A stretch of DNA of 64,000 nucleotides from Treponemataceae bacterium (GTDB lineage Bacteria > Spirochaetota > Spirochaetia > Treponematales > Rectinemataceae): NCBI GenBank assembly GCA_963678065.2, contig CAXXVZ010000003.1:2335562-2399561 (forward strand), in the 5' to 3' direction. Both the position numbers and the translations under genes were made by a program. Below the pieces are notes generated by a model. It did no database searches and was not told where the DNA came from. It saw only the letters and a list, made by a program, of their open reading frames with translations. Within the stretch, counting starts at the first letter, position 1. Each line of letters starts with the position of its first letter. Below are positions 1 through 64,000 of this stretch, piece after piece.

Positions 1-824
1 TTGACGTTCGGGACGTTGGCTTCCTTCTTGGTAGGACTCAGCGTTGTCCTGTCCGGGTCGAACAGCGGGTCCCTCGCGGTGAAGACGGTCGTTTCAAGGT
101 CGTGTATGCGCAGCGCGAGCTCGCAGGCCGCGAGGAAGGCGTTCGCCCCCGAGTCCGGCGTAGAGCCGTGGGTCTGCACACCCTTGGTGACGACCTTGAG
201 CCAGCAGATATTCTTCTCGGCCACCTCGATCATGGAGCCGTCCGGCAATCCGCCGTCCGGAATGATGATGATGTCATCTTTGCGGAAGAGGTCGTGCTCG
301 CGAAGGAGGTACTGGATTCCGAACTTGGAACCGCACTCCTCGTCGGCGACAAAGAGAAGCTTGATCGTCCGCTCCGGGATGATGCCATTCTCCAGGAAAG
401 CGAGGGCACAGAAGACCGAGGCCACGAGACCCTGCTGATTGTCCTCGACCCCGCGGCCGTAGACCCGGCCATCCTTCTCCACGACCTTGTACGGGTCGGT
501 GTTCCACATCGAGCGATCGCCCTCGGGCACGACATCGAGGTGAGTCATGATCCAGAGCCTCCCGCCATCGCGCGCGCCGGGAATCGTCGCGACGATGTTG
601 GGCCTTATCCCTGACGGCACCCGCGGATCGGGCGCGTCGAGCCGGACCATGTCCTTTATGCCTCGCGCGGAAAGCCAGGCCTGGAGAGCCTCGGCCTTGG
701 CGAGCTCCCCGACGCCCTCGGACTCGGGAGCGAGGGCGGGAATCGCCGTCAGAAGCGATTCGAGTTCGACGATGCCCGCAGACGAAGCATCGAGGTATGA
801 AAAAACAGTTTGCTTGAGAGACAT
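1..824 (-). CDS. M20 family metallo-hydrolase (DapE/ArgE-like), runs off the window start
   Basis: Not in the ORF track. Manual translation from ATG at 824 gives MSLKQTVFSYLD...LWIMTHLDVVPEGD...YGRGVEDNQQG, with the M20 HxDVVP and GRG-x-D metal-binding motifs. Confidence 0.85.
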   Translation of the reverse strand, partial: MSLKQTVFSYLDASSAGIVELESLLTAIPALAPESEGVGELAKAEALQAWLSARGIKDMVRLDAPDPRVPSGIRPNIVATIPGARDGGRLWIMTHLDVVPEGDRSMWNTDPYKVVEKDGRVYGRGVEDNQQGLVASVFCALAFLENGIIPERTIKLLFVADEECGSKFGIQYLLREHDLFRKDDIIIIPDGGLPDGSMIEVAEKNICWLKVVTKGVQTHGSTPDSGANAFLAACELALRIHDLETTVFTARDPLFDPDRTTLSPTKKEANVPNV

Positions 825-851
825 GCTGCACCCCTTTTTAAGGATTCCGGT

Positions 852-1826
852 TCAGACGATGTGCTTCCTGTACGCTTCCCATGTAGTGGACACGAGGGTC
901 CCGACATCCGAGAACTGCGCCTCCCAACCCAGAAGCTCGCGAGCGAGCGCGCTCGAGGCGACGAGCTTCGCGGGATCGCCAGGTCTCCTCGCCGTGATAC
1001 GCGCGGAAATGGGCTTGCCCGTGATCCGCCGCGCCGCTTCCAGGATCTCAAGGACGGAAATACCCGCCTCCGATCCGAGGTTGACGACGAAGCTGGGGTT
1101 GCCGGCCGAGATCCTGTCCAGAGCCGCCACATGGGCCCGCGCGAGGTCGCTCACGTGCACATAGTCGCGCACGCCCGAGCCGTCGGGCGTCGGATAGTCC
1201 GTCCCGAAAATGCAGATCTCCGCCCGCATCCCGGCGGCCACTTCCATGATGGCGGGGATGAGGTTGGCCGGGTTCTTCTCGAGACCTACGATCCTTCCCT
1301 TCACGTCGTAGCCCGCCGCGTTGAAATACCGTAGCGCGGCGTATTTGATGCCCTTCAGCTTGTCGTACCAGGCGAGCATCCTCTCGATCTCGAGCTTGGT
1401 GAATCCGTAGTAGTTCTCGGGATTCGTCGGATGCTTCTCGTCGATCGGAAGGTAGGAGGGTTCGCCGTAGGTTGCGGCCGAAGAGGAGAAAACGATTCTT
1501 TTGATGCCCGCTCGCGAGGCGGCGTTCAGGATGTTGATCGTTCCCGTCAGATTCTGGACCGAGTACTTTTCCGGGTTGATCATGGACTCGCCCGCGGCCT
1601 TGGCGGCGGCCAGGTGGATGAGGGCATCGAAACCGCCTGCCATCGCCTTCTCGAGCTCATCCGGGTCGAGAATGTCGCCGCGGATGAGGGTCTCGTTTTC
1701 GAAGAGATTGTCCACTGTGCCGGTCGAAAGATTGTCAAAAACGCTGACCGCGTGCCCCGCGTCCAGAAGCTCACGCGCGACATGGCTGCCGATGTACCCC
1801 GCTCCGCCGATCACAAGAACCTTCAT
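852..1826 (-). CDS. galE: UDP-glucose 4-epimerase
   Basis: MKVLVIGGAGYIGSH Rossmann motif, YGFTK (YxxxK), LRYFNAAG, GVRDYVHV. Confidence 0.95.
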   Translation of the reverse strand: MKVLVIGGAGYIGSHVARELLDAGHAVSVFDNLSTGTVDNLFENETLIRGDILDPDELEKAMAGGFDALIHLAAAKAAGESMINPEKYSVQNLTGTINILNAASRAGIKRIVFSSSAATYGEPSYLPIDEKHPTNPENYYGFTKLEIERMLAWYDKLKGIKYAALRYFNAAGYDVKGRIVGLEKNPANLIPAIMEVAAGMRAEICIFGTDYPTPDGSGVRDYVHVSDLARAHVAALDRISAGNPSFVVNLGSEAGISVLEILEAARRITGKPISARITARRPGDPAKLVASSALARELLGWEAQFSDVGTLVSTTWEAYRKHIV

Positions 1827-1886
1827 CCATTCCCTCCGTGGTGATCCAATCGTCCGTCTGAACCGAGTATACCCGAAAAAAAAAAT

Positions 1887-1910
1887 CCGGTCACCCCGAA
1901 GGATGACCGG
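1887..1910 (-). terminator. Rho-independent terminator after tRNA-Phe
   Basis: CCGGTCA...TGACCGG hairpin followed by a T-run on the minus strand. Confidence 0.8.
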
Positions 1911-1915
1911 AATCG

Positions 1916-1988
1916 TGCCGCCGATCAGAATTGAACTGATGACACATGGATTTTCAGTCCATTGCTCTACCAACTGAGCTACAGCGGC
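1916..1988 (-). tRNA. tRNA-Phe(GAA)
   Basis: GCCGCTGTAGCTCAGTTGGTAGAGCAATGGACTGAAAATCCATGTGTCATCAGTTCAATTCTGATCGGCGGCA folds as a cloverleaf with anticodon GAA. Confidence 0.97.
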
Positions 1989-2045
1989 TCGAATGAGGCC
2001 ATTTATACAGAAAGGTACAAGAAAGGTCAAGAGGGAGTGACAATT

Positions 2046-2618
2046 TCAGTTCCCTGTCCCCCTGAAACTGGCCAAGAGGTAGGGTTTCAGCCGGACGACC
2101 TTGCCGTCGCGAGCCTGGAAAGCGAGCTGAAAGTACCTGACCGCCTCCCAGTGCGGATCGCCCGCCCCGACCCGGAAATCCGTCGTGGGAAAGACGATCT
2201 CCGTGCCCTGATCCACAAGTTTCTGGGTGAGGTCGCAGACAAAGTAGTTTTTCAGGGCTTCTTCCTCCCCGAAGTAGACCGCGATCCAGGCGAGATCCTT
2301 CCGTTCAGGACATTCCACGCTGAAATAGAAGCGGTTTCCGATGACGGCGAGGAAGACAACCTCGTCGATGTAGCGGTAGACATCGCCTTTGCTCTCGAGA
2401 ACAGGCGTCTTGGGCCACTGCACCACCGGGCTGAATCCCTCCATTTTGGAGGCGCTCCCGTATTTCGCGCGCTCGGCCGGCAGGACGATCGGCGCCGGTT
2501 TGATGATAGGACGGGGCTCCGGATAGGAGTAATACAGCGGATTGGTCTCGCAGGCGGCAAACATGACGAGAAATAAAGCCGTCAGGGCCGCGCCCTGCAC
2601 GATAGACCTGAATCTCAC
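2046..2618 (-). CDS. hypothetical lipoprotein
   Basis: Hydrophobic signal peptide ending in a FAAC lipobox-like motif; GAAGGAGG RBS. Confidence 0.7.
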   Translation of the reverse strand: MRFRSIVQGAALTALFLVMFAACETNPLYYSYPEPRPIIKPAPIVLPAERAKYGSASKMEGFSPVVQWPKTPVLESKGDVYRYIDEVVFLAVIGNRFYFSVECPERKDLAWIAVYFGEEEALKNYFVCDLTQKLVDQGTEIVFPTTDFRVGAGDPHWEAVRYFQLAFQARDGKVVRLKPYLLASFRGTGN

Positions 2619-2676
2619 CGCTGCCCTCCTTCATGGCTCCGTTCATGTCGACACGCTATCCTGCTATAATATCGAG

Positions 2677-4914
2677 ATGAACTGCGTCATCGTCCAGCCC
2701 CCCTTCGTCCAGCTCAACACCGCCTATCCCGCCGCCTGGTACCTCGAGTCTTTCCTCCGCTCGCGCGGGCACAAGGCGGAGGCCTTCGACCACTCCATCG
2801 AAACCTTCCACTCGATTTTCTGCCGCGCGGGACTTGAACGCGTATTCGCGGACGCGGCTATCGCGTGGGATTCCATGTCGACGACGGCTGACGAAGCGAC
2901 GCGCAGTCAGGTCGAGCGCTACTTCTCGAGTCGCAGGCTCTACATCGACTGGATCGACGACATCATGGCCTTTCTCTCGGGCGCCGATCCCGGCTTCGCC
3001 CACAGACTCGCGTCTGCGGCCGAGCGGCCAACCGGCTTCAAAACCGAGAACTGGCTCGAATCCACCGGTGGCCGCCCCGGCCCGGAAGAAGCCCGCATCC
3101 TCGCGACCCGCATCCTGGAGGACATCGCCGACTTCATCTCCTACGTCCTCGACCCCGATTTCGGCACGGTCCGCTACGCGGACAGGCTCGCCTCGGGCAT
3201 AGCCGACTTCGGCGCCCTCGAGTCCCGCCTGGATTCTTCTTATATAATGGTAGAATTCTACCGTCCCCTCGTCCGCGCCTTTCTTGAAGCGCGGCCAGAG
3301 GTGGATATCTTCCTCGTCACCATTCCCTTCCCGGGCTGCCTCGCCGGCGCCCTCAGCCTCGCCCACGAGATCAGGCGTGCGCGTACAAGCCAGGCCCCCG
3401 TCCTCTTCGGCGGCGGCTACGTCTCGACAGAGCTCCGGAACCTCGCCGATCCCCGCATCTTCGATTACTGCGACTATCTCTGTTTCGACTCGGGCTACGG
3501 CGCCCTGGACTCCATCCTCCGTTTCCTCTCCGGTGGGGACTCAGGGGATCTGCGGCAGCTCATGTACCGCGACGCATCAGGACTCATCGTCCGTCGCGGC
3601 ATCGACGGCGGCTCGGAGGAGGATGCCGATCGCGCTGAAACCGCCGAGATGATAGCGACCACCTTCCCCGACTACTCGCACCTCGATTTCGGCCGCTACC
3701 TGCGCGTCGTCGACTCCGACAATCCCATGCACCGTCTCTGGTCCGACACGCCCTGGCTCAAATTCCATCTGGCCCACGGCTGCTACTGGCACCGCTGCGC
3801 CTTCTGTGACACGAACCTCGACTACGTCGCAAACTACATCCCCGCCGATATCGACACGCTCGTCGCCGCCTGCGCGAAATCCGCCGAGGCCACAGGCCTC
3901 TATGGCATCCATTTCGTCGACGAAGCCCTGCCCGTCGGAAAGCTCCTCGCCTTCGCCGAGGCCAACCGCCGCAGACAGAAGGAGGGCAAACGCCCCTTCC
4001 ATTTCTGGGGCAATGTCCGCTTCGACGCATCCTGGACAGCCGAACGCTGCGAGCTCCTCGCCTCCTCCGGCCTCGTCGCCGTATCCGGCGGCATCGAAAT
4101 CGCCAGCGAGCGCGGCCTCGCGATGACCGACAAGGGCTTCGACCTCGCCGGCCTCGTCCACTGTCTCGTCGGCATGAAGAGCGCCGGGCTCCTCGTCCAC
4201 GCCTACCTCATCTACGGCTTTCCCGCCCAGACCGAGCTTCAGATCGTCGAGTCGGCCGAGACAGTCAGGCAGGTATTCGCCTGCGGCCTCATCGACTCGG
4301 CCTTCTGGCACCGTTTCGTCCTCACCCGTCACTCCAGCATGTACAGAGAATGGGAAGCCGGCCTCATTCCCGGCCTTGAGCCGGAGGACGCTCCGCGCCT
4401 CTTCGCCGACAACGACCTCTCCTTCGCCGGTTCGGCCCGCTTCGACCGCTTCGACGATGCCGTCACGGCCTCCCTCGCCGCCTGGATGTCCGGTGAAAGC
4501 CTCGACCGGCCCATCTGGGAGTGGTTCCCTGGCTTCCCGAAGAAAGACCGCGCCCTCCTGCCCCACCCCGAACTCATAGAATCCCTCATCGAGGCGGCCC
4601 AGTCCGGCATCGAATCCTCGCTCTGTGCGGCCCCTCCGACCACATCGCGCGCCTACTGGACGGCCGGCCTCCCCATCTCCTCTGTCTCCGGCCGCAGCGC
4701 AGTTTCGGCAAGCGGCCTCTCCTGGACCCGCCGAGGTGCCACAGCCCATGCCCCCATGTCTGCCGACTCCGCCAGACGCATCGCCGCCGCTGTAGAGGAG
4801 CTCGCCGGGCGCCCCGAGGGCATGAATTCTGCGGACTTCCTCGCCTCAGCCTTTCCCAGCGACGACACGAAACTCCTCAACCTGCTGCGCGGCGATGGTC
4901 TTGTCTTTGTTTGA
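2677..4914 (+). CDS. B12-binding-domain radical SAM protein
   Basis: PPFVQLNTAYPA N-terminus and CYWHRCAFC (CxxxCxxC); TATAAT just upstream of the ATG at 2677. Confidence 0.85.
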   Translation: MNCVIVQPPFVQLNTAYPAAWYLESFLRSRGHKAEAFDHSIETFHSIFCRAGLERVFADAAIAWDSMSTTADEATRSQVERYFSSRRLYIDWIDDIMAFLSGADPGFAHRLASAAERPTGFKTENWLESTGGRPGPEEARILATRILEDIADFISYVLDPDFGTVRYADRLASGIADFGALESRLDSSYIMVEFYRPLVRAFLEARPEVDIFLVTIPFPGCLAGALSLAHEIRRARTSQAPVLFGGGYVSTELRNLADPRIFDYCDYLCFDSGYGALDSILRFLSGGDSGDLRQLMYRDASGLIVRRGIDGGSEEDADRAETAEMIATTFPDYSHLDFGRYLRVVDSDNPMHRLWSDTPWLKFHLAHGCYWHRCAFCDTNLDYVANYIPADIDTLVAACAKSAEATGLYGIHFVDEALPVGKLLAFAEANRRRQKEGKRPFHFWGNVRFDASWTAERCELLASSGLVAVSGGIEIASERGLAMTDKGFDLAGLVHCLVGMKSAGLLVHAYLIYGFPAQTELQIVESAETVRQVFACGLIDSAFWHRFVLTRHSSMYREWEAGLIPGLEPEDAPRLFADNDLSFAGSARFDRFDDAVTASLAAWMSGESLDRPIWEWFPGFPKKDRALLPHPELIESLIEAAQSGIESSLCAAPPTTSRAYWTAGLPISSVSGRSAVSASGLSWTRRGATAHAPMSADSARRIAAAVEELAGRPEGMNSADFLASAFPSDDTKLLNLLRGDGLVFV

Positions 4915-5028
4915 ACTGTAATTACGATTGGTAGTGCAGCGCGACATCTCTTCGGGACAAAAAAAAGCCGCGTCACTGCGAACAGGCCGCCTCAAGGGGC
5001 GAAACCTGCGCAACGCGCGGTTTTTTAG

Positions 5029-5078
5029 AAACTATGGGCGGTGCAAGAGTCGAACTTGCGACCCCCAGCGTGTCATAC
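5029..5078. repeat. att site: duplicated 3' part of tRNA-Val
   Basis: AAACTATGGGCGGTGCAAGAGTCGAACTTGCGACCCCCAGCGTGTCATAC, identical to 11845-11894. Confidence 0.95.
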
Positions 5079-5426
5079 GAGAGGAACGGCATTAGCCCGC
5101 GTTAACGCACTTAATCACGCGATGCATAAAACGTGATGAGGGAAGAACTAAGCTTCACCTGACTACTAGCCCAGTTTATCGCGGTTTAGTGCGCTTTGCA
5201 AGAGCGGGCGGTAACGTGGCGAGTGTCAACGGAAAATGAGACTACCACTAGCATTAGCTGGGGGTTATGTTTTGAGCATATAAAGCTCCCAGTTTTGACC
5301 GCCTCACAGAAGCCCCTTTTATAGAAGGCCTTTGAATAATCGACGCGCAAGGGGTGTTATAGTATGCGACCCCTTTGGTTAATCGTTTTGAAAACACCCT
5401 AAATGGTAGCTTTTAATATTGCCATG

Positions 5427-5455
5427 TTGACTTTCTAAGATACCTATGATATCTT
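5427..5455 (+). promoter_or_regulatory. putative sigma70 promoter of the satellite rightward operon
   Basis: TTGACT-17 bp-TATCTT with a TG extension. Confidence 0.5.
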
Positions 5456-5480
5456 TTCCCATTGACAAGAAGGGGGGAAT

Positions 5481-5996
5481 ATGGCAGGAAATATGCAGAT
5501 AGGTATTAGGGTGTCGGAAGAAGAAAAAAAGGCCTTTGATGTTATTGCAGATAAGCCCCTTGTAAAAAGCAATCGGGGCCTATTCCGCCAGTTTTTAGCA
5601 GTTTACCTTCCTTTCGGATCGTATGCCCTTCACCTAAAAGCCGCTGATCTTTCCGCCGAGATCGCATACCGGGAAAAAAAGGCCGAAGCCATAGCCGCCG
5701 AAAAGGCATCCGCATCTGAGGAAAAAGCCTATGAGCTAGAATTGGAAGCGGCCGCAAATACTGTCTTCCTGGGAAATGCTCGAATCGACGCCGAGATCGT
5801 GGTGAAAATGCTTGACCTCATCGCGAACACGATCGAGGAGGTTAGGAAGTCCCCCCTTGATATTCCTAATAATCGACAAGGTGTTAACCGCTTTGCTGAA
5901 AGCATGATACGCACCTACCGACTCAATACTGACCCTTGCTATCGGCGGAACATGGAAATCAATAGCCTAGTGCCGAAAGAGGACACGGACGAATAA
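5481..5996 (+). CDS. hypothetical protein, possible N-terminal ribbon-helix-helix
   Basis: MQIGIRVSEEEKKAF has an RHH-like pattern; strong RBS. Confidence 0.55.
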   Translation: MAGNMQIGIRVSEEEKKAFDVIADKPLVKSNRGLFRQFLAVYLPFGSYALHLKAADLSAEIAYREKKAEAIAAEKASASEEKAYELELEAAANTVFLGNARIDAEIVVKMLDLIANTIEEVRKSPLDIPNNRQGVNRFAESMIRTYRLNTDPCYRRNMEINSLVPKEDTDE

Positions 5997-6015
5997 GGAA
6001 ACGGAGCAAAATGGC

Positions 6016-6300
6016 ATGAACGGGATCGCGCAAGAGCTTATTATACAAAAAGATACATCGGATTCCGGGCAGAAAAAAATCCCCCGGATTCGCGGTCTCA
6101 CCTCCCTTTCAGCGATACGGAAAGAGATTGTCAAAGTGTATTGCGAAGCGAAGGCCGCCGGGGCAATCCCTGACAAGATTACTTTCTACCGTGGTTTGAC
6201 CTACATTCTCTCGGCGGCCGCCCAGGTCAAGAAAGACGAATCACTAGACCTCATAGAAGAGCGGCTAGAGAGACTTGAGGAGGCAAGGGGAAATGAATAG
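6016..6300 (+). CDS. hypothetical phage-like protein
   Basis: RBS; C-terminal coiled coil LIEERLERLEE; coupled to the next ORF. Confidence 0.6.
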   Translation: MNGIAQELIIQKDTSDSGQKKIPRIRGLTSLSAIRKEIVKVYCEAKAAGAIPDKITFYRGLTYILSAAAQVKKDESLDLIEERLERLEEARGNE

Positions 6301-6469
6301 AGCAATAATCGCCCGCGTTAACGCACTCGAAACGCGCAATCGTCGCCTTGCTATTTTCCTTATCGATGAAGTGAAGCTCGGCCATGAAGCAGCAAGGGCG
6401 GAGATAGAGAAGATAGAGGTGGATTCAGAACGGCACGGGATTGAGCCAATCTGTATCGTATTTGACTAA
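6293..6469 (+). CDS. small hypothetical protein
   Basis: Overlaps the upstream stop codon; begins MNRAIIARVNALE. Confidence 0.5.
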   Translation: MNRAIIARVNALETRNRRLAIFLIDEVKLGHEAARAEIEKIEVDSERHGIEPICIVFD

Positions 6470-6604
6470 CGGCCCGGCCTTATCCGGGAAGGGCTCGGCC
6501 TTTTAATCCGAAGTAAGTGGCGCGCGCGGCCTTAATCCGCACGCTAACGGCCCGGCGAATCCGAGGTAAAGTGGCTCGGCCTTATTCCGAGGAAAAGCGG
6601 CTCC
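6468..6604 (+). repeat. five imperfect tandem units (AAGTGGCNCGGCCTTAATCCG-like) in the capsid leader
   Basis: Units at about 6468, 6488, 6512, 6541 and 6565; paralogous to 10265-10352 on the minus strand. Confidence 0.8.
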
Positions 6605-6639
6605 TTACGGGGAAGCATCCAACGAAATGAGGTGAAGTC

Positions 6640-7485
6640 ATGGCTCTTTCAGCCGCCACTATTCCCGTCCAAGTATCCCGCATGATTCTTGAGACTCTCA
6701 AGGAAATTCTTGTATACGCGAAGCTTTTCAATCAAGACTACCAGGGGGAAGTATCCTTCGGCTCTGATTTGAAAATCCCTTCTATCGGAGCTGTAACGAT
6801 CGAGGATTATGAACGGTATACCGACCTGACCGGCCAAAACGCGGCCGACTCGTCCGTTACCCTGGCAATCAATAAACAGAAAGCTTTCGAGATTGTTCTG
6901 GACGATATCGACGAGGTACAGGCCGTCCCGAACATTCTTTCGGCCTATCTTGTGGATGCCGTCTTCGGCCTACAGAAAAAGATTGATACCGACCTGGCCA
7001 CTGAGCTGGCAAGCGCGGGAACCCTCGTGACCGGTTTCGGGACTTCTACCACGCCGATTGAAGTCAACTCGGCCAACATCTGTACGCAACTCCGAGCGAT
7101 GGCTATGGCTATGGACAACGCCCTAGTTCCGCGCATGGATCGGGCTATCATCCTTCCGCCCTGGGCGATTGAGAAGCTCACCCTTGCTTCCATCGTCAAC
7201 GCCACGGATAACACGGACGCGATGGCTAACGGCATCGTAGGCAAGTACGCGGGATTCAATATCTACATGAGCCCGCTTGTCCCTAACACGGCTTCGGCGA
7301 AGTATCGCATTCTCGCCGGTTCTCCCCGTTCCGCTACCTATGCGGTTCAGATCGAGAAGACCGAGAAGCTTCGGCACCCTAAGCAGTTCGCGGACATCCT
7401 GCGCGGCCTTTGCGTGTACGGCGCGAAGACTACCAGGCCGGGTACTGTCATCAACGGCTATTGGAACCTCGCCGCCGAGGCGTAA
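6640..7485 (+). CDS. major capsid protein (P22-coat-like, HK97 fold)
   Basis: IPVQVSRMILETLK..VYAKLFNQDYQGEVSFGSDLKIP, GKYAGFNIYMS and FADILRGLCVYGAKTTRP patterns; GAGGTG RBS. Confidence 0.8.
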   Translation: MALSAATIPVQVSRMILETLKEILVYAKLFNQDYQGEVSFGSDLKIPSIGAVTIEDYERYTDLTGQNAADSSVTLAINKQKAFEIVLDDIDEVQAVPNILSAYLVDAVFGLQKKIDTDLATELASAGTLVTGFGTSTTPIEVNSANICTQLRAMAMAMDNALVPRMDRAIILPPWAIEKLTLASIVNATDNTDAMANGIVGKYAGFNIYMSPLVPNTASAKYRILAGSPRSATYAVQIEKTEKLRHPKQFADILRGLCVYGAKTTRPGTVINGYWNLAAEA

Positions 7486-7566
7486 CTAGACCCTAGTCCG
7501 GCCGCCGTTGGCGATAACCGGCTTAGATAGCGCTTGTGTGGCCATGGGCGCGCGTTCATTCGGTCT

Positions 7567-7599
7567 GCCCTCCCTGAGCAAAACGGGGAGGGCCTTTTT
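7567..7599 (+). terminator. terminator after the capsid gene
   Basis: GCCCTCCC...GGGAGGGC hairpin followed by a T-run. Confidence 0.7.
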
Positions 7600-7700
7600 A
7601 TCGTTTACACCCCAAAATGTATCCATAAAGGTAACGCGAAAAATGAGCCCGCTGTAAGTCGCCCCCCTCTATCGAATTACAACGGGCTACCACTTGCCTA

Positions 7701-8012
7701 TTATGCTGAGAGCTTAGGATTCCATGGAGATTGTAGGCCCATTTCGTTAATGAGTAGCCCTTCACTGGGCGAGAGGTCGCCTTCCTCCGCGTCGTATGTT
7801 TTCAAGAGTAAGTCCCCGGCAAGCGCGAAAGCTTCCAGTTGGTCGCCAAGTAAGGCTATACGCGGATCGTCAACGAAAAGCTCGGCCGAGAGAACACGCG
7901 CCTCATTTCGCCGCGCCCGAATCCAGGAAACAAGCCCGGCCCTGTCGCCCCCGAAAAAGTCTGTTGCCCCTGCCATAATCTCCACGAATGTTTTCAGCTG
8001 TCGAATATCCAT
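7701..8012 (-). CDS. hypothetical protein
   Basis: GGAGG RBS before MDIRQLK. Confidence 0.55.
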   Translation of the reverse strand: MDIRQLKTFVEIMAGATDFFGGDRAGLVSWIRARRNEARVLSAELFVDDPRIALLGDQLEAFALAGDLLLKTYDAEEGDLSPSEGLLINEMGLQSPWNPKLSA

Positions 8013-8076
8013 GTTCTTTTCCTCCCAAATAATCGGCCCCGAGGGCAGAGCCACAAGGCCACGCCCCCGGTAGCCC

Positions 8077-9591
8077 TTACCAGATTTCCAGTTCGTCATC
8101 GGCCTTGACGGGTAGCACTTCGCATCTGCTACCGCTACTTTCTGCTTCCTTGCTTATATCTTTATCAGGTATAACGTTAGGCTCGAATAGGGAGCGGGTA
8201 GCAGTTGATTCCAGGTAGCGCGCGAATATTTCCTTGAAGTCTTCCACGCGGTAAGCCCGCGCGTTCCGCCCCGCCGTCTTCATTTGAACAGATTGAATCC
8301 CGAACGGCTTCAAGTACCGTGCAAGGTTGTTTTTAGAGAATCCCTTTCCCCCGGCGAATCCAGGCCACGGATGATCTTCAAGTGAAAGTAGATACTCTAC
8401 AACCTCTTCAGAAGTGAATGCGGTTTTATAGGTAGCCGAGGAAAAGAGCGCTCGGAGGTCGCGGAGTAGTAGCGTCCTCACGTCGTCGTCGTCGCTATCA
8501 GATTGTGCGCATACCGCTATAGCTGCCTCTCGGGCTATCCTTGACCACTCTCCCCCAGCTACGTCTGCAATACGCAAAAGCTCGCGCCATGCGTCCGCTT
8601 GCCTGTCGTTCAATTCAATGGGTATTTGAGGGTCAATGGCAGCTATCTTTTTTTGACTATCCGTCGTCCATCTAACGATACGACGACGAAGCTCTTCAAA
8701 GCCTTGGTCTTGATCGGCGCGAAGGCGTTCGACCGTTTCCTCTCCCTTTTTCCGCTTCATCGGGATGAGGAGTGCCCTATCGGCCAGCGTTGACGGAAGA
8801 TGTCCTATAAGCCCGAGAGCCTTCGGGCACCACGTCGAAAAAATACGCGGTTCTTGATCTTCGCCTGAGCATCGAATGGCATAGGCCGCCGTCCGTGAAA
8901 AACTCGCGTTGACAAGTGTCCTTAGGTCTTCATTTTCCTTGAAGATCGAATCCGCTTCGTCAAGAACAAGAGTAGGCCTAAACTTTTCAACTACCCTAAA
9001 GAGTGCAGCGCTTGTAATCGTAGAAGCAGGAAGGGCTTTCAAGGCAAGGCGTGATACTACTTCAAGAGCTGTTGTCTTTCCGCATCTTTTAGTTGCCGAG
9101 AAGAAAACCAAAAGAGGCAAACAAGCGGCATGATCGACTAGGTAGGACAAGGTAAGCCATAGAGCCATCGATTCAACCGCGTACGGAGGCGCTATCAGGA
9201 AGCGCCGAATCTGTTCGACCAATGAATCTAGAAGAGTTGCGCCATCTACGCGGCTAGGCCATGCCTCAGGCGCTTCTAGCGCGATTTCACGGCCCTGTGT
9301 CACCTTCTCGGGTTTCGCTTCCCGACGGATTCGATCGAGAAAAGACGGGCGGACTACATACTCTTTCGCTAGGGCCTTCCGCTGCGTCTCGTATTCCTCA
9401 TCGCTCAAGGAAATAATTTTTTCACGAAGCCCGGAAGTATCTGCTACCTCGCTACCATTTGCACCTATCTCGTCTTCCGATCTGCAATTAGGTTCGGTAA
9501 CATTCGGTAGCGGTAACGGATTCAATCTGCTACCCGGTATCGGGGCGAGTAAATCGGCGGCGCCGGGGGAAGGTAAGTCTTTATTTCCCAT
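8077..9591 (-). CDS. DUF3631-family replication-associated protein
   Basis: EAWPSRVDGATLLD, KRCGKTT P-loop, PTLVLDEAD and LNDRQADAWRELLRIADVAGGEW are typical of DUF3631 proteins. Confidence 0.8.
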   Translation of the reverse strand: MGNKDLPSPGAADLLAPIPGSRLNPLPLPNVTEPNCRSEDEIGANGSEVADTSGLREKIISLSDEEYETQRKALAKEYVVRPSFLDRIRREAKPEKVTQGREIALEAPEAWPSRVDGATLLDSLVEQIRRFLIAPPYAVESMALWLTLSYLVDHAACLPLLVFFSATKRCGKTTALEVVSRLALKALPASTITSAALFRVVEKFRPTLVLDEADSIFKENEDLRTLVNASFSRTAAYAIRCSGEDQEPRIFSTWCPKALGLIGHLPSTLADRALLIPMKRKKGEETVERLRADQDQGFEELRRRIVRWTTDSQKKIAAIDPQIPIELNDRQADAWRELLRIADVAGGEWSRIAREAAIAVCAQSDSDDDDVRTLLLRDLRALFSSATYKTAFTSEEVVEYLLSLEDHPWPGFAGGKGFSKNNLARYLKPFGIQSVQMKTAGRNARAYRVEDFKEIFARYLESTATRSLFEPNVIPDKDISKEAESSGSRCEVLPVKADDELEIW

Positions 9592-9862
9592 AGACGTACC
9601 CCCGGTATGCCCTCAGCCCAGGAAGCAAGTGGCGCTTGCCCTTTCCCTCTCGTATGATTGAGAGAACCCAGTTTTCCCATTCGGACTCGGCTATGTCGGC
9701 GAGGTAATAGGCAAGTTGGTCACGGCTTATCGTCGGGCAAAGTAAGAAGGATTCTTCCCTAACTAGGAACAATTCGTCATGCCTGTTCAACCCTATTTTT
9801 GTCCGTGGGGTTGAGAGAACGCGACGTATCGCGGCCATGTTCGGCGTTTCAGCGGTGCTCAT
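9581..9862 (-). CDS. hypothetical protein
   Basis: Translationally coupled within the xis operon. Confidence 0.55.
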   Translation of the reverse strand: MSTAETPNMAAIRRVLSTPRTKIGLNRHDELFLVREESFLLCPTISRDQLAYYLADIAESEWENWVLSIIREGKGKRHLLPGLRAYRGYVYGK

Positions 9863-10041
9863 TTTGCACCTGCCTTGCGCTGTACTGACGCGGACACGTC
9901 TACGCGCGATATTTCCCCTTGGTGGAAAATCAAGGTAATACCAGCGCTTCCAAATTGAGGGGCGTTTCCTAAAAGCTCTTTCAGGTAAGGGGCGGCAACT
10001 TCAAAAAGCTCGGCCGCTCGGGTGCTGTTCGCGGCGGCCAT
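9859..10041 (-). CDS. small hypothetical protein (DUF2292-like fold by pattern)
   Basis: PQFGSAGITLIFHQGEISRV, similar to 45295-45519. Confidence 0.55.
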   Translation of the reverse strand: MAAANSTRAAELFEVAAPYLKELLGNAPQFGSAGITLIFHQGEISRVDVSASVQRKAGAK

Positions 10042-10042
10042 G

Positions 10043-10225
10043 CTAGCGCACCTCGCCCGCGAGAGCCTGAGCAAGTAGGGAGTCAATCGCACTTACAGGA
10101 ACAAGACGCCTTCCACCAAGGCGAAGCGAGGGGAGCTTACCAGATTCGCACCAGCGATAGGCAGTAATTTCGTGAATTCCAAGGATAGTCGCAACTTCCG
10201 CGACTGATAAGAATTTCTTTTCCAT
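10043..10225 (-). CDS. excisionase-like HTH protein
   Basis: LSVAEVATILGIHEITAYRWCESGKLPSLRLGGRRLVP fits the HTH_17 pattern. Confidence 0.85.
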   Translation of the reverse strand: MEKKFLSVAEVATILGIHEITAYRWCESGKLPSLRLGGRRLVPVSAIDSLLAQALAGEVR

Positions 10226-10264
10226 AGCGTTTACCCGTGCAAGTAGGCTTAGCGCGCCCATAAG

Positions 10265-10352
10265 AGCGGCTTTCCCCCGGATTAGGCCGGGCCACTTGCA
10301 AGCGGATTAGGGCCGCTAGCGCCACCTACCCCGGATTAAGGCCGGGCCACTT
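10265..10352 (-). repeat. three tandem units of the same leader motif, upstream of xis
   Basis: Minus strand reads AAGTGGCCCGGCCTTAATCCGG / GTGGCGCTAGCGGCCCTAATCCGC / AAGTGGCCCGGCCTAATCCGG. Confidence 0.8.
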
Positions 10353-10562
10353 CTTAACGATATTATAGTTTTGCTATCATTCTAATTATATTTGCTACCT
10401 TTTTAGAATATACTCTCTTTAGTTAATATTAGCAAGTGTATATCCCTAAAAATGGAGCTGAGGTAACACGCAAGGTATTCACTCCCGGCCCCTCCGTCCT
10501 AACTCACGCCCCGCCGTGGTTTATCACGTGGATACCCTCCGCCTTATACGCGGGAGGTATAG

Positions 10563-11741
10563 TCATTTCCCGCCCCCGGCCGCCTTCGCAATACTTCCAG
10601 ACAGCGCGCCATCGAATGCTATACCGGCCGCGCCGATGTCTATAATCTCAGAATGCGCCGAATAGCGTTGCATCATCGCGCCGGTTCTATGGCCCGCCAA
10701 GCGTTGAATGGTAAAATCGTTTAGCCCAGCGACACGCCCGGCAGTCACGAAAAAGTGACGTAGCCCGTGCATGAGGAGATTCCTTTCTTTGCGTTCGCTT
10801 TCATCGATACCGATTTTTTCAAGGATACGCTTGAATCCGCGTTCGATTGTCTTTTTCTCTATTGGTCGCTCGGGATTCTTTTCACCGAATAGGACATAGC
10901 CGGCACCGGCGGGCGCACAAGCCCGGCAGAGCTTAACGGCTTCAAGAACGGGCGCGGAAAGCGGAACGTCTCGCTTGGAACCGCATTTCGGACTCTTGCA
11001 TCCTTCGCCATCGATCCAGTTATGAACGATATGAACAAGCCCGGCCGCTTCGTCAACGTCGGCCCATTGGAGCCCGCGCGCTTCGCCCAACCTGAGCCCG
11101 CATAGCCCGCCCAATAATACGGCCGCCTTGGCTCGGGGCGACTCGCCTTCAAGATTGACGATTCGGCCCATTTCATCGAGCGAGAGTACCCCGCGTTCGC
11201 GCGGATGCTCGGCGACTTTCTCAAGGTACTGGAATGGGTCTAGCGCCCGGTGTTTCCTTGCCCAGGATGAGGCGGGAACCTTTATAGCTTGTAGCATATA
11301 GTTAATCGTTCGAGGATTGACGCCGGATTCCGCAAGGTCGAGGACGATCTTTTCCATGCGCGTTATGCTCAGTTTATGAAAGCGAATATCCTTGAGGGGT
11401 TGGCTAAGGTATTTTCTGATTACGGACGCATTATTCGCGATATAGGCCCTTGAGAGCGGCCGCCCTTGAAGTTTTCGCATTCGCGCATAGTCGCTATCTT
11501 CGCGCCAGAATCCAAGGAAGAAATCCAGGGCTAGAGGATCGGCGGACGCGCCGCCCTCTCCTTTGTCCAAGAGGGCCTTCGCCTCCCCTGCGGCGGCGGT
11601 TCGATTCGTTGCCTTGAGTGTCTTCGTCCGAACGACTTCGCCATCGTCGGAAAAGTACCGGGCGCAGTAGCGAATGACCGGCTTCCCGGTAACACGATCC
11701 CTTGAATTGCGCTTAAAAACAGAAAACGGAGCGCGCGCCAT
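10563..11741 (-). CDS. tyrosine integrase of the tRNA-Val element
   Basis: GLRLGE, PKCG, HGLRH, LAGH and RY catalytic motifs; next to the att site. Confidence 0.92.
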   Translation of the reverse strand: MARAPFSVFKRNSRDRVTGKPVIRYCARYFSDDGEVVRTKTLKATNRTAAAGEAKALLDKGEGGASADPLALDFFLGFWREDSDYARMRKLQGRPLSRAYIANNASVIRKYLSQPLKDIRFHKLSITRMEKIVLDLAESGVNPRTINYMLQAIKVPASSWARKHRALDPFQYLEKVAEHPRERGVLSLDEMGRIVNLEGESPRAKAAVLLGGLCGLRLGEARGLQWADVDEAAGLVHIVHNWIDGEGCKSPKCGSKRDVPLSAPVLEAVKLCRACAPAGAGYVLFGEKNPERPIEKKTIERGFKRILEKIGIDESERKERNLLMHGLRHFFVTAGRVAGLNDFTIQRLAGHRTGAMMQRYSAHSEIIDIGAAGIAFDGALSGSIAKAAGGGK

Positions 11742-11850
11742 AGAGTCCCCTTTTACCGCGTGTATCAAACACGGTAACTTGAGCTTTGGCGGTCTCCGTT
11801 TTCGGTTGACCGAATGTCCTAATTCCTTTCGCTTCTAACACTTAAAACTA

Positions 11851-11924
11851 TGGGCGGTGCAAGAGTCGAACTTGCGACCCCCAGCGTGTCATACTGGTGC
11901 TCTAACCAACTGAGCTAACCGCCC
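11851..11924 (-). tRNA. tRNA-Val(GAC)
   Basis: GGGCGGTTAGCTCAGTTGGTTAGAGCACCAGTATGACACGCTGGGGGTCGCAAGTTCGACTCTTGCACCGCCCA. Confidence 0.95.
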
Positions 11925-12055
11925 ATTCACATCACCGCCAGATTTCCTGACGCGGACACAAAGACTGTATATCAAACTCCGCCTTACCCTGTCAATACTC
12001 CCCCGGAATTCCCACCTTGTTCATGCACATCGATAAAATGAACGAACCCCGGAGC

Positions 12056-13322
12056 AGAGTTACTATGTAGAAAGAGTGTCGGTCCTTTGGGCCGGATATA
12101 ATCCGTAGTGGGAAAACAACCACAAAGGAGGCGACACTCATGACGATTGTATGCGGTATCGACGCGCACGACGGTGATCGTCGGTTACGAGGCCTGCGGG
12201 CTTGGGTACACGATCTACGACGAAGCGATGGATGAAGGATTTACCTGCTACGTCCTGGCTACGGTCAAAATGGCTAAATCGCCTGAGGACGGAAAGCGAA
12301 AGACGGACGAGTATGACGCGCAGAAAATTAGCGAGGTTCTGCGGGCTCATGAGTTGGCAGGGATGACAGTGCCGACAGTATGGGTACCGAGCAAGGCTCT
12401 GCGAGACGATAGAGAATTGATCAGGAGGCGGTTTGATGTGAAGAGCGACTCGACGCGGATCAAGAACCAGATACATGGCCTCTTAAAACGACAGGTCATC
12501 AAGTGTCCTGAAGGGCTCGGGAATCCTTGGACGAAGAGCTTCATGGCCTGGCTCAAGGCGCTCGAGTTGCCATCGGGAGCACTCGTCCACCTACGAAGCT
12601 TGATCCATCAATATGAATCGCTGAATGAGAACATCAAGGCTTTGGATAAGGCAGCCGAGGCCTTGTCGAAAACAGAACGGTATAGACGGCAGGTCGATGC
12701 GGTGACGGAAATACAGGGCGTCGGAACGCTTACCGCTATGGTGTATCTCACCGAACTTGGCGATCTAACTCGGTTTCCGAATCGAAGGACGGTCAAGGCA
12801 TATGTGGGACTCGCGCCAACGAGCCACGAGAGCGGAGAGATCAAGGATCGTAAGGGTCATATCATGCGCTCAGGTTCAAGCCGATTGCGCGCGATCTTAA
12901 ACCAGGCGGTTTGGGCACGACTTGCGCATGATGCTGAAGAACTCAAATGGTTCGAAGGCTATGTCGCCACTCATTCGGGGGGAAAGCGTAAGGCTGCCGT
13001 GGTCTGCATGTCGAGACTCTTACACCTGATCTGGCATCGAGCCCTCGAGGCTCAGCGCGAATACGAACGGGAGGTCGCCTAGCGGCTACGAACAGCATAC
13101 AAGCCAAAAGGAGTAAAGCGAGGGTTTATTAGGGAATGGTCATCATGGCAGGATACGATCGTCCGGAGCATGGCGTGCAACACCGCCGAAGCAGAGTTTG
13201 ATCTATCCTAACAGACCAGTACACTGAGCTTTAGGCATGGCCCAAACGCTCGAATAGCAGATTGTTCCTGATGACCGTTCCTTTTTTTCCTAAATAGGGC
13301 TTGACGAACTTCTACATAGCAG
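12056..13322 (+). mobile_element. IS110 family, IS1111-type element
   Basis: Sub-terminal IRs CTATGTAGAA (12063-12072) and TTCTACATAG (13310-13319); about 240-bp 3' non-coding end; flanks rejoin into a hairpin. Exact ends uncertain by a few bp. Confidence 0.8.
12140..13082 (+). pseudogene. IS110 transposase with an internal N-terminal deletion/frameshift
   Basis: RBS + MTIVCGIDAHD in one frame jumps to VIVGYEACGLG in another; KTDEYDA, GVG and YVGLAP..ESG motifs follow. Confidence 0.85.
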
Positions 13323-13548
13323 CTTCGGGGTATGGACCCGCATGCGAATCGATAAGTAAAACACTTCAGATTAATTTGCTACCATATAAAGAATTTTGAA
13401 ACATTTATCGGACTAGAGAATTTGATGAATTTTCTCAAAATTTCTCGAATTCTCCACAAATTCTCTAATACATCTATTGACGGCCTTCTTCTAATGCATT
13501 TAGATTAATACTACAGAACAGTGGTGGATATACCACAAAGGAGCGTTT

Positions 13549-14082
13549 ATGAGAAAAGTAGGTTTGTTGGTTCTCTTGGTTGCGGCCATCGCTGTCATCC
13601 CGGTTGCGGCGACTCCAGTCAAAACAGCATCTGCGACGATCAAGCTCTATGGCAGTGTTTATTACAGTGCTATAGTTTACTCTGATTGGGCCGAGACAAC
13701 TCTCATCGATCTTACCAAAGCAGAGGATGAGTTGAAGGTTACTGGCATTGGTGTGACCACAAATTTCCCGGGAACGTGGTATCTTTGGATGAAATCTACG
13801 AGCGCCCAGGAAGGATCTTTGGTTAAATCTGGTTCGGCACCATCTCTGACTACCGCAATTCCTTATACAGTAAGCATCGGTGATGTGACTTACAAGTCTT
13901 TGGCGCCGTGGGGTGGTGGTTATGATTCTTCATTTGGATACAAGGTCTTGACCCACACTGGATCAGTCACTGATACGGTTTACAACATGTTCGTCACACA
14001 TACTTCTGGTTCTGCTGGCAATATTCTGGAAGAAGGAACCTACAGAGACAACGTAGTTGTTACTCTTGCGCTCGGCTCCTGA
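13549..14082 (+). CDS. major pilin, chaperone-usher (Csu/spore-coat-U-like)
   Basis: Signal peptide; C-terminal GTYRDNVVVTL beta-strand motif; first gene of the cluster. Confidence 0.7.
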   Translation: MRKVGLLVLLVAAIAVIPVAATPVKTASATIKLYGSVYYSAIVYSDWAETTLIDLTKAEDELKVTGIGVTTNFPGTWYLWMKSTSAQEGSLVKSGSAPSLTTAIPYTVSIGDVTYKSLAPWGGGYDSSFGYKVLTHTGSVTDTVYNMFVTHTSGSAGNILEEGTYRDNVVVTLALGS

Positions 14083-14097
14083 GTAACCGTAATTTGT

Positions 14098-14132
14098 AAA
14101 AGGCAACCGTGTAATGCGGTTGCCTTTTTTTT
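14098..14132 (+). terminator. terminator between pilin and chaperone
   Basis: AAAAGGCAACCG...CGGTTGCCTTTTTTTT. Confidence 0.85.
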
Positions 14133-14206
14133 ATCAGTCGCCGGTTCTATTGACTCGCGGGCGGGGATATGTAGAATTTAATAAATGCCTAACCAGGGGG
14201 ATACCA

Positions 14207-14941
14207 ATGCGCATATCAACAAAATGTCTGTTTTCACTTTTTTTTATGATAAGTACATCGATGCTTGCGTCCGCATTCTCAATTACCCCGATGAGTATAA
14301 CGGTGACGCCGACAGCTCCCGGAAATTTGGCAAATTTCAAAATCGAGAATGAATCGACCGCCCCTATCGCTGTCGTTATCAGGGTGGCAACAAGAACAGT
14401 CGATGTGGACGGAAATGAAAAAAATGATCCTGTGACCAAAGAATTTGTTGTATTCCCCGCAAGAGTGGTCGTCCAACCAAATTCTTCGCAGGCGGTCAAA
14501 GTACAATGGAAAGGTCCGGCGACTATTCCCTCCGAGCTCGCATACAGGCTGGTCGCGGAGCAAGTTCCTGTGGACTTTACCAAAGACCAGACATCTGGGG
14601 TCAAGGTCTTGTTCCGGTATCTCGCCACGATGTACGTAGCGCCGAGCGGTATTGTCGCGCGCACCAAGCTTGAGAGCGTGACGGGATCTATGCGGAACGG
14701 GAATCCTGGATTGCTGGTGAGGATCAAAAATGATGGAACCCGGCATGGACTTCTTTTCTCGCCCATTCTCAGGATCAAGGCGCCGGGGCAGAACCAGCAG
14801 CTTGAATTCGCGGGCAAATTACTGGAATCAATCGAGGGAATGAACATACTCGCGCTTTCGACGCGGATTTTTTTCGTGCCTTGGGCCCAGGCCGTCGACG
14901 GAACTCAATATGAGGGCACATTCAGTGCCTCGATTGAATAA
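14207..14941 (+). CDS. fimbrial periplasmic chaperone
   Basis: FSITPM, VVFPARVVVQPNSSQAVKV, ELAYRLVAEQVP, NDGTRH. Confidence 0.85.
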   Translation: MRISTKCLFSLFFMISTSMLASAFSITPMSITVTPTAPGNLANFKIENESTAPIAVVIRVATRTVDVDGNEKNDPVTKEFVVFPARVVVQPNSSQAVKVQWKGPATIPSELAYRLVAEQVPVDFTKDQTSGVKVLFRYLATMYVAPSGIVARTKLESVTGSMRNGNPGLLVRIKNDGTRHGLLFSPILRIKAPGQNQQLEFAGKLLESIEGMNILALSTRIFFVPWAQAVDGTQYEGTFSASIE

Positions 14942-14948
14942 GAGGTTT

Positions 14949-17396
14949 ATGCCGGCAAGGCTGAATTCTTTCAAAACATTTGTACTTATTCTGGCCTTCT
15001 TTGTAGTTTCAGTCTTCTCCGGTTTTTCCGATGAACTCCTCCAGAAAAAACTGACGGGCGAGATTGATCCTGCCCCCGAAGAACTGGGGCTTGTGACCCT
15101 CGTGGTCGACGGGGCGACTGTCGGAGATATCGAGGTTATATTTACAGAGAACAAGTACTTCCTTTCGCTGCAAAAACTCGATTCCATCCTTGTGGATTAC
15201 ATGGCTCCCGGATTCCACAGCGAGGTTTTCCGGACAAAACTCAAGGCATATCGGTGGGTCGGAAGCGCAGAATTGAGCGCGGCGGGACTCTCGGTAATGG
15301 AAGATTCCAATTCCTTAAGTTTTTTTCTGGTTGTTCCGCCTTCCAAACGCCCCGTAAACGATATCAGGATTTCTCAGACCACATACAACAGCATCAAACC
15401 GATCCTCCTGCCTTCACCATTCTCCGCGATTCTGAACACCGAACTGCAGGCCGGCCTGGACTTCTCTGTTTCGGGATCTTATGTCCCGATATCCTGGCTC
15501 TTTGACCTTTCCCTGAACATTTCAGACTGGGTACTCGAAGCAAATGGCCGTGTATCGTTTTATCGGGATCTGACGGCCGCATTGCAAATGCTTCGCTTTG
15601 TACGCGACATCGGTCCTCTGGGGGCGCGGCTCTATGGAGGAATGGTTACTTCCACTTCGTTGGGATATCAGCAATCGTCCAGTCTCTACGGTCTCACACT
15701 CGACAGCTACAATTTCGTGCCAGGAAGGCGGCCCGCCAACGCGCCTGTTTCCCAGTTTGTGCTTGAAAAAAAATCCATCGTCAGGATTATCCTCAATGGA
15801 ACTATCCTCCTCACTCTCGACCTCGACCCGGGAACCTACGATGTCGGACAATTCGACTTTGCTCCCGGCATCAATGACTTCGTAATAGAGATAGAAACGC
15901 CTGGGGAAAAAAAACAACGCATCCATGCGGTCGTCTCGAGGGAGGACGTGCTTCTCGGAAAAGATATGGTCGAGTTCTCAGCATCTGCGGGGGTCGGAAG
16001 AACCAATCTCGGGGAAATATTCGGCTCGACCTTTTACCGCAGAGGCTTGGCGGATGTCTTAACCGCCGGAGGGGCCATCCAATTCGGAAAATACTCAGGG
16101 TTGGCAGGAATTACCGCCGTCTATGCGAGCCCCATCGGAGCTATCACCCTCAACGCGGCGAACATGCTCGCCTGGGATGGTCGTCTGGCCCAGGCCGCAA
16201 ACTTGAAGTACAAACTCACATTTCCCGGTCGTTCGAGCGCGCCATCATTTGGCCTCGATTTCGAGATCCGGACCAAGGATTTCGAGGCTCCACGAATCGG
16301 GACCCTTCCAACCTACCCCGAGGGCACTTTCTCAGTCACGGCCCAGGCTTCCGGCCGTCTTTCCTCGGATTCTTTTATCGGAATATCAGGAACTTACTCC
16401 CGCCAGTACACTGGTACAGTACAGGACACAGTATCGTCCAGCCTCTCCTTCAGCACGAATCTTCGTCCAGGGTACTCTCTCCTCTTGTCTGGAGGTACCA
16501 GTCAAACTTTAGGTGAAGCGCTTACGGCGACAGCCAGCATCCGCCTCAGTATCAATCCCCAGGGCGGAAACCAGCTTTTCAACTTTACCCAATCGTTGAA
16601 CGGAGAAAATTCAGTCAGTATCGCCAATACTGGCGCAGAGAACGGAATCGTGGCATCCTTCCAAGGAGACAATCTCCTGGGAACTAGCGCCAATCCAGCT
16701 AATGTCACAATAAGCGCACGGAAGACTACCGCGCTGGCAGATTTTGCAGGAAACCTGGATCTCCAGTACGGAAATGCCGAAGTTCTGGGGCTCTCGACTC
16801 AGGCAACTCTGTCCGCATCGACCGGTTTCGTATTCGTCAACGGAACCTTCGGCATGGCGAGGAGAATCTCTGATTCCTTCATGATTTTCGCCCCGCCGCA
16901 GACCCTCAGCCGCGAGAGGATCGATGTCAGGAACGATTCCGGACAGACCGGCTCCAGCATTGGCGGCTCCGTCGTCGTACTGCCTCTGACCTCCTATCGT
17001 TCGGGATTGGTCAGCCTCAACCTGCCCGAGTCAGACCCCAATATTGTCCTGAAAACAACGACGGCGACCGTGTCGCCGCGATACAAGTCCGGCATTTTCT
17101 TTACCACGGACATCGTCCGGAGCCATGCCATTTCGGCCACCCTCGTCGACAAGGCAGGAGCCCCTCTCGGCTACATCATGGCGGAGGTTTTCAACGAGAT
17201 GGGCGAATCTGTCTCGTCGACTTTCACCGACGAGAACGGCTATTTTGAGTTGTATGACCTGTTGGGCGGCATCTACACCATACGCTGGCCTCTGGACCTG
17301 GGGGTCACCTATTTCGAAATTCCGGAGGACTCTCCCAAGGATCTGACCTTGGGTACGATATCGCCTTCAGTTCCCGGGCAAGAAGGACCGCAATGA
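14949..17396 (+). CDS. fimbrial outer-membrane usher
   Basis: About 815 aa; LDPGTYDV..PGINDFVIEI plug region, YRRGL..LTAGG, and C-terminal SPRYKSG / FTDENGYF. Confidence 0.8.
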   Translation: MPARLNSFKTFVLILAFFVVSVFSGFSDELLQKKLTGEIDPAPEELGLVTLVVDGATVGDIEVIFTENKYFLSLQKLDSILVDYMAPGFHSEVFRTKLKAYRWVGSAELSAAGLSVMEDSNSLSFFLVVPPSKRPVNDIRISQTTYNSIKPILLPSPFSAILNTELQAGLDFSVSGSYVPISWLFDLSLNISDWVLEANGRVSFYRDLTAALQMLRFVRDIGPLGARLYGGMVTSTSLGYQQSSSLYGLTLDSYNFVPGRRPANAPVSQFVLEKKSIVRIILNGTILLTLDLDPGTYDVGQFDFAPGINDFVIEIETPGEKKQRIHAVVSREDVLLGKDMVEFSASAGVGRTNLGEIFGSTFYRRGLADVLTAGGAIQFGKYSGLAGITAVYASPIGAITLNAANMLAWDGRLAQAANLKYKLTFPGRSSAPSFGLDFEIRTKDFEAPRIGTLPTYPEGTFSVTAQASGRLSSDSFIGISGTYSRQYTGTVQDTVSSSLSFSTNLRPGYSLLLSGGTSQTLGEALTATASIRLSINPQGGNQLFNFTQSLNGENSVSIANTGAENGIVASFQGDNLLGTSANPANVTISARKTTALADFAGNLDLQYGNAEVLGLSTQATLSASTGFVFVNGTFGMARRISDSFMIFAPPQTLSRERIDVRNDSGQTGSSIGGSVVVLPLTSYRSGLVSLNLPESDPNIVLKTTTATVSPRYKSGIFFTTDIVRSHAISATLVDKAGAPLGYIMAEVFNEMGESVSSTFTDENGYFELYDLLGGIYTIRWPLDLGVTYFEIPEDSPKDLTLGTISPSVPGQEGPQ

Positions 17397-18325
17397 AAAA
17401 GAAGTTGCTTGTTATGCTTCTCATCTTCCTCGCTATCCTCACGGCGCAGGCTCAGACAATATCGTACACATCCCTGACATCGTATATTTCCGGTGATTAT
17501 GATTTTTATTCCGAAGCGCCGCTTCCGGTTGAGGCGAAGATCAGCATAACCGGCATGAAAAGTTCGACCTATCCATACTATCTCACGGTGGAGCCGGCAA
17601 TCGGCGCCCGATATCTTTCCAGGTTCGGGAGCGGCTACTATTTGCCGTATACGGTGTACACGACGCCCTCCGCTCCGCGCAACGAGCTCTACGACTATGC
17701 GGGTGCCTCGAGCACTTCGCAGGTGATCACGGGAGAGTTCTCGAAAGCGGCTTACGGGGGGTCTTCATCAGCCTCGGACTACAATGACATGTATTTCGTC
17801 GCGACGCCCGGAACGCTAGTCCCCGCGGGAATTTACTCGGGCACATTCTCGGTTCGGCTCTACAGGAAGGCGTTCAAGAATGCCACCACGCCGCTGACAA
17901 AATCCGTTCAGGTGTACATGAATGTTCCCATTTACACTGAACTCAGTGTGGTGCCCACGGGCGGGATATTCGACTCCGCGGCAAAATCGGCATCAATGAA
18001 CTTCGGAGAGATGGTCGAAGGCGCCTCGCTCAGCCTCGACGTGCTGGCAAAATCGAACGCCAGCTACTCCATAGCGATCACCTCGACCAAGGGAGGAAAG
18101 CTCACGCAGAATCCGGACACGGGCCAGTACGTTCCGTACACGCTAAAATTCGCGGGAGCCGCTCTCGCTTTGAAACAGGGAGTGGCCGTGCCCGCCGTGA
18201 GCTATGCCGCCTGGACATCCGGCAACGTCGCGCGGTACACGCTGGAAGTCATCATAGGGACTCACGATATTCTGGATCAGGGCTACTATTCGGACAACCT
18301 CATGTTCACCATCAGCGGGAACTGA
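17393..18325 (+). CDS. two-domain tip pilin/adhesin
   Basis: Signal peptide; two pilin-like domains ending AGIYSGTFSV and GYYSDNLMFTI. Confidence 0.7.
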   Translation: MKKKLLVMLLIFLAILTAQAQTISYTSLTSYISGDYDFYSEAPLPVEAKISITGMKSSTYPYYLTVEPAIGARYLSRFGSGYYLPYTVYTTPSAPRNELYDYAGASSTSQVITGEFSKAAYGGSSSASDYNDMYFVATPGTLVPAGIYSGTFSVRLYRKAFKNATTPLTKSVQVYMNVPIYTELSVVPTGGIFDSAAKSASMNFGEMVEGASLSLDVLAKSNASYSIAITSTKGGKLTQNPDTGQYVPYTLKFAGAALALKQGVAVPAVSYAAWTSGNVARYTLEVIIGTHDILDQGYYSDNLMFTISGN

Positions 18326-18763
18326 AACGGCATGTGCGCGAAGCTTCGTGAGAGCTTCAGCTCGCATCTCTCGGGCAGATCAGCGCGCAAAGAGGGGCTT
18401 GAGATCACCGAATGACGTGCGGTCGGGGCACTCCCGGTACATTCTGATTCCATTTTACTGGGGCGCTGTCGATGATCACGCTGGGGTTACTGGTTCTTGC
18501 GAAGCGGTTCGAGAAGCAGAGAGGCGAACCTGTCGCAGGTCGCGTAGCAGATGATGCCGTTTTCCGGCCAGGAACAGTGTGGCCGCAGCCTTGTATGGGT
18601 CGTCCAGGCAGGCTATCGCCAAGATATCCAACCCTTCCCTCTTCAGTTCGGCAGTCCTACTGCCTTCCATGTAAGGAACGAGATCTTTGCTCGTCGCTTG
18701 TCGGGAGGCACCCTCTGGTCATAGGTCCCCGACAGACGGGAAAGACAACATTCGCGAAATCGA

Positions 18764-19138
18764 TCATGGCTTCACGAAATTGCATTTCGCGCATGTCGGG
18801 TTTGAAGGTTCGTTTTTGTTGTCGCATACTGGGCAAATCCACTGGCCAGCCGCGTTTACCCATATCTTGCGTGTAATATTGGGCTGTTCCTGAAGTATTT
18901 GTTTCTTGACAGACTCTTTGTAAACTATTGGCTTCACTGCTGGTTGTTCCAGTTCTTCTTCCATTGGTTCAGGCTTCGAAGGCACCATATGTTCGCGGAT
19001 CACGGTGAGTGTTTTACTGAGTTGGGTGATTCCTCTCTGGCAACGATAGAGCCAGACGAATGAACAGATACCGAGAATGATTCCAATGCCAGCCGTCACT
19101 ATAGCAACTACAAACTGTATCGAAGCGATGTTTTCCAT
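18764..19138 (-). CDS. membrane protein with C-terminal RanBP2-type zinc finger
   Basis: N-terminal TM helix; WICPVCDNKNEPSNPTCAKC. Confidence 0.7.
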   Translation of the reverse strand: MENIASIQFVVAIVTAGIGIILGICSFVWLYRCQRGITQLSKTLTVIREHMVPSKPEPMEEELEQPAVKPIVYKESVKKQILQEQPNITRKIWVNAAGQWICPVCDNKNEPSNPTCAKCNFVKP

Positions 19139-19208
19139 GAGTCGATCCTTATGTGCACAGAATAATACTCATTCGAGTTTTGTATGCATGCACTTCAGTC
19201 GGTCTTTG

Positions 19209-19433
19209 TCATTTCGTCAGCACTGGTGGATTGCAATTCTTGCATGGTCCATACCCTCGGCTGACCGCCTCCGAGAGTGTGATCTCAATCTTCGATTTTC
19301 TGAGCGAGGAGCAACCATCACGATGGTACTTTTCTCCGGTCTTCGTTATATAGACGATAGTGCTCCCACAGACTGCAAAGACAAAGCCCGCGACAATAAG
19401 CAGCATCAGGATGATGGAGATGCGCTTTTTCAT
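19209..19433 (-). CDS. small secreted protein with an Ada-like metal-binding motif
   Basis: Signal peptide; VYITKTGEKYHRDGC...GYGPCKNCNPP. Confidence 0.75.
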   Translation of the reverse strand: MKKRISIILMLLIVAGFVFAVCGSTIVYITKTGEKYHRDGCSSLRKSKIEITLSEAVSRGYGPCKNCNPPVLTK

Positions 19434-19700
19434 GATGAGCCCTCTATTGGACTACTCAATAATGTTTATCAATATGCAAAAAGAGCGGTCAATTCACTAG
19501 AGTGTAAAAACTCGCTGGAAAAACTTATTTCCCAAAATCTACATAACGAATGTGTAGATGATGGTATAAGAAGGTAAAGACAGGCTCAACCTTGTGCCCT
19601 AATTCAGTGCAGACAGATTTCAAATTGGTCGAATTGCTTCAGAACATAAAACCAGATTGTAGGGTCCCCCGGATCAGGAATCTGTGGTGCGAAAATGGGC

Positions 19701-19731
19701 TTGACCCGACTATGACTTCACAGTTTAGGCT
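19701..19731 (+). promoter_or_regulatory. MerR-type promoter/operator
   Basis: TTGACC-19 bp-TAGGCT with the dyad ACTATGA-ct-TCACAGT in the spacer. Confidence 0.75.
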
Positions 19732-19738
19732 AGGATAT

Positions 19739-21013
19739 ATGGAAACCTATCGCATAACCGAACTTGGACGGCGCTTCGGCCTTTCGCGCTCGACGCTGCT
19801 GTACTACGACCGCATCGGGCTGTTGCGCCCGAGCGGGCGAAGCCAAGTGGACTACAGACTGTACACGCAGGAGGATATGGACAGGCTGGAACGCGTCTGC
19901 TTCTTCCGCGAGGCAGGTTTGAGCCTGTCGGAAATCGCGCGCCTATTGGAAAACGCCAACGACGATAGCTCGATTCTGGAGAGACGCCTGCGCGAAATCG
20001 GCCGCGAGGTCGCGACGCTCAAGTCCCAGCAACGACTCATCGCCGGCATGCTCAAGACGGTGACGGCGGGGCTCGACGCCTCGGGGCTGGACAAAGAGCT
20101 GTGGTTGAGCCTGCAGAAGGCCTGCGGTCTCGACGAGACGGCGCTCAAGCGCTGGCATACCGAGTTCGAACGCAGGGCGCCGGGCGCGCATCACGATTTC
20201 CTGCTGAGCCTGGGGCTCAGCGAAAAGGAAGCCATTCAGGTCAGGATGCTGACCAAAAGCATGGAGGACAACAAGATGAAAATGAACTATTTCTTCGAAC
20301 TCTTCGAAGATCTTCCCCGGCAGGGGCCAGGTTGCAGGGAAGCCACCCTCAGGGCGCTCGGTCTGCTGAAGGATCTGCCATCAAAGCCCAGAGTGCTGGA
20401 TATCGGCTGCGGCTGCGGTATGCAGACGCAGATCCTCGCCCAGGAACTAAAGACGAAAATCCTGGCGATCGACAACCATCGGCCCGTGCTGGATCACCTG
20501 GACCAGGCCGCCGCACGGAAGGGCCTGGAAATCGAAACACGCGAGCTGTCCATGATCGACATGCCCTTCGAGGAAAAGAGCTTCGACCTGCTCTGGAGCG
20601 AGGGCTCGATTTTCATCATCGGGCTCGCGCGCGGTCTCGCGGACTTCAGGGCCTACCTCAAGCCGGGCGGCTATCTGGCCTTCACCGAAATGTGCTGGTT
20701 CGTGAGCGATCCTCCGGCCGAGGCCAAGGCTTACTTCGACAAGGTCTATCCGGACATCAGAGGTGTGGACGAAGTGCGCAGGATGGCGGCCACCAGCGGT
20801 TACAGGGTGATCGAAAGCTTCAATCTGCCCGACAGCGCGTGGTGGGACGACTACTACACGCCGATGCTCGGGCGCATGGAGGAACTGAAGCTCAAGAACG
20901 CCGGTCTAGCCGAGGCGGAAGCGGTCTACGCCGACTGCGAGATCGAGGTCGAGATGTTCCGGCGGCATTCGAAGAGCTACGGCTACACTTTCTTCGTGCT
21001 GCAGAAGACCTGA
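19739..21013 (+). CDS. MerR-family regulator fused to a class I SAM methyltransferase
   Basis: YRITELGRRFGLSRSTLLYYDRIGLL HTH; VLDIGCGCG; FDLLWSEGS. Confidence 0.88.
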   Translation: METYRITELGRRFGLSRSTLLYYDRIGLLRPSGRSQVDYRLYTQEDMDRLERVCFFREAGLSLSEIARLLENANDDSSILERRLREIGREVATLKSQQRLIAGMLKTVTAGLDASGLDKELWLSLQKACGLDETALKRWHTEFERRAPGAHHDFLLSLGLSEKEAIQVRMLTKSMEDNKMKMNYFFELFEDLPRQGPGCREATLRALGLLKDLPSKPRVLDIGCGCGMQTQILAQELKTKILAIDNHRPVLDHLDQAAARKGLEIETRELSMIDMPFEEKSFDLLWSEGSIFIIGLARGLADFRAYLKPGGYLAFTEMCWFVSDPPAEAKAYFDKVYPDIRGVDEVRRMAATSGYRVIESFNLPDSAWWDDYYTPMLGRMEELKLKNAGLAEAEAVYADCEIEVEMFRRHSKSYGYTFFVLQKT

Positions 21014-21047
21014 GCTCTCCGGCACAATGACGAATTTGGAGACAAAA

Positions 21048-21158
21048 ATGACACTCAAGGATATCGGGTACAACGAAATTATTGAAAAATATGCCCTCGA
21101 AAAAAATACGGACGGATTTCAAGTGGGTCGAATCGTCTCGGAACAAAAAGAAAGATAA
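21048..21158 (+). pseudogene. N-terminal fragment resembling an RsgA-type GTPase
   Basis: MTLKDIGYNEIIEKY...GRIVSEQKER*, truncated. Confidence 0.45.
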
Positions 21159-21169
21159 AAAAGGGCAAT

Positions 21170-21400
21170 TGCCCAAGCAAGATTGAGGAATGAAGAAGCA
21201 TCGAGGGCCTCAGAGACAGGCCGACGATCCTGATCTTTCGTGCCAGGGAGTCTGTTCGCGAGCCAGTCGGCGACAACACGTGATGCGGCATTTCCACTCC
21301 GCTTGCCGGTTGAAATACCGTTAGAGTATTTTCCAGTGTCATTCAGGAACCGAACATAGACAATGGATCTACGACGATACAACGAAAAAACCGACGACAT
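21170..21400 (-). pseudogene. integrase N-terminal relic of an older tRNA-Lys element
   Basis: FSLYRRRSIVYVRFLN..YSNGISTG..AASRVVADWL aligns by eye with the N-terminus of the integrase starting at 47652; next to an att copy. Confidence 0.75.
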
Positions 21401-21495
21401 GAAACCCGCCTCTGTGCTCGAAGTGTCTTATTACACTTCATACTACAGTAATACAAGGTTTACACTCGCCGGTTTTCCGGGAGAAATGTAATTCA

Positions 21496-21559
21496 TTCTC
21501 TTAAAAGACTTTATTCTTGAGCCGCACAAGATTCGAACTTGTGACCCACGCCTTAAAAG
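21496..21559. repeat. att site: duplicated 3' part of tRNA-Lys
   Basis: 64 bp identical to 47740-47803. Confidence 0.95.
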
Positions 21560-21701
21560 AACATATTTTATCACATCACGGTGTATCTTTATGTACTATG
21601 TTAACTACTAATTCTTTATCTGTCAATGCAAATCGTTTCACAACGTGTCAAGCAGTACTACCCTATATAGCGATTTATCTCATAGTTTTATCTCATACTA
21701 C

Positions 21702-22026
21702 TTATTCCGTATTTGTGTGTGACATTTCTGCCAGGAGCTGCTTTACTCGTTCGATTGGGAGAGGAGCTGAGCCTTCAAAATGGTTGTTGACGTTCAGATA
21801 GACTTGCTTACCATGGTTCGAAAGCTCGTTGATCATGACAGCGATAGAAGGCAGTTGCGATTTGGGCTCGACAATCCGGTTCCATTCTTGCTGTGTGGCT
21901 TTCTCGATTTCCATCCGATCACCCCCGAGGAGCCGGATGACAACAAGACTGGATAACAGGTGACCGAACTTCCTGTATAAATCGACGATGTGTGGCATGT
22001 ACTGTTTTTCTGAAAAGACCATCAAG
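21702..22026 (-). pseudogene. DUF72-family C-terminal fragment
   Basis: VIRLLGGDR...VYLNVNNHFEGSAP; 5' part cut by the IS3 remnant. Confidence 0.6.
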
Positions 22027-22540
22027 TGGACTTGCCCGGGTTTCGTGGAGGCTTGGTTAAGCCACTCTCCTGAGCATCGCTGCGGGTGGCCTGAAGCCGT
22101 TTCGTGAGTGGATCCGAAGCCGATTGTAATACACCTCGATGTACTCGAACACTGCGGTCCTGACCTTCTTCCGGGTGGTTTTTCCGTCAAGCTCGGGGAG
22201 TTCCCTTTTCAGCGTCTTGAAAAAGGACTCCGCGCAGGTGTTGTCCCCAGCAGTTCCCCTTGCGGCTCATGCTCCTTACGAGTATCGGCATCGTCCCTAG
22301 GGAAGCCTCTCGAAAAGCATTGCAGCATTATTGGATGCCGGGGTCGGAATGGAACAACAGCGGGCCTTTGGGATTCTTCCTGTACACAGCCATCGCGAAG
22401 GCATCGATGACAATGGCCGCAGTCATGTCGGTCCTCATGGACCAGCCCACGACCATCCGTCAAACAGGTCTATGCCCACGCACAGGTAGAGCCAGCCATC
22501 GGTGGTCGGGATATACATTATGTCCAACACCCACACCGTA
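22027..22540 (-). mobile_element. degenerate IS3-family remnant
   Basis: Fragments [23 protein letters not shown] and VFEYIEVYYNRLRIHS; terminal ...GGGCAAGTCCA. Confidence 0.8.
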
Positions 22541-22723
22541 GTGGGCTCGGCGACGTCAAGGTATCATATCAAATGACTACATAGTATTTTCTACAGATAT
22601 ACTACGCACCCGTAAATAAATATTTTCATCGTTGACTTTTGATGAATACTCTGCAAATCATCTTATACGGATCAAGATAAATGCTGTTCGGCGGACGCTC
22701 TGCGCAGGGAAGGAAACGAATAA

Positions 22724-23179
22724 ATGAGAGATAAACGATTTATAGCAAATCATATGGGCGGTCCATTAAGTTTAGAAAGACATAGGTCATTGATTCATTG
22801 GGCTGTTGACTGTGTAAAACATGGAATTGAAATAGCAAATGAAAAGGATATTGACGAAAGAGCATTAAATGCTCTGGAAATTGCTGAAAAATGGGAAAAA
22901 GGAAATGCTACTGTTGGAGAAGCAAGAGAAGCAGCATTTGCAGCACATGATGCCGCAAGAGAATGTGAAGATAAGATTAAACAAGCATTAATGCGTGCCT
23001 GTGGTCATGCGGTAGCAACAGCTCATATGGCTGATCACTCATTGCAAGCCAGAAAATATGTATTAAAAGCAGTAAAGCTAACGAATAGGGAAATAGCAAA
23101 AGAAATGGAATGGCAAATACAAAGAGCAGATGTAAATATTAAAGAATTACTTATAGGAAATGGAAATGAATTATGCTAA
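22724..23179 (+). CDS. cassette gene: Imm5-like putative immunity protein (copy 1)
   Basis: MRDKRFIA..GGPL..HWAVDC..ACGHAVATAHMADH; AT-rich; followed by attC. Confidence 0.7.
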   Translation: MRDKRFIANHMGGPLSLERHRSLIHWAVDCVKHGIEIANEKDIDERALNALEIAEKWEKGNATVGEAREAAFAAHDAARECEDKIKQALMRACGHAVATAHMADHSLQARKYVLKAVKLTNREIAKEMEWQIQRADVNIKELLIGNGNELC

Positions 23180-23189
23180 AGAAGAAGAC

Positions 23190-23316
23190 GCCGAACAATC
23201 GCTTCAACCGGACAGCGCCTTTTGTCACGGTTTGTGCTACTCGCTTCGCTCGCTTGTGCACAAACCGCGCCAACCCGCTTCGCGGGACAGGCTTGCCGGT
23301 TAAGCCAATGTTGCAC
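23190..23316 (+). other. attC site 1
   Basis: R'' GCCGAAC, L'' CTTCAACC, L' GGTTAAG, R' GTTGCAC; imperfect palindrome of 127 bp. Confidence 0.88.
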
Positions 23317-23427
23317 TAAACCGCTGTGCCAGCGGTGGAGGATTTGCTTTCATTCCTACCTTTTGCGAGGTTCGGGCACATTCATAGACCACGGATACTT
23401 CTGGCATCATCACGCCGGAGGTATCCA

Positions 23428-24309
23428 ATGCACTACGAACTCGAACTCGAAGCCATGCGCAAAGCGCTGGTCATCCGCAACTACGCCACCAAGACCATCA
23501 GCACCTATGTCTCCGTCCTCAAGCGGTACCTTGAACAGCTTGACAAGCCGATCGCCTGTGTCACATCGGCCGACATCCAGGAGTGGCAGTATCATCTCGT
23601 CAATGAAGAAAAAGTATCTTGGTCTCTCTTCAACCAGATGGTCTGCGCCCTCAGGTTCTATTTCAAGAACGTGCGCACCTGCGATTTCACGGTCAAACAC
23701 ATTCCGTTCCAGCGCAGACGAAGGCGATTTCCGTCCATACTGTCCAAAGAAGAGGTAGCAGCTCTTCTGGAAACCGCGCGGCTGAATCCCAAGCACTATG
23801 CGATCATCGCCACGCTGTACTCCACCGGCCTGCGCCTTGGCGAATTGGTCAAGCTCCAGATACCCGACATCGACAGTACGATGATGCTCGTGCACGTCCG
23901 GCAAGGCAAAGGTGGCAAGGATCGGCATGTCCAGCTCAGTTCCCACCTCCTCGGGATATTGCGGGCCTATTATCGCTCGTGCCTCGTCAAGCCGAAAACC
24001 TGGCTCTTCCCGGGTGCCAAGAACGATGGCCCGCTGGATCCGAGTGGTATCCAGAGGATGGTTCCCGCTATCGCACGAAAAGCCGGAATCGAGAAGCATA
24101 TCTCGCCGCACACGCTCCGGCATTGCTTCGCAACCCACCTGCTCGAAGACCACACCGACCTGCGCACCATCCAGTCCATGCTCGGTCACAGCTCCATCCA
24201 GACGACGGAAGTGTACCTGCACGTGGCGACGCATCATCTCCAGAGTGTCCGCAACCCCCTCGACCATCTCCCGGCACCAGGTGTGCACTCCGCGGGAAAG
24301 CCCCGATGA
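23428..24309 (+). CDS. IntI-related tyrosine recombinase lacking the IntI-specific insertion
   Basis: RNYATKTISTY N-terminal domain, TGLRLGE, GKGGKDR, HTLRHCFATHLLE, LGHSSIQTTEVYLHV; short KDR-to-WLFP segment. Confidence 0.9.
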   Translation: MHYELELEAMRKALVIRNYATKTISTYVSVLKRYLEQLDKPIACVTSADIQEWQYHLVNEEKVSWSLFNQMVCALRFYFKNVRTCDFTVKHIPFQRRRRRFPSILSKEEVAALLETARLNPKHYAIIATLYSTGLRLGELVKLQIPDIDSTMMLVHVRQGKGGKDRHVQLSSHLLGILRAYYRSCLVKPKTWLFPGAKNDGPLDPSGIQRMVPAIARKAGIEKHISPHTLRHCFATHLLEDHTDLRTIQSMLGHSSIQTTEVYLHVATHHLQSVRNPLDHLPAPGVHSAGKPR

Positions 24310-25514
24310 GCGCACTAGGCGACATAGCGCGGCGGGGGATGGCGCTCTCCTGGCTCACCGGTCAGGAACGGAGCGTCCTCTCTCACATAGCCGACTGCAA
24401 GACGGAGCGACTCGGAGGGAATGTTCTTTCGTGCGAGTGCGGGCACCGCGAGGTTCACTACAATTCCTGTCGTGACCGGCATTGCCCGCTCTGCCAGGGT
24501 GCCGCGTGTGCGCGCTGGGTGCGCGCGCGCCTTGGCGAACTCTTACCCTGCGGGTACTTCCATGTGGTCTTCACGGTCCCCCACGAACTGCACTACCTTG
24601 CCCTTTCCAACCGCCACGCATTCTACCGGGCGCTCTTCCTCTCGGTCCACGAAACCCTTAAGGATGTCTGCGCCAATCCCGCCAACCTCGGTGCCCGCGT
24701 GGGCGGCATGTCCATCCTCCACACCTGGAACCAGAAGCTCGCTTTCCACCCGCACATCCATTGTATCGTACCCACAGGAGGTATTTCGTCCGACTTCTCG
24801 CGCTGGATAGCGGGGAACCCCACCTACCTCGTTTCGGTCAAGCGCCTGTCAGCGGTGTTTCGCGGCAAACTCCTGAGCCGTCTTGAGCAGTCCATCGGCA
24901 GACATGACCTGTGCGGCGACGAATCGGCGCTCCGCGATGCGGTGTGCGCTGCCGCTCGCAAGGACTTCGTCGTCTATGCCAAGCCACCCTTCGGTGGTCC
25001 CGGCCAGGTGGTCAAATACTTGGGCCGCTACACGCATCGCGTCGGCATCAGCGAACCCCGCATCGTCTGTGTCACTCAGGAGAGAGTGAGTTTTTCGTGG
25101 ATCGACCGCGCCGCGGGGCATGCGAGACGAGTGATGAGCCTGTCCTGTGACGAGTTCATCCGAAAGTTCACCCTGCACATCCTGCCCAAAGGACTGCGGA
25201 AGATCCGCTATTTCGGCTTCATGGGGAACCGGGACCGGACCGCTTCCCTTGTCCGCGTGCGTGCGCTCATCGCATCCTCGTCCGATTCACTCCCGAACCG
25301 GCCTGAAACCGACGAATTCCCGGCACACGGGAGCGCGATGGAGGCTCCCCGCGTCGAACCGTGCGCCGTTTCCCGCTGCCCGCGATGCGGACTGCCTCTG
25401 AGCATTCACCATCCGATCGGGGTGTCGTCATCGGGGTCGCACTGGCTCACATCGCGGCTTGCGTTCCTGCGGGAAGTCCATGGACCGGAACCGAACAGGG
25501 CGGTGTTTGCCTGA
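24306..25514 (+). CDS. IS91-family HUH (Y2) transposase with Zn-binding domain
   Basis: CECGH..YNSCRDRHCPLC, YFHVVFTVP, HPHIH (HUH), YLGRY, HILPKGLRKIRYFG; ATGA overlap with the recombinase gene. Confidence 0.92.
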   Translation: MSALGDIARRGMALSWLTGQERSVLSHIADCKTERLGGNVLSCECGHREVHYNSCRDRHCPLCQGAACARWVRARLGELLPCGYFHVVFTVPHELHYLALSNRHAFYRALFLSVHETLKDVCANPANLGARVGGMSILHTWNQKLAFHPHIHCIVPTGGISSDFSRWIAGNPTYLVSVKRLSAVFRGKLLSRLEQSIGRHDLCGDESALRDAVCAAARKDFVVYAKPPFGGPGQVVKYLGRYTHRVGISEPRIVCVTQERVSFSWIDRAAGHARRVMSLSCDEFIRKFTLHILPKGLRKIRYFGFMGNRDRTASLVRVRALIASSSDSLPNRPETDEFPAHGSAMEAPRVEPCAVSRCPRCGLPLSIHHPIGVSSSGSHWLTSRLAFLREVHGPEPNRAVFA

Positions 25515-25807
25515 ACGAGGGGTGTGACTCCTGAGTCCGAATTTCACCGAACATCCGCCCATTGTGCCTGTATTCCCTTCATCCCCTCACAATTCCCGGC
25601 AGGTAAAAACTGCTCTGAATACGGCATTGCCCATGATCACGCTTACGGATAAAAATCGTACTGCCGTGTACATGCCCGTTAATAAAAAAAATCGTCCCGT
25701 TACGCGCGTCTCCTCTCATTTCCCGCCTTGTAGTACCGAGAAACCCCGGATTGTTCTTCAATTTGATGTGAAGACTTGATACAGTACCCATAGGGGACGA
25801 CGGTTCA

Positions 25808-25917
25808 GTGCAACACGTTCTATCCTGCAGAATCGAATTCTCGGTGTGCCACCCTCCTTCAGTACATCGAGAGTCGGTTGTCGCGCGATTCCGCAGGATA
25901 GAATGCTAATGTTCGGC
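25808..25917 (+). other. atypical attC-like site closing the recombinase/IS91 unit
   Basis: GTGCAAC ... TTCTATCCTGCAGAATCG / CGATTCCGCAGGATAGAA stem ... GTTCGGC. Confidence 0.7.
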
Positions 25918-25948
25918 GGACGCTCTGCGCAGGGAAGGAAACGAATAA

Positions 25949-26404
25949 ATGAGAGATAAACGATTTATAGCAAATCATATGGGCGGTCCATTAAGTTTAG
26001 AAAGACATAGGTCATTGATTCATTGGGCTGTTGACTGTGTAAAACATGGAATTGAAATAGCAAATGAAAAGGATATTGACGAAAGAGCATTAAATGCTCT
26101 GGAAATTGCTGAAAAATGGGAAAAAGGAAATGCTACTGTTGGAGAAGCAAGAGAAGCAGCATTTGCAGCACATGATGCCGCAAGAGAATGTGAAGATAAG
26201 ATTAAACAAGCATTAATGCGTGCCTGTGGTCATGCGGTAGCAACAGCTCATATGGCTGATCACTCATTGCAAGCCAGAAAATATGTATTAAAAGCAGTAA
26301 AGCTAACGAATAGGGAAATAGCAAAAGAAATGGAATGGCAAATACAAAGAGCAGATGTAAATATTAAAGAATTACTTATAGGAAATGGAAATGAATTATG
26401 TTAA
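25949..26404 (+). CDS. cassette gene: Imm5-like putative immunity protein (copy 2)
   Basis: Protein identical to 22724-23179. Confidence 0.7.
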   Translation: MRDKRFIANHMGGPLSLERHRSLIHWAVDCVKHGIEIANEKDIDERALNALEIAEKWEKGNATVGEAREAAFAAHDAARECEDKIKQALMRACGHAVATAHMADHSLQARKYVLKAVKLTNREIAKEMEWQIQRADVNIKELLIGNGNELC

Positions 26405-26414
26405 AGAAGAAGAC

Positions 26415-26541
26415 TCCGAACAATCGCTTCAACCGGACAGCGCCTTTTGTCACGGTTTGTGCTACTCGCTTCGCTCGCTTGCGCACAAACCGCGCCAACC
26501 CGCTTCGCGGGACAGGCTTGCCGGTTAAGCAAATGTTAGGA
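26415..26541 (+). other. attC site 3
   Basis: TCCGAAC...GTTAGGA; near-identical to attC1. Confidence 0.88.
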
Positions 26542-27853
26542 TTATTAAAGATTGGTAGGTAAGAGATGAAGTTTCATATTATAGATTCTATTTCTGGTAT
26601 TGACAGAGATTCTGTAAACGAGTGTTTTTTAGTAGTTGATAACTGGGATGATTGGTTTGAATTTTCAACAATGTACCGGCTATATTTTGTAACAATCTCA
26701 AATACAATAAAAGAAATTGGCTTTGTAAAAATTGGCCAATTTTTAATGAAAGAGGGACAGCGTAGACCATTATTAAATAGGGATTTTGAAAATTTAGAAG
26801 ATAACTATTTTTCTGTTGGTCAAGATGAGAAATATTATGAAAACATTAGATCGCTTGATGAGCATTTTAGAATAGAGATATTAAGTATCTTAAATGATTT
26901 TGCATTTAGTAATGAGATGTTTCAAAAAGCACTTGGTGAAAAGGTTACAAGAGTATCGCTACTTAGGTCAGTTTCCGAAAAGACAATAAGTGAACAGTTT
27001 AGAAGAATCCTTCTTGGTGGTGCAGCACAGACTTCATTCAACTTTTCATATTCATCTCCAATGTATTTTAAAAATCCATCATCAAAAATTAATTTGACCT
27101 TTAACGTTAATCCTGATTCAAGTCCTCCATCAAATATTCATGTCCTAATTGGAAGGAATGGTGTAGGGAAAACAACTCTTTTATCTAATATGGCAAATGC
27201 TGCTTTAAATTCTGATGATGGAAAATATGGGAGCTTTTCATCATCAAGCACTGACGAAAGAGTATCACAATTTTCTGGATTGATTACTGTCTCATATAGC
27301 GCATTTGATGATTTCACTGTTTCAAAGGAGAAACGAGACAATACGAATTCTTTGAGATACTCATATATTGGATTAAAAGAAATTAAAAAGGTTAACGGTA
27401 TTGAAATAAGAAAGAATAAATCAATGGAATCAATTGACAGTGAATTCGCACGTAGTCTGTTTTCTTGTGTTTTTACAGTTAAGAAAGAAATATGGATAAG
27501 TATTATTGCAAAATTAAAATATGACCCTATATTTTCTGAAGCAAATGTTACTGAACTATCAAATTACTCAGATAAAGAAACTTTTAAAAAGAATGCAATA
27601 GTGTTATTTAAAAAATTAAGTTCTGGGCATAAGATAGTATTATTAACATTAACTAAATTAATAGAGTTAATTGAAGAAAAATCTTTAGTTTTAATTGATG
27701 AACCAGAAGCGCATTTGCACCCGCCACTATTGTCAGCATATATTAGAACGTTATCAGAGTTGTTAAAATACAAAAATGCAGTTGCGATTATAGCTACGCA
27801 TTCACCGATTATTTTGCAAGAAGTTGCTTCCGATTGCGCATGGGTGCTTTATA

Positions 27854-29580
27854 CCTGAATTCCCATGAATTTATACCCCAAGAGGAACGGGAACGTCTAA
27901 CTTCGTAAATAGCTCAGTTTGTTTCTTAGTGATTTCACCGATTTGAAGTCTACGACCAGGATGGCCAAAACATTCAATCACATCGAGTTCATCAAGAAGT
28001 TCGTGTAACGTATAGTCCTTATATAGATTCTGTTCATCCATCATCTTATCGATGTATGAGAGATACATAAGCGCGATGAATTGGACAAAGAGCTTGCCCT
28101 CGAGGTTTTCTTCTGAAGACACCGATGTTCTGCGCAGGTTAAGCCGCTCTTTGAGATTTCCGAAAGCCTTTTCAATCAGATCCTTAGATCGATAAATTCT
28201 AAGCGCTTCCAAAGGATCCTTTATGTCATTCGATATGAGAGCAAAATAGCCGTAGTTTTTTTCAGCTTCGTCGATTGAAGATTGAATTGGTGTTACCTGC
28301 ATGCCGCGAACAGGCGTTGCAGCGTACTCGAAATATTTCCGATAGAGCTTTTCATGTTCAGGATCAAGTTTTCCGGAATACAGTTCCGTTTCAAGCGTGT
28401 CTAAAAGGGTATTGAACGCAGCCTTATCATCCACTGCCCGTTGGTCATTGAAGAACAGATGGAGATACAGCCTCCTTGATCCTTCATCCAGATCCCCTGA
28501 ACGAGGTTTTCGATGATGGTATGACCATTCGATAGTCCGTGAGTATGTATTGATCCTGTACCGGCTTGAGTAACAGGCTCTCGTGCGCATAGACATTCGA
28601 ACATCATCAAGGACATCCTGAATCAACCGTAAGTGCTTTGGAACTGCTATCAGGAACTTATAGTGATGATGGTACAGGGTGTTGATATTCTCTTCGCTGT
28701 AGAACCCTCGATCCAAAACCAACTTGACTTTGCCCAGCTTGAGAAGATCAATGTCAGTAAGGAGCGTACGAATCGTCGTGACATCGGCGATGTTACCGGG
28801 CAATGTACGATAATAAACCGGTAGTCTTGAAGTATCACCGTAGAGCATCGCCAAATTGATTTGGGGTAAAGGATCATGATCCTTATTCCTGCCATAGCGA
28901 ACCTGGGAAAGCAGTCGAGAATACGAAGAAATAGAAGTGATATCGTAGGCAAGATATTCAGTCTCGAGTCTTCGATTTGCCTGCTTGAGAAAAAACCGTC
29001 GCCTGGCGTCCTCATCAATACAGGCGAATAACTCGCTGGACCTTTGGGAGGGTATCGAGTTCCCATAGGGGTGCGCATGATGTACAGCCCATCGCGGGAA
29101 ACGGCTTATGGAGTTCCTGTCTTCCAGAATCAAAAAGTATGCAATAGAGAGTATCTGTTTCCAGAGATCAGGAAAACAAACACAGAGATCACCAGTTATC
29201 CCCAGCTTTTCTCCGATTGCATCAAACAGATAGGTTGCTCCGAAAAAGTTTCGGGTATGAAGCACCGAAGAAACAGGGCCAGGAGAAATTGACGTTGCCC
29301 GCTCGAGTGCTTGCTGAAGTTGGTAGTTTTTAGTGGGAACAAAGATACCATCTACCATTTTCCCGATGTAGTGTCTTTTGTGCGTGTTGTAGTTCTTTTC
29401 AGCGATTCGCTTTGAATCATATTCGTAAACATATTCAACACCATGGATGACTTGTGTTCCTTGTGGCATACAATCCTCCATGGGGTATATATTATACCCC
29501 ATTTAGATTGCTGTCACCAATTATTTACTGTAATTACAATGCTTTATTGAATTGTGGGTATAAATTCCCGGGAATCCAGG
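27854..29580 (-). mobile_element. IS1634-family element
   Basis: 25-bp imperfect IRs CCTGAATTCCCATGAATTTATACCC; 6-bp TSD TTTATA. Confidence 0.92.
27871..29469 (-). CDS. IS1634-family transposase
   Basis: YDITSISSYS, GRNKDHDPLPQIN, LDRGFYSE, YRSKDLIEKAFGNLK. Confidence 0.9.
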   Translation of the reverse strand: MPQGTQVIHGVEYVYEYDSKRIAEKNYNTHKRHYIGKMVDGIFVPTKNYQLQQALERATSISPGPVSSVLHTRNFFGATYLFDAIGEKLGITGDLCVCFPDLWKQILSIAYFLILEDRNSISRFPRWAVHHAHPYGNSIPSQRSSELFACIDEDARRRFFLKQANRRLETEYLAYDITSISSYSRLLSQVRYGRNKDHDPLPQINLAMLYGDTSRLPVYYRTLPGNIADVTTIRTLLTDIDLLKLGKVKLVLDRGFYSEENINTLYHHHYKFLIAVPKHLRLIQDVLDDVRMSMRTRACYSSRYRINTYSRTIEWSYHHRKPRSGDLDEGSRRLYLHLFFNDQRAVDDKAAFNTLLDTLETELYSGKLDPEHEKLYRKYFEYAATPVRGMQVTPIQSSIDEAEKNYGYFALISNDIKDPLEALRIYRSKDLIEKAFGNLKERLNLRRTSVSSEENLEGKLFVQFIALMYLSYIDKMMDEQNLYKDYTLHELLDELDVIECFGHPGRRLQIGEITKKQTELFTKLDVPVPLGV

Positions 29581-29823
29581 TTTATAGATCAGGAACAAAT
29601 TGTAGCGTATCAAGACCAAATATAGAGAGTTTTGGTGAAAATGTTGGAATACTAACTCGAGAAGTATTTACACTTGAAATAACTAATACTGGATACCATA
29701 AATTACTGAATGATCTAATAAATGAAGGCTTAACAGAAGTAGATATCAATTCAAAATTTAAAAATAATATTAGCATTTCTGCCCGTGCATTAATAAAGAA
29801 TTTAATATTTGAAAGAGATAAAA

Positions 29824-30663
29824 ATGTATAAGATTGAGAATTATTACAATAACCAATCAGCAATATGTAACGATTGTTTAAAAAGTATTTCAAATATAGA
29901 TCTTAAAGAAAGATTTTCAAAAGCAATTCCAGCCATTATAGAAAGTTCGTATGCTTACAAAGAAGAAGCAGAAAATAAAAGACTGTACAAATATAAAGCA
30001 AATAATCTTGAAGTAAATGGAATTAAAGGAGATGAATTAATTTCATTATATAAACACAAAATGGTACCTCGTTCATCAACTGCAAGAATGCATTATGATC
30101 AAATAATGTTATCAGCAAATAATATGAAATGTCCTTATTGCGGTGTACGTACAGTAACTACCCTTGATCATTATCTTCCTAAAAGTGATTATCCTGATTT
30201 ATCTATCTTAGCAATTAACCTTATTCCATGTTGTAAAGACTGTAATTTTAATAAAAGAAGTAATATTCTTAGCGATATCTTACAAGCCTACTTGCATCCA
30301 TACTTCGAAGATGTTTCCCAAGTGGATTGGTTGTCTGTTGAGGTTTATGAAGAAGATCCTATAATTTTAATATATAATATTGACAAAAAAGTAATTAGTG
30401 ATACGATTCTATATGATCGTCTTATTTACGAGTTTAATGAGCTGCAGTTATTTAAGCTATACCAAGTATATGCAATAAATGAAATATCAGAGATGACTCA
30501 TTATTTTAAAGAAATAAAAGAAAAGCAAGGAGCAAAAGTTCTTTCAAAGTATTTATTAGAAATTTCTAATAGTATCAAGCTTCAAAAGACACATTGGAGA
30601 TATGCTTTGTATAAATCACTTAGTGATAGTAAATGGTTCTGTGAAATATATATAAAATCCTAA
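29824..30663 (+). CDS. HNH endonuclease (PtuB-like)
   Basis: CPYC..TLDHYLPK..NLIPCCKDCN..LHPYFE; coupled to the ATPase gene. Confidence 0.85.
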   Translation: MYKIENYYNNQSAICNDCLKSISNIDLKERFSKAIPAIIESSYAYKEEAENKRLYKYKANNLEVNGIKGDELISLYKHKMVPRSSTARMHYDQIMLSANNMKCPYCGVRTVTTLDHYLPKSDYPDLSILAINLIPCCKDCNFNKRSNILSDILQAYLHPYFEDVSQVDWLSVEVYEEDPIILIYNIDKKVISDTILYDRLIYEFNELQLFKLYQVYAINEISEMTHYFKEIKEKQGAKVLSKYLLEISNSIKLQKTHWRYALYKSLSDSKWFCEIYIKS

Positions 30664-30781
30664 CAAATGCTTCAACCTTATAAATCCTTTGGCATGGTTT
30701 GTGCTGAACAACAATGCACAAACCACGCCAATCCCTCGCTTCGCTCAGGAACGGGCGTTAAGGGTCAAGCCAATGTTAGGC
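30658..30781 (+). other. attC site 4
   Basis: TCCTAAC (complement of the cassette start GTTAGGA) ... CTTCAACC ... GGTCAAG ... GTTAGGC. Confidence 0.88.
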
Positions 30782-30811
30782 TGACGCTTCGCGCAAAATG
30801 AATAAATACTA

Positions 30812-32210
30812 GAGGCTTTTTCAAAACTTCGTAATCCGCTTTGTAAAAAAGCGAGTTATTGTAACTGAAGCTTCGTTTTTGCACAGTAAAAATTACATGT
30901 GCAGTAAAAAGGGCTCTCTTTTCAGTGCAAAAGATGGACTACGCCTACAAAACCCGGTTCTGTCGGATTACCAGGTTACAATTTCTGCAGTTCGGGAAGG
31001 ATGAAGTACTGCAAAGCCTTGATGGCCGCCAGAACCACTACCCCGCACATGAGCAGGAATGATACTTTCTCAAATCCCCGTACAAATATCTGACCCGGTA
31101 TGAGCCAATCCTTCAAATGCGAGTTTGCACGTTCAACCGTTGTCCTGATTGTGTACCGCTCCTTCTGTGACGGCGAAAATGGTTCCCGTTCCGTCCCACG
31201 ACGCGTATTCCGATCAATCAATCAGCGGAACACGCCCACGTCCCTGGATATAGGTCGCGATGGGATCCGCATCGTATGCAGCGTCCATGACTGAATACAG
31301 ATGTCGGACCTTTTTCTCTGTCATCTTTTCCAGAGGAATCGCTACTTGCGAATCATGAACATTGGCGCCGGTTACGACTGCTGAAATAGGGAATCCTGTA
31401 TCGCTGACATCAAGGTGCAACTTGTATCCTTTCCATGTTTCCCTATTCCCCTGGCTGTTCTTCTTGCATCCCCATGCACAGTTTTTTGATAGTTCTGACA
31501 AGGATTTCCTGACGCTTTGGCCGACTTGCTTTTCTATCTGTGTCGGCTCCTTCACAGGCCGAACTTCTCCTTTTCGGGGACGACCTCGTTTCCGTTGCGG
31601 TGTCACGGAAGAAACAGCTTCACGTTTGGCAGGTACAGGTTTTTCTCGTGCTCGTATCTCCGTCGCATCCCGATTTATGTGTCCGACGATATGGCCGTCA
31701 TGACAATCCTTCACCATGGTATTCAAAGTCTGAATCAGCGGAGTCTTTTTTGAAAACTCCGCGTAGCGACGCGAAAAGGTCGCAGAGCTTGGAACGGAGG
31801 TGAAGCCGCATATCCTCCGCAGATTCGGATCGTTGATCAGCCTGTTCCTAAGGTCCGTGACTGTCGCTATGTGGAATACCGTTCGGGCGAAAAACGCCCG
31901 CATGATCGGTTCGTTCCGATGTGGAGGACGGCCAGTCCGTGCACATGGTGATGTAATCCGTGGCTGAGCATCTTCAATGACTCTGAGCAGGGCGATAAAA
32001 AAGCGATGCTCGTCGGTGAGATATTCTTCGAAACATCGCTGGATATCGTAGGAAATCGGCAAAAGTATTTGCGCTCCGCCCAGTATTTCTGGTATGGTTT
32101 TCATCAGCGGGGGCTCCTCCTGGTGACGTTTGTGTTGCAACATCATCATACAGGTTCTGTCCCCGCTTTTCATTAAAATTCGTTCATCTCATGACTTTTG
32201 AAAGAGCCTC
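30812..32210 (-). mobile_element. IS5/IS1182-like DDE element with frameshifted transposase (about 30976-32104)
   Basis: IRs GAGGCTTTTTCAAAA / TTTTGAAAGAGCCTC; WKGYKLHL, HDSQ, MDAAYD motifs; a 4-bp tandem duplication near 31215 breaks the frame. Confidence 0.8.
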
Positions 32211-32295
32211 AGCAGAATTGTTAATGAAAAATGGAATGGAAGTACTTACTGAAGAAGAGAACTAAAGAGACTATATTTTTCTATAAGGGCTTACT

Positions 32296-32538
32296 ATGGG
32301 TATAGTAATAGCAATACTGGCTGGATTGACTGCGATGACGGCAATAGCAGCAGGCTTTGATTATTTGGGAAAAAGATCAAAGGGAATATCAGGGGATTTA
32401 GAAAAGAAGGTAGTTGAACTAGAGAATCGGATAAGTATTGTTGAGAGTACGGTAGCTGCAAAGGAAGATGAGATACGACAACTTGAACATAAGATAGAGT
32501 TTATGGACAGATTATTAGAGGACAAGACAAAGGAATAA
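32296..32538 (+). CDS. small membrane-anchored coiled-coil cassette protein
   Basis: TM helix plus heptads; ends just before attC5. Confidence 0.65.
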   Translation: MGIVIAILAGLTAMTAIAAGFDYLGKRSKGISGDLEKKVVELENRISIVESTVAAKEDEIRQLEHKIEFMDRLLEDKTKE

Positions 32539-32547
32539 AAAAGGAGC

Positions 32548-32663
32548 GTATAACAACCGCTTCGACCTGTCAAATCCTTTGGCACGCAACTTGCGGGAAC
32601 AACAATGCAAGTTGCGCGCCAAGCCCTTCGGGCACGGATTTGCAGGTCACGCGAATGTTATGC
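32548..32663 (+). other. attC site 5
   Basis: GTATAAC...CTTCGACC...GGTCACG...GTTATGC. Confidence 0.88.
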
Positions 32664-32770
32664 GGACCCTTCGGGCGCGATTCATTGTAAATATAGAAAT
32701 ACCTACAGTATTAGTTTTAATGTACTATGTTTATTGTGATTAGCTTATCTTTTATCCATTGAAGGAATAC

Positions 32771-34844
32771 ATGGTCTACAAAAAATTGCTAACTGGAATA
32801 GAAAAGTATGGTTCTGATAAGAATGATATATGTCGACAGTTTATTGGAGTAGACATTTGTAATATCTCTGAATCAGTAATAATTGCTCCTTGGTGGGAAC
32901 CAAAGGTATTTGATCCATTCTGGACTGATATAAAATATATGTGTGAATCTGAGTTTGCATCAATAAAAGTATGGAGTATGATAGTAAATAATAAGGTCGT
33001 TACATATATACGAACTGGAATTGGAGCTCCTGTATTAACGGATGTAGTTTTAGCTTTAGGAATTACAAATTGTCATAAGCTGGTATTTGTCGGTTCTGTT
33101 GGATCATTGGATGAGAAAATCGGTATTGGTGATATAGTGATTCCAGAGTATTCAATTTCGGGAGATGGAGTAAGTAGATATCTAAAAGGTAATAGACTCA
33201 AAGAAAATGATGTTTTTGGAGAAAAAGTATTTTCTGATAAAGTACTGTTTACAGAACTATGTCGAATCACAGAAAGAGTCACTACAAATAATGGAATTAA
33301 GTATCATATAGGATCTGCTTTTAGTATTGATACTATAATGGCTCTTCGCTGTTTCATGTGGGTAACTGCCCCAGTTTACCGGCGACAATGTAGGTCATGA
33401 TCTTGAGATTTTTGATAGTTCGGAATCCTCTGGCTCTGGTCTTTGCTGACTGAATCAGACTATTCAACGATTCAAGAAGCCCATTTGTCACTCCGGATGT
33501 AAGCCACCGAACGACTCCATTCCAGTGTCGTTTGAGCATCGCAGCAAAATTGATGATTGGGGTAAGCTGTGATCGTGTTGCCCATACTCTCCATTTTTTA
33601 AGTTCTTCTATGGCTCGAGAAGCCGAGAATTCGAAAAGTCCCTTGAAAATGTTCATCATTCGCCATGCTCGCCCTGTTTTTAACTGTAATCCTGACAAGG
33701 TGTTGAGACGGGCCAAATTCTTAACCGACAGATTGTAGGGGTTGCTCAACCAGACATATTTCGAACCTCTGAGTACCGTTTCCATCGTTGATTCTTCTTT
33801 CCGCACGTCGTTGACTGCTTCACCCAGAAGCTTCATGACATGAAACCGATCAAACGTGAGAGCAGCCTGGGGAAGATGCTCTTCGATCCCGGACATGAAC
33901 GCCGGCGACATATCGGTACAGACCGTCCGTGATAGCAGTTTTCGAGCCTCCATGGGCTTCCAGATGCTCTGTAAAGGCTTTTATAGTGGATGCATCCTTG
34001 CCTTCGGTCACATATATGGCTTTCCCTGTATCGAGATCGGCCACAACGGTGATGTATGAGTGTCCGCGTTTGGCTGCTGTTTCGTCGATTCCGATTCGTG
34101 TGGTTTTCGATAAATCTTGTGTAGCCACGTCTTCGGAAACATAATGGTCCATAATTCGCCACACTCGCGTATCGGTGGTAGCTGTCAGTCTGGAAACTGC
34201 CTTGACGCTCATTTCCTTGACCATGATCATCATGAGGGCTTCGTACAGCAGGGTAAATCCCGATCCTTTACGCGCCCACGGGATATCAATCAGATGAACG
34301 CCATGCTCAGGACAGTCTATCCGCGGAACTCGTGCATGCAGATAGGCTTCATGCTGGAAAAAATTGAGGTGACGCCATGTTTTGGGCATCGTATCGTAGG
34401 CTGTACCCTTGTAATCGCAGGAAAAACACGGGAAACGACTCCCGGGCTTGAACCCAAGCTGTATATCAAGCCGATGTTCTGTTGGTTTGAACTCTATGTT
34501 CTCAACAATCCAGGGTTCAGATAATCCAAGCGCAAGGGCGAATAGTTCTACGTCTTTCATGCTGCTCATCCTACCATGCTTCCTTGGTTACCCACACGAT
34601 TCGTCGAAGAGCCACTATAATTGATGAAATACTTGAAATGGGATGCAATGTAATCGAAATGGAGACTGCAGCAGCCTTTCGGGCTGCAGAGATAGCAGGT
34701 ATTTCAATGGCTGCTATATTTAGTGTATCTGATAATACAATTACGAAGAAGTCATTACTAAGTGGAAGAACTCAAGAAGAGATGGATTATCGGAGAAAGG
34801 TACGAAAAGGAATAATTCCTAAAATTATCTCAAAGATAATATAA
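32771..34844 (+). pseudogene. nucleoside phosphorylase (PNP/UDP family) cassette gene interrupted by ISL3
   Basis: TGIGAP, FVGSVGSL..IGDIVIP, then IEMETAA..SVSD after the IS; the halves rejoin in frame. Confidence 0.85.
33340..34613 (-). mobile_element. ISL3-family element, transposase frameshifted
   Basis: Ends GGCTCTTCG / CGAAGAGCC; 8-bp TSD ACTATAAT; WRHLNFFQH, IGIDE, DRFHV motifs. Confidence 0.92.
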
Positions 34845-34909
34845 TGTTTTATAATCACAAAAGCTATTGATAGAAAATATTATGCATAAAATATTTTTAA
34901 TTTGAAATC

Positions 34910-35012
34910 GCATAACACCCGCTTCAACCTTATAAATCCTGTTGTCACGCATTTTGCAGGAACAACAATGCAAAATGCGCGCCAATCCTTCGCTACGCTC
35001 AGGACGGATTTA
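34910..35012 (+). other. truncated attC site 6
   Basis: GCATAAC (complement of GTTATGC) plus L'' CTTCAACC and inner stem; L' and R' are missing. Confidence 0.8.
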
Positions 35013-35149
35013 TGGTGGACCCCGAAAACTGGGCAGCAGAGGAAAGTTGCTGTTCAATGATGAACGGGGGGAATCATGGGAGAACATCGCATCCGGAGTG
35101 TCAACGCCGATGATAAATTGCCTTTCCGGCAATTTATCATCGGCGACGA

Positions 35150-35276
35150 CATTCAGTACTTCTCCCAATAATCTCCTCAATTCCGTATAAAGCTTTTTCT
35201 TACGGTACTTTGGTATCCATACTATGTGGTATTTACACTCCCACTTCGTGTGATTTAAGCTCTGATACTCGTTCAT
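35150..35276 (-). pseudogene. tnpA: IS200/IS605 TnpA N-terminal fragment
   Basis: MNEYQSLNHTKWECKYHIVWIPKYRKKKLY. Confidence 0.85.
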
Positions 35277-35409
35277 GGAATCTCCTGTTCGTGTACTTTG
35301 GCGGTCTACGTCAGGAGATTCCTTTATAGTCCCGGAACTGGCAAACTTCCTGTGTCCACCAGCAGAGCTGGGGGTATACCCTTTCAATTATGTTGACTCC
35401 CGACGTCTT

Positions 35410-38400
35410 TTACTTCACAACATTCACCATATAATGCTGTGTAGTTGAATTTCCACCTGAATCAGAAGCAATAAGCTGCACATCATACTTACCTAGCATC
35501 CATCCATATTTGCCAACACCGGCATCAAAATAATAGTTTGATAATGATGCCGATGTCCCAGAAAGTGGACTGTTATTAAAAACCAGAATGAATCCCGGAG
35601 GTCCATCTAAAATCATTGTCATAGTTCGTAGTCCACGATCATCGGTTACGGTACCCACGAAATAGATTACTGAGCCTTGTTTCACAGACATAAAAGTCGA
35701 GGATGGATGGAAAACTGGTGATTGATCGACCGGTGCCGGATCATTGTCTAGGATGGTTACCCATGCCCGGGACGGTGTCCCCATGGTCGCTCCTCCCGTC
35801 GGCGTACTCACCGCAACCAGGAACCGCTCATCCCCTTCGTAACTGCTGTCATTCACGATCGGAACCGTAAAGGACTTCGATCCCGTATCGCCGTTCGCCC
35901 ACGACAGGGCCCCGCCTATCGAGGTGTAATCCGCCGTTGCCGTCGCACTGTCCTGGCTCGTCGCATAGCTGATCCCGACTGCCCCGTAGCTGCCGCCTGT
36001 CCTCGTCACCGCTATGGTGACACTCCCACTGCCTTCTCCCACCGAGTAGGTTTCACTGCTGAATTGCAGACTGCCAGACGATGGTGCCGGATCATTGTCT
36101 AGGATGGTTACCCATGCCCGGGACGGTGTCCCCATGGTCGCTCCTCCCGTCGGCGTACTCACCGCAACCAGGAACCGCTCATCCCCTTCGTAACTGCTGT
36201 CATTCACGATCGGAACCGTAAAGGACTTCGATCCCGTATCGCCGTTCGCCCACGACAGGGCCCCGCCTATCGAGGTGTAATCCGCCGTTGCCGTCGCACT
36301 GTCCTGGCTCGTCGCATAGCTGATCCCGACTGCCCCGTAGCTGCCGCCTGTCCTCGTCACCGCTATGGTGACACTCCCACTGCCTTCTCCCACCGAGTAG
36401 GTTTCACTGCTGAATTGCAGACTGCCAGACGATGGTGCCGGATCATTGTCTAGGATGGTTACCCATGCCCGGGACGGTGTCCCCATGGTCGCTCCTCCCG
36501 TCGGCGTACTCACCGCAACCAGGAACCGCTCATCCCCTTCGTAACTGCTGTCATTCACGATCGGAACCGTAAAGGACTTCGATCCCGTATCGCCGTTCGC
36601 CCACGACAGGGCCCCGCCTATCGAGGTGTAATCCGCCGTTGCCGTCGCACTGTCCTGGCTCGTCGCATAGCTGATCCCGACTGCCCCGTAGCTGCCGCCT
36701 GTCCTCGTCACCGCTATGGTGACACTCCCACTGCCTTCTCCCACCGAGTAGGTTTCACTGCTGAATTGCAGACTGCCAGGAGGATCTTTAACATTTGTTT
36801 TCAAATCGATTGTCTTTTCTTGATTCAACGTATCAACAACTGTTATTGAAAGCAAATAACTTCCTGAGAGTGTTGCATATTTACTCTCTCTTGATACCTG
36901 AAAATAATAATCACTAAGATTAACGATTTTCTTATTTGATATATCTGCACTGAATGCAATTATTGAAATGGGAGCTTTAATTTTTAATGTAATCTTATTT
37001 ATACCATTATCATCTGTTGCTGTGCCAGCAAAATATGCTTTTTCGCCATAATCAATTGAATTGGTGATATCTACTTTTTCAAACACAGGAGGAGTATCTG
37101 TTTTTTTTTCATCAATCAAATGTACCCATCCAAGACATTCCATACCTGCAAAATTCGCAATCGAAATTATGTCCTTTTCATTGGTATAGCTTAATTCTAA
37201 AATGGCGCTTTTTGTATTTTGTTGGATCCCCTTTATTTTTTTCTTATCTGTATCTACAGAGGTTACTATAGCAGTATGCCCATATACGAAAGAAGGACTC
37301 TTATCAAAGGCCAAAATATCACCAGGAGATGGAAGCAAATTATCAGTATTAGAATTCTTTACAATAGAAAACTCAGGTCGATCGCCAAATCCGTCTATTG
37401 TTAAATATCGATAAGGATTACAACGAAAATTCCTAAAGTAATTTTTTAGGCTTTCCGTTTTTGCCCAGTTGGTCCCGCAATACCTGATTGCATATTCTGC
37501 ACATTGATACATGTAACCGTAATCACCTCGCACGATATCATCAGGTACATCACAAAATGCGATATTTCTCAATTTTTCATTAGTATATGATCCATTTTTA
37601 TAGGCAGCAACACCATTAAAATCATAACTATATGGATCCCCAAAATTGTTGACTAAATAAATCAATAATTTACATTCTAACACAAATGGGGTTTTATCAG
37701 GAATATTATCCTTGACAATTATTGCCCTTATTGTAATTTCGGTCTTTGATGCTCCAGATCCAATATTTATTATCGTTCCTGGATCTATCTTTTGCTCTTC
37801 TGAACAAAATATTGGTGATTTATTTTTATCCATTGTATACCAAATTTTTAAATTCTTTTCATTTGTAGATGCGATCAGCTTAACAGGTAGAAGACCACCT
37901 CCTATACCTTTCTTACACGTAAAAAATGTTTTACCAGTCGTAATTTTTTTATCATACTCTCCATATCCGTATGGAAGAACTAAATCTGGTTTCGCAGGAG
38001 TATATTTCTTTGTAATAATGGTTGCTTTTGTTCGAGTTACTACAGATTTAGTAGAATAATCAACAATATCTAGTAACTGAACATCGGCTTGATTTTCTTC
38101 TGATGCCTCCCAGCTAAATTTATACTCAATGGCTTTGACTGTCATTGAACTATCAACGATTATTGGTTCTGTATAGATATTTCCATTCAGTTCGGTAGGA
38201 GTGCTACCATCAGTGGTGTACCTGATTATTGAATCCTTAAGCATTCCAGTAATAATGATTGTTGGTTTCCCATCAATTGTATTTTCATTTAAAGCAATTG
38301 CAGGGGGAACGAGACTGGAAACAATTTCAATAGACAACAAGGAAACTTCCGAACTTTGAGTCTTGGTTTTATATGCAACAGCCATAATATTTGCATTTTC

Positions 38401-38691
38401 TGATATCTCAAATGGCCCAGAATAGATAATTCCATTTGAAATTGTTGGCGTTGTATTGTTGAGAGTATACCTAATTGTACAATCAGGTAAAGATTCAATT
38501 CTTATTATTGGTTTTTCTTTATATACACCAGAGTCAATATTGAAAACCGGAGGAATTAGTATATCATTTTTATTAATCCCAAGCAGATTAAAAAACAAAT
38601 CACAACCTGATAAGCTAAATATTACAATCAATGATAAAATAACTATCCCAACAGTACATCTTTTTCTAGATTGAAAATAAGTTACTTTCAC
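35410..38691 (-). CDS. large lipoprotein: two Fn3/chitobiase-C-like domains, CHAP domain, three Calx-beta repeats, Ig-like domains
   Basis: LSGC lipobox; IRYTxxxxTPT twice; YQCAEYAIRY and YGHTAIV; three copies of LQFSSETYSVGEG...VTILDND. Confidence 0.8.
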   Translation of the reverse strand: MKVTYFQSRKRCTVGIVILSLIVIFSLSGCDLFFNLLGINKNDILIPPVFNIDSGVYKEKPIIRIESLPDCTIRYTLNNTTPTISNGIIYSGPFEISENANIMAVAYKTKTQSSEVSLLSIEIVSSLVPPAIALNENTIDGKPTIIITGMLKDSIIRYTTDGSTPTELNGNIYTEPIIVDSSMTVKAIEYKFSWEASEENQADVQLLDIVDYSTKSVVTRTKATIITKKYTPAKPDLVLPYGYGEYDKKITTGKTFFTCKKGIGGGLLPVKLIASTNEKNLKIWYTMDKNKSPIFCSEEQKIDPGTIINIGSGASKTEITIRAIIVKDNIPDKTPFVLECKLLIYLVNNFGDPYSYDFNGVAAYKNGSYTNEKLRNIAFCDVPDDIVRGDYGYMYQCAEYAIRYCGTNWAKTESLKNYFRNFRCNPYRYLTIDGFGDRPEFSIVKNSNTDNLLPSPGDILAFDKSPSFVYGHTAIVTSVDTDKKKIKGIQQNTKSAILELSYTNEKDIISIANFAGMECLGWVHLIDEKKTDTPPVFEKVDITNSIDYGEKAYFAGTATDDNGINKITLKIKAPISIIAFSADISNKKIVNLSDYYFQVSRESKYATLSGSYLLSITVVDTLNQEKTIDLKTNVKDPPGSLQFSSETYSVGEGSGSVTIAVTRTGGSYGAVGISYATSQDSATATADYTSIGGALSWANGDTGSKSFTVPIVNDSSYEGDERFLVAVSTPTGGATMGTPSRAWVTILDNDPAPSSGSLQFSSETYSVGEGSGSVTIAVTRTGGSYGAVGISYATSQDSATATADYTSIGGALSWANGDTGSKSFTVPIVNDSSYEGDERFLVAVSTPTGGATMGTPSRAWVTILDNDPAPSSGSLQFSSETYSVGEGSGSVTIAVTRTGGSYGAVGISYATSQDSATATADYTSIGGALSWANGDTGSKSFTVPIVNDSSYEGDERFLVAVSTPTGGATMGTPSRAWVTILDNDPAPVDQSPVFHPSSTFMSVKQGSVIYFVGTVTDDRGLRTMTMILDGPPGFILVFNNSPLSGTSASLSNYYFDAGVGKYGWMLGKYDVQLIASDSGGNSTTQHYMVNVVK
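35732..36779 (-). repeat. three tandem 351-bp Calx-beta coding repeats
   Basis: Units start at 35732, 36083 and 36434; appear identical by eye. Confidence 0.95.
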
Positions 38692-38898
38692 GATTACTCC
38701 ATTGGTGATTTTTTCTATTCACTACCCTAAATAAAGAATCGCAAATTTCTCATTCTCTATTCGTTCATATCCTAAACTGAACATAGCGGTTCAATCATTA
38801 GGCGAAGAATATGACCGTGGCCGAAACACGCTGATCAGTCCCGTGCCAATCTGTTCGCCATTATAACCTCAATTTTTATGAACGCAACAAGACATTAG

Positions 38899-38972
38899 AT
38901 CGAGTAGGAGGGAGCCTCACGGCCCCCGTCCTCTCACACCACCGTACGTACGGTTCCGTATACGGCGGTTCG
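38899..38972 (-). ncRNA. group II intron domains V-VI (class IIC type)
   Basis: GAACCGCCGTATACGGAACCGTACGTACGGTGGTGTGAGAGG...CCTACTCGAT. Confidence 0.9.
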
Positions 38973-38981
38973 TAAGCATTA

Positions 38982-40125
38982 TCAGACCGATTGTACCATC
39001 TTCAGCAAAGACACAAGGCCATGTGTATCAAAATAGCTATTGGGGAGGGCTCTCTTCATGTGCTTGGCGCCTGCATTCCACCACGAACCTCGTCCATTAC
39101 GAGCCGAGCACTTCGCAGTTTTCTCATCTAGACCAAGATTCATGAGAGCGAGATAGCGACGCCTCGGGCGTTTCCACTGTATCCAGAATAGACATCGGAG
39201 CTTTCGTCGGATCCAACTATCGAGTTTCTTGAATATCTCTCTCACTCCGGACAGCGTATAATATTGCCCCCATCCACGCAGAATCGGCGAAATCGCTGCG
39301 ATTGTACGAGCCAGCGAACGGCCTCGGCCCATTCTGAAGACCGCTTGCAGGGTCGTCTCCAGTCGTTCCACGGATTTCTCCGCTGGCTTTAATCGAGGTT
39401 TCCGCTCGCTTGTCATCGAGTATCCGAGGTACTTGAGATTCCACGGCCTGTCAATCACGCTCTTCTCGACATTCACCCGCAGCTTTAACTTTTCGGCCAA
39501 AAACCGCGTGATTGATGCCATGCCCCTGATCCCCGCCTTTTCACTCGCGACATAGATGTTACAGTCGTCCGCATAGCGACAAAAGGCATGCCCTCTGATT
39601 TCCAGTTCCTTGTCCAGATCATCGAGCATGATGTTTGACAGTAGAGGCGATAACGGACTCCCTTGCGGTGTCCCTTCCGTTTTCGCTGTTCCCATCCCGT
39701 CCACCATAATTCCTGCCTGGAGACACTGCCGAACCAGCTTCAATAGCCTCTTGTCCGATATTTTCCGCGCAATCCGCGCCATAAAGACATCATGCGAAAC
39801 CCGGTCGAAAAATTTCTCCAAATCGATGTCCACAACCCAGCGCCGCCCCTCTGCCACATAGTCTCGCGCCTTCTTCACCGCGTCGTGCGTGCTCCGACCG
39901 CGCCGGAACCCATAGCTATGCGGTGAGAAAACTCGGGGTCGAAGATCGGTTCGAGTGCCTGATGTATAGCCTGCTGGATGAGTCGATCCATGACCGTCGG
40001 TATGCCGAGTTGCCTCTTCCCTCCGTTCGGTTTTGGTATCTCTACCTTGCGAACCGCCCCAGGCTTGTATTCGCCTTCCAGGAGTTCTCCCTTGATGCGC
40101 GTCCAGTGTGTTTTGAGATAGCACC
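38982..40125 (-). pseudogene. ltrA: group II intron reverse transcriptase/maturase, 5'-truncated and frameshifted
   Basis: KRQLGIPTVMDRLIQQA, SYGFR, DLEKFFD, GTPQGSPLSPLL, RYADD; frameshift near 39925. Confidence 0.9.
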
Positions 40126-40129
40126 CAAG

Positions 40130-40330
40130 GTCTAGGAACTGATCACGATACGAGTTCATTTGCCGTTGCATCTATCCGGGGATGGTGGAGCCATGAAGGG
40201 AAACACCTGTACAGCAATGCCCGATACCTGGTCATAACCGCTGACAGCGGTGGCAGCAATGGATACCGTATCAGGCGATGGAAGTTCGAACTTCAGAAAC
40301 TTACGGATAAACTAGGAAATGGAACTATAC
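40130..40330 (+). pseudogene. ISAzo13-family transposase fragment
   Basis: HDTSSFAVASIRGWW...LVITADSGGSNGYRIRRWKFELQKL. Confidence 0.8.
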
Positions 40331-40410
40331 GATCAAGCCACGATAGTAGTATCGTATACGTTATTTTTTGACGAAGCCTTAGGATATACAAAGCCACGCC
40401 TACACGAGGG

Positions 40411-41784
40411 TCAGATCGTAGCCAACGCCGAGGTCGCCTGCCTCCATAGCTCCCAGAACGGGAAGGAGCGCGGCAGGCGCACGAGGATCCGCCGGGTCGA
40501 CACGATGACCGATGCGGCGACCTTCAGGAGATGGATCCGTATCGTCGAGGACTGGGACCGGGCATGATCGGTGCCGGCGAGTCCGACACGCCGGAGTTCG
40601 CACAGGAAGACGTAGGCGATGGACGAGAACCAGAGCCTGAGCTGGTTGGCTCGGAACATGTGCGAACTGGTACGATCAGCGAAGAGGAAGAGCTGCTGTT
40701 CTTTGATGCGGTTCTCCATCTCGCCACGGGCGCAGTAGAGATCCTCGTAGAGCTCCCGGGCAGGCCAGGTTCCGGGATCGAGGTTGGTGACGACAAAGCG
40801 GGGGTTTGAACCCTTGGAAAGATGCTCCGCCTTGGCGACCACCCGGCGCTCGCAGGCCCAGGTTTTCCGCGTCTCGTAACGCAGCTCCTTGAAGATGCGG
40901 GAGGCATGACCGGTCAAGCCATGGAGCTCGGCCGCGTCGTGGAGTTCCTTGCCGATGGCTCGTTGGAGCCGGCCGTTGCGGGCGAGCCCCAAAATAGAGA
41001 ACGTCGCGTCATGCGATTCACAGAAGGCCATGAGTGGATCGCGACAGAATCCCGAGTCGCCTCTGACGACGATACGGGTTTGTGGCCAGCGCGAGCGGAT
41101 GCGCTCGTGGAGGAACGCCATGAGCTCGACCACACCCCCTGCGCCGTCCTGATCAGCGGGCCTGAGGATCGCGGCAAGCAGGTGATGTCCCGAGAAGGCG
41201 TAGAGGGGGAGAAAACAGTATTCATCGTAGAAGCCGTGGAAGAAGCGGCCCTCTTGATCACCGTGGAGGGGGTCGTCGGTGGCGTCGAAATCGATGACGA
41301 TCTCGTCGGGCGCGATGGCATAGGAATCCAGGAAGGCATCGACGAAGAACTCCCTGATCTTTCCCTCGTCCCACTCGATGCGCTTGTAGCGATCCGTTTC
41401 GCTGGACTTCCCTCTCCCCAGTTCGAGCCGGTTCAAGGTGCTCTTACCGGCCAGCGGATCGGCGTCGCTATCGCGGCCGCAGACGATGCCGAGCAGGGGA
41501 TCGGTACGCCACAGGTCGTGGTCGTTAAGATCCTCATAGCCCTGACACAGGCCATAGACCCTCTGCGCGAGCAGATCCTTGATCGGATGCGTGATCAGAT
41601 CCTGACGGCGATGATCAAGAAAACAACGAGAAAATGAATCGAGGAACCCGCGGCGTCGCTCGATCTCCGCCAGCAGCAGAAGTCCCCCGTCGCTCGAACT
41701 GTCCCGATCATCCCTGGCGACCTCCACATGCCGTCGCCGCCCGCCTTGAATCCCAAGCTCGAATTGGATACAGTCTGTATTCAT
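40411..41784 (-). CDS. IS1380-family transposase
   Basis: SSDGGLLLL, GYEDLNDH, DFDATDDPLHGDQEG, RGDSGF, YCARGEMENRIKEQ; IS1380-like end at about 41863-41878. Confidence 0.92.
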   Translation of the reverse strand: MNTDCIQFELGIQGGRRRHVEVARDDRDSSSDGGLLLLAEIERRRGFLDSFSRCFLDHRRQDLITHPIKDLLAQRVYGLCQGYEDLNDHDLWRTDPLLGIVCGRDSDADPLAGKSTLNRLELGRGKSSETDRYKRIEWDEGKIREFFVDAFLDSYAIAPDEIVIDFDATDDPLHGDQEGRFFHGFYDEYCFLPLYAFSGHHLLAAILRPADQDGAGGVVELMAFLHERIRSRWPQTRIVVRGDSGFCRDPLMAFCESHDATFSILGLARNGRLQRAIGKELHDAAELHGLTGHASRIFKELRYETRKTWACERRVVAKAEHLSKGSNPRFVVTNLDPGTWPARELYEDLYCARGEMENRIKEQQLFLFADRTSSHMFRANQLRLWFSSIAYVFLCELRRVGLAGTDHARSQSSTIRIHLLKVAASVIVSTRRILVRLPRSFPFWELWRQATSALATI

Positions 41785-42134
41785 ACAGGGGTTTCCTTTC
41801 GTGTCCTCATTTGTTTGTGGTTAAACAGATTATACACGAAAAATGGAAACTCCTGTATTTATTGGTGAGAAATCCGGGCTAGAAACCCCAAAACGCTGTC
41901 TTCGAGTGGCTACGCCAACTCTGAAATAGGATAATCATGGGGAAATACTGATAAAATGAACTGAAAAGGCATATTTCTACAAATATCGCTTCCACTTTAT
42001 GATCTCGGAAAAGTTTGATTCTGCCGGTGCGCGCGACCTCATCAATGACCGGTGTATACATTCAATTAAGTTTGTTTTTTTTAGGGGGTAGTGGTCCCCC
42101 TTTCCCCATGATTTTCCCTTCAACCACAACCTAC

Positions 42135-42458
42135 TCACTCGTTCATGCTTTTCTTTCGGGATTGTCGTGTTCGAATGCGTTTCGTCACAAGTGCGGGATT
42201 GATCCACTGAGGCCAGAGTTTTTGCTCCCTGACTTCGAGATACAGGTCAAAGTTGATGAGTGCATTCTCCCGCTCGATTCGAGTCGTCCTTGCAAGGGGA
42301 AGAAGCAGTCCCCAGGTCACCCGGAGGTTTTCTTCTGTCCGGTTCGAACGGTAGATCCAGTACAGTTCATGCAAGGATTCTATCTGTGTCTTCCCGTAAT
42401 CACTCACGATATAGTCCCCTTTTCGCATGCGTATGCTATCCGGAAACCCACTCTGCAT
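42135..42458 (-). CDS. hypothetical protein
   Basis: ORF downstream of dnaB on the same strand. Confidence 0.35.
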   Translation of the reverse strand: MQSGFPDSIRMRKGDYIVSDYGKTQIESLHELYWIYRSNRTEENLRVTWGLLLPLARTTRIERENALINFDLYLEVREQKLWPQWINPALVTKRIRTRQSRKKSMNE

Positions 42459-42478
42459 GTGTCAGGTTGGCATTTCCG

Positions 42479-43786
42479 TCATGTATGGGGATGCTTCCCC
42501 GGCTGAGATGACGAATCAAAGTTGAAGGTTTCATTCTGAATCTCGCGGAACCGCATATGGGCAGGTTTGAATACCGACTCGATCATCCCGGTCGACCCGT
42601 TTCTGTTCTTCTCGACAAGCAACTCCACTTTCACGGCAGATTTTGCGTCATCGCCCCAGTCAGTCCGATGGAGAAGAATCACGATATCCGCATCCTGCTC
42701 GAGGGCTCCGGATTCCCTGAGTTTGGCGAGTGTTGGACGGACTCCTTCGGTATCCCGCGTCAATTGCGATAGGACCACGACGGGCACATCGAGTTCACGC
42801 GCCAAACCTTTCAGGATTCTGGATATCTCAGCGACCTGCTCATGACGAGGAATATCCCGCCGTTCGCTCGTGATCAAGCTCATGTAGTCGATCATGATGA
42901 TATCGATCTTCTCAGCCCGACGCATGGCACGGGCGCTAGCAACAAGTTCTCGTACCGGGATGTTGGGTTGATCGTTTATGAAAAGCTTACGAGCTGCAAT
43001 GTCCTGGCATGCTGTCATCATTTTGGTAAGATCGTCTCGAGATAAGAGTCCGGATCTGAATTTCGTAGCATCGATGGTTGCCCAGTCAGCTACCATGCGC
43101 GCGATGATCTGTGGTGCGCCTGTTTCGGCTGAGAAGATGCCGACGGCCTTTTTTGCTCTGAGTACAGCCGAAGCCATGTTCAGCATGATGCTCGTCTTTC
43201 CTGTCGATGGACGTGCGCCGATGATGATCATATCGCCTGATTGAAAACCATCGGTCATACGGTCGAGTGCGGTGAACCCTGTCGGTATGCCGGCGAGTGC
43301 TCCCTTTCTGCGAACGGCATCTTCAACCTTTGCTATGAACTCTGGCATACACTCTACAATCGGCCGATACAGGCGAGTTGCTCCGTGAATAGCCAATTCC
43401 GTTGTCGTACGGGAAAGCTCATCAAGAATCTCATACGAATCCCTCCCCTTTGCCACATCCTCTGCAATCGTGCGGGCGAGCTTTGCCAGGGATCTTTGTT
43501 TGGTGAGTTCCTCAAGCTCGTTGACGTAATACGCAACGTTCGCTATAGATGCGGCCATATCGGTAAGGCGTGCAACAAAGGCGGCATTATTGGAGCGTAA
43601 CCCGATCTCGTGGATGTTGACCGGCGCCCCGGAGGCTCGCGCCTCTTCGATGAGTCGGAACACTGCATTCGACTCTGGTGATTCGAACAGCTCTCTCGTG
43701 ACCTTGTACTCATCGAGTATTCGGGGGTCCCGGAGAATAGTACCGAGCAAAACCTGCTCATAGTCGGGATTCGACAGCGGCTTCAT
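42479..43786 (-). CDS. dnaB: element-borne replicative DNA helicase
   Basis: GIPTGFTALD, GARPSTGKT, IDYMSL, LSQLTR, LRESGALEQDAD, KNRNG. Confidence 0.92.
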   Translation of the reverse strand: MKPLSNPDYEQVLLGTILRDPRILDEYKVTRELFESPESNAVFRLIEEARASGAPVNIHEIGLRSNNAAFVARLTDMAASIANVAYYVNELEELTKQRSLAKLARTIAEDVAKGRDSYEILDELSRTTTELAIHGATRLYRPIVECMPEFIAKVEDAVRRKGALAGIPTGFTALDRMTDGFQSGDMIIIGARPSTGKTSIMLNMASAVLRAKKAVGIFSAETGAPQIIARMVADWATIDATKFRSGLLSRDDLTKMMTACQDIAARKLFINDQPNIPVRELVASARAMRRAEKIDIIMIDYMSLITSERRDIPRHEQVAEISRILKGLARELDVPVVVLSQLTRDTEGVRPTLAKLRESGALEQDADIVILLHRTDWGDDAKSAVKVELLVEKNRNGSTGMIESVFKPAHMRFREIQNETFNFDSSSQPGKHPHT

Positions 43787-44739
43787 GCTTCGGCCTCCGC
43801 CGCCTGCGTGTATTGCGGACAATGAGGGTTTCGGCAATAGGCATCATGCAGTGCGAAGTGCTCCCCACATTCCGGACAGATTTGAAGCGGTCTTTGATTC
43901 AAGACGGCTTCGCGTCGGTGCGTGGCGGCTTCGGTTTCAACACGATCGAGGAGGGCAAGGAGACTCGAAGCTGTTGGTGGCTGTTTTCTCCAGAATGGTT
44001 CTTTCCCGCCCCGGAGTCTGAGGAATGTATCAACGATCCAGGGAAGATCATCGAGGCGATCTGCATAGGCCTCGACAAGCGACCGGAGTGCCCTCCCTTG
44101 TCGTGGATGGGTCCAGGTGATTCCTTCGGCCTTCGCAACCTCCTTCAGTCGTGTTTCTATCGCGTGATAGCCAGTGAGTTGAATGGGTGATAAAGCCTCC
44201 GGTTTCCCCTTCGGTGTCCTCTTCGGTCGTGTCGGTTTCGAGAACACCAGCGAAGCTGGAGTATCTTTATCTGTTCTATGATCTAGTTCGGGGGCATTTG
44301 GTTCCCTACCCAGGAGAATCATATTCCCTACATAGGGAATTGTATTCTCTACCAGTAGGGCATGTGGTTCCCTACTGTGATGAATCATTTTCCCCACATA
44401 GGGAACTGTATTCTCTACCTGCTGAGCATGTGGCTCGCAGCCTAGAGAACCAGATTCCCTAGGTACAATCCGGTAAAAGGTCGATGTCGGCTCCTGGGAA
44501 TTGTCTTTGAATCGTTTGGTGCGTTCGATACGATTCTTGCCCTCAAGGCTCCGCAGCGAGAGCATGATGCACCGTCGGGTCAGGTGGGCTCGTTCGGCGA
44601 TTCGGTCGAGGGAGGGCCAACATTCTCCTGCATCATTTGCGAATGCATACAAAGAGCAGAGCGTGAGGAGCTCGGATGATGACAGCGATGCGTCATCAAG
44701 GACTGCAAGCGGAATCCGGGCGAATGGTTCGGCCGTCAT
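43783..44739 (-). CDS. HTH replication initiator (phage O-like)
   Basis: ECWPSLDRIAERAHLTRR (HTH_36 pattern); internal repeats; coupled to dnaB. Confidence 0.75.
   Translation of the reverse strand: MTAEPFARIPLAVLDDASLSSSELLTLCSLYAFANDAGECWPSLDRIAERAHLTRRCIMLSLRSLEGKNRIERTKRFKDNSQEPTSTFYRIVPRESGSLGCEPHAQQVENTVPYVGKMIHHSREPHALLVENTIPYVGNMILLGREPNAPELDHRTDKDTPASLVFSKPTRPKRTPKGKPEALSPIQLTGYHAIETRLKEVAKAEGITWTHPRQGRALRSLVEAYADRLDDLPWIVDTFLRLRGGKEPFWRKQPPTASSLLALLDRVETEAATHRREAVLNQRPLQICPECGEHFALHDAYCRNPHCPQYTQAAEAEA
44292..44441. repeat. about 2.3 copies of a 66-bp tandem repeat inside the initiator gene
   Basis: G(G/A)GCAT(T/G)TGG(T/C)TC at 44292, 44358 and 44424. Confidence 0.8.
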
Positions 44740-44908
44740 GCAGCCCCCCTTCCCCGTCTTTCCGGATTGCGCGCCTCGCGGTCTGCCTTTAGAAAATCGC
44801 GAAGCGCCTGGACTGCATCGGGAGCGGCAAGGATCTCGGTGACCGGTTTCCGGAAAAGATGCTGGAGGAGGCTGGAGAGCCCCTCCGACGACATGGGGGG
44901 ATCTGCGA

Positions 44909-45298
44909 TCATGCGTTACCCCCTGTCATCTTCCAGAAGCGCCGCATGGCAAGGGTTTTGAGAATCAGACCGTCGATATCAGGGAGGTTCTGCCAACCTT
45001 CTCCCAGTTCGTGAACCAGAATCGCATCGAGTTCACGCGGTTCAAAGAAATCTGCAGTCGGACGATGCTGAACCTTGTCGCGGATAGCGCAATACACGTC
45101 AGCCCCGGAAAACACAATCAGTAATGCCGGATTTTCAGATGCCCTGCGGATCTCGGCATGCACGGTTTGCGGTGGTTCAGTCGAGTATTGCCACATAGAA
45201 GCATCTCTGGTATTCTTTCCCTGTACAAGTCTTATTCGATCGTGTGTACCCTGCCCGGCTGATTCCCGGCGCAGGGTTCTTTTTTGCCCAGCCCTCAT
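44909..45298 (-). CDS. hypothetical protein
   Basis: Coupled ORF in the xis-rep operon; start uncertain. Confidence 0.5.
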   Translation of the reverse strand: MRAGQKRTLRRESAGQGTHDRIRLVQGKNTRDASMWQYSTEPPQTVHAEIRRASENPALLIVFSGADVYCAIRDKVQHRPTADFFEPRELDAILVHELGEGWQNLPDIDGLILKTLAMRRFWKMTGGNA

Positions 45299-45519
45299 GT
45301 GCCGGACTCAGCTTTGATCGACTCAGTGCGCGTTCGTCGGATGCCTGTTATCCGTCGTTCATGGACAACAAGCTCGAACCCTACTGTTCCGAAGGAAGGA
45401 AGCTCATCAACAAGCCGTTCGACTTCTTCCTGGATGATGCCGTGATTTGTCTGCCTGAGTGCCCCGGATACGGAAATACGATCAAGAGAGTCTGCCCGTT
45501 TCGGTTCTAGGGTGTTCAT
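45295..45519 (-). CDS. small hypothetical protein (DUF2292-like fold by pattern)
   Basis: LPSFGTVGFELVVHERRITGI, similar to 9859-10041. Confidence 0.55.
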   Translation of the reverse strand: MNTLEPKRADSLDRISVSGALRQTNHGIIQEEVERLVDELPSFGTVGFELVVHERRITGIRRTRTESIKAESGT

Positions 45520-45746
45520 ATGTGAACCCCTTCCGTCGACGATCTTTCGACGAGTTCTTCCACCCATGACGCGGGTATGAGGACAGCTGCATCTAGCTTG
45601 ATGTGGGGAATCCGGCCTTCCCGATACATTCGGTCAAACGTCGCGAGACTAATACCCAGTAAGCGGCAGACTTCCCGCTTGCGAAGGAATTTCCGGGCTT
45701 CAGGCACATACCCTGTGCCGTGGGGGATCATTTGGTTCTCTCTCAT
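45516..45746 (-). CDS. excisionase-like HTH protein
   Basis: LRKREVCRLLGISLATFDRMYREGRIPHIKL. Confidence 0.8.
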   Translation of the reverse strand: MRENQMIPHGTGYVPEARKFLRKREVCRLLGISLATFDRMYREGRIPHIKLDAAVLIPASWVEELVERSSTEGVHI

Positions 45747-45814
45747 ATCTTTAAATAGTCATCGAGTTCATGCGTGTTCTTCGCGTAGCATGATGAAAAT
45801 TAAAAACTCGATAC

Positions 45815-46021
45815 TCATACTGCAACGCTCCCGGCACGGGCATGCTTCTCGATATCCTGAATCCAGGAACGGGGAATGAAGACTCTACCGTCGAGTTTTG
45901 CATGAGGGATTCGGCCAGCCTTTAAGAGACGGGCAAAAGTAGTTCTAGAAATCCCGAGTGCGATACATGTTTCTCTGGTTGAAAAAAACAGGGGGGGCGT
46001 GCTTTCTACGTCTGTATTCAT
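45815..46021 (-). CDS. excisionase-like HTH protein (paralog)
   Basis: FSTRETCIALGISRTTFARLLKAGRIPHAKL. Confidence 0.8.
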   Translation of the reverse strand: MNTDVESTPPLFFSTRETCIALGISRTTFARLLKAGRIPHAKLDGRVFIPRSWIQDIEKHARAGSVAV

Positions 46022-46286
46022 TGGTGCTCCTTAAGAAAAAACCTCTAGTGGATTTTTTCCAGAGCACCCAAAATCATGGTGCAATAGAGTGATGAGTTGC
46101 GCAACCCCCCTTCAACAAGGGAGTATGCAAGTACTCCGCACCTTTTTGTATTATTCTTGGTTCTGTATAGAGTCTATAATATTCTATGTTGCCTATAGCA
46201 TAAAAAGCATCAACAAAAGTAATATCATAGTCATAAATCGCAAGAAAAAATCGTAGCATTTTGTACTTTTTTTCGCGGTAATGCTT

Positions 46287-47652
46287 TCAAAGTACAGCCT
46301 TTCTAGGTTCAAACTTCGTAAACGATAGGACATTCCCGAATGCTTCTCGTGCGGCCTGTCCAACCTGGTCGAAGTCCCCTGCTCGTGCGTGTGCGGCATA
46401 TGCTTCAAAAACCGATTCCGTCTTGTGACCTGTGGCTAGCATAATCTTCCTGGCGTCAATGAGGTCAGCCATACGTGCGGAATAGAAATGCCTCCAACTG
46501 TGAAAACACAGCCCCCTCGTCTTCCATTCAGTTGCCGCCTTCTCTCGGTCCTTTTCTGTACCTTCCGGGGCGTCTTCAGTGCTTGCCTTCATACGGATGA
46601 ATGCCTCGCTAAGTGGATCGAGAAGGCGTTTGATATCCATCGGGCGATCCGGCTTTGTAGAGTAGAAAATGAAACCCTGTGGTCCGTGTGGATTCTTCGC
46701 AGCGAGGTCAAGGAGGTGAGTCCGAACCTCAGAGAGTAGCGGAACCTCTTTCTTCGTTGGTTTTAGGATTTTTCAACCCATCTTTTATCGACCACGCATG
46801 ATGGACAAAAAGGCGATCCTTGCCGATGTCCTCAACGCGAAGGGCAAGAATCTCTCCAGCACGAAGTCCGGTCGTTGCAGCAATAAGGTTCCCGACATAG
46901 GATCGTTCATCTTCCCATTGATCAGCGAATAGTGTAGATACTTCGTCAGGTTCGAGGACTCCCCTCTTCACGCCTGCCCCGGAGAACCGGCGCAATCCCT
47001 CGGCAGGATTCGCGGCTATCAGTTCGTTTTCATGCGCCCATGCAAGCGGGATAGTCCCTACGTCAAGAATGCGGTTGATCGAGGCGGGTTTCAGCCCTTT
47101 CTTGGCAATCTTTGCGGAGAAAGCTTTCAAGTCTGTCTTCGTAATCTCAGCGAGTGTTTTACCGACAAAGAATGGTCTCCAATTCAGATTCAGCCGGCAC
47201 GTCATGTCATAGCAACGGCGTCTGCCTATCCTCTGTCCATGTGCGAGCTTTTCAGCGACATACTCAGACCGGTCGTAGTCCCAAAATTGGGCAAGGAAGG
47301 CGAGAAAGTCCTGATCTCCCGGACCTTTCTGGACGGCAGCGACTTGAACGAGACCACGACCCCGGAGAATGTCCACGATTCGGGCTGCTTCCTCCGGCGT
47401 CAAGTCAGCACTCCGGGCGGATTCTAGGACAGAGGCGGCAGTAAAGATCGTTTCGAGTTTACGGCGGGTGCCTGTCCTGCTTTGCGGTACTCCGTCACGT
47501 ATCCATTCAGACACGGTAAGCAAGGCTGTGTTCCGGTCTGTTGTACCGGTGGACTTCGGAGAGGACCATTCGCGAGTGACAGGATTCTTGAACTGGACAT
47601 AAAAGAGGCTGCTTCGACGGTGGAGGGAATAAGGTGCGGATTCCGTGCGCAT
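46287..47652 (-). pseudogene. tyrosine integrase of the tRNA-Lys element, frameshifted
   Basis: TGLRAGE...PKTNEER then a frame change near 46748 to EVPLL...FHSWRH...TGH..Y. Confidence 0.88.
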
Positions 47653-47761
47653 TGCGTTCCTTCCGGTTCTATCTCATAGAACCGTCTCATACCGTGAGAT
47701 GGAACACATGCGCCGGTTTTCCGGTAGCCGTGTAATTTGTTCTCTTAAAAGACTTTATTCT

Positions 47762-47834
47762 TGAGCCGCACAAGATTCGAACTTGTGACCCACGCCTTAA
47801 AAGGGCGTTGCTCTACCTACTGAGCTAGCGGCCC
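47762..47834 (-). tRNA. tRNA-Lys(TTT)
   Basis: GGGCCGCTAGCTCAGTAGGTAGAGCAACGCCCTTTTAAGGCGTGGGTCACAAGTTCGAATCTTGTGCGGCTCA. Confidence 0.97.
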
Positions 47835-47976
47835 GAGAGAAAAACAATACCCTGACCGCCTCTCGAGTGTCAAGAACAGAGCGCGCCTCAAGGGAAACAA
47901 GGCAGAAAACGCATGCAGAAATGCGCTGAAACGAGAACGGCTGGTCGCTCTCGTTTCAGCGCCACCGATCGGGTGG

Positions 47977-49116
47977 TTATAGACGGATGGCTGCCTGGAT
48001 GGCGACGCCCGAGCGGGGGTTGTCGCCGGCGAGGATGCCAAGTTCTTCGGTGAAGAAGGCCGCGTCGAGTTCGAGAATGATGAGATCGAGACCTGCTCCG
48101 ACTGAGAAATAGCCTGAGTTGACTCCACCGCGCAGAGTGACAAAATTGAGGAGCTTGAGATCGGCTCCCGCGTGGAGTTTCGTGAAGGGCGATTTTCCGT
48201 CCTGTATCACGGCGACGATATCCTTCATCTCGACGTACACATTCGTCTCGATCACTCTGGGGATCAGTTTCAGGCTGAGTCCGGTTCCGGCGGTGACTTG
48301 GGGAGTGAGAGTCGAATTGGTCGTGAAGGAGGGCAAAATACCGTCGATCAGTTGGCCGACCGTGGATGTTCCGGTCTTGAAGGTCGGAGCTATGTCGCGC
48401 ACCGATACGCCGAACATGAGGGGGCCGACTGTCAGCATCCCGCCGAAGTCCATGGCAAGGCCGTAACCGCTCGTTACGTTCTGGCTCCTGAGTGCTGCTA
48501 TGACATCGCCGCCGTCCCCTATAAGGGGGGTGAGAATGTCGTTGAACGTCCACCCTGAACCAACGGAATCAATCCTGAAGAAGGGGCGCACATCGCCGCC
48601 GACTTGAAGCTTGACGTTTTCCCCGTTGATGAGAGGGATGCCGAGCCCAAGGACCGCGTTGGCGGAATTGCTGCTTATCACCTTGCTGCCGAGGAGGGTC
48701 GATCCATAGATGTATTGGTCGGAAATAAGGAAGGCGCCGAGGGCGAATCCTTTCCCGGCCCATCCGAGGCCCGCGGAGGTACCGCCGCCGAATCCGTTTG
48801 AGGTGATGAAGTCGCTGAGAGTCGAACGGATTTCCGATGAGGACGCGCTGCCGTCGACGATTCTCTGTGCCTTGGCGATGTTGCTCTGGGTAGGTTTGAC
48901 ATAGAGCCAACTGGCATCGTCGATCACCGTAAATGATCCCGCCCCGGCAAAACCCGCGGGGTTTCCGAAAAAGGACGAATATCCGGAAGAGAAGGCGGAG
49001 AAGGTTCCGCCCATGCCCATGGAGCGGGCATCCTTGGCGGATAGGGTGGACATTTGGCCGAACGCCAATCCGCCGGCCACCATCAGAACCAGCGTTACCG
49101 CAATTGCTTTTTTCAT
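47977..49116 (-). CDS. putative outer-membrane beta-barrel protein (TraF/FadL-like pattern)
   Basis: Signal peptide; ARSMGMGG..FFGNPAG; C-terminal LRGGVNSGYFSVGAG strands. Confidence 0.65.
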   Translation of the reverse strand: MKKAIAVTLVLMVAGGLAFGQMSTLSAKDARSMGMGGTFSAFSSGYSSFFGNPAGFAGAGSFTVIDDASWLYVKPTQSNIAKAQRIVDGSASSSEIRSTLSDFITSNGFGGGTSAGLGWAGKGFALGAFLISDQYIYGSTLLGSKVISSNSANAVLGLGIPLINGENVKLQVGGDVRPFFRIDSVGSGWTFNDILTPLIGDGGDVIAALRSQNVTSGYGLAMDFGGMLTVGPLMFGVSVRDIAPTFKTGTSTVGQLIDGILPSFTTNSTLTPQVTAGTGLSLKLIPRVIETNVYVEMKDIVAVIQDGKSPFTKLHAGADLKLLNFVTLRGGVNSGYFSVGAGLDLIILELDAAFFTEELGILAGDNPRSGVAIQAAIRL

Positions 49117-49127
49117 TGCCTCACTCC

Positions 49128-50129
49128 TTAAAAGGAAAAGCTGTCGATGTCGATGCCTGCGGCTTTAAAAAGGTATGAGAGCTTGCCGGAAGAAATCTCT
49201 GCATGGAAATCGTCGCCGAAGGTGGCCGGAGTCTGGTAGAGCATGAACCGATTTTCAGGATGGCTTTCCAATAAGGTGGGATAGTTGACAGCCGCGAAGA
49301 GGGCGGCCTTCCGGCGCACCGCAACAGTATCTGAGACATTGATCACCACGTTGTGTCCGGCGCCGTCCGAATAGCTGCCAGGAAGCGGGTTGCACATCTT
49401 GATGATCGAGGCGACGAGGGCCGTTTGGGCGATGCTGCCCTTTATACCGGAGTCCGTCACAGTGACGAAGGTATCCGCGGGAGTGTTGATGTGGACCGGG
49501 TCCGCGGCGAGAGCGTCATAAACATCGTCAAGGGCCACGAAGCGATCGACCATGACGCCGAAAGTGCTTGCGTCGGTCTTTACGTAGGTAGGAATCGTCG
49601 AGAGGACGGAGTAGGCGTCGGCGACCCCGAGCGAGGAGAAATCCTTGCCGAGGAGCGCGTTGGATGCCGCATTGAGGATGGCGAGAATATTCGTCGGAGT
49701 CGTGCCGGAAGGAGCCGCGATCGGTTGGTATAAGTACATGCTGGCGAGGAACAGATACCCGGCCTCGCGTTCGGCGGGAGTCTGGACAGACTTCGACTTC
49801 CCGAGCCCTTTGGACGATGCGCTGAAGGCCACCCAGAGGGGATCGTCGGCGGGGAAATTGTAATAGCTGCGGACGGTTTCAACTACAGCGGCCTTGGTCG
49901 CCTCGGACGCTGCGGCGAAGGCCTCAAAGAAACTGTCGGAAGGTTTGCTGGTCAGAACTCCCGAGGCCGCTATGATGTCTGGCGCGGCCATTGTGGCGAG
50001 GGAAGAGGATGTCACCTGACCGATATTCGCCTGTTTGAACAAGTTGGTCTCGAAGAATTGATCGCAGGAAGCGAAAAAAGTCAGAAGGACAAGAACAGAC
50101 ACGATGACAAAAATAGGTTTGTACCTCAT
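49128..50129 (-). CDS. hypothetical lipoprotein
   Basis: FASC lipobox-like motif; GGAGGT RBS. Confidence 0.75.
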   Translation of the reverse strand: MRYKPIFVIVSVLVLLTFFASCDQFFETNLFKQANIGQVTSSSLATMAAPDIIAASGVLTSKPSDSFFEAFAAASEATKAAVVETVRSYYNFPADDPLWVAFSASSKGLGKSKSVQTPAEREAGYLFLASMYLYQPIAAPSGTTPTNILAILNAASNALLGKDFSSLGVADAYSVLSTIPTYVKTDASTFGVMVDRFVALDDVYDALAADPVHINTPADTFVTVTDSGIKGSIAQTALVASIIKMCNPLPGSYSDGAGHNVVINVSDTVAVRRKAALFAAVNYPTLLESHPENRFMLYQTPATFGDDFHAEISSGKLSYLFKAAGIDIDSFSF

Positions 50130-50190
50130 CTTTACCTCCCATGAACGAAGCGATGATTACATAGTTCTACCTAATAAAGATAGCGTACTT

Positions 50191-51681
50191 TCAGAGTTTA
50201 TCAAGACCCCCGAACCCAATGGCCGACGCTTCGGAAGCTTTCTTTTCACTTTCCACGGCGCGGATCGGCAGGACGGCGAAGGCGTCTGCGCGCAGGAGTC
50301 CCGGTCCTCCGCCGCTGTGTTCGTCCACAGCGGCCCCGAGTATCCTGACGGAGAGGGAACTGCCGGGAGGAAGTCCGTCAGGAAGGTCTTTGATCGCTAG
50401 TTTGAGGTAGTTGGCCGATGTTCCGACGCGCAGGCCAGACGGGATTCCGGGCCCGGCTCTGCCGTCGATACCTTCAAGTACTGCTTCGACGGTGCGGCCG
50501 GTCCATCTCCCGACATAGGCGGCGTGGCGGGCTTCAGCGAGCTCCGTCAGCGCACGGACTCTTTCGCCCGCGACGCGTTCGGGTATGGCGGGCTTCATGT
50601 CGAAGGCGGGAGTGCCGGGTCGGGCAGAGAAGGGAAACGCGTGGATCCAGGCGAGGTCGCAGTCGCGGCAAACTTCGAGCGTCCTGAGGAATTCTTCGTC
50701 GGTTTCGCCGGGAAAGCCGGCGATGATATCTGCGGCGATGAAAGGATCATCCTTGACGGAGCGCATCTTTCCGACCGCGTCGAGGATCTTCGCGGAATCG
50801 TAGACGCGGCGCATGCGCCTGAGGACTGTGTCGGACCCGGACTGCAGGGCAAGGTGGACATGCGGCCGTACGCGCTCGTGGGCAAAGGCGGCGAGAAAGG
50901 CTTCGTCGACGCGATCGGGCTCGAAGGAGGAGATCCGGAAGGCGATGCTCTCCGTGTTCTCGAGTATCCAGGACAGGAATGAGCCGAAGCGGAACTCACG
51001 ATCTCCGTCGCGACCGCGATACTGTGAAAGGTTGACACCGGTGAGCACGACCTCGGAGCGGCCGGCGGCCTCGAGGATACGGACGCGCCTGAGCGCCTCG
51101 CCGGGCTCTATGGAGACGGAAGCTCCGCGCGCGAGGCAGACCCGGCAGTAGCTGCAGCGGTTGTCGCAGCCGTCCTGGATCTTGAGCGAAGGGCGCGAGT
51201 GGTAGGTGAAAGTCTCGGGCCGGTAGACGAAGCGGTCGGCAGTCCGGGCGGCAGTCACGTCGCTGTGGCCGGAAATCTGGACCTGGCGCCATTCCAGGAC
51301 TGACTCGAGGAGCTCGCCGTGTCCCTGCCAGGAGTCGGCGAGCCAGGTCGCGAGCGAGAGTATTGTCTGTTTTTCGTCGCCGGGGACGACGACACTGCGG
51401 GGGTCAAGGGCGGCAAGTGAAGCTCCGTCCATCTGCGCGTAGCAGCCGGTCACGAGAACGACGCAGCCTTCATCGGAGGCGAGAGCCTGGCGGATGAGCC
51501 TGCGCGCTTTTTGCTCCGCCTTGCTCGTGACGGTGCACGTGTTGACGACATGGAGCTCGGCCTTCTGCCCGGAGGGAACTATCGTGGCGCCGGCAGCCCT
51601 GAAAGAATCGGCGAGCGATTCTGTTTCAAGCTGGTTGAGCTTGCATCCGAGGGTGTGGAAGGCGACTTTGAGAAGGGTCAC
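50191..51681 (-). CDS. mtaB: tRNA t6A37 methylthiotransferase
   Basis: TLGCKLNQLE, NTCTVT, KIQDGCDNRCSYC, IAGFPGET. Confidence 0.92.
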   Translation of the reverse strand: MTLLKVAFHTLGCKLNQLETESLADSFRAAGATIVPSGQKAELHVVNTCTVTSKAEQKARRLIRQALASDEGCVVLVTGCYAQMDGASLAALDPRSVVVPGDEKQTILSLATWLADSWQGHGELLESVLEWRQVQISGHSDVTAARTADRFVYRPETFTYHSRPSLKIQDGCDNRCSYCRVCLARGASVSIEPGEALRRVRILEAAGRSEVVLTGVNLSQYRGRDGDREFRFGSFLSWILENTESIAFRISSFEPDRVDEAFLAAFAHERVRPHVHLALQSGSDTVLRRMRRVYDSAKILDAVGKMRSVKDDPFIAADIIAGFPGETDEEFLRTLEVCRDCDLAWIHAFPFSARPGTPAFDMKPAIPERVAGERVRALTELAEARHAAYVGRWTGRTVEAVLEGIDGRAGPGIPSGLRVGTSANYLKLAIKDLPDGLPPGSSLSVRILGAAVDEHSGGGPGLLRADAFAVLPIRAVESEKKASEASAIGFGGLDKL

Positions 51682-52373
51682 ATTTTCTCCGATACACGGC
51701 GTCTGCCGAGAAGGGCGTCGGGAAGGCGCGGGTCGAGGCTGAGAGCCTTGTCGTAGGCCGCGAGCGCCTGGTTTTTTCTTCCTGCCTGCTCGCGCGCCCA
51801 GCCGAGTCGAGCCCACCAGAGGGTGTTCTCGGGGATGTACTGGACGGCGGCGGTGAGAGCCATGTCGGCGTGCATGAAGCGTCCGAGGCGTATATACACT
51901 TCGCCCGCATAATAGTACGCGCGGCCTGCGCGTCTCGACTCGGGAAACGCGCCGATGAATTCCTGAAGGCCGCGCAGGGCGGCCTCGTTGTTGCCGAGGT
52001 AATACGAGGCTTCGCCCGAGGCTTCCGCGAGGCGTGGGTCCTTGCGGACCGCGTAACCCTTGCGGGCGTAGTTGTCGGCGTCGGCGTAGCGCTCCAGTTC
52101 GATGAGACTCCACGCGAGCCCGACGTAGGCGTCGACATCGTCGGGCTTGACGACGATGCGCGCGAGGCCGGCGACGCGGGCTTCCTCGTAGCGGGTTTCC
52201 AGGAAAAGCTTCAGGACCTCGGCGCCGGTCTGGACCGCCCCGAGCGGCATCGCGGAAATAAAGAGCCCGAACAGGATAAAGGGGAAAATAAACGTCAGTC
52301 TGACTGCATGGCCGGAGCCGGACGCCGGAAACCGGATGCGGGAGGCGAGACGCGAGAATCGAAGTGCGCTCAT
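51678..52373 (-). CDS. TPR-repeat protein
   Basis: Repeated TPR-like helices, e.g. ALAAYDKALSLDP. Confidence 0.8.
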   Translation of the reverse strand: MSALRFSRLASRIRFPASGSGHAVRLTFIFPFILFGLFISAMPLGAVQTGAEVLKLFLETRYEEARVAGLARIVVKPDDVDAYVGLAWSLIELERYADADNYARKGYAVRKDPRLAEASGEASYYLGNNEAALRGLQEFIGAFPESRRAGRAYYYAGEVYIRLGRFMHADMALTAAVQYIPENTLWWARLGWAREQAGRKNQALAAYDKALSLDPRLPDALLGRRRVSEKM

Positions 52374-52732
52374 TCCTGGTTCGGTCCGGTCCTGCGACAT
52401 TCGCCTTTGTGGAAGGCACCCTCTTCGACGGTGATTTCGGGGGCCTCGAGGTCGCCCTCGACGCTGCCCTCGGAGAGGAGCTCGATGGTGTGGGTCGCGG
52501 TGATCGGACCGATGACGGAGCCTTTCACGACGACGACGTCGGCGCGGACCTCGCCCCGGATCCAGGCGGCCTCTTCGATGTAGAGATCGCTCGTGGACTG
52601 GATGCTGCCTTCGATCCTGCCCTTCACCATAAAGGATTTTACCGCCCTCACGGTGCCGCGGAATTCCATGTCTTCGGCGAAAACGGTGTCGATCTGGTCT
52701 TCATCGACGACATTGCTGCGGACTTCGATCAT
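52370..52732 (-). CDS. bactofilin (polymer-forming cytoskeletal protein)
   Basis: FRGTV..VKGRIEG..VEGDLEAPEITVEEGAFHKGEC. Confidence 0.88.
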   Translation of the reverse strand: MIEVRSNVVDEDQIDTVFAEDMEFRGTVRAVKSFMVKGRIEGSIQSTSDLYIEEAAWIRGEVRADVVVVKGSVIGPITATHTIELLSEGSVEGDLEAPEITVEEGAFHKGECRRTGPNQE

Positions 52733-52787
52733 GTAAAGGATGATACGTAAAAGAATCGGAGATGTTCAAGGGCGCTGATCCGCGGCT

Positions 52788-53657
52788 TCACGCCTTCAGT
52801 CCTTCGTAGATGATCGCGAGTTCCTCGGGAACGAGGGCCTCGGCGCGGACATCTGCGGGTTTACCGATTTTTTCGAGGAGCGAGGTCAGGAGGCTGTCGG
52901 CATCGGCGGGGCTGACGCCGCCCATTCCGCCCAGGGATCTGAGGTTGTTGCGCATAGTCTTTCGGCGCGAGGCGAAGCCGGCGCGGACAAAGGCCGAGAA
53001 GCCTTTGCGATCCTGGGCCATGACGGGATCGGGCCGGGGTGTGAAAGTAACCACCGTGCTCGTCACATTGGGAGCGGGCCAGAAAGATGAGGCGCCGAGA
53101 TCGAAGGCCAGCCTGATCTTGCAGACCGATGTGCAGAGGATGGAGAAGGCCGAGTAATCCTTGGTCCCGGGCCTCGCGCACATGCGCTGGGCCGCTTCCT
53201 TCTGTACCGTGAATACCATCCGCCCGGGAATCTGTCCTTCTTCGAGGATGACGGCGATGATGGCGTTGGCGACGCTGTAGGGAAGATTGCCGAAAATTCT
53301 GTCTGGCGCACCGCGCTCCGCGAGGACGGTTTTCCAGGTCGCGAGAAAATCACCTTCCACAAGGCGGAAGTTGCTGCGGTCCGCGAAGATGCGGGCGAGG
53401 ATGCGGGCGAAACCGTGGTCGATCTCGAATGCGGTCAGATCGAGGCCGGCATCGAGAGCCAGTGCCGTCATGGAGCCGATGCCCGGACCGATTTCCCAGA
53501 CTGCGTCGCCGGGGCCAGCCTTGACTTCCTCGATGATGCGCTCACGCTGGCGGCGGTTGACCAGGAAGTTCTGGCCGAATTTTTTGGACATCGCCAGTCC
53601 CTCTGTTTCGAGGAAATGCCTCAGCGAAGCCGGGGCATCGTATTCGGGAATCGACAT
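52788..53657 (-). CDS. rsmA: 16S rRNA m6,2A dimethyltransferase
   Basis: KKFGQNFL, EIGPGIG, GNLPY, FWPAPNVTS. Confidence 0.95.
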   Translation of the reverse strand: MSIPEYDAPASLRHFLETEGLAMSKKFGQNFLVNRRQRERIIEEVKAGPGDAVWEIGPGIGSMTALALDAGLDLTAFEIDHGFARILARIFADRSNFRLVEGDFLATWKTVLAERGAPDRIFGNLPYSVANAIIAVILEEGQIPGRMVFTVQKEAAQRMCARPGTKDYSAFSILCTSVCKIRLAFDLGASSFWPAPNVTSTVVTFTPRPDPVMAQDRKGFSAFVRAGFASRRKTMRNNLRSLGGMGGVSPADADSLLTSLLEKIGKPADVRAEALVPEELAIIYEGLKA

Positions 53658-55158
53658 AGGGGCGAGCATACACGAATATGCCTGAGAGGACAACGACGAG
53701 ACAGGCCGCGACCACATCGAGGCTTCCCAGGAGAACGAGTTTCGGGCATCGGGCGGCTGTCTCCATCACCGACATGAGGAGGCAGTAGGGGATGTCGGTG
53801 ACAAAGCCCAATGCGGGGATGGCAGGCGGGAGGATGGCCGCCACAAGGGCGGCGGCGAGGGCGAGCCAGGTCAAGACGAGCACGCAAGGGCCGGCGACGA
53901 TGGAAGCGATGAGCCCCGCGGGGACGAGGAGGCCGAAACTCGCGGCGAGAACAGGGGTCGTGGCCACCTGGGCCGCGCACCCGGAGGCCAGGGCCTCGGA
54001 GAGGGAGGGCGGCAGCCATTTTCCGAAGAGGTAGTCGAAGGGAATTGTCAAAAGCACAAGACCGAGGATGGCGAGGTAGGAGAGCACGAACGACAGGGAA
54101 CGGGCGGCCGCGGGATCGAGGGGCAGGGCGACGATGAAGCAGAGTGAAAGTACGGAGACGCCGTCCTGGGGTCGGTCGGCGGCGCACGCCGCCGCGGAGA
54201 TCAGCACCATGAGGAGAGAGCGCAGGAGGGAAGGACCCGGTCCGGTGATCCACACGAAGAGGATCGCGAACACGATCGACACGATGCCTGCCCTTCGCCT
54301 TCCGAAGGGCCTCGAGAGACAGCTGAGCACGAGGGCAGAGAGGATGGACAGGTGTTGGCCCGAGAGGGCGAGGATGTGGCTGCAGCCTGCGTTGCGGAAG
54401 GCGTCCGACTCCCTCGTGTCGAGATCGTCCTTGATGCCGAGAAGGAGTGCCTGGAGAAAACCTGCGGATTGTCCTCCGGTCGCCGCGAGCGCCTCCCTGC
54501 AGGTCTTCCGGAGGGCGGATCGCAGGCGGTCGGAGCCAGGGGCCGGGCGGACTACGGAGACATCATCCGCCTGAGCGAACAGGACCGCGCCGCCGCCTGA
54601 ACCCGCGCGGGGGCTTCCGGAAACGCGCAGGACCGGCCCTGTCTCGACGCCGCTGTCGCGGTCCGCGACAATCCGCACGGGAATACGCGCGGCATCGAAT
54701 GCGATCCGGCCTCTCGCGGTCCTTCCGGAGTATTCGACCGCAGACACGAGAAGGGGAAAACTCGAACCTTTGCTCCTCGTCGGGACCGAATCCGCGCCAG
54801 GCAAACCCTCCAGAGCCCGGACGCAAAGAGCGCCTTCGCGGAGAAGAGCGGCGGGAGACTCGCCGAAGGCGGCCTCGTCGAGACTGAACCCGGCGCCTGA
54901 CACGAGGCCGACGGAAAAACAGAGGATGGACAGCGCCTTCAGGTGAACCCTCCGACTCCGGGATTCGCGCATGATGATGCCGACGGAGGCAAGCGAGGCG
55001 GCGAGGAGGAAAAAGAAAAAGGCCATGCCTCTTCCCGGGTAAAAGGCGAGCGCGGCCCCGGCAGCGAAACAGACGGCCGGCCTGTAGCGGAGTTCGTGAG
55101 CGAGGAGAAAAACGACTATCCGTCGCGAAAGTCCGACGGGCCTTCTTCGCGTCGACAT
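53542..55158 (-). CDS. comEC: ComEC/Rec2 competence membrane protein
   Basis: FRNAGCSHILALSGQHL, SLLRS, SFVLSYLA. Confidence 0.85.
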   Translation of the reverse strand: MSTRRRPVGLSRRIVVFLLAHELRYRPAVCFAAGAALAFYPGRGMAFFFFLLAASLASVGIIMRESRSRRVHLKALSILCFSVGLVSGAGFSLDEAAFGESPAALLREGALCVRALEGLPGADSVPTRSKGSSFPLLVSAVEYSGRTARGRIAFDAARIPVRIVADRDSGVETGPVLRVSGSPRAGSGGGAVLFAQADDVSVVRPAPGSDRLRSALRKTCREALAATGGQSAGFLQALLLGIKDDLDTRESDAFRNAGCSHILALSGQHLSILSALVLSCLSRPFGRRRAGIVSIVFAILFVWITGPGPSLLRSLLMVLISAAACAADRPQDGVSVLSLCFIVALPLDPAAARSLSFVLSYLAILGLVLLTIPFDYLFGKWLPPSLSEALASGCAAQVATTPVLAASFGLLVPAGLIASIVAGPCVLVLTWLALAAALVAAILPPAIPALGFVTDIPYCLLMSVMETAARCPKLVLLGSLDVVAACLVVVLSGIFVYARPYVDSRIRCPGFAEAFPRNRGTGDVQKIRPELPGQPPPA

Positions 55159-55262
55159 GTCTCTTAATCGCCGGAAAAGCGGCCCGCCGATTCAAAACTA
55201 TGACCATATTTTCACTGGACTTTTTTCCCGTTTCGGGCAAGGATGCGGATACGGTCGACACG

Positions 55263-55964
55263 ATGGAATCCCCGAAAAATCCTGCGGGCGGGCTGCATCC
55301 GCTCCTTGAAGCGGCCCTGGCTTTCTGCCTCCTCTATCTTCCCCGCACGCTGATTCCGCGGCCGGCGACGGGCATCGGTCTTGGAACGCCCGGCCACCAT
55401 CTCGCGCTCGCGGCCGAACTCTCTGTCGGAACCGCGCTTGTTCTCCTCGTCATGGCGAGAAGACACCGCATCGGCAGTTTTTTCCCCGAATCGACGCCTG
55501 TCCTGCCCGGCCTGCACGAGCTTGCGGGTGGCCTGACGGTCTTCCTGGCGCTGGTTGTCGCGGGGGTGCTCCCCATCCTCGCCTCGAGTCTGGCCGGCTG
55601 GAAGAATCCCGTGCTGGCATCGCTGGAAGGCCAGGGCGCGTTCCCCGTACTCCTTTTTCCCTTCATCCTTCTGTCCAGTCTCGCGGTGGGGTATTCCGAA
55701 GAACTGTTCTTCAGAGTCTACGCTTTCGGAATGCTCAAGGAGTCGGGGCTTTCGGAAACGGGCGCCGGAGTCTGCACGACTCTCGTGTTCGCGGGAGCCC
55801 ACGCCGCGCAGGGAGTGGGAGGAATACTGTCCGCCATCGTCTTAGGCGCCGTATTCCAGATTCACTGGATCCGGAAAAAGGAATTCCACTCCATCGCCCT
55901 CGGTCACGCATTCTACGACTGCGCCATCCTCATCCTCGTCCTGTGCTGCGGCGCGGGGATCTGA
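55263..55964 (+). CDS. CPBP (CAAX-type) intramembrane protease
   Basis: EELFFR, FAGAH and HAFYD motifs. Confidence 0.85.
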   Translation: MESPKNPAGGLHPLLEAALAFCLLYLPRTLIPRPATGIGLGTPGHHLALAAELSVGTALVLLVMARRHRIGSFFPESTPVLPGLHELAGGLTVFLALVVAGVLPILASSLAGWKNPVLASLEGQGAFPVLLFPFILLSSLAVGYSEELFFRVYAFGMLKESGLSETGAGVCTTLVFAGAHAAQGVGGILSAIVLGAVFQIHWIRKKEFHSIALGHAFYDCAILILVLCCGAGI

Positions 55965-56059
55965 CCGCCGTCCCCGGATCGACCGCCCTTCCGAGCCCGG
56001 ACGGGCTCAAGTCCCGCGGGGTTGTGGCGGAAATCCTGCCGTGTCGCTATTATGGACGG

Positions 56060-56425
56060 ATGCAAGCATCAGACAAATTCAGAACTGACCTCGACACGGC
56101 GCTTGCGCGCGCCGCGAAGCCGGACGGCAGCGTGGCCAGCGTCGACCTTGAGTTCTTTTTCAAGCGCAATTTCACTATGATTCCGGCGGAGACACGCGAC
56201 GATATCTTCGCTTCCTTCCTCGATCGAACCTCGCGCGACCGCGAAAAAGCGGCAGAGTGGCTCGGGACCCTCGCGAGCATCTTTTTCATGGATTACGACG
56301 AGACGCCCCTTCCGATCGAGGACTGGACCGAGCTCAGGGAAGCCGTAAACCTCGGTGCGGGAGATTTCGACCTCGAGCTGCTGAGCTATGTCATGGGCCT
56401 CGTCCTCGATAACCACGCGCTGTGA
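56060..56425 (+). CDS. hypothetical protein
   Basis: Coupled to the next ORF by GTGA overlap. Confidence 0.65.
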   Translation: MQASDKFRTDLDTALARAAKPDGSVASVDLEFFFKRNFTMIPAETRDDIFASFLDRTSRDREKAAEWLGTLASIFFMDYDETPLPIEDWTELREAVNLGAGDFDLELLSYVMGLVLDNHAL

Positions 56426-57198
56426 GCGGCCCCATGGGAAAGGACGGAGAGAGCCGGAAGGTGGAGTGGTTCGAGGATGAAACCTTCTGGGAAGCCTACG
56501 GCCCCCTCCTGTTCGACGAGAAGCGCTGGGCCGAGGTACCCGCCGTCGTCGACAGGATTGAAAAAATCGCGTGCCTCGCGCCGGGCGCCGCTATTCTCGA
56601 CGCCTGCTGCGGCGTGGGAAGACATTCGCTCGAGTTCGCTTCGCGCGGATACAAGGTCACCGGGGTCGACATAACCGCCGCCTACCTGGAAGCGGCCCGC
56701 GAGAGCGCCGAAGCCTGGGGCGTCGAAGTCGAACTCGTGCGCGGGGACATCAGGACCTTCGTCCGCCCCGAAGCCTTCGACCTCTGCGTCAATCTCTACA
56801 CGAGTTTCGGCTACTTCTCGGAACCCCGCGAGGATCTGGCGGCCCTCGTCAATTTCCGGCGGAGTCTGAAGCCGGGCGGCCGCCTCATTCTCGAGACGGT
56901 GGGAAAGGAAATCGCCGTCAGGGATTATATCGAAGGAGAATGGTTCGAGCGCCTCGGCTGGACCGTGCTCACCGAGTTCAGCCCCGTGGGCGCGTGGGAC
57001 GGACTTCTGAGCCGCTGGGTACTCATAAGAGGAAACGAGCGCATCGACCGGTCCTTCGTACAACGCCTGTATTCAGGCACGGAGCTCCGCCGACTCCTCG
57101 GGGAAGCGGGCTTTCGCGACGTGGAAATCTACGGCAGCCTGGAAGGCACGCCCTACGATTACAAGGCGATGAACCTTGTCGCCCTGGCCCGGGCCTGA
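56422..57198 (+). CDS. class I SAM-dependent methyltransferase
   Basis: ILDACCGVGRH, FDLCVNLYTSFGYF, LKPGG. Confidence 0.9.
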   Translation: MSGPMGKDGESRKVEWFEDETFWEAYGPLLFDEKRWAEVPAVVDRIEKIACLAPGAAILDACCGVGRHSLEFASRGYKVTGVDITAAYLEAARESAEAWGVEVELVRGDIRTFVRPEAFDLCVNLYTSFGYFSEPREDLAALVNFRRSLKPGGRLILETVGKEIAVRDYIEGEWFERLGWTVLTEFSPVGAWDGLLSRWVLIRGNERIDRSFVQRLYSGTELRRLLGEAGFRDVEIYGSLEGTPYDYKAMNLVALARA

Positions 57199-57212
57199 GG
57201 CTGAAGAAACCG

Positions 57213-59732
57213 ATGGAGACTGAAGTGCGCAGAAAACTTCCGAACAAGGCGCGACCGATCCTCGCGGCTTTCATCTTTTTTCTGACGGCAGCCACGGCAT
57301 CCGGGCCGCGGGCGCTGGACAGGGCGACGCTGCCCGAAGACATCCTCACGGGGCCGGCCGCCGCTGCCGAGCCGGTCCCCTCCACCGAACCCACCGCCCC
57401 CCCTGCGGAACAGATCATGGCGACGACAACGACGACTCTGCCCGCTCCGGAGGATGCCTACTACGAGGCGCGAAGACTCGCCTCAGAGGACCGCAATCCG
57501 GCCGTCTTTTCCGACAGCCTCCTGCGTCGGACAGAGGCGGACAAGCCCGCTCCCGTGCGGCTCCCCACTCTGTCCCGGAGAATCATCGAGCTTGCCGGCA
57601 TCGCCTTCGAAGGCACCGAGGGCCTTTTGAAAAAGGAGGCCGGGCGCCTCCTCGTCGGCAGGCTTTCGCTTGAGCCGGAGCCCGCCGAATGTCTGGCGGC
57701 GGCGGAGAAATTCCGTTCGGCGTTCGGCCCGGATTGGGAGGTAGCCCGGAGCGTCCTCGACCTGATGGTACGGCGCGGGGATGAGAGCCAGATACTGGGC
57801 GCGGTGGCCGAATTGCGGAAAACAGACCCGAAAAGGGCTGAATCCGAAGCGGATTTTCTCGCATGGACGGAGATTTATGCGAAATTCAGATCCGGGCAGC
57901 CGGATTGGACAGCCCCCGCGCGCAGCTACATCCTCCAGCGGACGACGACAGCGTGGGGCCTCCGGATACTCGACCTCGCCGCGACGGCCGATCCCGATTT
58001 CCAGGCCATCACGGCGCGGGAGGCCGCGGTGGCCGCGATGCGGGCGGCCGTGTATCGGAAAAACAACGCGGATGCCTTCACGGCGATACAGGCTTTCCTT
58101 CCCGAACTTCTCGTTCCCGAGACGAATCCGGCGCTCCTGTCAGATATAGGAAAAGCCTGCCTCTCTTCAGCCTCCCCGGCCGAACTGATTCCGGCCTTCG
58201 CGCAACTCGAGGACTCCGCTTCACGGGCCGCTTCGGCGGAAAAAAAGGCAGGGCGCTATTCCGCGGGCATCGCGCGCACAGGATGGCTCGCCGGCTTCTA
58301 CCGCGCCCGGCTTCTCGCCGCCGCCTCGGGCTCTCCGGATGGGAAAAACGAGGCCACAGCAGCGTTCAGGCGGCTCGCCGAAACGGCCGGCAATTCCGGC
58401 GATGTCGACTCGGCCCTCTGGTACTGGCTCGACGCAGCCATAAAGGCTGCCCGGGCATCGATTTCCGCCCCGGAAGCCGCGACAGGTACTCCCGCCGTTC
58501 CGAATACTGTCGACCCTGTTTCCTCTGTCGGTACGGCCCCGGACGGAGACAGAGTTCAGGATCCCCCTCTCCCGCAAAAAACCGAGAAGGATGTGCGCAA
58601 AGAAATCCTGGCGGCCATCCTCGAGGCCTCGTCGCTGTGGAAGAGCCCATCCTGGTACGAGGACATCGTCGATCCTTTCTTCAGGGAGGTCGTCGTCGCG
58701 AGGGATTGGGAGCTTCTTGTCGATATGACCCGGTCGCTGGTGGGCAAAATCACGTCCGCCATGACGAATCGGCTCCGGTATGTGGTGGGCCGCGCCCTCG
58801 AAACCGGCCTCGCACTGCCCCGGATGGATGCGCCGGACATGGAGCCGCGGGATGCCGCGGCGAGGCAGAGCGAAGCCATGTACCGCGCCATCCTCGCCGA
58901 TCCCGACGCGGCGCTCTACTACCGCGCGCTCGCGGCCTGGCGCCTCGGCCTCGACCTCGACCTGATCCCCGCCGACGGGGATACCGGGGGACAGACTGTA
59001 TCGCGCACCGAGCTCGAAGCATTCATCGCGGGATTCTGCGAGCGGGGGCTCTGCGACCTCGCGGGAATGGAGGCGGTCGCGCGGGCGAAAAATCTCGCGA
59101 ACGCCCAGATCGAAAGGATCGCGTCGACTCTGTCCGCAAAAGGGAATGTCATCGACTCCGTCAGGCTCGCCCGCGTTCTCGTCGACAGGAAGGACAGGAC
59201 GCCGAACCGCCCGGATTACAGACTCCTCTACCCGCGCCCCTGGTACGAGACCGTGCAGTCTCTTCTCGTCGATTCGGGCGTCCCGGAACCCGTATTCTAC
59301 GGCCTGATCCGCTCCGAGAGCCTGTTCAGCCCCACGGCGGTTTCCCGTTCGGGCGCGGTGGGACTGACGCAGCTCATGCCGCCGACCGCCGATGAGACGG
59401 CGCGCAGGCTCAAGATGCCCTCGTACCGGATCACGGATCCGGCGGACAACCTCTACATCGGCTTCAAGTATTACCGATCTATGGTCATCATGAACAATGA
59501 CAAGCTCATGCGGGGAATGTTTGCCTACAACGCCGGGCCCACGCGCATGAAGCGATGGGCCGCGGCCTACCCCGAGCTTCCCGACGACATCGTCCTCGAG
59601 ATCCTGGAGTACGCCGAAACCCGCCAGTACGGAAGGAACATCACCCAGGCCGCCCTCATGTACGGAGCGCTGTACGCGGGGTGGACGAGCAGGCAGACTC
59701 TCGATCTGATCGTGGATGGGAAAAAGGGCTGA
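57213..59732 (+). CDS. soluble lytic transglycosylase (SLT domain)
   Basis: LIRSESLF, GAVGLTQLMPPTA, AYNAGP, ETRQY. Confidence 0.88.
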   Translation: METEVRRKLPNKARPILAAFIFFLTAATASGPRALDRATLPEDILTGPAAAAEPVPSTEPTAPPAEQIMATTTTTLPAPEDAYYEARRLASEDRNPAVFSDSLLRRTEADKPAPVRLPTLSRRIIELAGIAFEGTEGLLKKEAGRLLVGRLSLEPEPAECLAAAEKFRSAFGPDWEVARSVLDLMVRRGDESQILGAVAELRKTDPKRAESEADFLAWTEIYAKFRSGQPDWTAPARSYILQRTTTAWGLRILDLAATADPDFQAITAREAAVAAMRAAVYRKNNADAFTAIQAFLPELLVPETNPALLSDIGKACLSSASPAELIPAFAQLEDSASRAASAEKKAGRYSAGIARTGWLAGFYRARLLAAASGSPDGKNEATAAFRRLAETAGNSGDVDSALWYWLDAAIKAARASISAPEAATGTPAVPNTVDPVSSVGTAPDGDRVQDPPLPQKTEKDVRKEILAAILEASSLWKSPSWYEDIVDPFFREVVVARDWELLVDMTRSLVGKITSAMTNRLRYVVGRALETGLALPRMDAPDMEPRDAAARQSEAMYRAILADPDAALYYRALAAWRLGLDLDLIPADGDTGGQTVSRTELEAFIAGFCERGLCDLAGMEAVARAKNLANAQIERIASTLSAKGNVIDSVRLARVLVDRKDRTPNRPDYRLLYPRPWYETVQSLLVDSGVPEPVFYGLIRSESLFSPTAVSRSGAVGLTQLMPPTADETARRLKMPSYRITDPADNLYIGFKYYRSMVIMNNDKLMRGMFAYNAGPTRMKRWAAAYPELPDDIVLEILEYAETRQYGRNITQAALMYGALYAGWTSRQTLDLIVDGKKG

Positions 59733-59840
59733 AGGAGACGCGGCGGCGGGCGTGGAAACCTGTACAGAACGGGCTTACGGCTGCCCCGGCCGCCCTCAGA
59801 GGCTCCCGGTTGCCGCGGAGGAGGCCGGGCTATGGTCCGC

Positions 59841-60842
59841 CTATTTTTTGGAAGCCTTGTACAGCCTGTCGTTGATGGCGGGCCCCAGCCCCGAGTCGGG
59901 CGCGCGCTCGGCCACGATCGCCCGGGCCCCCGATTCGCCCTGTCCGTCGAGTTCGTGGAGCAGGGCGAAGAGCCGGGCGGCCGCCTCGCGCGTGCCACCC
60001 TCCTCCGAGAGACACTCGACCCGCGAATACCGGCCCGAATCGAGGGCGAGCCTGCGCGACGCTCCGCTGAACGCCAAGGCGACGATGCTCTGTCCTTTCC
60101 AGCCGGAAAGATCGGCTCCAGCGAGCGCTCCATAGGGAACGAGAACGAGGGGCAGATGGGGCGCGTAGTGGCTCGGCAGCTGGCCCGGGCTCGTCGGCGA
60201 GGCGACCGCCCTGTCGTAGTCATCGACCCTTCCCACGATCGCCTCGATGGCGGATTTCTCCATCCCGCCCGGCCTGAGTATGGTCGGGACCCTTCCGGTC
60301 ATGTCGAGGACCGTCGACTCGACGCCTATGGACGAAGCTCCCCCGTCCACGATGAAATCGACCTTATCCCCCAGCATGGAAGCCACGTGGGCGGCCGTCG
60401 TGGGGGAAAGGTAGCCGAAGGGATTGGCGCTGGGCGCAGCCACGGCCGTACCGGAGCGGGCGATGATTTTCCGCGCGACAGGATGGGCGGGGAAGCGGAG
60501 GGCGACGGTGTCGAGGCCCGAGGTCACGAGATCGGGGACGCGGGGTCGCTTGGGAAGGATGAGGGTGAGAGGGCCAGGCCAGAGTGCCTCCATGAGGGCG
60601 CGCGCAGCCGGGCCCGGGTCGAGCGCGACATCGTCGACCTGGGAAAGGTCGGCGATGTGGACGATGAGGGGGTCGAAAGTGGGGCGAGCCTTGGCCTCGA
60701 ATATCCGGGCGACTGCCTCAGGATTGAAGGCGTCGGCGCCGAGACCGTAGACCGTCTCCGTGGGCAGGGCGACGAGGAGGCCGCCGGCTATCGCCCGGGC
60801 GGCCCTGTCGAGATCGGCGTCGGAGGTGGAGAGTATCTGCAT
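59841..60842 (-). CDS. sua5: L-threonylcarbamoyladenylate synthase (Sua5 type)
   Basis: PTETVYGLGA, WPGPLT, AAPSAN, SPGQLPSHYAP. Confidence 0.95.
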   Translation of the reverse strand: MQILSTSDADLDRAARAIAGGLLVALPTETVYGLGADAFNPEAVARIFEAKARPTFDPLIVHIADLSQVDDVALDPGPAARALMEALWPGPLTLILPKRPRVPDLVTSGLDTVALRFPAHPVARKIIARSGTAVAAPSANPFGYLSPTTAAHVASMLGDKVDFIVDGGASSIGVESTVLDMTGRVPTILRPGGMEKSAIEAIVGRVDDYDRAVASPTSPGQLPSHYAPHLPLVLVPYGALAGADLSGWKGQSIVALAFSGASRRLALDSGRYSRVECLSEEGGTREAAARLFALLHELDGQGESGARAIVAERAPDSGLGPAINDRLYKASKK

Positions 60843-60974
60843 TTCGTGCAATGGTACGGCGAGCGCGGCCTGCACTTCAAGTGAGGCGCGCGCTCAGGTC
60901 GCGAGTGGCCCTGAGCGCGGTTTTTACGCACTGCGGCTCCCGCGCGGAGCGCGATCGTTCCGGAGCCGGCGAAG

Positions 60975-61670
60975 CTAGCGGATGAGCCAGCCAGTCTCGG
61001 ATGCGCCGCACTCGCTCCCGAGAAGCTCTGCGAAAAGCCCGCAGGCGGCTTCCAGCCCGCCGCGCCGATCGCTATCCGAAGACTCTGAAGCCGGCGCGTA
61101 GATGAGGGCGGCGACATCGCGCGCGGACTCGAAGACTTTCGTCGCCATGGAATCTTTCACAGGATTGCCTGTCGCGGTCCAGTCGCCCGGGCCGGGGCCG
61201 CGGCGATAGACACAGACAAGGTCTTCGATGTCGATCGTCTGCCCCGATCGGTTGAAGACATAGCTTTCTCCGGCGGCTCCGCGCTTGAGAAGGAACTCCG
61301 GCCCCGAGAGCGCGAGGTCGAAGATGCTCGCGGGGTAGCCGAAGCGCAGTGAAAGGCCATTGTTGATGTCGACGGCTCCGTTGACGAGGGGGAACTCGCC
61401 CGAGAGGGCCGCCGCGAGGAGGTACTCGCTCGAGGGCTTGCTGCGCCCTGCCGGCTTGTACTTTCCGAATCGCAGCATAGAGCGGACGGCAGCCTTGCGC
61501 CCCGGATCGAACCAGGACTCGCCTGAGGTCAGCACTTCGGAGAGGAGCCCGGCGAGCCAGGCGGGCATGGCCTGCGTTTCGGCGGCGCGGGACAGGCCGA
61601 GGCCCCAGACCAGGCCTGCCTGCATGGGAGAAGGTTCCAGAGATGGGTCCACAATCAGAGAGGGTTTCAT
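60975..61670 (-). CDS. B3/B4 (PheT-like) domain protein
   Basis: YKPAGRSKPSSEYL, VDINNGLSL..PASIFD. Confidence 0.8.
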   Translation of the reverse strand: MKPSLIVDPSLEPSPMQAGLVWGLGLSRAAETQAMPAWLAGLLSEVLTSGESWFDPGRKAAVRSMLRFGKYKPAGRSKPSSEYLLAAALSGEFPLVNGAVDINNGLSLRFGYPASIFDLALSGPEFLLKRGAAGESYVFNRSGQTIDIEDLVCVYRRGPGPGDWTATGNPVKDSMATKVFESARDVAALIYAPASESSDSDRRGGLEAACGLFAELLGSECGASETGWLIR

Positions 61671-62716
61671 TTTTTCCACTCCGCGAGAATCCTGTCCATG
61701 GTCGCATCGACAGCCGGTTTCGTTTTTTGCCGGGCGGGCTCGGCGAGAAACCACGCGACGGATTCCCTGATGCCACGCGCGAAGCTGACCTCGGGCGAGA
61801 ACTCCGGGACAAGCGAGCGCAGGAGACTGCAGTCGAAGATCGAAGTGTAGCCCTTGTCCCCGAGCAGTTTTGCGCCCGATTCCGGGTCGATGCCGGCTAT
61901 GAATTCGATGGGAATATGCACGAGCTCCGCCCTGGGGGGAGAGCGACGGTCACCGTGCGATATCAGGGCCTCCCCGAGCGCCTGGGCCAGCTCGAGGTGG
62001 ATCCCATTCCAGGACGGAGCCTCGTCGGACATGATCTGGACCGTCTTTCCGTAGGCCCGCGTGTTTCCGCAGAGTCCTACGAGGCCGACGGCGAAGTCGC
62101 GAGAGTGCGTGAGCGTCCAGCGCATGGCGCCGTCCCCGGGCACGACGAGGGGCTTGCCCGCCAGTATCCGCGCGGCAATCGTGAAGTCGCCCGAAATGAA
62201 GGGCGAGGGTATCCATTTCTGGCTGTACGTGTGGGAGGGCCGGACGATGGTGAGAGCGGGGCAGGCCCCGCCCTCCGGTCGGGAGGCGCGCGCGCGCAGG
62301 GCTTCCTCGCTGGCCAGCTTGTCCGCCGCATACCGCCAGTGCGGATTCCCGACGGTAGAATTTTCCGTGATGCGTTCGGTGGAGGCTGGTTTCGTGTAGA
62401 CGGATGCGGAGCTGAGAAAAACAAATTGGCGACAGATGCCCGAGAAGAGCCCGAAATCGGCGAGGGCTTCCTCCGGCGTGAAGGCGATGAAGTCGACGAC
62501 AGCGTCGAGGACGATGCCGCCGGCGACCAGACCGTCCACAGCCCTCTTCGCGGCATCGCGATTCCTGATATCGGCGTTGACCGCCTTCACCCTGCCGGAC
62601 AAGTCTCCGGAGGAGCTGCCCCGGTTCAGATGGAAAACCTCATGCCCCTGTCCGAGGGCCCGCGCCGTGCAGTCCGCGGACAGATTTCCGGTTCCTCCGA
62701 TAAATAATACTTTCAT
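61667..62716 (-). CDS. NAD-dependent epimerase/dehydratase
   Basis: VLFIGGTGNLS, YAADK, IVRPSHTY. Confidence 0.88.
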   Translation of the reverse strand: MKVLFIGGTGNLSADCTARALGQGHEVFHLNRGSSSGDLSGRVKAVNADIRNRDAAKRAVDGLVAGGIVLDAVVDFIAFTPEEALADFGLFSGICRQFVFLSSASVYTKPASTERITENSTVGNPHWRYAADKLASEEALRARASRPEGGACPALTIVRPSHTYSQKWIPSPFISGDFTIAARILAGKPLVVPGDGAMRWTLTHSRDFAVGLVGLCGNTRAYGKTVQIMSDEAPSWNGIHLELAQALGEALISHGDRRSPPRAELVHIPIEFIAGIDPESGAKLLGDKGYTSIFDCSLLRSLVPEFSPEVSFARGIRESVAWFLAEPARQKTKPAVDATMDRILAEWKK

Positions 62717-62862
62717 GGCCTTCTCCCAACTTCGGTTTCGGATCATGGTACCGTCCGGACCGGGCCCGCCGCAACATGAAAAGTCCTTGCATTCTGCCGG
62801 CACCGGAGCTTTTATATAGTAGCAGGCGCAAAGGCCCGCGCCTGCACGCAAGGAGACGCGTC

Positions 62863-63867
62863 GTGCTCAAATTCCAGAAGCAGCCGATGATGCGAAAAGT
62901 CCTCATCGCCCTGGCGCCGGTCTACATCCATACAGTATGGCTGTATGGTCCCCGGGCGCTCGCGGCCATGATCCTGACCTTCGCCCTCGGCATCCTGACA
63001 GAGTGGGTTTTTGAACGCAAGAGAAGCGGCAAGGTGAGCGAGGCCATCCTCGTGACCTGCGCCCTGTACTCCCTCGCCTTCCCGCCCCGGACTCCGCTGT
63101 GGATACTCGCAGTCGGCATCGTGTTCGCGACGGCTATGGCCAAGGGCGTTTACGGGGGCTTCGGCCGCAACATCTTCAATCCGGCAATCGCGGGGCGCCT
63201 CTTCGTCTACATCGCCTTCGCGACAGTGCTCAACGCGAGCTATCTCGCGCAGGGCGGCTTCGGAATCGGCGCGGCCGACATCGTGGCTTCCGCGACTCCC
63301 CTCGGACTGATGCGGGCGGGCACGCGACTCCCTCTCGTCGACCTTCTCCTCGGGAACAGACCCGGGGCGCTGGGGGAAGGCTGTATCCTGCTCATCCTCC
63401 TAGCGGCCGTCTACCTCATCGCGACGAAGACAGCGAGCTGGAAAATTATCCTCTCTTCGGTCGCTGGAGGCGGCATTCTGGCGTCGGCCCTGTATTTCGG
63501 CGGCGTCAAGGGCGCGCTTCCGCCCGAGAGCCTTCTCGCGGGATCCTTCATGTTCGTGACGGTCTTCATGGCGACGGACCCTGTCTCGGCTCCCAAAAAG
63601 GCGATCGCGCAGTACGTATATGGAGCGATGATCGGCGGCCTCATCGTGGTCATCAGAACCTTCTCCGCCTTCCCCGAGGGGACGAGCTTCGCCCTTCTCC
63701 TCGGCAATACCTTCGCCAGCCTCATCGACGAGCTCGTCGGAATGGCCAGTCCGCCGAAGACAGCCGCGCCGGGAACGGCAGTCCCAAAGCCGACATCGCC
63801 TGGCGCGACCTCGCCGAATTCCGCAGCGCAAGCTGGCGCGGCGCCGGGCACGGGAGGCGCGAAATGA
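62863..63867 (+). CDS. RnfD/NqrB-family membrane subunit
   Basis: GGFGRNIFNPA, ASATPL (FMN-Thr), FMATDPVSAP. Confidence 0.9.
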   Translation: MLKFQKQPMMRKVLIALAPVYIHTVWLYGPRALAAMILTFALGILTEWVFERKRSGKVSEAILVTCALYSLAFPPRTPLWILAVGIVFATAMAKGVYGGFGRNIFNPAIAGRLFVYIAFATVLNASYLAQGGFGIGAADIVASATPLGLMRAGTRLPLVDLLLGNRPGALGEGCILLILLAAVYLIATKTASWKIILSSVAGGGILASALYFGGVKGALPPESLLAGSFMFVTVFMATDPVSAPKKAIAQYVYGAMIGGLIVVIRTFSAFPEGTSFALLLGNTFASLIDELVGMASPPKTAAPGTAVPKPTSPGATSPNSAAQAGAAPGTGGAK

Positions 63868-64000
63868 AAAAGGATAGTATAGGCTATGTCGTCGCCTTCA
63901 CCTTCATCGTCTGCATCCTCTTCGTCCTCGGACTCTCGGTCGTCAACTTCGTCACGATAAAGCAGGTCGAGGCCAACAAGAGCTACGCGGCCCACGTCGC
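63864..64000 (+). CDS. NqrC/RnfG-like subunit, N-terminus (runs off the window)
   Basis: ATGA overlap; MKKDSIGYVVAFTFIVCILFV TM anchor. Confidence 0.6.
   Translation, partial: MKKDSIGYVVAFTFIVCILFVLGLSVVNFVTIKQVEANKSYAAHV

Follow-up and report, generated by a model that had tools for sequence, protein, structure and literature searches.

Arrays of imperfect mini-hairpins ahead of the capsid and regulator genes of a tRNA-Val-integrated island: a putative leader RNA that may control translation

The window, i.e. the whole 64-kb stretch of DNA that was analysed (64,000 nucleotides), contains a 6.9-kb island integrated at a tRNA-Val gene, with an integrase, a DUF3631 replication protein and a single capsid gene (Table 1). 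The island has the layout of a phage satellite, being small, bounded by att copies at a tRNA, and equipped with an integrase, a replication gene and a partial virion set. Based on a consensus scan, a promoter-like sequence precedes the operon of small ORFs and capsid gene. The start of the HTH_17 gene was set at MEKKF, as in a related 6-kb metagenome element, L013. The nearest solved relative of the HTH_17 protein is BldC (6ama, E 9e-5), and its match to the NCBIfam model HTH_BldC (4.8e-6) is below the curated cut-off. Contigs from four DNA runs are identical at the hairpin array described below and contain no joint that would mark an excised island, an absence that is no evidence either way. 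None of the public runs listed as containing the island is recorded as RNA.

Table 1. Features of the island and its two hairpin arrays, in window coordinates
Feature	Position	Strand	Remarks
att, left copy (50-bp direct repeat)	5029-5078		100% identical to 11845-11894 (blastn, element against genome)
Candidate sigma-70-like promoter	5427-5455	+	TTGACT-17-TATCTT, TG before -10; consensus match only
171-aa ORF, capsid operon gene 1	5481-5996	+	homologue in L013 at 3432-4016
94-aa ORF	6016-6300	+	database relatives labelled PF26457 (DUF8136); island-family marker
64-aa ORF	6275-6469	+	stop codon 6467-6469 directly precedes capsid-leader array
U1	6473-6488	+	stem CCCGG/CCGGG, loop CCTTAT; isolated hairpin -7.4 kcal/mol
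U2	6494-6512	+	CTCGG CCTTTTAAT CCGAA; stem (C)TCGG/CCGA(A), loop CCTTTTAAT
U3	6525-6541	+	CGCGG CCTTAAT CCGCA; stem GCGG/CCGC; in-context pair probability 0.92
U4, degenerate	6551-6565	+	CCCGG CGAAT CCGAG; one internal C.A
U5	6575-6591	+	stem CTCGG/CCGAG, loop CCTTATT; with 5' flank complementary to capsid ribosome site
U6, terminal hairpin	6600-6616	+	GCTCCTTACGGGGAAGC; GCTCC TTAC GGGG-A-AGC
Capsid initiation region	6626-6642	+	SD GAGGTGA 6629-6635, ATG 6640-6642; predicted pairing with U5
Major capsid protein gene, 281 aa	6640-7485	+	Pfam P22_CoatProtein 2.9e-8, Phage_capsid_2 3.4e-7; PHROG 267 major head protein 6.3e-51
Terminator-like hairpin	7567-7593	+	10 pairs (8 GC), T-rich tail; closes capsid operon
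DUF3631 protein, 504 aa, replication module	8077-9591	-	Pfam DUF3631 8.6e-42
HTH_17 / excisionase-family DNA-binding protein gene	10043-10225	-	Pfam HTH_17 2.2e-14; TIGR01764 9e-11
Long-range helix, 3' strand	10247-10238	-	just upstream of HTH start region; pairs with 10300-10292
V4, terminal hairpin	10270-10252	-	contains GCTCTTA
V3	10291-10276	-	CCCGG CCTAAT CCGGG; pair probability 0.86-0.98
V3 5' flank, 5' strand of long-range helix	10300-10292	-	UGCAAGUGG
V2	10317-10301	-	AGCGG CCCTAAT CCGCT
V1	10346-10330	-	CCCGG CCTTAAT CCGGG
AT-rich promoter region, HTH/replication operon	10362-10435	-	candidate; TTGCTA-17-TATATT 10435-10407; consensus matches only
Tyrosine integrase	10563-11768	-	Pfam Phage_integrase 1.5e-18; PHROG 1 9e-41
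att, right copy (50-bp repeat)	11845-11894		overlaps tRNA-Val(gac) 11850-11925, minus strand

The small ORFs ahead of the capsid gene give few functional clues. The 171-aa ORF has no assigned family in the searches made, among them Pfam, PHROG and NCBIfam scans; there is a weak NikA-like lead (Atlas, 0.84), and on reading, its N-terminus looks like a ribbon-helix-helix. The AlphaFold2 model of the 94-aa protein has three helices at a mean pLDDT of 63.6, too weak for a fold search. A match of this protein to designer PPR sequences (E 6e-12), which would make it a PPR-like RNA-binding protein, was rejected as an artefact: it is the sum of ten ~9.6-bit matches to one segment of the query, it disappears when the family profile is used, and the Pfam PPR models give no match. 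Homologues of the 64-aa ORF occur in L013 (4355-4585) and in another related island that the window's genome contains, hereafter the sister island; profile scans of the island proteins found no family for this ORF. The island proteins also include one of 77 aa. No RNA-binding protein was identified in the island.

Five hairpin units and a terminal hairpin occupy the plus strand at 6473-6616, between the small ORFs and the ribosome site of the capsid gene. The first-pass annotation had described five imperfect CGG-loop-CCG units filling this gap, and both points are borne out, with U1-U5 recognizable in the sequence and the array beginning directly behind the stop of the 64-aa ORF and ending 13 nt short of the Shine-Dalgarno sequence GAGGTGA. 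The same copies are recovered by an independent repeat search. The spacing is irregular as had been noted, while the range of 20-29 nt given there needs correction, the start-to-start distances being 21, 31, 26 and 24 nt. Tandem Repeats Finder reports no array, and hence the repetition is irregular rather than tandem. On the plus strand no ORF of at least 40 aa covers it.

A second array, which had been overlooked, lies on the minus strand at 10346-10252 and consists of three units and a terminal hairpin. It is located between a promoter-like AT-rich region, in which two TATAAT boxes (10390-10385 and 10367-10362) are found, and the HTH_17 gene, to which it has the same orientation as the first array has to the capsid gene. 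Using the consensus of the first-pass annotation with up to three mismatches, we found four matches in the 64-kb window against 1.0 expected, a number reached by 2 of 100 shuffles. All four are in the island, three in the capsid-leader array and one, a perfect match, at 10332-10348 on the minus strand.

L013 is the sole related array-bearing island recovered from elsewhere, and it has arrays at the same two places, named W in the HTH leader and X in the capsid leader. In both islands the HTH-leader array lies between promoter-like sequence and the HTH_17 start, the capsid array occupies the gap that separates the capsid start from the last small ORF, and every array is co-oriented with its gene; the two arrays are on the same strand in L013 and on opposite strands in the window. 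Since array and gene travel together, this co-orientation yields no more than two independent observations. The distance from the array to the HTH start is 29 nt in the window and 49 nt in L013, too short for a promoter to fit between the two. At the place of the window's capsid-operon promoter L013 has a consensus match as well (TTGACT-17-TATAAT). The sister island has no capsid gene and keeps the regulator-leader array as its single array. The comparison is based on two independent islands.

In the searches made, the units are confined to this island family. A covariance model of the unit (R1) gave 15 matches at E<=10 in the 5.27-Mb genome, the eight best of which (23-35 bits) are all in the window island or its sister, and at E<=0.01 it matched none of 68 other genomes of the family. 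Together with the pattern search, this rejects a host REP or other dispersed host repeat, which had been named as a possible refutation. The capsid profile found one distant locus in the species-genome collection, one in IMG/VR and 17 in metagenomes, and only L013 among them has arrays. The 27 closest relatives of the capsid protein, at 51-81% identity, are encoded on metagenome contigs. Five of 401 order-level genomes, the window's own included, have a capsid match, and none of the three loci examined (L030-L032) has arrays. The 94-aa marker was found only in the window's own genome among 401 genomes of the phylum, and not in IMG/VR. Among 300 genomes the DUF3631 protein has a relative in one besides the window's own (G226, 44% identity), and the HTH leader there carries no such array; IMG/VR has no relative of it. 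Pattern scans of IMG/VR gave only single chance matches of at most 21 bits with R1, and a blastn search of 50,697 phage records with the two arrays gave no match.

The element matches no catalogued RNA family. At Rfam gathering thresholds the whole window yields three tRNAs and one group II intron domain, none of them at either array. With E-values of up to 10, no match was obtained for 6400-6660 and three weak ones (E 0.12-5.8) for 10200-10460, all far below the gathering scores; one of them, to AgvB, overlaps V1 and scores 12.8 bits where the gathering threshold is 56. A literature search found nothing on this element and no use of the term DUF8136 within the collection searched.

Each unit consists of a 5-bp stem and a CCUUAAU-like loop, which is 5-9 nt long in the capsid-leader array of the window and 5-11 nt across all arrays (5, 6, 7, 8, 9 and 11 nt were observed), at unit spacings of 21-31 nt. 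The stems covary, as in CCCGG/CCGGG, CUCGG/CCGAG, CUUGG/CCAAG and AGCGG/CCGCU. Fourteen units from the four arrays (U and V of the window, W and X of L013) could be aligned unambiguously, and 67 of their 70 stem cells are paired, although these cells are not independent events because the units within an array are paralogues. Three of the five stem pairs have changes on both sides, with column 10/28 being CG in six units, UA in five and GC in two, and none of 500 shuffles reached the observed covariation score. We also defined all 16 units by their GG-loop-CC anchor, without selection on pairing. In this set 40 of the 48 outer stem positions are Watson-Crick paired, compared with a permutation mean of 27.2, and none of 100000 permutations reached 40; with distinct stem types only, 22 of 30 are paired against 13.9 (P 0.0005). 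Across the whole genome the three outer pairs are complete in just 2.8% of the 24138 sites that match the anchor. The conservation and covariation that had been proposed as a check are therefore found in a homologous island, and the hairpins of the proposed multi-hairpin RNA are supported.

The conserved parts of the units are the loop (CC..AAU) and the 5' flank (AAGUGRC), which are kept across arrays and across both islands, the capsid proteins of which are just 67% identical. Variable loop length and spacing fit a loop and not a reading frame or a dyad operator of fixed spacing, so the features of the units fit folded single strands, to judge from the sequences, and neither coding sequence nor dyad DNA operators. 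It is likely that the units fold in the capsid mRNA leader. A coding repeat was rejected: ORFs do run through the HTH leaders (59 aa in L013 and 62 aa in the window), and there is no conserved peptide, because the loop lengths differ by non-multiples of three and V1 has an in-frame stop. A pseudoknot in which the pyrimidine-rich loop would pair with the purine-rich 5' flank was not supported either, the summed best helices reaching 61 against 56.6 when loops were permuted (P 0.09) and 58.0 when flanks were shuffled (P 0.2).

As to the strand of the active form, the exceptions to Watson-Crick pairing point both ways. Changes from C-G through U.G to U-A on the sense strand are the usual compensatory route in RNA, and W2 (CUUGG/CCGAG) and X1 (CUUGG/CCAAG) provide an apparent series of this kind. 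The sense strand is favoured by one U.G pair, in W2, and one G.U pair, in the long-range helix described below. The mismatches in U2, U3 and U4 are C.A in the sense strand and would be G.U in the antisense strand.

The units may instead work as double-stranded DNA, as operators at which multimers of the HTH_17 protein (excisionase/BldC-like) or of the 171-aa protein would repress or activate both operons, by autoregulation at the HTH leader and by a roadblock or activation before the capsid gene. The island itself encodes the HTH_17 protein, whose gene is directly behind the V/W-type array in all three islands; V1 begins 9 nt past a TATAAT box, a typical operator position; and the number of units varies between arrays. 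BldC is reported to bind direct repeats head-to-tail in varying number, each protomer taking a 9-bp site (PMC5859096). BldC or Xis operators thus resemble the arrays in having a BldC-related gene beside direct repeats of variable number, but the units here are 21-31 bp apart and have a covarying inverted repeat of variable inner spacing inside, unlike the sites described for BldC. The half-palindromes are 5-11 bp apart, and the spacing of the units is neither contiguous nor in helical phase. Recognition of a duplex gives no cause for the outer stem positions to covary, and it leaves the compensatory long-range helix and the complementarity to the start regions unexplained. We consider operators of this kind rather unlikely.

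Another DNA-level role would be in replication or packaging, where the DUF3631 protein would use the units as iterons or as hairpins for single-strand initiation, or a terminase would recognise them as an array of the pac/cos type. An AT-rich stretch, such as origins have, borders the V and W arrays, two separate arrays recall ori and crr of P4, and recognition sites of terminases often hold repeat arrays. The distribution of the arrays speaks against such a role. L013 has no DUF3631 gene, yet has both arrays, while the sister island has a replication module 99.7% identical to that of the window island and only one array. It is the capsid gene that the capsid array accompanies, not the replication genes, and the orientation of the arrays follows the genes, on opposite strands in the window and on the same strand in L013. 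Moreover, a 5-bp stem is too short to extrude from duplex DNA, and no terminase gene was recognised in the island with Pfam or PHROG. The packaging signal suggested in the first-pass annotation is unlikely because the regulator leader has the same units and the capsid-less sister keeps that array, and the whole of this replication or packaging scenario seems very improbable to us.

Each of the four leaders has a unit with complementarity to the start region that follows the array. The best duplexes between array and start region have energies of -25.8 kcal/mol in the window capsid leader and -26.5, -20.2 and -20.2 kcal/mol in the other three, whereas shuffled start regions average -19.2 and, in the same order, -19.3, -12.6 and -11.9 kcal/mol; the fractions of 500 shuffles as low are 0.024 and 0.036, 0.016 and 0.016, respectively. 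In both capsid leaders, folding prediction gives the hairpins of U5 and X1 a pair probability of 0.0 in context. For U5 the reason is the predicted pairing of 6571-6576 with 6636-6641 and of 6579-6586 with 6626-6633. In both leaders it follows that the hairpin and the start-site pairing are mutually exclusive. The predicted probability that the Shine-Dalgarno sequence is unpaired is 0.0 in the window capsid leader and 0.08, 0.08 and 0.19 in the others. The initiation region of the window capsid gene is unpaired with a probability of 0.16, compared with 0.40 behind shuffled upstream sequence. Such occlusion relative to shuffled upstream sequence is clear for the window capsid leader alone (0.01 of 100), with 0.07 for the L013 capsid leader and non-significant values of 0.19 and 0.48 for the HTH leaders. 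The folding energy of whole leaders is not better than that of shuffles (z -0.08, +0.30 and +0.36).

The two HTH leaders share a long-range helix. In the window it has 9 bp, one of them G.U (10300-10292 with 10247-10238, pair probabilities 0.62-0.89), and the homologous helix of L013 joins 1955-1964 with 2041-2050 (pair probabilities 0.86-1.0). A script applied to the two HTH leaders counted four aligned positions that are changed on both strands with the pairing kept. The complementarity of one unit to the ribosome site of the capsid gene lends some computed support to translation control, a putative function that the first-pass annotation had considered.

Generic stabilisers or processing sites of the mRNA might also take the form of such hairpins, in that GC-rich stem-loops, located in the gap ahead of the capsid cistron and at the 5' end of the HTH transcript, would keep nucleases off the RNA behind them and determine how much capsid is made relative to the upstream proteins, no specific binding factor being involved. 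The capsid array is intercistronic and lies before the gene needed in the largest amount, use of the TATAAT at 10367-10362 would place V1 at the transcript's 5' end or close to it, and the isolated hairpins are of moderate stability (-2.0 to -7.9 kcal/mol). For this purpose a stem alone would suffice, yet the loop and the 5' flank are conserved across arrays and islands, and the complementarity to the start regions would be unexplained. Hence we regard simple stabilisation as quite improbable.

The arrays could also act in processive antitermination of the nut or put type, where the nascent hairpins, alone or with an N-like protein from the helper or the island, would let the polymerase pass terminators in both operons. 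In nut and put sites, small hairpins with 5-bp stems are present in the leaders of the two main operons of the element, with a free stem and a conserved loop. The layout here resembles that of the lambdoid nutL/nutR and of HK022 putL/putR in that the same 5-bp-stem hairpins occur in both operon leaders, one of them intercistronic, with covarying stems and conserved loops. It differs in having 3-5 copies per site, a number foreign to the known sites with their one or two, and in the complementarity of a unit to the ribosome site. A boxB has a 5-bp stem and a purine-rich pentaloop, and a boxA consensus stands beside the hairpin; the loops here are pyrimidine-rich and 5-11 nt long, and a boxA-like GCTCTTA is found only in the terminal hairpins V4 and W5, i.e. 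in two of four arrays and 3' of the hairpins. The leader of the host rRNA has GGTCATTAACAGGAAC at the expected boxA place, and its likeness to the loops is so loose that boxA mimicry by the loops was rejected. L013 does have a terminator-like hairpin with a T-rich tail (4696-4713) between the array and the capsid start. The antitermination proposed earlier gains no support because no conserved downstream terminator was found in both islands, and Pfam, PHROGs and NCBIfam found no N-, Q- or NusG-like protein in the island, an absence that is weak evidence. On balance antitermination is unlikely.

Our analysis favours a leader RNA that would act in cis to gate translation and whose repeats would offer docking sites to a putative factor, a tentative reading to which we give a probability of roughly 40%. 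In this mechanism U5 would pair with the capsid ribosome-binding site in place of forming its own hairpin, so that the site is hidden. The remaining units, with their conserved loops and flanks, may serve as docking sites for a putative factor from the island or a helper phage, and the docked factor would decide which fold wins and thus whether the ribosome site is hidden or released. The V array may act likewise on the HTH_17/replication operon. Transcription of the arrays, activity of the sense RNA, binding of a protein to the units and an effect at the level of translation are all inferred.

The logic proposed for this leader RNA is that of phage Mu Com/mom and of the MS2 coat/replicase operator, in which a protein on a hairpin near the start site decides on access to the ribosome site. 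Those systems have a single hairpin and a known protein, compared with 3-5 units, two operons and a putative partner here. CsrB and RsmZ, which are stand-alone small RNAs that sequester CsrA through GGA loops, are similar in the irregular spacing of imperfect mini-hairpin repeats with a conserved loop and variable copy number. Unlike them, the arrays are in mRNA leaders, and only one of 17 units has a GGA loop (X0 of L013, AGGAT), the others being CCUUAAU-like. A repeat array ahead of a protein gene is also found in ToxI of type III toxin-antitoxin systems, where near-exact tandem repeats of fixed length are followed by a terminator and an endoribonuclease gene. In contrast, Tandem Repeats Finder sees no tandem array here, the spacing is 21-31 nt, and the downstream genes encode a capsid protein and an HTH_17 protein.

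The capsid genes of phage satellites must stay silent until a helper phage comes, and the switches used by satellites include protein repressors, helper-encoded transcription activators and the RNA-based immunity of P4. We speculate that an RNA-binding protein of a helper phage (or of the island) could dock cooperatively on the repeats of both leaders and unmask the ribosome sites of the capsid and of the regulator/replication genes together, so that the satellite would sense its helper through translation; this extension is doubtful in its present form. To our knowledge, sensing of a helper at the level of translation has not been described for any phage satellite. If the leader RNA acts as suggested, it would be a compact and portable RNA module for coordinated post-transcriptional control of both operons, and a candidate for a new regulatory RNA family with a putative protein partner, the value of which is limited by its rarity, with two independent islands and a capsid-less sister.

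Mimicry of the T arm or the anticodon arm of tRNA by the units was considered and dropped, most loops fitting neither arm. As a minor observation, a loose array scan also caught tRNA genes (L106), and some loops contain CUUUUAA, as in tRNA-Lys.

The genes for the major capsid protein and for the HTH_17 protein lie on opposite strands, and each is preceded by copies of the same hairpin unit, oriented alike relative to each gene. Judged from the sequence, the arrays are likely to act as RNA, since each has a promoter region or an upstream cistron before it and the next start codon behind it. The capsid-leader array (U) has five imperfect units on the + strand and lies between the stop codon of the 64-aa ORF (6467-6469) and the capsid ribosome site; its copies were recovered by a repeat search of the window. 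The window sequence and this search agree with the units as the first-pass annotation had described them but not with its spacing range of 20-29 nt, as the start-to-start distances are 21, 31, 26 and 24 nt. We regard the array as irregular because Tandem Repeats Finder reported no tandem array in the window. The consensus of that annotation has four matches in the window against 1.0 expected, a number reached by 2 of 100 shuffles, and the fourth is a perfect match at 10332-10348 on the minus strand. The HTH_17-leader array (V) lies directly 3' of an AT-rich stretch with promoter-like hexamers and ends 29 nt from the HTH_17 start (ATG 10225). TAGCAAA is present twice (GGTAGCAAATATAAT and GATAGCAAAACTATAAT) in the HTH-operon promoter region (10371-10397, minus strand), each copy 0-3 nt before a TATAAT box; this could reflect a duplicated promoter or an operator.

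Array and island features, in window coordinates unless marked L013 (the related metagenome island)
Feature	Coordinates	Strand	Details
Direct repeats, 50 bp	5029-5078 and 11845-11894		bound the island
tRNA-Val(gac)	11850-11925		integration place of the island
U1	6473-6488	+	CCCGG, loop CCTTAT, CCGGG
U2	6494-6512	+	CTCGG, loop CCTTTTAAT, CCGAA
U3	6525-6541	+	CGCGG, loop CCTTAAT, CCGCA
U4	6551-6565	+	CCCGG, loop CGAAT, CCGAG
U5	6575-6591	+	CTCGG, loop CCTTATT, CCGAG
Terminal hairpin of U	6600-6616	+	unlike the units
Capsid ribosome site	6629-6635	+	GAGGTGA
Capsid start codon	6640	+	ATG
Promoter-like hexamers	10435-10407	-	TTGCTA-17-TATATT
TATAAT boxes	10390-10385 and 10367-10362	-
V1	10346-10330	-	CCCGG, loop CCTTAAT, CCGGG
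V2	10317-10301	-	AGCGG, loop CCCTAAT, CCGCT
V3	10291-10276	-	CCCGG, loop CCTAAT, CCGGG
Terminal hairpin of V	10270-10252	-
Predicted long-range helix	10300-10292 with 10247-10238	-	UGCAAGUGG with CCUACUUGCA; pair probabilities 0.62-0.89
W array (L013)	1882-2010		after TTGACA-18-TAAACT, before HTH_17 start
Predicted long-range helix (L013)	1955-1964 with 2041-2050		CCGUAGAGUG with CACUCUACGG; pair probabilities 0.86-1.0
X array (L013)	4618-4690		between 76-aa ORF and capsid start

Both arrays belong to an integrated island (5029-11925) which, judged from its gene content, is built like a phage satellite, because it holds a single virion gene in 6.9 kb. One side encodes a tyrosine integrase, the HTH_17/excisionase-family protein, two small ORFs and a 504-aa DUF3631 protein; the convergent genes are the 171-aa, 94-aa and 64-aa ORFs and then the 281-aa major capsid protein, followed by a strong terminator-like hairpin. 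Among the genes of 5029-11925, none was recognised as coding for a portal, protease or terminase. The island has a G+C content of 0.47-0.59, and its left flank one of 0.60-0.66. With an integrase, a replication protein and one major capsid gene the island is unusually small, and L013 is alike at 6 kb. An IS110-family transposase gene (12147-13082, + strand; Transposase_20 8.6e-20, DEDD_Tnp_IS110 2.8e-11) lies directly past the tRNA-Val carrying the island, and an Rfam group II intron catalytic domain is found at 38899-38970 on the minus strand (49.6 bits, gathering score 40).

The replication module looks recently exchanged between two islands of one cell. In a sister island at tRNA-Leu(gag) of the same genome (C3:1824500-1834500, the island itself at about C3:1826143-1832534), 2908 bases with the HTH_17 gene, the DUF3631 replication module and the V array are 99.7% identical to those of the window island. 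The integrase of the sister island has diverged, to 64% identity at the DNA level. The 94- and 64-aa ORFs are present there as diverged copies in inverted orientation, and the capsid position is taken by a lipoprotein-like gene, with no U array. Just inside the left att repeat of the window island, 132 bp of non-coding sequence (5092-5223) are 77% identical to the matching end of the sister island and could be a recombination site of the arm type, or a different site specific to the island end.

The unit appears to be confined to this island family. We built a covariance model from 14 units (five pairs). Across the 5.27-Mb genome it gave 15 matches at E<=10, of which the eight with at least 23 bits all fall within the two islands; in 68 further genomes of the family no match reached E<=0.01. 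A host repeat is rejected on these grounds. A known RNA family is rejected too, since Rfam reported nothing at either array at gathering thresholds and its permissive mode touched the arrays only with AgvB over V1, far below the gathering score (12.8 bits vs 56). Thus neither the Rfam family nor the host REP for which the first-pass annotation had allowed was found. The capsid protein has 28 relatives in the protein collection (26-81% identity), and its profile located one locus in the species-genome collection, one in IMG/VR and 17 in metagenomes. At 14 of the 15 loci (out of 19) whose capsid-upstream regions were inspected, a scaffold-like gene abuts the capsid gene and there is no array, and the covariance model matched none of the 19 outside L013. 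Samples of order and phylum genomes, protein and pattern scans of IMG/VR, and phage records gave no further members of the island family, and a literature search for the unit found nothing. Nothing in Rfam resembles the unit, and the leaders would fall under a known type of element, the protein-gated or structure-gated leader RNA.

L013 supplies the conservation in a homologous island that had been proposed as a check. It is complete, has 42-bp repeats and sits at tRNA-Lys(ttt); its capsid protein is 67% identical to that of the window, and it shares the HTH_17 gene and three small ORFs ahead of the capsid gene; its genes are all on one strand, and arrays occur at both homologous places on that strand. 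Origin or packaging elements, the latter raised by the first-pass annotation, do not fit this distribution: L013 has both arrays though it lacks the DUF3631 gene, and only one array accompanies the replication module in the sister island.

The stems of the units vary in a complementary manner. When units were defined by their invariant core only (GG and CC enclosing a 5-11-nt loop that has no more than one G and is A/T-rich at its end), the four arrays gave 16 non-overlapping units, including a doubtful W3 and a non-unit near the L013 capsid start. Their outer three stem positions form Watson-Crick pairs at 40 of 48, while permuting the 3' halves among units gave a mean of 27.2 and never reached 40 in 100000 trials; with identical stems collapsed, 22 of 30 are paired against 13.9 (P 0.0005). 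Genome-wide, all three outer pairs occur in 2.8% of 24138 core matches. In a MAFFT alignment of the 14 clear units (W3, the non-unit and X0 left out), 67 of 70 stem cells pair and none of 500 shuffles reached the covariation score, which bears out the suggested check on the stems, the units being paralogues from two islands whose pairing changes are not independent events. Three of the five stem pairs change on both sides (the second occurs as six C-G, five U-A and two G-C pairs), and the stems fall into four or more types, each of them complementary and two of them common to both islands.

A folded single strand is the natural reading of these units. The loops measure 6, 9, 7, 5 and 7 nt in U, 7, 7 and 6 in V, 9, 11, 10, 9 and 7 in W, and 9 and 8 in X, which a dimer on two duplex-DNA half-sites could hardly accommodate, since the rotation between the half-sites would exceed half a turn. 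The units are neither contiguous nor in helical phase, and it is established that 5-bp stems cannot extrude from duplex DNA. The main rival explanation takes the arrays for DNA operators of the HTH_17 protein, a DNA binder by family, and its nearest solved relative, BldC, is described as binding variable numbers of direct repeats head-to-tail with one 9-bp site per protomer (PMC5859096). The arrays differ from such operators, as far as that description goes, in their 21-31 nt spacing and covarying stems, and the latter are left unexplained by the BldC mode. A conserved peptide was ruled out by the variable loop lengths, an in-frame stop in V1 and differing frames, though ORFs cross the leaders. 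Open frames of 59 aa (L013 1878-2057) and 62 aa (window 10137-10325, minus strand) cross the HTH-leader arrays and would give TRPSNPGK- or ARPNPGE-like peptides from units; since the frame varies between units, we take them to be a side effect of the repeats.

The sense strand is preferred for the arrays, a choice that is thin and not settled, and it is kept because of array position and start-site complementarity. In its favor are a U.G in W2, resembling an intermediate from CUCGG/CCGAG to CUUGG/CCAAG, and a single G.U in the HTH-leader long-range helix. Against it stand the imperfect stems of U2, U3 and U4, whose sense-strand C.A mismatches would be G.U on the antisense.

Each leader might mask its own start site. 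In folding predictions U5 and, in L013, X1 form no hairpin in context (pair probability 0.0) and pair with the capsid start region instead. In the window, 6579-6586 (GCCUUAUU, stem end and loop) is predicted to pair with 6626-6633 (AAUGAGGU, most of the Shine-Dalgarno sequence), and 6571-6576 (GUGGCU, flank and stem start) with 6636-6641 (AGUCAU), which includes the first two bases of the capsid start codon; in L013 the X1 loop, 3' stem and spacer would pair with the Shine-Dalgarno flank, the Shine-Dalgarno sequence and the start codon. The best duplexes of U, V, W and X have -25.8, -26.5, -20.2 and -20.2 kcal/mol, against means of -19.2, -19.3, -12.6 and -11.9 for shuffled start regions; values as low were reached by 0.024, 0.036, 0.016 and 0.016 of 500 shuffles, and with shuffled arrays by 0.032, 0.08, 0.008 and 0.012, respectively. 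For the HTH leaders, a long-range helix is predicted between the sequence just upstream of the start and the 5' flank of the penultimate unit; aligned on the hairpin, the two helices differ on both strands at four positions with pairing kept. The predicted unpaired probability of the Shine-Dalgarno sequence is 0.0-0.19 across the four leaders. Compared with shuffled upstream sequence, start-region occlusion is clearly unusual only in the window capsid leader (0.01 of 100; 0.07, 0.19 and 0.48 in the other three), and whole-leader folding energies are ordinary (z about 0).

The mechanism we propose is cis-regulation by the leader RNAs, with the start site covered by a repeat unit or by the conserved flank of one. 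A putative factor would recognise the conserved parts of the repeats, the loop (CC..AAU) and the flank (AAGUGRC), and might free the start site by keeping the units as hairpins or by occupying the flank. Several units could make the response cooperative, and with the same units in both operons the synthesis of capsid protein would be tied to the regulator/replication operon. Plain stabiliser hairpins would leave the conserved loops and flanks unexplained. Antitermination sites of the lambda or HK022 nut/put type fit the two-leader layout, but the arrays have no consistent boxA or boxB-type loop, and neither a recognisable antiterminator nor conserved terminators were found.

The 94-aa ORF (6016-6300) is DUF8136 by precomputed label, and its low-confidence model has three helices. 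A search of solved structures matched it to designer PPR proteins at E 6e-12. We rejected this match, as its score adds up ten hits, each of ~9.6 bits, on a single segment and vanishes with the family profile; it is a trap for automatic annotation.

Follow-up and report, generated by a model that had tools for sequence, protein, structure and literature searches.

A 2,601-bp unit carrying a tyrosine recombinase gene and an IS91-family transposase gene lies between two gene cassettes in a 64,000-nt stretch of DNA from a Treponemataceae bacterium (GCA_963678065.2 CAXXVZ010000003.1:2335562-2399561; hereafter the window), and it raises the question of how such a unit moves into the crossover point of a cassette array and which of its enzymes performs which step. 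The array is composed as follows, in window coordinates.

22655-22692, plus strand: first site of the array, attI-like in sequence and without an attC hairpin; cassette A1 begins at its G|TT (22686/22687)
22687-23310, plus strand: gene cassette A1, 624 bp, with an Imm5-like gene at 22724-23179; duplicated as A2
23190-23316, plus strand: attC of cassette A1, the target of the element, recognized by its fold and 5/5 spacers; crossover at G23310|T23311
23311-25911, plus strand: IS91-family element with a tyrosine recombinase, ISAzo26-type, 2,601 bp, delimited by its length and by the identical ends of three copies
25912-26535, plus strand: cassette A2, the second copy of the Imm5-like cassette, with its own attC at 26415-26541

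The element extends from the G|TT of the A1 attC to the G|TT of the next cassette, which confirms the boundaries (23311-25911) that an earlier note on this DNA had proposed. The bottom strand of the A1 attC folds at -36.5 kcal/mol (z -4.5) with a 5/5 spacer geometry, and a contig (23276-23805) from one public run, which may stem from the source sample, spans the junction between attC and element. Two further copies, at C3:854383 and C3:866928 on the minus strand, are identical to each other and have the same ends as the window copy, from which they differ by 21 substitutions and one 6-nt indel. The G+C content of the element (0.59) is close to that of the genome, and that of the adjoining cassette is 0.42. 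Cassettes A1 and A2 differ by 4 mismatches over 624 bp, a duplication that the earlier note overlooked; most simply, an IntI-type reaction would have copied the second cassette to the head of the array. The likeness of 22655-22692 to the host attI was judged by eye, with no significant match by blastn. The suggestion that the element may shuffle integron arrays is not supported by this analysis.

Across this genome, with its three copies, and three related genomes, which contribute eight left and eight right junctions, all junctions fall at G|TT (11/11 left and 11/11 right); the four genomes are kin of one family and are counted as one lineage. Their left flanks comprise nine attC sites, one degenerate attC (L007) and one attI; eight of the nine attC flanks pass a scripted test and the ninth (L249) was called by eye. 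Overall, the scripted test is passed by 8/10 left flanks, compared to 39/865 control GTT sites. Among the three copies in the genome itself, one follows an attC and one follows an attI-like site sharing 84% identity with the host attI across 37 nt. Within this lineage, the claim of precise G|TT ends at attC and attI sites therefore holds, as does the claim that insertion creates no short target duplication, none being present at the copies of the genome and lineage. The tetranucleotide TGTT is common to both junctions here, so that cuts at G|TT and at |GTT are indistinguishable in this lineage.

Beyond the lineage, the same transposase occurs in 18/400 other genomes of the phylum and 5/400 of the order, and a relative of it is found in 392 plasmid records. 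The pairing of a recombinase gene with an IS91 gene is very common, and the left-arm motif is likewise widespread; for one subfamily, the left-end motif is estimated to occur in about 11,000 metagenome stretches. The recombinase lies downstream of the left end in 40/48 metagenome stretches with enough DNA, and both genes are present in 24/29. When the attC test is applied to these wider relatives, 7/107 upstream flanks pass, close to the 39/865 of the control, and 10/107 flanks pass a reversed test that has no reversed control; the test is crude, and the sample covers a single subfamily, defined by its motif, in 1 of the 64 parts into which the collection is divided, the search pattern itself forcing the TT. 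Targeting of attC by the whole family was accordingly rejected. The comparison of relatives that the earlier note had proposed thus gave a divided answer: boundaries at the GTT of attC or attI sites are found in the lineage (11/11 and 11/11), but not in the wider family (7/107). The base preceding the TT is most often G (79 of 125, with 31 A, 13 C and 2 T), and non-G targets tend towards CGCATAA-N6. Rhizobial copies are located at IS-like ends or in palindromes that adjoin other recombinase genes, and a Vibrio plasmid copy lies in front of an arr cassette with its attC. Because so few relatives lie at attC and the rhizobial ones occupy other palindromes, homing to attC and attI is a trait of one lineage in a wider family. 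A plasmid of 4,862 bp that carries the two genes proved not to be a dimeric form of the element.

The form of these targets also bears on whether host XerC and XerD could integrate a folded circle of the element, in the manner of the CTX phage. Several relatives have the target CATAA-N6-TTATG, whose layout we take to be Xer-like, and Xer enzymes are present in the host genome. However, the targets vary by lineage, from attC to palindromes near other recombinase genes and to IS ends, instead of being a single dif site, and the element retains a recombinase of its own; integration by Xer enzymes is hardly credible on these grounds.

The element belongs to a catalogued group, judging from its sequence. 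The ends annotated for ISAzo26 match the search motifs with 0 mismatches, having the same left motif and the same box A and hairpin at the right end, and ISAzo26-type IS91 elements have the same gene pair in the same order, with the IS91 transposase preceded by a tyrosine recombinase; the element is therefore placed in the ISAzo26-type subgroup. The ISAzo26 copy lies in a non-attC palindrome, in contrast to the attC and attI sites of the present lineage. ISShvi3 is another member and ISSod25 presumably belongs here as well; Romine et al. (2008) reportedly linked ISSod25 integrases to attC sites. ISShvi3 beside an attC has been remarked upon as a new cassette structure (PMC9229058). That the element represents an attC/attI-homing lineage within this catalogued IS91 subgroup is well supported. 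In the openly accessible full-text literature, we found no account of the mechanism, the end structure or the target rule of the recombinase and IS91 pair, and no role for the recombinase; the portions available of PMC7923331, PMC5001619, PMC11023631 and PMC9345347 do not describe the element.

Two genes are encoded between the ends.

23428-24309, plus strand: tyrosine recombinase, 293 aa, with an intact catalytic R-K-H-R-H-Y set and without the IntI insertion (PF00589 and PF13495)
24306-25514, plus strand: IS91-family Y2 HUH transposase, 402 aa, with a Zn domain, HPH and YLGRY (PF04986 and PF14319, NF033538)

Both genes are intact and translationally coupled through an ATGA overlap, as had been noted, and the description of the element as an autonomous unit is supported. 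Between copies that are about 73% identical in DNA, the recombinase gene has a dN/dS of 0.12 and the transposase gene one of 0.18 (range 0.08-0.18), and both genes are under purifying selection. The transposase scores 361 bits against NF033538 (cut-off 125). In the recombinase, R135, H227, R230, H253 and Y262 are invariant across 98 homologues and K160 is present in at least 90%. Among PDB sequences it is closest to Vibrio IntI4 (2a3v, E 2e-37), and a structure model with a pLDDT of 91 matches XerA and IntI4, with the Tn1549 integrase among the fold matches; a single-sequence model was discarded for its pLDDT of 45. The earlier description of the protein as IntI-like did not survive: it lacks the IntI-specific insertion (TIGR02249 positions 177-236 are unmatched, with a gap against residues 178-244 of 2a3v), scores 205 bits against a TIGR02249 cut-off of 265, and falls outside the IntI clade. 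In a tree of 37 proteins, a branch (81/97, unstarred) separates the 28 element recombinases from three IntI proteins (100/100); the tree has few outgroups, contains one long-branch phage integrase among the element proteins, and gives no indication of the sister group of IntI. The recombinase occupies the position of an IntI, yet is not an IntI.

The ends of the element contain the parts from which a folded recombination site could be assembled.

23311-23323, plus strand: left arm A', a predicted recombinase arm that would pair with box A in the circle; its first 12 bases are invariant at 11 junctions
23320-23336, plus strand: small subterminal palindrome, putatively terIS-like from its sequence, kept in the 188-bp mini-element L085
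25787-25793, plus strand: conserved CCCATAG motif, a candidate oriIS-like transposase binding site, kept in L085
25801-25814, plus strand: box A, complementary to the left end
25818-25903, plus strand: terminal hairpin B/B' with 18-bp arms and a variable loop
25904-25911, plus strand: end spacer, 4 nt longer than that of attC, predicted to bulge in the folded circle; ends at G|TT

From box A onwards, the right end runs through 6 nt, arm B, the loop, arm B' and a further 10 nt to the TT. Bases 23310-23323 are complementary to 25801-25814 at 13/14 positions, and this end 14-mer, allowing at most one mismatch, occurs 6 times in 10.5 Mb of both strands, a number equal to that of the ends of the three copies. 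The earlier note had equated the 13/14 pairing with the R'/R'' relationship of cassettes; the count is correct, but the pairing is longer than the 8-10/14 of the host's cassettes (10 integron cassettes and the neighbouring cassette). Similarly, the element ends in a hairpin of its own, as proposed, but not in a canonical attC: its spacers are 5/9 instead of 5/5, and its 18-bp stem is without the extra L'' base of the L''/L' stem. A 6-nt register is present on both sides in 16/22 host attC hits, and on the left side only in the element. Most of 22 right ends from metagenome relatives have the same layout with 4-5 extra bases, as judged by eye.

According to fold predictions, the joined ends form a single long hairpin from which 4 nt bulge out (-33.1 kcal/mol for the bottom strand and -33.9 kcal/mol for the top strand), while the integrated form folds more weakly (-21.6 and -22.8 kcal/mol, respectively). 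The correct register of the end site is predicted to arise only when the site is folded, leaving the integrated right junction out of register. A CCCATAG-type motif is present within 40 nt upstream of box A in 38/49 right ends, a count made without a shuffle control. Apart from the left arm with the palindrome, the 188-bp mini-element L085 retains only a CCCATAG-type motif, box A and the hairpin. Another unit, of 860 bp, has an unrelated ORF between the same ends, and the parts kept in these two units look like the cis requirements.

The geometry of the end site and the presence of an integron in the host together bear on the possibility that the element is a cassette mimic, whose circle is made by the HUH enzyme and inserted by the integron integrase of the host, and which in this lineage would need its own recombinase as an auxiliary at most. 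The host IntI is intact (C3:96956-98140, 450 bits), insertion at attI and attC is an IntI activity, and an IntI adjoins the arrays in 2/3 related genomes; host IntI could be the inserter of the element in this lineage. By contrast, the end site departs from the 5/5 geometry shared by 16/22 host attC hits, the recombinase has a dN/dS of 0.12, and no IntI was found in G415, a genome 98% complete that carries the element. Moreover, relatives multiply at non-GTT sites on plasmids without an IntI: none was found on five plasmids with multi-copy relatives, four of them alpha-proteobacterial, in a search of the plasmid sequences with the same IntI model that gave matches in the host and related genomes. 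Alpha-proteobacteria are integron-free in 243 genomes, according to the available portion of PMC4889954. Taken together, mimicry that depends on host IntI is quite unlikely.

Multi-copy relatives on plasmids separate two positions that are indistinguishable in the present lineage. From nine plasmid records, three families with variable ends were counted; the omitted families have TT at nearly all junctions or have an interrupted end. The left/right dinucleotides are TT/CT, CT/TC, TC/TT and TT/CT in Mesorhizobium, where three of the four copies are identical inside; AT/CA, AT/GA, GA/GA, AT/GT and TT/AT in Microvirga; and GT/AA, AA/GG, AA/GA, AA/AA and CC/CC in Caballeronia. The left and right dinucleotides differ in 11/14 copies, and there is therefore no target duplication. 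The last base of the element is constant within each of the three families. In Mesorhizobium, it is A in 4/4 copies, whereas the base preceding the left dinucleotide varies (A, C, G, A), so that insertion falls at N|NN. Three other plasmids have one site in its empty form, which agrees: the target dinucleotide ends at the right junction and the left dinucleotide is borne by the element, placing the insertion two bases further left than the variable first two bases would. Further, leaving the left dinucleotide out of the target is what makes one Mesorhizobium site a perfect palindrome of 32 bp. Empty alleles were found in one of six flank searches, with none for L190, L197, L186, L230 and L194; a second Caballeronia candidate for an empty site proved to be a filled site. 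A crossover test based on pairing between box A and the final base of the element was dropped, as it fits L062, L097 and L023 and fails in L021, L058, ISAzo26 and the Mesorhizobium copies.

The origin of the left dinucleotide can be traced to other copies. Of its distinct values, 7/9 recur as the right-flank dinucleotide of a copy on the same plasmid (P about 2e-4, assuming uniform draws of dinucleotides), and 5/7 do so in a strict version without TT and without self-matches (P about 2e-3), bearing in mind that the copies are not independent. Counted by copy, the left dinucleotide is matched by another copy in 11 of 14, is unmatched in 2, and has a self-match only in 1. Since it varies and equals right-flank dinucleotides, the circle of the donor would close two bases to the right of the insertion point, and head-to-tail tandems (L225/L229 and L232) show the joint predicted from this. 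In these relatives the crossover is at N|NN and the joint lies two bases to its right, a separation that canonical IS91 does not have. Plain IS91 transposition is hard to reconcile with a circle joint that differs from the insertion point, and copy-out by the HUH enzyme followed by paste-in by the recombinase fits better. A tyrosine recombinase cuts at the edge of an AA-N6-TT-type site; because the insertion point lies at such an edge, we assign insertion to the recombinase, which leaves the HUH enzyme to form the circle.

In the mechanism proposed here, the transposase would nick two bases outside the right end and terminate two bases inside the left end, so that the opening dinucleotide of the donor's right flank would travel with the circle. 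The copied strand is assumed to be the bottom strand, by analogy with IS91. In the circle, the predicted pairs are box A with the left arm and B with B'; the two arms so formed would stand in the 6-nt register of a tyrosine-recombinase site, with a 4-nt bulge. The recombinase would then make one strand exchange at N|NN, a position equal to the G|TT of IntI, and the junction would be resolved by replication, as for cassettes; the target chosen depends on lineage, being attC or attI here and other palindromic sites elsewhere. We infer the assignment of enzymes to steps, the strand, and that this lineage behaves like its relatives. Overall, homing to the G|TT of attC and attI, together with HUH copy-out and insertion of the folded circle by the element's own recombinase, is somewhat favoured as the account of this element. 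The earlier proposal that the HUH enzyme supplies single-stranded DNA and the recombinase integrates it receives indirect support from the two-base offset in relatives, and to the same extent is probably correct. Several observations weigh against this two-enzyme route, the intact host IntI among them: the insertion that IntI needs for folded attC is absent from the recombinase; the oriIS-like motif is not at the right end but about 120 nt internal to it; TT is invariant at the left junctions of this lineage, the evidence for two breakpoints coming from distant relatives with about 45% transposase identity; and no end-to-start circle joint is present in four public contig sets, an absence that is uninformative for rare forms, which contigs drop.

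Two further readings divide the work between the enzymes differently. The recombinase might both excise and insert the element with cuts two bases apart, the HUH enzyme serving only to amplify the circle, with the internal CCCATAG motif as origin, as in CTX-phage replication. The carried dinucleotide does resemble a short coupling sequence (those of Tn916-type integrases are longer), the conserved motif is internal, tandem copies exist, and the Tn1549 integrase is among the fold matches. Tyrosine recombinases, however, have staggers of 6-8 nt, far above the 2 nt required; the arms are spaced as AA-N6-TT in the targets and in the internal site, and a terIS-like palindrome is present at the left end. 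This reading is unlikely. Alternatively, the HUH enzyme alone could copy out the element and insert it at GTTN as an ordinary IS91, with attC offering a single-stranded GTT and the recombinase serving as a helper like Orf121. The IS91 family uses the targets CTTG, GTTC and GTCC without duplication, as stated in the accessible part of PMC13181058, and the TGTT shared by both junctions here is compatible with such a cut. A single HUH breakpoint, however, would fix the first bases, which vary in relatives, and the relatives' crossover falls after, not before, the first base; nor would this reading account for the long folded site or for a recombinase that is intact and catalytic. We consider insertion by the HUH enzyme alone very improbable.

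The two-enzyme route combines features of several known systems. With canonical IS91, IS801 and IS1294 the element shares the Y2 HUH family (NF033538, 361 bits), subterminal palindromes and the lack of a short duplication, and differs in its extra catalytic recombinase, its structured targets and a crossover after the first base instead of before a tetranucleotide. In CTX phage and IMEX, a single strand made by an HUH enzyme folds into a substrate for a tyrosine recombinase, and one strand exchange is followed by replication; CTX uses the host XerCD and dif. The element has no phage genes and has its own recombinase, while the proposed integration of a folded strand is alike. The portion of PMC9345347 that was available names CTX phage and IMEX, and that of PMC13181058 describes for IS91, IS801 and IS1294 the lack of short target duplications, the subterminal palindromes and a model with single-stranded circles. 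Integron cassettes share the G|TT crossover at attC and attI and the R''-5 nt-L'' register of the left half; unlike them, the element has a 4-nt bulge and a 13/14 outer pairing and encodes its own enzymes, and its recombinases, unlike IntI, have no IntI insertion and form their own group in the tree.

The two-enzyme mechanism has likely not yet been described in print. If true, a 2.6-kb element would couple 5'-phosphotyrosine copy-out to 3'-phosphotyrosine paste-in, joining two known mobility systems in one small element, and would provide a second enzyme family that recombines folded single strands as well as a third kind of integron-homing element, with a bearing on the origin of IntI and on change in arrays without intI. 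We hold as a doubtful, more far-reaching conjecture that the element recombinases are a large family of single-strand-hairpin recombinases without the IntI insertion, of the kind from which IntI descended, that they insert non-autonomous cargo and act on attC arrays in IntI-free genomes, and that the elements are autonomous 'self-integrating cassettes'. The assays needed for testing are already established for IS91 and for integrons, and the carried dinucleotide is a natural barcode that traces donor copies to daughter copies. Other elements that target attC include IS1111-attC and the group IIC-attC introns (PMC9229058). These also home to attC, with a different chemistry, and interrupt it, whereas the present element enters at the crossover with the orientation of a cassette, the result being a cassette-like unit.

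The element, a 2,601-bp IS91-family unit, is flanked by two copies of an Imm5-like cassette.

Window 22687-23310 and 25912-26535: Imm5-like cassette, two copies

The initial 490 bp of the two copies have no differences; all four differences fall within the final 135 bp, which comprise the stop region and attC. The confinement of the differences to this 3′ part hints at an exchange of attC.

Relatives of the element on plasmids occupy varied insertion sites. Four copies on a Microvirga plasmid (L213-L216) have box A, the right-end segment complementary to the left end, interrupted by a 1.6-kb IS110-like insertion, and are nonetheless found at four different sites. On rhizobial plasmids (L177-L199, L224-L243), one subfamily uses GGA|TTCC-type sites, characterized by GAATC...GATTC repeats about 20 bp apart and lying close to other IS ends; the left arm of several of these copies was later invaded by another IS. 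A relative on a Vibrio campbellii plasmid (L222, 1564-4430) takes the first position, ahead of an arr rifampin-resistance cassette with attC, with no IntI in the 6-kb stretch covered. Among other relatives, two non-autonomous derivatives retain intact ends, L085 (188 bp) and L069 (~860 bp); the opposite strand of L069 holds a passenger ORF of 186 aa. At L060, a short perfect hairpin has a left end on either side, the two being inverted relative to each other; it looks as though each arm of a single site had received a copy.

The host genome (G000) encodes its integron integrase elsewhere.

G000:C3:96956-98140: host IntI, 394 aa

This protein has an N-terminal extension of ~75 aa, and its gene and cassettes share one transcription direction. 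A second recombinase (C5:931895-933076) has a similar-looking extension, without the IntI insertion.

Two IntI-less arrays each begin beside a divergent gene.

Window 21702-22190 and G000:C3:867476-868279: DUF72-like gene, judged by eye

Next after the second of these come genes resembling a Y-family polymerase and DnaE2. Right of the window array lies a tRNA-Lys (47762-47834), together with an integrase, a setting reminiscent of an island.

The window array contains a further cassette.

Window 26566-30663: AAA ATPase gene and probable HNH nuclease gene

The two genes look like a Septu-type defence pair; the ATPase has weak retron PtuA-like matches, and a DDE transposase interrupts the cassette. 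Across 27871-35387 and 38982-41784 the array is crowded with further mobile elements: several IS, one of which lies at the attC near 34913-35030, plus a group II intron reverse transcriptase.
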